Origin: a virus
Lineage: Duplodnaviria > Heunggongvirae > Uroviricota > Caudoviricetes
Length of the DNA: 12,190 nucleotides
Reading direction: 5' to 3' (one strand)
Virus record (IMG/VR): IMGVR_UViG_3300022661_000085
Location: 1-12,190 of that record
The notes beneath the pieces are model-generated. The model did not search any database. It was not told the origin of the DNA and saw nothing but the letters and a program-made list of their open reading frames with translations. Position 1 is the stretch's first letter. Every line of letters starts with the position of its first letter. Made by a program: the position numbers and the translations under genes. Positions 1 to 12,190 of this stretch are shown here, piece by piece.

Positions 1-660
1 TGGAGTTGCTCGCATTCGGAGAGCGCTCCCACCAGTAACTGGCAATAATCCATCCGCCTCCGATAGATGCCGTAAAGTTCGGGGTTAGATTATACTTATC
101 CAATTCCGCCTGAGTGAGGTACATATAACCAATAGAGTCATTGCTCGTATTGATCCAAATATCTCCCTCTTTGACGTCATTCGCGGGATCCAAACTGGGA
201 TCATCTGCCGCGCTATAGAAGGTAGCATCATCCTCGACCATACGACCTCTGAATTTCAAACGTCTACCATTGCTCGTAAACCACGAGATAGCAGTACCTT
301 CGCTCGCATAAGGTTCGGTTGTATAACCGCCGACTTCTCTGTTAGCTGCAAGGTAAATCTTGTCTTCCGAAATAACAATCTCGGTAGACTGACTACCCGC
401 GCTCGCGCTAATCTTAACCGTCTTAAGTATGTTACGCCACTGAATAGGAAGTGCATTGACAAGGCGCGTATTACAGAATGTACGCATCAAGCTCGCATCC
501 CAACCGCCTGCGTTAGTGTTCGTGCTGTTCATCCAGTATCCACGACCGTCAAGCAGGTTGTTCGCTATAAGCGAAATCTTTGCTTTCGCGCTCGTTCCTG
601 TTCCTGCAAGTCTGTATCTATCCGTACCACAGAATTCCATTCTCAAAGGCTCACGACACC
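1..660 (-). other. DUF6273-type (C-type-lectin-fold-like) C-terminal domain of the giant protein, main part
   Basis: Motifs MNSTNTNAGGWDASLMRTFCN, NALPIQWRNILKTVK, SEDKIYL..NREV, EG.AISWFTSN.RRLK and WWERSP match the pattern I recall for this family. Confidence 0.75.
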
Positions 661-3600
661 AAGATGCTAATTCGTATGCATTGGTTTCTCCAAGGTCATC
701 GTACCAAACCTTACACCAGTGGATAATACCCTTGGCGTAATAGTCGCATCCGCCGTCACCATATCTAACCGCACCGAGAGTAACCGGTACATTGGTAGCA
801 GTGGCTCTGGTTCTCGTAAGAAGAGTACGAGTGATTGCATCCGCAAACCTTGCGCCGTTACCGTTAGTGGTCTGACAACCGCTATATACATAGAGATGGT
901 TTTCACCAGCGCGGTGTCTGATAACAACAATATCACGATAGTGCTTCGAGCTTACGTAGTTACCTACAATCTGAGATTTGTCGCCCCACTGAATGCTCGG
1001 ATAGCTATTGAACCTCAGCCTGAATCCTTCGCTTCCCTCTTCCTCGAAAGCAGATACAAGGGTTGCATTGGTATCGGTAGAGTCGCACGCATAAGTGAAG
1101 TCGATAGCCATCGTGAAGGATTTCTCGTTGTCGCCGAACAGATATACATCTGTGTCAATAGCAGTTTCTCCGTCCAAAACAAGAGGCGTATCAACAGGTA
1201 CGATTTCCTTGCTCTCGATGTTCGAGAAATTCAAGTCCGTACCCATAGTAATATCGTGATAGTCCTTATCAACGAAGTATTCGTCAACGTTTGCAAGTCC
1301 GTTTGCCGCAGCAGTTGCCACCGCATAGATTTCTGCAACGTTCATTTCGCTAAGGTCTTTCGTGCCGGCAGAAGGCAGATTTGCTACCTCCCAAACGGCA
1401 TATACACTCATATTACCGCGCACATAACCTGTGCTCTTATCCCAACCTGCAAACATCTTACCCGAATATACGCTCGTATCGAATTCGTTTGCGGGCGTTT
1501 CTCCTGCATAAACCGCATCGGAACCGTATTCCACGGTTTGCTCGTCAAGCTTCAAGCCACCTTCAGCATCATACCAAGCGACGGTATAAGTGCGAACGGT
1601 AGCAGTAAATACAGCAGTAACAACTCTTGCTTCCAGAACGGGGCTTGTAAGCTCATTCCAAGATGCGAAAGCATAGCTGTACTGAGGCGTGCTTGCCTTA
1701 GTGGGAACATCGTCAAGAAGTCCTGTTGCAACAGGATCAGGCGGAGTCTGTCCTCTATCTACATAGCAGGAACAAAGCTCTGTGCCAGTATCATCAACGT
1801 ATGTTACTTTATACTGTTCGATAAGGTTAGCGGAGTTATATCTTACAACGAGACCGTCCCAAGCTTCCTCGTAGTTCGCCAATTCTTGGCTTCTTACCTG
1901 TCCGCTGATGTAGACTTGTCCCGAGAGACTTGATTCATTGAGGTCGAAAATGTCATTCAGCAACTCAGTGGTCGCCAAAGCATTATCGCCCGTCCAGTCG
2001 ATACCTGCGAGCGTCAAGGTTCTCAGCGTATCAACCGATTTCTCAACCATCGTCTTTTCGTCAATCAACGAATGTTCAATAGTCAAGTGCTGAAGACTGT
2101 CCGTAGACATCTGGAAGTCCGTAAGGTTCTGGAGGTTCTGCATTCTCAACGTGTTGATAGTGTCAGGCAGATGCGCCGTTGTTACCTTACCGTTTTTAGC
2201 GAATGCAACGCCGCTGATAGAAGAACCCTCGGCATACAGCTCAAGAAGGTTATAACACTTCGTCAAGTCAACGATAGAGTTCAAACCTGTCATATTTCTG
2301 ATGTCCAGATACTCAAGCAACTTGTTGTTACCAAGCGCGAGAGTAGTCATAAATGTGTTGGTGTAGCCTGCGGTCGTACTACCAATCGTAAGTCTCTGCA
2401 AGCGCGATGCCTTAGAGAAGTCGTTATCGCCGACATAACACTTGGAAAGGTCGCCGATGCCTTGAATGAACGATGCACCGTAGATCAGCGTAATATCCGC
2501 AGCTTCGAGTCCTTCGGGATAAGGAATGGTGTATTCAACGCCAGCCTTTGCTCTTACGTTATCCTTGTGTCCGTTGTAGAAGCTGAAGCCGATATACATA
2601 TCGGAATAAGGAGTCAGATAGAGCGTGAAGTCCTTGGGAACTACTGCGCCAACAGGGTTATTGAAACGCAACATTATCTGGTCAGCCGTTGCCGTCTTAC
2701 CAAAATACTTAGTTGCGAAGTAGATTTCTTGGTTTCTCTCAAATTGTCTACGCTGATACTTCTTTCTACCGTTCATCATTTCTCTGAAGAAACGAGGGTT
2801 AGAAGCGCCTGCGATACTGTTATCGATAGAAACACCTTTGTAAGTACGAAGGTACTTACGCTCAATGTCAATTCTCCACAATTCCTCGGGGAATTGGTTC
2901 TGAGAGTTATCCCATTGAGTGATAAGTCCGTTAGAGCTCCAAGCGTTAACGTCTTCGCGGTTAACATACATAGCCATAAGCTCTGTCTTGAAGAGGTCGC
3001 GGATTCTGCAGAAGAACTTGCTTTCCGCAGCTCTGTAGATATAAGAAGATGAAGGATCTCCGTCAACGTAGAAGTCAACGTCTTCTTTACCATAAGGCAA
3101 CACAAGCTTACCGGTGTTGTCAATACCCAGAGAGGTATCAAAGTCGTATCCGAAGGTCAAATCCCATCTGTAAACGCCATCGTCGCACTTTCCGTAGTGC
3201 CAGAAGCTGTTCTTTGCACGGTTATCAACCATCGTATAGCGCTCGGTAAACAGGTAGTAATAAAGCGCAGAATCAACTACGAAGTAATTCTCAAGGTTAT
3301 CGTGGAATTCTTCATCCGTAGAAGTAACTACGAACTTATAGAAGTCTCTCCAAGCGTCGATATTGGCTTGTCTTTCCTCGTCTGTAATGCCCTTCTTCTC
3401 ATAGCGGAACTCGTAAGAACCGTTACCAAAGGACTTGAATTCTCCTTCCTTATATTTATAAGGAGCATAGAGATCGTCGTAAGCGGTGTTTCCAGCCTTC
3501 CAGTTTGCGGGAGTACAGATAGCATTGCCGTAACCTGTCGGGAACTCTGCGAGAGCAACGTTGTAGTCTGTGATTTCGATTACGCACTCTTTGGGATCGT

Positions 3601-6600
3601 TCTTGTCGTTTACACGAGTATCGTCCGTCTTCTTAGAGTCGCCCACATTACCAAATGCATAGAAATGCCAGTTAGTATCATTGAACTCTCTGTGAGTGCT
3701 AAGGTCTTCGTCAGCTTCTCTGATGAAAACTACGCAGTTGTGGAACTCCATACAGTCTTTAACCTTGGAGTCTGCGACCTTCGCTGAACGCTTGAAGGGG
3801 TTGAATGTGTTATATCTGTTAGCCATCAACGCATTGTTTGCGTTCTCAGAAGATGCGATATTAACCTTAACGTTGAGATAGTCGGTAGGAACGGAATCTC
3901 TTGTGAGGGTGATTGTCTTGCCGGTTGTACCGTCGCTGAAAGTGAACAGTGATGTATCTCTGTCCATAATAAGGTCAAGGTTTCTTCCCGCGTATCCGTA
4001 TTCGTTAGACGATGTACCCTGTCCCGAATGGCGTGCGCCGGTGCAAGTCCAGTTGTCGAGAACGGGATCTCCGTTCTTGTAAATCATCTGAACCGTAGTG
4101 CCGTCAATCTTGTTGTCCTTGTCGTTCGTAAACCAAGGAGCCTCAACTTTGATAATTCTCAAGTCAGGGCATCTCTCAGCAAGAATCTCGGGAGTAAGGT
4201 TGCCGTTTTCATCATAGATTTCGTTTCTGTCGTGGCGAGAAATCATCTCGTCAGAAGTACGTGCGTCAGTGATGAAGTTCTGAAGAATGTCGCTATCCGT
4301 CAAGTTGAACTCATAAGCTCTCATTCTGTAGATGTAAACATCGCAGTCAGGAGAACCAATAACGATTTCGACAGGCTCGTACTGCTTGATAACGTGGTTG
4401 TTATCGTAGAGCAAAGGTCTCAAGCCAACGCCGTCTTCGTAGGTCATAATGTAGGAAGTAACATCTTCGCCGTCCCCAATGGGGCAAATATTACATTCAA
4501 ACTCGATTGCATCTTCCTCACTGTAAGGAACATACAACTCGTCTGCGCTGGTGTTAATGTATGCCTCGTGGACATTCATAACAAGTCCAACTTTATCGTC
4601 CGCCAAGCCGTTAGAGCAGGTCAGGAACCTTGCGTTGTCTTTGCGAACGTTTGTAGTTTTAAAGATTACCTTGAAAGCAGAACCGCTTTCCTTGGCATCC
4701 TTTGCGAACATCTTGTAATTGATTGTCGCATATGTACCAGATTTAATGCAGAAATATTCCTCGCCGGGAATAGCATTTCCCTCTTCATCTCTGCTAATCT
4801 GATATCCGCCGTTTTGCCAGTCGAAGTTATCAGAAACACTCATACTGATGGCGGGGTTGTTTTCGTCAGACCAAAGCCTGTTTGCGCTACTGTTGGTGCG
4901 TCCAACGGGGTTAAAGTCAAAAACGTATCCGTCAACGGTTTCGACGTCGAATCCGATATCGGTCGTATTGATTACGATCTCAACGTATGTAGCACCGCAA
5001 CGAATGATGAGGTGATGCTCGCCAACCTCGGTAAGCTTAACGCTCCATTCGCCCTCGGAACTTTCCAGAGTTTCCTCGCCAACAACTTCGCCGTCAACCT
5101 CTTTTGTGATTGTGGGCGTACTCGTATTGGGATCAACAACATAGAAAGGAATAATCATCGTATTGAACTGTTTCAGCGTAATCGCGCCATAAAGGTCGTT
5201 ACGATAAGCGCAACCGATAACGGGGGTTCCAGCATCTTCATCGAACCAAACAAGGTCGTAGTAGATGTGTTCTGTTTCTACATCCTTACCACTGATAGAA
5301 GCGGTGATGTAGCATTCAAACAAGTGAGCGCCGTGAGCCTGCGCAGGGATAGTAAATCTCTTCGAGCTACCAGATGCGGTAGTGTCTTCGTAGCCAATTT
5401 CTGTGCCATCCATCTTGAAGTGCACACGCTTATCAACGGAACCATAAGGAACATAGTTAAAGAGAATACTTTCTCCAACGGTATACGTCTTCTTTGCAAG
5501 GTTTGCATCGGAAGGTTCAAGACGAATGTCTACGACCTGAACGTTCCAGATACGGGTAAGCATACTACCCGCGTCATCGTTAACCGTCAGTGAGAACTTT
5601 GTGGTACCGATAGGAAGTTCCTGACCGAGCAGTTGTCTTGCGTCAAAGCTGTTGTAACCCTGATTAAGAGTACCGCTTGCAAGAACCTTCGAGCCATTCT
5701 TCCAAGTGTAATAACCGTCAACGGTCTGTCCGTCGGTATCCACAGACGAGAAGTTAAACTCGATGTCTGCCGCGTCGGTAGGTGTGATAATCAAAGGGGA
5801 AGGTGTAATTCTCTCAACGGTAATAGTGGTTGAACCACCACCGCCACCTCCGCCACCAGAACCTGCGGCAAAGCGTGTTTCGCTTCCCTCGATCTTTTCG
5901 CCGTTTTTATCCTTCAGCCAGACCTCAACCATTTCAGCGTCGCCAACTGTAACGGTTGCGGACTCAAGTCCCATAGCTCCGCTGTCGGGAAGTTCAGTTC
6001 CCTCTCCAATGGGATCGCCCTCCGCGTCAACAAGAACCATAAGTTCCTTGCCGTCTTCGGTTTCGCGCACTTCGATGTCTTTGGGAACGCCGCCCTCGAT
6101 TTCTGTCTGCATTGCAGTAATACGCTCGTCAAGGCTGTCATACTCGCCCTTTGCATCTGCAACCTGATCAATGGTATCCGCGAACTCGTCGCGGTAACCC
6201 TTAGCTTGGTTAGCATACCTTTGGGCATCTGCCGCAGAACCTTCCGCTTTATCTGCAAGTGCCTGCGCCGCTTCGATCTGGTCTTGAGCATTTAAGAGAG
6301 CTTCGGATGCAGCCTCAGCCGACTCTGCAGCCGCGGTAGCAGAACTCTCTGCCTCTGCAATTCTCTGGTCAAGCTCGTCGATGTGGTCAACAACATTCTC
6401 AACGCGCTCAACGAGGCTGACAAGTACATCGTATCCCTCGTCTTCAGTGATGTCGGTTTCGTTAGTGGGAGCGTATTCAACGAGAACACTGAAGTTCAAG
6501 GTTGAGAATTTCTCGCCGTCCTTGATGATCGAAACATCACAAACGCATTTTCCTGCGACCTGAAGCATCCAGTTCGTAAGAGGTACAGTAACGGTACCGT

Positions 6601-6814
6601 CGGCGTTTACAACACCCGCAAAGTCGTGGCTTTCCAAGTCGGCTCTCTTTACGCCGAATACTACGGTTGCGCCAGAAGGAACGTCGATTTCTTCTCCGCG
6701 AGTGGTGATTGTTACTTTTAAAAATCTTGAATCCTCGTCGTACTGCTTTGCGTGCACAACTTTGTACGCATTTTCACGAGAGGTATCCAAGGTCAATTCT
6801 TGTGTAATTTTCAT
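1..6814 (-). CDS. Giant multidomain BppU-anchored tail fibre / receptor-binding protein (>=2271 aa, 3' end outside window; missing from ORF track)
   Basis: ATG at 6814-6812 preceded by AAGGAG (6826-6821, 6-nt spacer). I translated the frame to position 2 by hand and found no stop. It starts MKITQELTLDTSRENAYKVVHAKQYDEDSRF and ends ...GGGWIIASYWWERSPNASNS. The ORF track lists no ORF in this frame, consistent with a stop-free open end. Confidence 0.95.
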   Translation of the reverse strand, partial: MKITQELTLDTSRENAYKVVHAKQYDEDSRFLKVTITTRGEEIDVPSGATVVFGVKRADLESHDFAGVVNADGTVTVPLTNWMLQVAGKCVCDVSIIKDGEKFSTLNFSVLVEYAPTNETDITEDEGYDVLVSLVERVENVVDHIDELDQRIAEAESSATAAAESAEAASEALLNAQDQIEAAQALADKAEGSAADAQRYANQAKGYRDEFADTIDQVADAKGEYDSLDERITAMQTEIEGGVPKDIEVRETEDGKELMVLVDAEGDPIGEGTELPDSGAMGLESATVTVGDAEMVEVWLKDKNGEKIEGSETRFAAGSGGGGGGGGSTTITVERITPSPLIITPTDAADIEFNFSSVDTDGQTVDGYYTWKNGSKVLASGTLNQGYNSFDARQLLGQELPIGTTKFSLTVNDDAGSMLTRIWNVQVVDIRLEPSDANLAKKTYTVGESILFNYVPYGSVDKRVHFKMDGTEIGYEDTTASGSSKRFTIPAQAHGAHLFECYITASISGKDVETEHIYYDLVWFDEDAGTPVIGCAYRNDLYGAITLKQFNTMIIPFYVVDPNTSTPTITKEVDGEVVGEETLESSEGEWSVKLTEVGEHHLIIRCGATYVEIVINTTDIGFDVETVDGYVFDFNPVGRTNSSANRLWSDENNPAISMSVSDNFDWQNGGYQISRDEEGNAIPGEEYFCIKSGTYATINYKMFAKDAKESGSAFKVIFKTTNVRKDNARFLTCSNGLADDKVGLVMNVHEAYINTSADELYVPYSEEDAIEFECNICPIGDGEDVTSYIMTYEDGVGLRPLLYDNNHVIKQYEPVEIVIGSPDCDVYIYRMRAYEFNLTDSDILQNFITDARTSDEMISRHDRNEIYDENGNLTPEILAERCPDLRIIKVEAPWFTNDKDNKIDGTTVQMIYKNGDPVLDNWTCTGARHSGQGTSSNEYGYAGRNLDLIMDRDTSLFTFSDGTTGKTITLTRDSVPTDYLNVKVNIASSENANNALMANRYNTFNPFKRSAKVADSKVKDCMEFHNCVVFIREADEDLSTHREFNDTNWHFYAFGNVGDSKKTDDTRVNDKNDPKECVIEITDYNVALAEFPTGYGNAICTPANWKAGNTAYDDLYAPYKYKEGEFKSFGNGSYEFRYEKKGITDEERQANIDAWRDFYKFVVTSTDEEFHDNLENYFVVDSALYYYLFTERYTMVDNRAKNSFWHYGKCDDGVYRWDLTFGYDFDTSLGIDNTGKLVLPYGKEDVDFYVDGDPSSSYIYRAAESKFFCRIRDLFKTELMAMYVNREDVNAWSSNGLITQWDNSQNQFPEELWRIDIERKYLRTYKGVSIDNSIAGASNPRFFREMMNGRKKYQRRQFERNQEIYFATKYFGKTATADQIMLRFNNPVGAVVPKDFTLYLTPYSDMYIGFSFYNGHKDNVRAKAGVEYTIPYPEGLEAADITLIYGASFIQGIGDLSKCYVGDNDFSKASRLQRLTIGSTTAGYTNTFMTTLALGNNKLLEYLDIRNMTGLNSIVDLTKCYNLLELYAEGSSISGVAFAKNGKVTTAHLPDTINTLRMQNLQNLTDFQMSTDSLQHLTIEHSLIDEKTMVEKSVDTLRTLTLAGIDWTGDNALATTELLNDIFDLNESSLSGQVYISGQVRSQELANYEEAWDGLVVRYNSANLIEQYKVTYVDDTGTELCSCYVDRGQTPPDPVATGLLDDVPTKASTPQYSYAFASWNELTSPVLEARVVTAVFTATVRTYTVAWYDAEGGLKLDEQTVEYGSDAVYAGETPANEFDTSVYSGKMFAGWDKSTGYVRGNMSVYAVWEVANLPSAGTKDLSEMNVAEIYAVATAAANGLANVDEYFVDKDYHDITMGTDLNFSNIESKEIVPVDTPLVLDGETAIDTDVYLFGDNEKSFTMAIDFTYACDSTDTNATLVSAFEEEGSEGFRLRFNSYPSIQWGDKSQIVGNYVSSKHYRDIVVIRHRAGENHLYVYSGCQTTNGNGARFADAITRTLLTRTRATATNVPVTLGAVRYGDGGCDYYAKGIIHWCKVWYDDLGETNAYELASWCREPLRMEFCGTDRYRLAGTGTSAKAKISLIANNLLDGRGYWMNSTNTNAGGWDASLMRTFCNTRLVNALPIQWRNILKTVKISASAGSQSTEIVISEDKIYLAANREVGGYTTEPYASEGTAISWFTSNGRRLKFRGRMVEDDATFYSAADDPSLDPANDVKEGDIWINTSNDSIGYMYLTQAELDKYNLTPNFTASIGGGWIIASYWWERSPNASNS
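665..1230 (-). other. LamG/concanavalin-A-like domain 2 of the giant protein
   Basis: LDGETAIDT..SFTMAIDF..TLVSAF..GFRLRF..VVIRH..HLYVY..VTLGA..YAKGIIHWCKVWYDDL resembles a LamG beta-sandwich. Confidence 0.6.
1388..1813 (-). repeat. Two InlB B-repeat / Flg_new-like protein repeats
   Basis: YKVTYVDDTG..YVDRGQTPPDP..PTK..YSYAFASW..VTAVF, then YTVAWYDAEG..TVEYGSDA..P..MFAGWDKS..MSVYAVW. Both show the Y.V.(Y/W)...F..W...A.(F/W) pattern. Confidence 0.75.
1840..2460 (-). repeat. Leucine-rich repeat region
   Basis: Recurring LxxLxL/I units: RLQRLTIG, LLEYLDIRN, NLLELYAEGS, TINTLRMQNL, SLQHLTIEH, TLRTLTLAGI. Confidence 0.75.
2705..4150 (-). other. CotH-like atypical protein kinase domain within the giant protein
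   Basis: Ordered motifs: QGTSS (4021-4007), YLNVKVNIASSENANN, FGNVGDSKK, YEFRY, YYLFTERYTMVDNRAKNSF (D1197..N1202; 3226-3209), W..FGYDFDTSLGIDNTG (3148-3137), and the helical end RRQFERNQEIYFATKY. Confidence 0.7.
2820..2836 (+). repeat. 17-nt direct repeat, copy 1 (copy 2 at 7862-7878)
   Basis: ttatcgatagaaacacc is identical at both loci (19/20 when extended); both lie in KGVSID in frame. Confidence 0.85.
4265..4920 (-). other. LamG/concanavalin-A-like domain 1 of the giant protein
   Basis: FDFNPVGRTN..DWQNGG..FKVIFKTTNV..IMTYEDG..IVIGSPDCDVYIYRMRAYEFNLTDSDILQNF. The terminal 'I..R.Y...L...I..N' signature is typical of LamG domains. Confidence 0.6.
4930..5830 (-). other. About three beta-rich (Ig-like?) domains of the giant protein
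   Basis: Three ~95-aa beta-strand-patterned segments ending ..FSLTVNDDAGSMLTRIWNVQVV, ..GAHLFECYITA..EHIYYDLV and ..GEHHLIIRCGATYVEIVIN. The fold assignment is inference. Confidence 0.4.
5834..5857 (-). repeat. Gly8 flexible linker
   Basis: Codons GGT GGC GGA GGT GGC GGT GGT GGT between the N-terminal stalk and the beta-domains. Confidence 0.9.
6100..6420 (-). other. Ala/Glu-rich coiled-coil stalk
   Basis: LVERVENVVDHIDELDQRIAEAESSATAAAESAEAASEA..VADAKGEYDSLDERI; helical heptad-like pattern. Confidence 0.75.
6470..6814 (-). other. BppU N-terminal (baseplate upper protein, DUF2479-type) domain
   Basis: AKQYDEDSRFLKVTI..IDVP..VKRAD..GTVTVPLTNWMLQVAG...CDVSI..FSTLNFSVLVE matches the 'Q.D..SR.L' BppU pattern. 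Confidence 0.85.
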
Positions 6815-6820
6815 TTATTA

Positions 6821-6826
6821 CTCCTT
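6821..6826 (-). promoter_or_regulatory. Shine-Dalgarno AAGGAG for the giant gene
   Basis: AAGGAG-TAATAA-ATG on the minus strand. Confidence 0.9.
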
Positions 6827-6872
6827 TATTTCATTTTGCTTATTTTTTATTTAGTCATCTAAAACACAGGTT

Positions 6873-6896
6873 TCCGATGCTAATAAGCCAATCGGA
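6873..6896. promoter_or_regulatory. Operator-like inverted repeat TCCGAT-N12-ATCGGA
   Basis: tccgat at 6873-6878 and atcgga at 6891-6896, directly downstream of a minus-strand TTGACA (6909-6904). Confidence 0.35.
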
Positions 6897-6902
6897 TTAA
6901 GT

Positions 6903-6931
6903 TTGTCAATAGCAAGAATATCTTTTATAAA
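6903..6931 (+). promoter_or_regulatory. Candidate sigma70/sigmaA promoter, antisense to the tail genes
   Basis: TTGTCA (6903-6908) - 17 nt - TATAAA (6926-6931): 5/6 and 5/6 consensus with ideal spacing. Confidence 0.45.
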
Positions 6932-6954
6932 TCTCACACTCGCCTATTCACATA

Positions 6955-6985
6955 TATAAGGGGCGGACTTTTGCCCGCCCTTATA
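6955..6985 (-). terminator. GC-rich hairpin after the 119-aa gene (probable intrinsic terminator or stabilising stem; weak U-tract)
   Basis: Minus-strand RNA GGGCGGGC-AAAA-GUCCGCCC (8 bp including one G-U), extendable by flanking UAUAA/UUAUA, just after the TAA at 6989-6987. It is followed by CUUAUAUAU rather than poly-U. Confidence 0.65.
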
Positions 6986-6986
6986 C

Positions 6987-7346
6987 TTATTCTTCCTCGA
7001 TAAAATCAAGCAAGGGGAACATCTGCTTCATCGACAACTTAAGGTTGTCGGCAAGCTCCGCAAGCTTGAAACGAATGCCCGGATCTTCAGCTTCCGTTTC
7101 GCCGAGTTTTGCAACGTCGGCTTGGAAATCTGATACCTTCTCGTTGGGAACGATACTTGTCCCGTCTTTTCTGGTTTCGGCGTGTTTGCTAAATATCTTG
7201 CGTACTTCTGCTGTGTAAAACTCTTGATCGCTTTGAGTTTTAACGATGAACCTTGTCATCCAGTAAGAAAGATGTGCGCCGATATCTTCTTTGTCGGCAA
7301 ATCCTTCCAGCACGCTCCGTGCATTGATTATTGTTGATAATTTCAT
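6987..7346 (-). CDS. Small helical phage tail-associated protein (DUF1617-like)
   Basis: 119 aa. Pattern I..A...L......L.YW..R......FY......I..K...G...VP.EK..F..D...L..E...SM....L.DFIEE resembles small proteins that follow chaperone-bearing tail fibres. RBS AAGGAG lies inside the Tal 3' end; the start is 1 nt after the Tal stop. Confidence 0.7.
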   Translation of the reverse strand: MKLSTIINARSVLEGFADKEDIGAHLSYWMTRFIVKTQSDQEFYTAEVRKIFSKHAETRKDGTSIVPNEKVSDFQADVAKLGETEAEDPGIRFKLAELADNLKLSMKQMFPLLDFIEEE

Positions 7347-7347
7347 T

Positions 7348-10300
7348 TTAGATTTCTCCTTTAAGTTCCTTTATTTCTTTTTCAAGTTCGGCAACTCGTG
7401 CCTTTAGTTTTTGGATTTGCAAAGTATTTATAGCGATAAATTCCTCGTAACGCAATCCATATGTTTTATCTTCATCGGATCCGATGCATACTCCGGCAAA
7501 ATCTTGTAAGCTAATACCGGCTCTAAGTAGGCTTTGCTCAACGTCCTGAGCGATAAAACCAACGTGCCGCCTGTTACTGTCCGCCTTTTCATAGATGAAA
7601 GAAACAGGTTCCAGCCCATCAAAAAACTCTTCATAAGATTCCGAAAGTGGTTCTACGCTGTGTTTTTGTCGTGCGTCACTGGTAGTGATTGAGGCAGTAT
7701 ACGCTCTAACACTACGCCAAACGTGAGTATCATCGCCCAAAAGATATCCAGACGAAGAAGTTGCGGAAGTATTCGGGCAAAAGCTTCCAAGAGAGTATAA
7801 AATATTGTTTGTTGCACTGATGTTAACCGAACTAAAAGCGACGCTGCTGCCATAAGAACTTTTATCGATAGAAACACCCTTAACAACAAACTTTTGCGTG
7901 CTGTTTTTTCTTATATGAACCTGCTCAAATTTTATACTTCCCGAATTGCTTCCCTTTGGGATATCATATGAGAGTTCTTTCTCGTAAGTAGTTTTGTCAA
8001 CCCACCCATTGAGTAATGTCCATTCTTGAATAGCATACTTGAGATAGAATGTCACGTGATAAGGTACAAGAAGAACTCCGCTGTTGCTTATACCATAATT
8101 GCAAGTTACGCTACAAGCGAATCCTGATCCAACATATTCATCTTCATCTTGTTCACTGCCGACAAAATTATTGAGGGTTATAGTTTGCGTTACAGTTTCG
8201 CTTGCCGTATTTGCTTTGAATCTTATACCCGCGCCACCAATGTTTTTTATTTCGAAATCTCTATTTCCAGAGGTAGCTATGTAAGATACGGTGTCCTCGT
8301 TATATATAGTAACGTCGTTAGCCAAATTAAATATTGCCTGCGTTGGGAAAAAGATGGACTGCGCGTTAAGCTTAATATACTCACTCTCAAGTCCATCACC
8401 AGTAATTTGAAACGCTCCAATATTACCATCTATTGCGTTAATGGTGCCTTCGATATTAGCACCAGTCGCAGTCAATATGCCGTCAGCATCAACTGTGAAA
8501 TTCGGGAATACTATATATGGCGAAGCGCTCAAATCAATCTTTGCGCCCGATGTGCAGGTAAATCCAGTTACCTTATACCCACCCCAAGCAATCACAGCCG
8601 ATAATTCCGTCGGATACAATCCGTTCATAGTGTTGAAAAGAATTGCTGATGTAGTCAACACGCATTCATAAGTTACCACATTACCCGAAAATGTAACTAC
8701 GGCATTAGTAAAATTGCCACTGGTTATATGACCGTTGTATTTATATCTAACTTGGCTTATAGCTGCGTCGGTCAATTGGTCTGCTGAATCAACCGTAAAT
8801 GTCCCTCTCATGATGTAGCTGAAGTGTCCAGTGGTACCCTCGGAAGGTCGAAGGATTTGAGTAGGGTTTTTAGGTGTGTCAACAACGTTGCCAGACACGC
8901 TTTCTCTTTTTTCATCAGCATCAAAACCAGCAGATTGAATTACGCCACCTGTAATCGTTATATTGCTGCAGGTAACGTTTCCATCTTCGTCAATTTCAAA
9001 TGTGTTATTGTTGCTTATCAGGCTTCTTACAGAAATATTTCCGTAAAAGTAGGCGTCTCCCGTTACATTTGCTTGAAAAACAGTTGCTTTGCTCTGACTA
9101 TTTTTTATCGTTATGCCGTTTTGATCGAGGGTAATATATCCGCCTTCGTTGGAAATTTTTAACTGATTGCCCAGCATCAAAGAACCAACTATTACTTCCG
9201 CTAATAATCCGTATGCTTGCTTCTCGATGGGGTTCCCATCACCATCATAGTCGGTATATGCAACCTTACCAAGAGCCGTTTTAACAGTTTGCCAACTGTC
9301 ATCCGTAAAGAGGATAACGTTATTTATCATACGCACCTGTTCTTTTTCAAATAAATCCTCAGCCTTGCGCCTTCTTCCAAGAATGCCCGTATTGTCAATA
9401 ACAAATTCTTGGTTGCTCATATTTTTCTCTGCAAGACGCAATGTTTTATCAAGGGGGTTAAGTAACAGTTCTTGGATGGAATTCTTATGCGTGCTGTAAT
9501 CCATAAGTTCATTCCAATTAGAGATGACATTTTTAGATGTATTTGAAGCCGATGTTATTAAATCGGCAAAAGTATAACCCCAGTCATTCAATTTAAGAGC
9601 ATTTGAAAAAACAAGTTCAAAAGTATCGTCGCCGTTTTCCAAGCTAAATCTCATCTGTGTCAATGCGGGATAATAATATACGTCCTTCGTTTTCTCAATA
9701 GTAATTACCTTGCCCAATGCAAGTTCATACATAAATTGACGGAAGGCATATATTTTGATGAATTTTATAGAATTCACACTAATGGAAAATCGAGGCTGGC
9801 AGACACGAGCAATCTCTTTTTCGCCACAAGCAAGAAGCTCTCTCGCCAAGTCAATTGCTTCCTCTGGCTTGGTACTATCTAAAACAGCAAGTGTGTCATT
9901 GTTATAATCTCCCTCTATCCAATAGTGGCGTAATTCTGATAATAGGGCTGGGGTATCTTTGAAATAACTCAAAATATTGGCTTCTTCGGCAATCGCTTGC
10001 ATATCTACGGCAATTTCATTTGCGTTTGCCTCATACTCATCAACGAGCGCTTGTTGTTCGTCATCAAGTTTTCCCCAAGCAGTTAGCCATCTGGACACAT
10101 CGGAATAAGTGCTATATCTTTCAATTGCCGCGACATGCTGAATCTCTTCGCCTGTAGTTTGATCAACCTTACTACCACGGACAACCTTACAGTATGTTTT
10201 CAAGTCGCTATCTATAAAGTAAATGTCTTTTTCGTCAGCCCAATCTGTTAAAACGCCAGCCAAGGTATTCGTCACCCCTGAACTAATTGCGAAAGTTCCA

Positions 10301-11697
10301 CTGCTTAATGTTGGTTGAGTGGTTGAAAACTGCCAAACGTCCCCGGGCTTTGGATGTGATGTAGCATAGAACGTACTCTCGTCTAAACTTTTGCGAATAC
10401 TATATAGCTTCCAGTCATTGTTATTTATCTTCGTCTTGTCGGGAACAGACACGTTTTTACTTTTAAGAGATTTATAGGTTTCTCCGTCATACATTACAAC
10501 GTCACCTATATCATACCCTTCGTCAGTAGGAGGTTGTTCCCAATCATATATTACATCAAAAGATTCGGCTAAAAAGATAGCATCATCTTGTACCGTTTTA
10601 AGAGCATATTGGTCTCTGACAGTTTCTAAGTCTTGAACCTTTTTTCTGGTGTATGCAGTTTCAGAAGATGCTTCTGTGTGTGCTTCATACGCCTCGCGCA
10701 GATCGGACACGAGGTCAGTGTATTCTGCCTTCTTGCTATCGACAAGAGCCTTCCAAGCTTTAATCTTATCGATAAGTGCTTGCGACATCCAATGATAATT
10801 GATCTCATCCATATAGTAGCTGAAGTCAACAATGTAATTTGTACCCGTTGGGTTTACAGTTCTTATATCAAGATCTGTACCGGAGCAGTTCAGTACGGTA
10901 ACGATATCGTCCGCCTTTTCAGTAGTCTGCAATTCATTCATTACATTATCGAACGAAAGATATATATTTGTCTGCTGCGCAATGTCTTCGACTCTCTTGA
11001 CTTTAATTGCGTGATGCATAAAGTCGAAATCAAAGATTACTTCAAAAGCGTTTTCCACAGAGTTGACCATAAAGTCATAGGCGTACGTAGCACTGTTCTC
11101 CTTAAAAGCTCTGCAAACATTTTGTTTACTGCCTTTGACATATTTCAAACTGTGGTCAACCCATACGATTGTCCAATCGCCGTAGTCCACGTCGGGTTCG
11201 GATTCGTCTGGCGAAATTGCCACCTTGATGCCCAACTGCTGATAAAGCTGACCGACAACCGAAGGAATTGAATCTTCTTTATCTGAATCATAGTTTACGT
11301 CATAAGGATCGGACTCATCGTAGAATTTGTAAAGTCTTCCTTCGCAGAAAAATCCTTTCTCTTTGAACGCGCACTGATGTGATTGCGCGGTAATGGACAT
11401 ATAGGCGGTTAAGCCATCTTCGTTTTCTACCGCTTGAGTAATCTGGAACCAACCGATTTCATCAATCTTGATAAGTCTTTTGGTCGCCAGACGAGAGTAG
11501 TACGGAAGTTCAAACATCGTTCCGTCTTTACTCTTTTCGTACTTTGGAGCTTCAAACGTAAGCTCCGAGAGGTCATTGAACCTCAACACGAAATTCCTGT
11601 TTCGCGCCTTGATTGCGCTAATGGGTTTCATGTCGGGATTGTGAAGATACAGGATTGGATCCTTAATCTTCTTATAGTGATCAAACAAGAATTCCAT
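7348..11697 (-). CDS. Tal / tail hub (prophage tail endopeptidase-like) protein with fibre extension and C-terminal intramolecular chaperone, 1449 aa
   Basis: Directly after Dit, with RBS AAAGGAGGAA. The N-terminus resembles minor structural/tail-hub proteins (RFNDLSELTF, GWFQI..SITAQS, FDF). Also NQEFVIDNTGILGR..EQVRMINNVILFTDDSWQTVKTALG, repeated F.(I/V)D.DG..T motifs and a C-terminal SDARQK chaperone. Confidence 0.88.
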   Translation of the reverse strand: MEFLFDHYKKIKDPILYLHNPDMKPISAIKARNRNFVLRFNDLSELTFEAPKYEKSKDGTMFELPYYSRLATKRLIKIDEIGWFQITQAVENEDGLTAYMSITAQSHQCAFKEKGFFCEGRLYKFYDESDPYDVNYDSDKEDSIPSVVGQLYQQLGIKVAISPDESEPDVDYGDWTIVWVDHSLKYVKGSKQNVCRAFKENSATYAYDFMVNSVENAFEVIFDFDFMHHAIKVKRVEDIAQQTNIYLSFDNVMNELQTTEKADDIVTVLNCSGTDLDIRTVNPTGTNYIVDFSYYMDEINYHWMSQALIDKIKAWKALVDSKKAEYTDLVSDLREAYEAHTEASSETAYTRKKVQDLETVRDQYALKTVQDDAIFLAESFDVIYDWEQPPTDEGYDIGDVVMYDGETYKSLKSKNVSVPDKTKINNNDWKLYSIRKSLDESTFYATSHPKPGDVWQFSTTQPTLSSGTFAISSGVTNTLAGVLTDWADEKDIYFIDSDLKTYCKVVRGSKVDQTTGEEIQHVAAIERYSTYSDVSRWLTAWGKLDDEQQALVDEYEANANEIAVDMQAIAEEANILSYFKDTPALLSELRHYWIEGDYNNDTLAVLDSTKPEEAIDLARELLACGEKEIARVCQPRFSISVNSIKFIKIYAFRQFMYELALGKVITIEKTKDVYYYPALTQMRFSLENGDDTFELVFSNALKLNDWGYTFADLITSASNTSKNVISNWNELMDYSTHKNSIQELLLNPLDKTLRLAEKNMSNQEFVIDNTGILGRRRKAEDLFEKEQVRMINNVILFTDDSWQTVKTALGKVAYTDYDGDGNPIEKQAYGLLAEVIVGSLMLGNQLKISNEGGYITLDQNGITIKNSQSKATVFQANVTGDAYFYGNISVRSLISNNNTFEIDEDGNVTCSNITITGGVIQSAGFDADEKRESVSGNVVDTPKNPTQILRPSEGTTGHFSYIMRGTFTVDSADQLTDAAISQVRYKYNGHITSGNFTNAVVTFSGNVVTYECVLTTSAILFNTMNGLYPTELSAVIAWGGYKVTGFTCTSGAKIDLSASPYIVFPNFTVDADGILTATGANIEGTINAIDGNIGAFQITGDGLESEYIKLNAQSIFFPTQAIFNLANDVTIYNEDTVSYIATSGNRDFEIKNIGGAGIRFKANTASETVTQTITLNNFVGSEQDEDEYVGSGFACSVTCNYGISNSGVLLVPYHVTFYLKYAIQEWTLLNGWVDKTTYEKELSYDIPKGSNSGSIKFEQVHIRKNSTQKFVVKGVSIDKSSYGSSVAFSSVNISATNNILYSLGSFCPNTSATSSSGYLLGDDTHVWRSVRAYTASITTSDARQKHSVEPLSESYEEFFDGLEPVSFIYEKADSNRRHVGFIAQDVEQSLLRAGISLQDFAGVCIGSDEDKTYGLRYEEFIAINTLQIQKLKARVAELEKEIKELKGEI
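7351..7680 (-). other. Peptidase_S74 intramolecular chaperone (autocleaving)
   Basis: TSDARQKH..LEPVSFIY..HVGFIAQDVE..GLRYEEFIA..QKLKARVAELE. Ser1340 (7680-7678) and Lys1345 fit the S-D-x-R-x-K dyad; terminal coiled coil. Confidence 0.92.
7862..7878 (+). repeat. 17-nt direct repeat, copy 2 (copy 1 at 2820-2836)
   Basis: Same sequence, inside the Tal coding region. Confidence 0.85.
10402..10542 (-). other. CBM5/12-like (chitin-binding type 3) module in Tal
   Basis: W....EGYDIGDVVMYDGETYKSL..N.SVP......DWKLY matches the Y..GD.V.Y.G..Y....N...P....W pattern. Confidence 0.65.
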
Positions 11698-11710
11698 GTA
11701 TTCCTCCTTT

Positions 11711-12190
11711 TTAGAATCCTATCATAGCATAGGTCGGCACTGTAATCGTCATCGTTCCTTTAAGGGTTATTTGAAGGACATTAACGCCGTGCTGCAACCT
11801 AAGCCAATTTTTATTAAAGAGGGAAAGCCTGTCCCCTCCAATTGTGCTTTCGATTATTTTGAGTTCGTTATCAACCGTGATTGTTTCAGTATTCCTTACT
11901 CCAGTAAACTTGAACTCAGCTTGAACCGCTTCACTCGTATTCAGAATGGTTACATTTCCCTCTTCCGTCATTGTGAAAGTTACGATGGGATAGATGTAAT
12001 CATCTGGGATATCGGAATTGTTGACAATTTTTACGGTCTGCGTCGTGCCAGTTCCTGTCACGGTTATTTTCTTCGGTCTGCCATATGCAAATATGGAGTC
12101 GAATTTTGCCGTTACGGTAAAGCCGTGGCACCTTCCTCTGACATATATTAAATCTGCGCTTGTAAAAACGCAGTTGTAATAATAGTCTTC
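11711..12190 (-). CDS. Distal tail protein (Dit), 5'-truncated by window
   Basis: The frame is open past the track's start (12061) to the edge: EDYYYNCVFTSADLIYVRGRCHGFTVTAKFDSIFAYGRPKKITVTG..YIYP..ITVDNELKII..FNKNWLRLQHGVNVL. The DS.FAY and W.RL..G.N motifs and the position before Tal fit Dit. Confidence 0.85.
   Translation of the reverse strand, partial: EDYYYNCVFTSADLIYVRGRCHGFTVTAKFDSIFAYGRPKKITVTGTGTTQTVKIVNNSDIPDDYIYPIVTFTMTEEGNVTILNTSEAVQAEFKFTGVRNTETITVDNELKIIESTIGGDRLSLFNKNWLRLQHGVNVLQITLKGTMTITVPTYAMIGF

Follow-up and report, generated by a model that had tools for sequence, protein, structure and literature searches.

A giant putative baseplate fibre with a CotH kinase-like domain and a predicted DGR-diversified lectin tip at the edge of a gut phage contig

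What is encoded by a 6.8-kb stretch of phage DNA that is absent from the ORF track? The stretch lies in the window analyzed here, a 12,190-nt piece of DNA comprising bases 1–12190 of a 76,190-bp linear IMG/VR record. An earlier note had proposed a hidden tail protein combining a BppU anchor, two LamG-like domains, a CotH-like kinase, leucine-rich repeats (LRRs), InlB-B repeats and a likely target tip of a diversity-generating retroelement (DGR), which would act as a sensing-and-modifying adsorption device. We consider, with a probability of roughly 85%, that the frame encodes a ~2,300-residue baseplate protein of a gut siphophage, either a lateral fibre or a receptor-binding protein, with most of the modules and the DGR tip as proposed.

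When open ends were allowed in the ORF listing, window 2..6814 proved to be a single stop-free frame of 2271 codons on the minus strand, with an ATG at 6814. The check for in-frame stops in the computational translation was run and found zero, which bore out the proposed frame; the note had given no strand. By our own arithmetic, the chance of 2271 sense codons in a row is (61/64)^2271, or ~1e-47. Because the window starts at base 1 of the record, the frame exits the contig and not merely the window, and it was probably missing from the ORF track only for want of a stop codon. Full-length relatives with 90–97% identity to the giant protein are 2298–2305 aa long, and ~34 C-terminal residues are thus absent here; we estimate the full length at roughly 2,300 residues and about 250 kDa. 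The gene and the signals preceding it are as follows:

2..6814, minus strand: giant putative tail-fibre gene, 2271 of ~2305 codons present, 3' end lost at the contig edge
6821..6825, minus strand: AGGAG ribosome-binding site (Shine-Dalgarno), 6 nt upstream of the ATG, by direct reading
6961..6980, minus strand: terminator-like GC hairpin that closes the 119-aa gene, ahead of the giant gene

The N-terminus and the gene order both point to the baseplate, and it is from these two that the baseplate-fibre reading is drawn. The proposed BppU anchor was confirmed by a Pfam BppU_N match of 41.7 bits, compared with a gathering score of 23.1, which covers profile positions 3–128 of 142; among the giant proteins retrieved, only the ~10 closest relatives carry this domain. 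As expected of a distal tail module, the giant gene is preceded on its own strand by Dit-like and Tal-like genes; the same-strand order of Dit, Tal-like, 119-aa and giant genes recurs in relatives, which conserve a tape-measure gene as well. The upstream genes and the N-terminal third of the protein comprise the following features:

11711..12190, minus strand: Dit-like distal tail protein, C-terminal part (PF20753, E 1.6e-21; phrog_33, Dit)
7348..11697, minus strand: Tal-like tail protein of 1449 aa, ending in a Peptidase_S74 chaperone domain (Pfam and PHROG searches)
6987..7346, minus strand: conserved 119-aa gene with no function assigned, just upstream of the giant gene
6434..6802, minus strand: BppU_N baseplate-anchor domain, aa 5–127 (Pfam PF10651, E 1.2e-10)
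6080..6412, minus strand: Ala/Glu/Gln-rich predicted coiled-coil stalk, aa ~135–245 (PHROG tail-fibre families, composition)
5828..5863, minus strand: glycine-rich linker, aa 318–329, by direct reading
4940..5827, minus strand: beta-rich stretch without a family, aa 330–625
4265..4921, minus strand: possible first ConA/LamG-like domain, aa ~632–850, a lead from Atlas features

The coiled-coil stretch matched PHROG tail-fibre families, along with coiled-coil Pfam noise, and is otherwise predicted from its composition. For the beta-rich stretch, the only matches were to phrog_14959 and phrog_24896, both PHROG families of unknown function, and a Pfam search of it gave no match. The possible first ConA/LamG-like domain resembles Laminin_G_3 clusters in Atlas features (0.94), yet with only ~111 shared features, and Pfam, PDB profile and hhalign searches of this region were all negative or non-significant. 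In such an arrangement, BppU_N would attach the giant protein to the Dit/Tal hub, whose genes lie just upstream; the coiled coil would serve as a stalk, and the glycine linker would free the remainder as a long multi-lectin arm.

The middle of the protein is occupied by the putative enzyme:

2699..4132, minus strand: CotH kinase-like domain, aa ~895–1372, modelled from aa 980 (AF2 model, fold search)
3137..3226, minus strand: putative catalytic loop D1197-N-R-A-K1201-N1202 and metal-binding Y1223-D1224-x-D1226 (conservation; role suggested by the fold)

Using the AF2 model of this domain (pLDDT 93.9), Foldseek retrieved 5jda (E 4.5e-7, probability 1.00) and no other match below 1e-3, and VIA placed B. 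cereus CotH (5JD9) first at Z 22.9 (rmsd 3.1, 277 of 358 residues), the next match having Z 11. The sequence identity to B. cereus CotH is only 10%. The Pfam CotH profile (PF08757) scored 22.0 bits with the whole protein, below the cut-off of 23.8, and 25.1–25.5 bits with the excised domain, over profile positions 123–221 of 322 only; it was matched in 7 of 22 relatives, and a sequence-profile search with families of the giant protein did not find 5JD9. The CotH-like kinase of the earlier note was accordingly recovered by its fold, with the Pfam cut-off reached only on the excised domain, and the similarity appears to be one at the level of the modelled fold. A set of 70 sequences of 34–94% identity, in which per-column identity otherwise averages only 28%, shows no variation at D1197, K1201, N1202, Y1223, D1224 and D1226. 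B. subtilis CotH requires D228 and, 23 residues further on, D251 (PMC7821199), and the spacing of D1197-x4-N1202 and Y-D1224-x-D1226 suits this catalytic and metal-binding Asp pair. From the protein-kinase-like fold, we infer that D1197 and D1224 may be the counterparts of D228 and D251, and that the domain is probably catalytically competent, that is, a putative kinase.

It is possible, at somewhat less than even odds, that the domain is instead a non-catalytic scaffold or adhesin, i.e. a binding pseudokinase in a plain multi-module receptor-binding protein. Such a role would suit the 10% identity and the partial, borderline Pfam match; ATP is generally known to be scarce outside cells, and fungal CotH proteins have been studied in spore formation and virulence, not as demonstrated kinases (PMC9973265). 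However, the invariance of D1197, K1201, N1202, D1224 and D1226 argues against a scaffold, because invariant kinase-type residues amid such divergence are the pattern expected of an active or nucleotide/metal site. A kinase might find its substrate in the host envelope, as a glycan or protein modified at adsorption, or among the virion proteins as the particle is assembled, the latter suggested by analogy with CotH, which phosphorylates spore-coat proteins. We propose only tentatively, and regard as doubtful, that the domain is an active kinase on the virion, phosphorylating a host-envelope target at adsorption or tail proteins in assembly; in the adsorption version, the diversifying lectin tip described below would, with the fixed lectin and LRR modules, bring the kinase to its envelope target. 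An action within the infected cell, in which the kinase would phosphorylate itself or other tail proteins during assembly and not the host surface, is unlikely. The cytoplasm provides ATP, the domain forms part of a structural protein and CotH is itself an assembly-time kinase of a proteinaceous shell that acts on CotB and CotG (PMC7821199), but no CotB/CotG-like Ser/Lys/Arg-rich repeat substrate was noticed in the neighbouring genes. If true, either kinase role would, to our knowledge, be the first case of a protein-kinase-fold enzyme shown to work within a phage tail fibre.

The CotH-like domain is followed by four further modules:

1835..2692, minus strand: leucine-rich-repeat solenoid, aa ~1375–1660, modelled to aa 1570 (VIA fold match)
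1376..1813, minus strand: two units of InlB B-repeat (Listeria-Bacteroides repeat) type, aa 1668–1742 and 1743–1813 (Atlas features)
653..1240, minus strand: second ConA-like lectin, nearest to CBM40 and LamG/pentraxin folds, aa ~1859–2054 (AF2, Foldseek, VIA)
2..631, minus strand: DUF6273 C-type-lectin-like tip, aa 2062–2271, the last ~34 aa lying beyond the contig (Pfam PF19789)

The LRR model matched SHOC2, internalins and plant LRR ectodomains in VIA at Z 10–11 (rmsd 2.3–2.8 over 112–142 residues), in agreement with the proposed LRRs; Pfam LRR_4 reached only E 0.43 in the giant protein, and E below 0.001 in 2 of 36 relatives. The two InlB-B-type repeats are less firm and moderately supported as predicted modules: Atlas features scored 0.95, with 191–194 features shared with Flg_new clusters, and PF09479 (Flg_new) was matched in 2/36 relatives (best E 1.3e-5), but Pfam was silent on this region of the giant protein itself, and a BLASTP comparison of the two units gave no match. 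The second lectin, modelled on a 97%-identical relative (AF2 pLDDT 92.9), matched the CBM40 structure 6er4 in Foldseek (E 1.4e-5) and VIA (Z 16.3), and laminin, agrin and neurexin LG/LNS domains at Z 10–11. Thus, of the two LamG-like domains proposed, the second stood and the first remained a weak language-model lead. The tip was assigned by PF19789 (E 6.6e-9 in the giant protein and 8.4e-15 in a full-length relative). One of the two best solved matches, 9qa6, is also the only solved match that maps to the tip; its N-terminal domain, called C-type-lectin-like by its authors, aligned over 172 residues (VIA Z 16.2, rmsd 2.3, with the model range given only as 1..466) and showed a weak profile match across a common W-L-R-[ST]-P ... 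G-V-x-P-x-F core. According to PMC10743442, DUF6273 of gut phages is a C-lectin mutated by DGRs.

The contig breaks within the tip, at the following element:

1..52, minus strand: start of the DGR variable repeat (VR), first 52 nt, matching the repeats of relatives

It is because the contig stops 52 nt into this repeat that the giant frame is ~34 codons short. In relatives and same-sample contigs, the VR forms the last ~139 nt of the giant gene, and the template repeat (TR) and a reverse transcriptase (RT) with a GxxxSQ motif lie ~1.1 kb downstream of it. Window 1..52 matches the VR and the TR alike in relative L003, and differs from the TR of a near-identical IMG/VR phage (L014) at one adenine and the boundary base. 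Proteins that are 90–97% identical overall are hypervariable only in their last ~45 residues. We compared TR/VR pairs in relatives with 27–97% protein identity to the giant protein, and found that 18 of 19 mismatches in L003 fell at TR adenines (binomial P 1.4e-8), as did 19/20 in L009, 24/25 in L012 and 22/23 in L014. The RT of L003, at 18297–19586, contains GSQISQ and YMDD and adjoins the TR. A 264-aa ORF between VR and TR, the usual position of Avd, gave no Avd match, and a 137-aa ORF further on matched PF05635 at E 0.031 only. Among the contigs of possible source samples, window 1–900 recurs unchanged in record 11 of run X4, where a second copy of window 1–49, the template copy, lies 1060 nt further on; several short alternative contigs fork within positions 35–49. 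On this sequence evidence, together with DUF6273, the tip of the giant fibre is a DGR target, as the earlier note had thought likely.

A frozen former variable region, left by a DGR that is no longer active in this phage, is rather improbable. DGR elements can decay, as seen in L007 and L008 (94% identical protein), in which the RT is cut to a 185-aa fragment and no template repeat was found; on the 76-kb contig of the window, neither a template repeat nor a DGR-type RT was found, the sole RT having GTPFSP and YADD. However, the template copy on the identical contig, the forks inside positions 35–49 and the adenine-directed mismatches of the L014 TR all speak against such decay. Because DGR repeats break assemblies, a key tail gene may end without a stop at a contig edge and drop from the gene calls; the practical warning is that the most interesting tail gene can disappear at such contig ends.

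It is very improbable that the giant protein is a prophage-encoded surface adhesin of the lysogen, like many bacterial DGR targets, and not a virion part, for although relatives lie on MAG contigs with an integrase nearby and modules such as LRR, InlB-B and lectin are characteristic of surface proteins in bacteria, the protein begins with BppU_N, its hydrophilic N-terminus has by inspection no signal-peptide-like stretch, and in all relatives examined its gene stands directly after, and on the same strand as, those for the tape measure, Dit and the Tal-like protein. For a baseplate fibre, adenine-directed mutagenesis would remodel the surface with which the lectin tip binds its ligands, allowing the phage to track changes in those of the host surface, and the fixed lectin, LRR and InlB-B modules would supply further constant contacts. 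The phage is probably a gut siphophage of roughly 100 kb with a host among the Clostridia (Eubacteriales); as a host lead, a 94%-identical copy of the giant protein sits in a Eubacteriales MAG.

The giant protein belongs to a class of long (~2000 aa) CotH / Laminin_G_3 DGR targets already noted by Wu et al. 2018 (PMC5758913; category 'f1', with CLec3 variable regions), Benler et al. 2021 (PMC8008677; 'CotH-family kinase fused to a hypervariable C-type lectin') and Macadangdang et al. 2024 (PMC11601372; Bacteroides DGR 'domain group 3'). No functional test of the class is reported in these three papers, in keeping with the remark of the earlier note on CotH-annotated giants in gut phages. The papers give neither an anchor domain nor a domain-by-domain map, and the likeness drawn here is by description. 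Like those targets, the giant protein has more than 2000 aa, combines a CotH-like region that matches 5JDA with LRRs and carbohydrate-binding modules of ConA/LamG type, ends in a C-type-lectin tip diversified by a DGR, and comes from a phage or prophage setting. Unlike those targets as described, the giant protein has a BppU_N N-terminus behind Dit and a Tal-like protein and adds two InlB-B-type repeats, and its host lead is Eubacteriales, compared with Bacteroides in the earlier descriptions.

BppU, the upper baseplate protein of lactococcal phage TP901-1, is about 300 aa long and carries its receptor-binding protein as a separate molecule. The giant protein shares its PF10651-matching N-terminus and distal-tail-module location, whereas it unites binding and putative enzyme modules, ~2,000 residues in all, in one chain. 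With Bacillus CotH (5JD9/5JDA; PF08757), it shares the atypical protein-kinase-like fold (Z 22.9, 277 aligned), and it has two invariant acidic motifs spaced like the catalytic/metal-binding aspartates, but its domain has ~480 residues compared with 360, 10% identity and a place within a putative phage structural protein. Bordetella phage BPP-1 has a small trimeric tip protein, Mtd. A lectin-borne VR, A-specific mutagenesis and an adjoining RT are common to Mtd, the DUF6273 gut-phage targets (tentaclins and partners, PMC10743442) and the giant protein with its relatives; in tentaclins of ~570 aa, an N-terminal lectin precedes Ig domains, whereas the lectin of the giant protein ends a 2,300-aa chain. 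The N-terminal C-type-lectin-like domain of 9qa6, the IgA peptidase of Thomasclavelia ramosa, resembles the tip, but belongs to a bacterial surface protease and is not known as diversified.

These giant fibres appear to pair a programmable, DGR-directed binding tip with an apparently conserved kinase-family active site, and the domain map, the anchor assignment and the candidate catalytic residues make a functional test straightforward. They are also common: a search with the CotH-LRR core returned 1,706 clusters at 50% identity and a search with the full-length giant protein over 1,200 proteins, and such fibres are found in gut phages of people and livestock.

We compared the giant fibre gene (window 2..6814, minus strand) with published descriptions of phage proteins, and found that its product belongs to a known but functionally unexplored class. 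Its architecture matches category f1 of Wu et al. 2018, which comprises phage-linked DGR targets of ~2000 aa that have motifs of CotH and Laminin_G_3 along with CLec3 variable regions (PMC5758913). It also matches the description by Benler et al. 2021 of phage proteins that join a CotH kinase domain to a hypervariable C-type lectin, called 'currently unstudied' (PMC8008677), and the Bacteroides 'domain group 3' of Macadangdang et al. 2024, with > 2000 aa, CotH (5JDA), carbohydrate-binding motifs and LRRs (PMC11601372). Searching the literature for functional studies of the class returned nothing beyond these three descriptions. The family is large (> 1,200 proteins in a full-length search; 1,706 clusters at 50% identity for the CotH-LRR core), and isolated Bacteroides phages carry remote copies labelled 'hypothetical protein'. 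To these descriptions we add a domain map supported by structure, in which the anchor is BppU_N, encoded behind Dit and Tal. We also name candidate catalytic residues, find the second lectin to be CBM40-like, and link the tip to the lectin domain of an IgA peptidase. The interpretation in the earlier note, of a giant tail protein combining these modules, was supported in nearly all parts. The features of the fibre protein (numbered along its sequence) and of its neighbourhood are as follows:

aa 5-127, BppU_N domain (Pfam, 41.7 bits against a cut-off of 23.1)
aa ~135-245, Ala/Glu/Gln-rich stretch matching tail-fibre PHROGs, read as a coiled coil
aa 318-329, glycine run
aa 330-625, matched by only two PHROGs, of unknown function
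aa ~632-850, candidate first ConA/LamG domain (language-model features 0.94 to Laminin_G_3 clusters, few shared features)
aa 1668-1813, two InlB B-repeat-like units (language-model (Atlas) features 0.95, 191-194 features shared with Flg_new clusters)
tip, DUF6273 (Pfam, E 6.6e-9 here and 8.4e-15 when complete)
upstream of the fibre gene, same strand, 119-aa gene
window 7348-11697, upstream, same strand, Tal-like protein of 1449 aa with a Peptidase_S74 chaperone domain at its end
upstream, same strand, C-terminal part of a Dit-like protein (PF20753 E 1.6e-21; phrog_33)

The stop-free giant frame that had been noticed in the sequence was confirmed computationally: an ORF listing with open ends allowed gave 2271 codons that start with ATG and reach the edge without a stop, and the translated frame contained zero stops. 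AGGAG lies 6 nt upstream of the ATG, and the preceding gene is closed by a terminator-like hairpin. The ORF track missed the frame, probably because it has no stop. Because the window comprises the first 12,190 bases of a linear IMG/VR record (76,190 bp; CheckV completeness 52%), the gene runs off the contig itself. Relatives at 90-97% identity have 2298-2305 residues and a common, conserved C-terminal ending, by which measure ~34 C-terminal residues are missing here. A circular contig, in which joining the ends stops the frame two codons on, was rejected; there is no terminal repeat and the relatives share 34 further conserved residues, so that the stop is a coincidence of the joining. Contigs of this phage group tend to terminate within the DGR variable repeat (VR) or shortly past it: the window contig ends 52 nt into it, and that of L002, a relative's locus, ends 20 nt past the gene (16918-16938). 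Assemblies break at the DGR repeat, and the target gene is left with no stop.

In the N-terminal half, the predicted BppU anchor was recovered well over the Pfam cut-off. Among the relatives fetched, the ten closest alone share the N-terminal 320 residues; family members further off have other N-termini, and BppU_N was not found in those of ten such members (E < 0.001). This distribution fits an exchangeable adaptor matched to the baseplate of each phage. A homotrimer prediction for residues 1-300 scored 0.39 against a mark of 0.42 and was informative neither way. Of the two LamG-like domains proposed earlier, the first is only a lead: at aa ~632-850, LamG was supported neither by Pfam nor by a PDB profile or hhalign. 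The profile built on aa 625-985 matched nothing in the PDB, and hhalign of the putative first domain against the second was not significant (E 0.045, probability 1%).

We then considered the region from aa 980 to 1570, which was modelled with AlphaFold2 on 70 relatives (mean pLDDT 93.9). In Foldseek, its sole matches below 1e-3 were the Bacillus cereus CotH kinase structures 5JDA/5JD9 (E 4.5e-7), and in VIA-align the CotH part scored Z 22.9, with an rmsd of 3.1 Å over 277/358 residues (model residues 1-393). The next matches (Z 10-11) were LRR proteins, on model residues ~396-591. The proposed CotH-like kinase is accordingly borne out at the level of the fold, as are the LRRs. Sequence profiles of the CotH region fail to reach 5JD9, and a whole-protein sequence search against solved structures gave only noise, on the glycine linker. 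Because the alignment of the solved chain begins at its residue 73, and because aa ~932-945 hold a conserved motif rich in glycine, we placed the domain at aa ~895-1372.

Among the 70 sequences, at 34-94% identity, D1197, K1201, N1202, F1204, Y1223, D1224, D1226 and G1230 are invariant, as are K1061 and E1080 further upstream. A D-x4-N loop is followed 27 residues on by Y-D-x-D, both after the αE-equivalent helix of the model; as modelled, this arrangement resembles the catalytic loop and metal-binding motif of a kinase. In Bacillus subtilis, either D228Q or D251A, at residues 23 apart, abolishes the activity of CotH (PMC7821199). By analogy, we infer that the fibre motif residues may be equivalent to the catalytic and metal-binding Asp of CotH. 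The kinase-like domain is likely to bind nucleotide and metal, and may act as a host-surface modifier, as a modifier of virion proteins during assembly or as a binding module alone.

The InlB-B repeats found partial support. The stretch looks like two such repeats from its Atlas features, and Flg_new was matched in 2/36 relatives (E 1.3e-5); Pfam gives no match in this sequence, and BLASTP of one unit against the other was not significant. The second LamG-like domain was recovered in a second model, of aa 1840-2305 of a 97%-identical relative (pLDDT 92.9), as a ConA-like jelly roll. Its nearest fold was CBM40, which binds sialic acid (Z 16.3), and LG/LNS and pentraxin domains scored Z 10-12. 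The best solved match of the C-terminal domain was the N-terminal domain of the T. ramosa IgA peptidase (Z 16.2, with a weak profile hit), which its authors called C-type-lectin-like (PMC12237041). In gut phages, DUF6273 is described as a DGR-mutated C-lectin (PMC10743442). Residues ~32-282 of PDB 9qa6, the IgA peptidase lectin-like domain, have a W-L-R-[ST]-P ... G-V-x-P-x-F core in common with phage DUF6273 DGR tips, which suggests common ancestry of the bacterial surface-enzyme domain and the phage hypervariable tips.

A DGR diversifies the tip in this lineage. The last ~45 residues differ massively among proteins 90-97% identical overall, with the scaffold fixed. In the relative's locus L003 (91% identity), the final 139 nt of the gene recur as a copy 1107 nt downstream. 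Of the 19 mismatches between the two, 18 fall on adenines of the downstream copy (binomial P 1.4e-8), and a reverse transcriptase (RT) with GSQISQ and YMDD adjoins this template (L003:18297-19586). Mismatches likewise fell at template adenines in L009 (94%; 19/20), L012 (27%; 24/25) and the near-identical IMG/VR phage L014 (22/23). The first 52 nt of the VR are window bases 1-52, the contig having broken inside the repeat. A 13.7-kb contig from runs that may be the source sample matches window 1-900 exactly. It contains window 1-49 a second time, 1060 nt on, and this second copy differs at position 37, a template adenine in gene sense. Positions 35-49 are the branch point of several short contigs from possible source-sample runs. 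The suspected DGR-target tip is supported by the relatives' template repeat (TR)/VR pairs and this second copy.

In L003, a conserved 264-aa ORF (17043-17837) lies between VR and TR, where Avd usually lies, and has neither an Avd nor another significant Pfam match. The same locus holds two paralogous DGR-type RTs < 4 kb apart; the second (21686-22651, GSQVSQ and YMDD) is preceded by a 137-aa ORF with a faint Avd-family match (PF05635, E 0.031), and no second TR/VR pair was found near it within the 27-kb locus. L007 (17055-17872) and, at the corresponding place, L008, with 94%-identical fibres, retain a 185-aa RT fragment and no TR. The element can therefore be lost, apparently by DGR decay beside an intact target gene. 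In the metagenome runs X1 and X4, records 3 and 14 (window 3-36) are an 861-nt contig that exceeds the phage contig in depth and has two copies of the repeat's conserved core at a distance of 628 nt; these could form a second VR/TR pair, belonging to a different element in those samples.

The phage's own 76-kb contig yielded no TR. Its sole RT (54186-55580, then RNase H) was rejected as a DGR RT, with no TR/VR pair and no GxxxSQ. This RT, of 464 aa with GTPFSP and YADD, belongs to an element outside the window (54186-56535 of the contig), flanked by 38-41-nt repeats and a 71-nt palindrome; an Rfam search around it found nothing.

The modules described above, their order and their position in the tail module are shown, and a working can be proposed on this basis. 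BppU_N would dock on the Dit/Tal hub and the coiled coil would form a stalk. A long arm, freed by the glycine linker, would carry the constant binders (lectins, LRR and InlB-B), and the hypervariable lectin tip at the arm could follow a changing host ligand.

The neighbourhood is the distal-tail module of a siphophage, and in relatives a tape-measure gene precedes the same gene order. A 94%-identical fibre copy is held by a Eubacteriales MAG, and more distant copies by Clostridia, Ruminococcus and Phoenicibacter MAGs; the stretch is present in sequencing runs from faecal/gut metagenomes, several of them of goat and cattle. Among close relatives, the Tal-like protein differs in length (1226-1449 aa), and its gene has 76-79% DNA identity, compared with 86% for the fibre gene.
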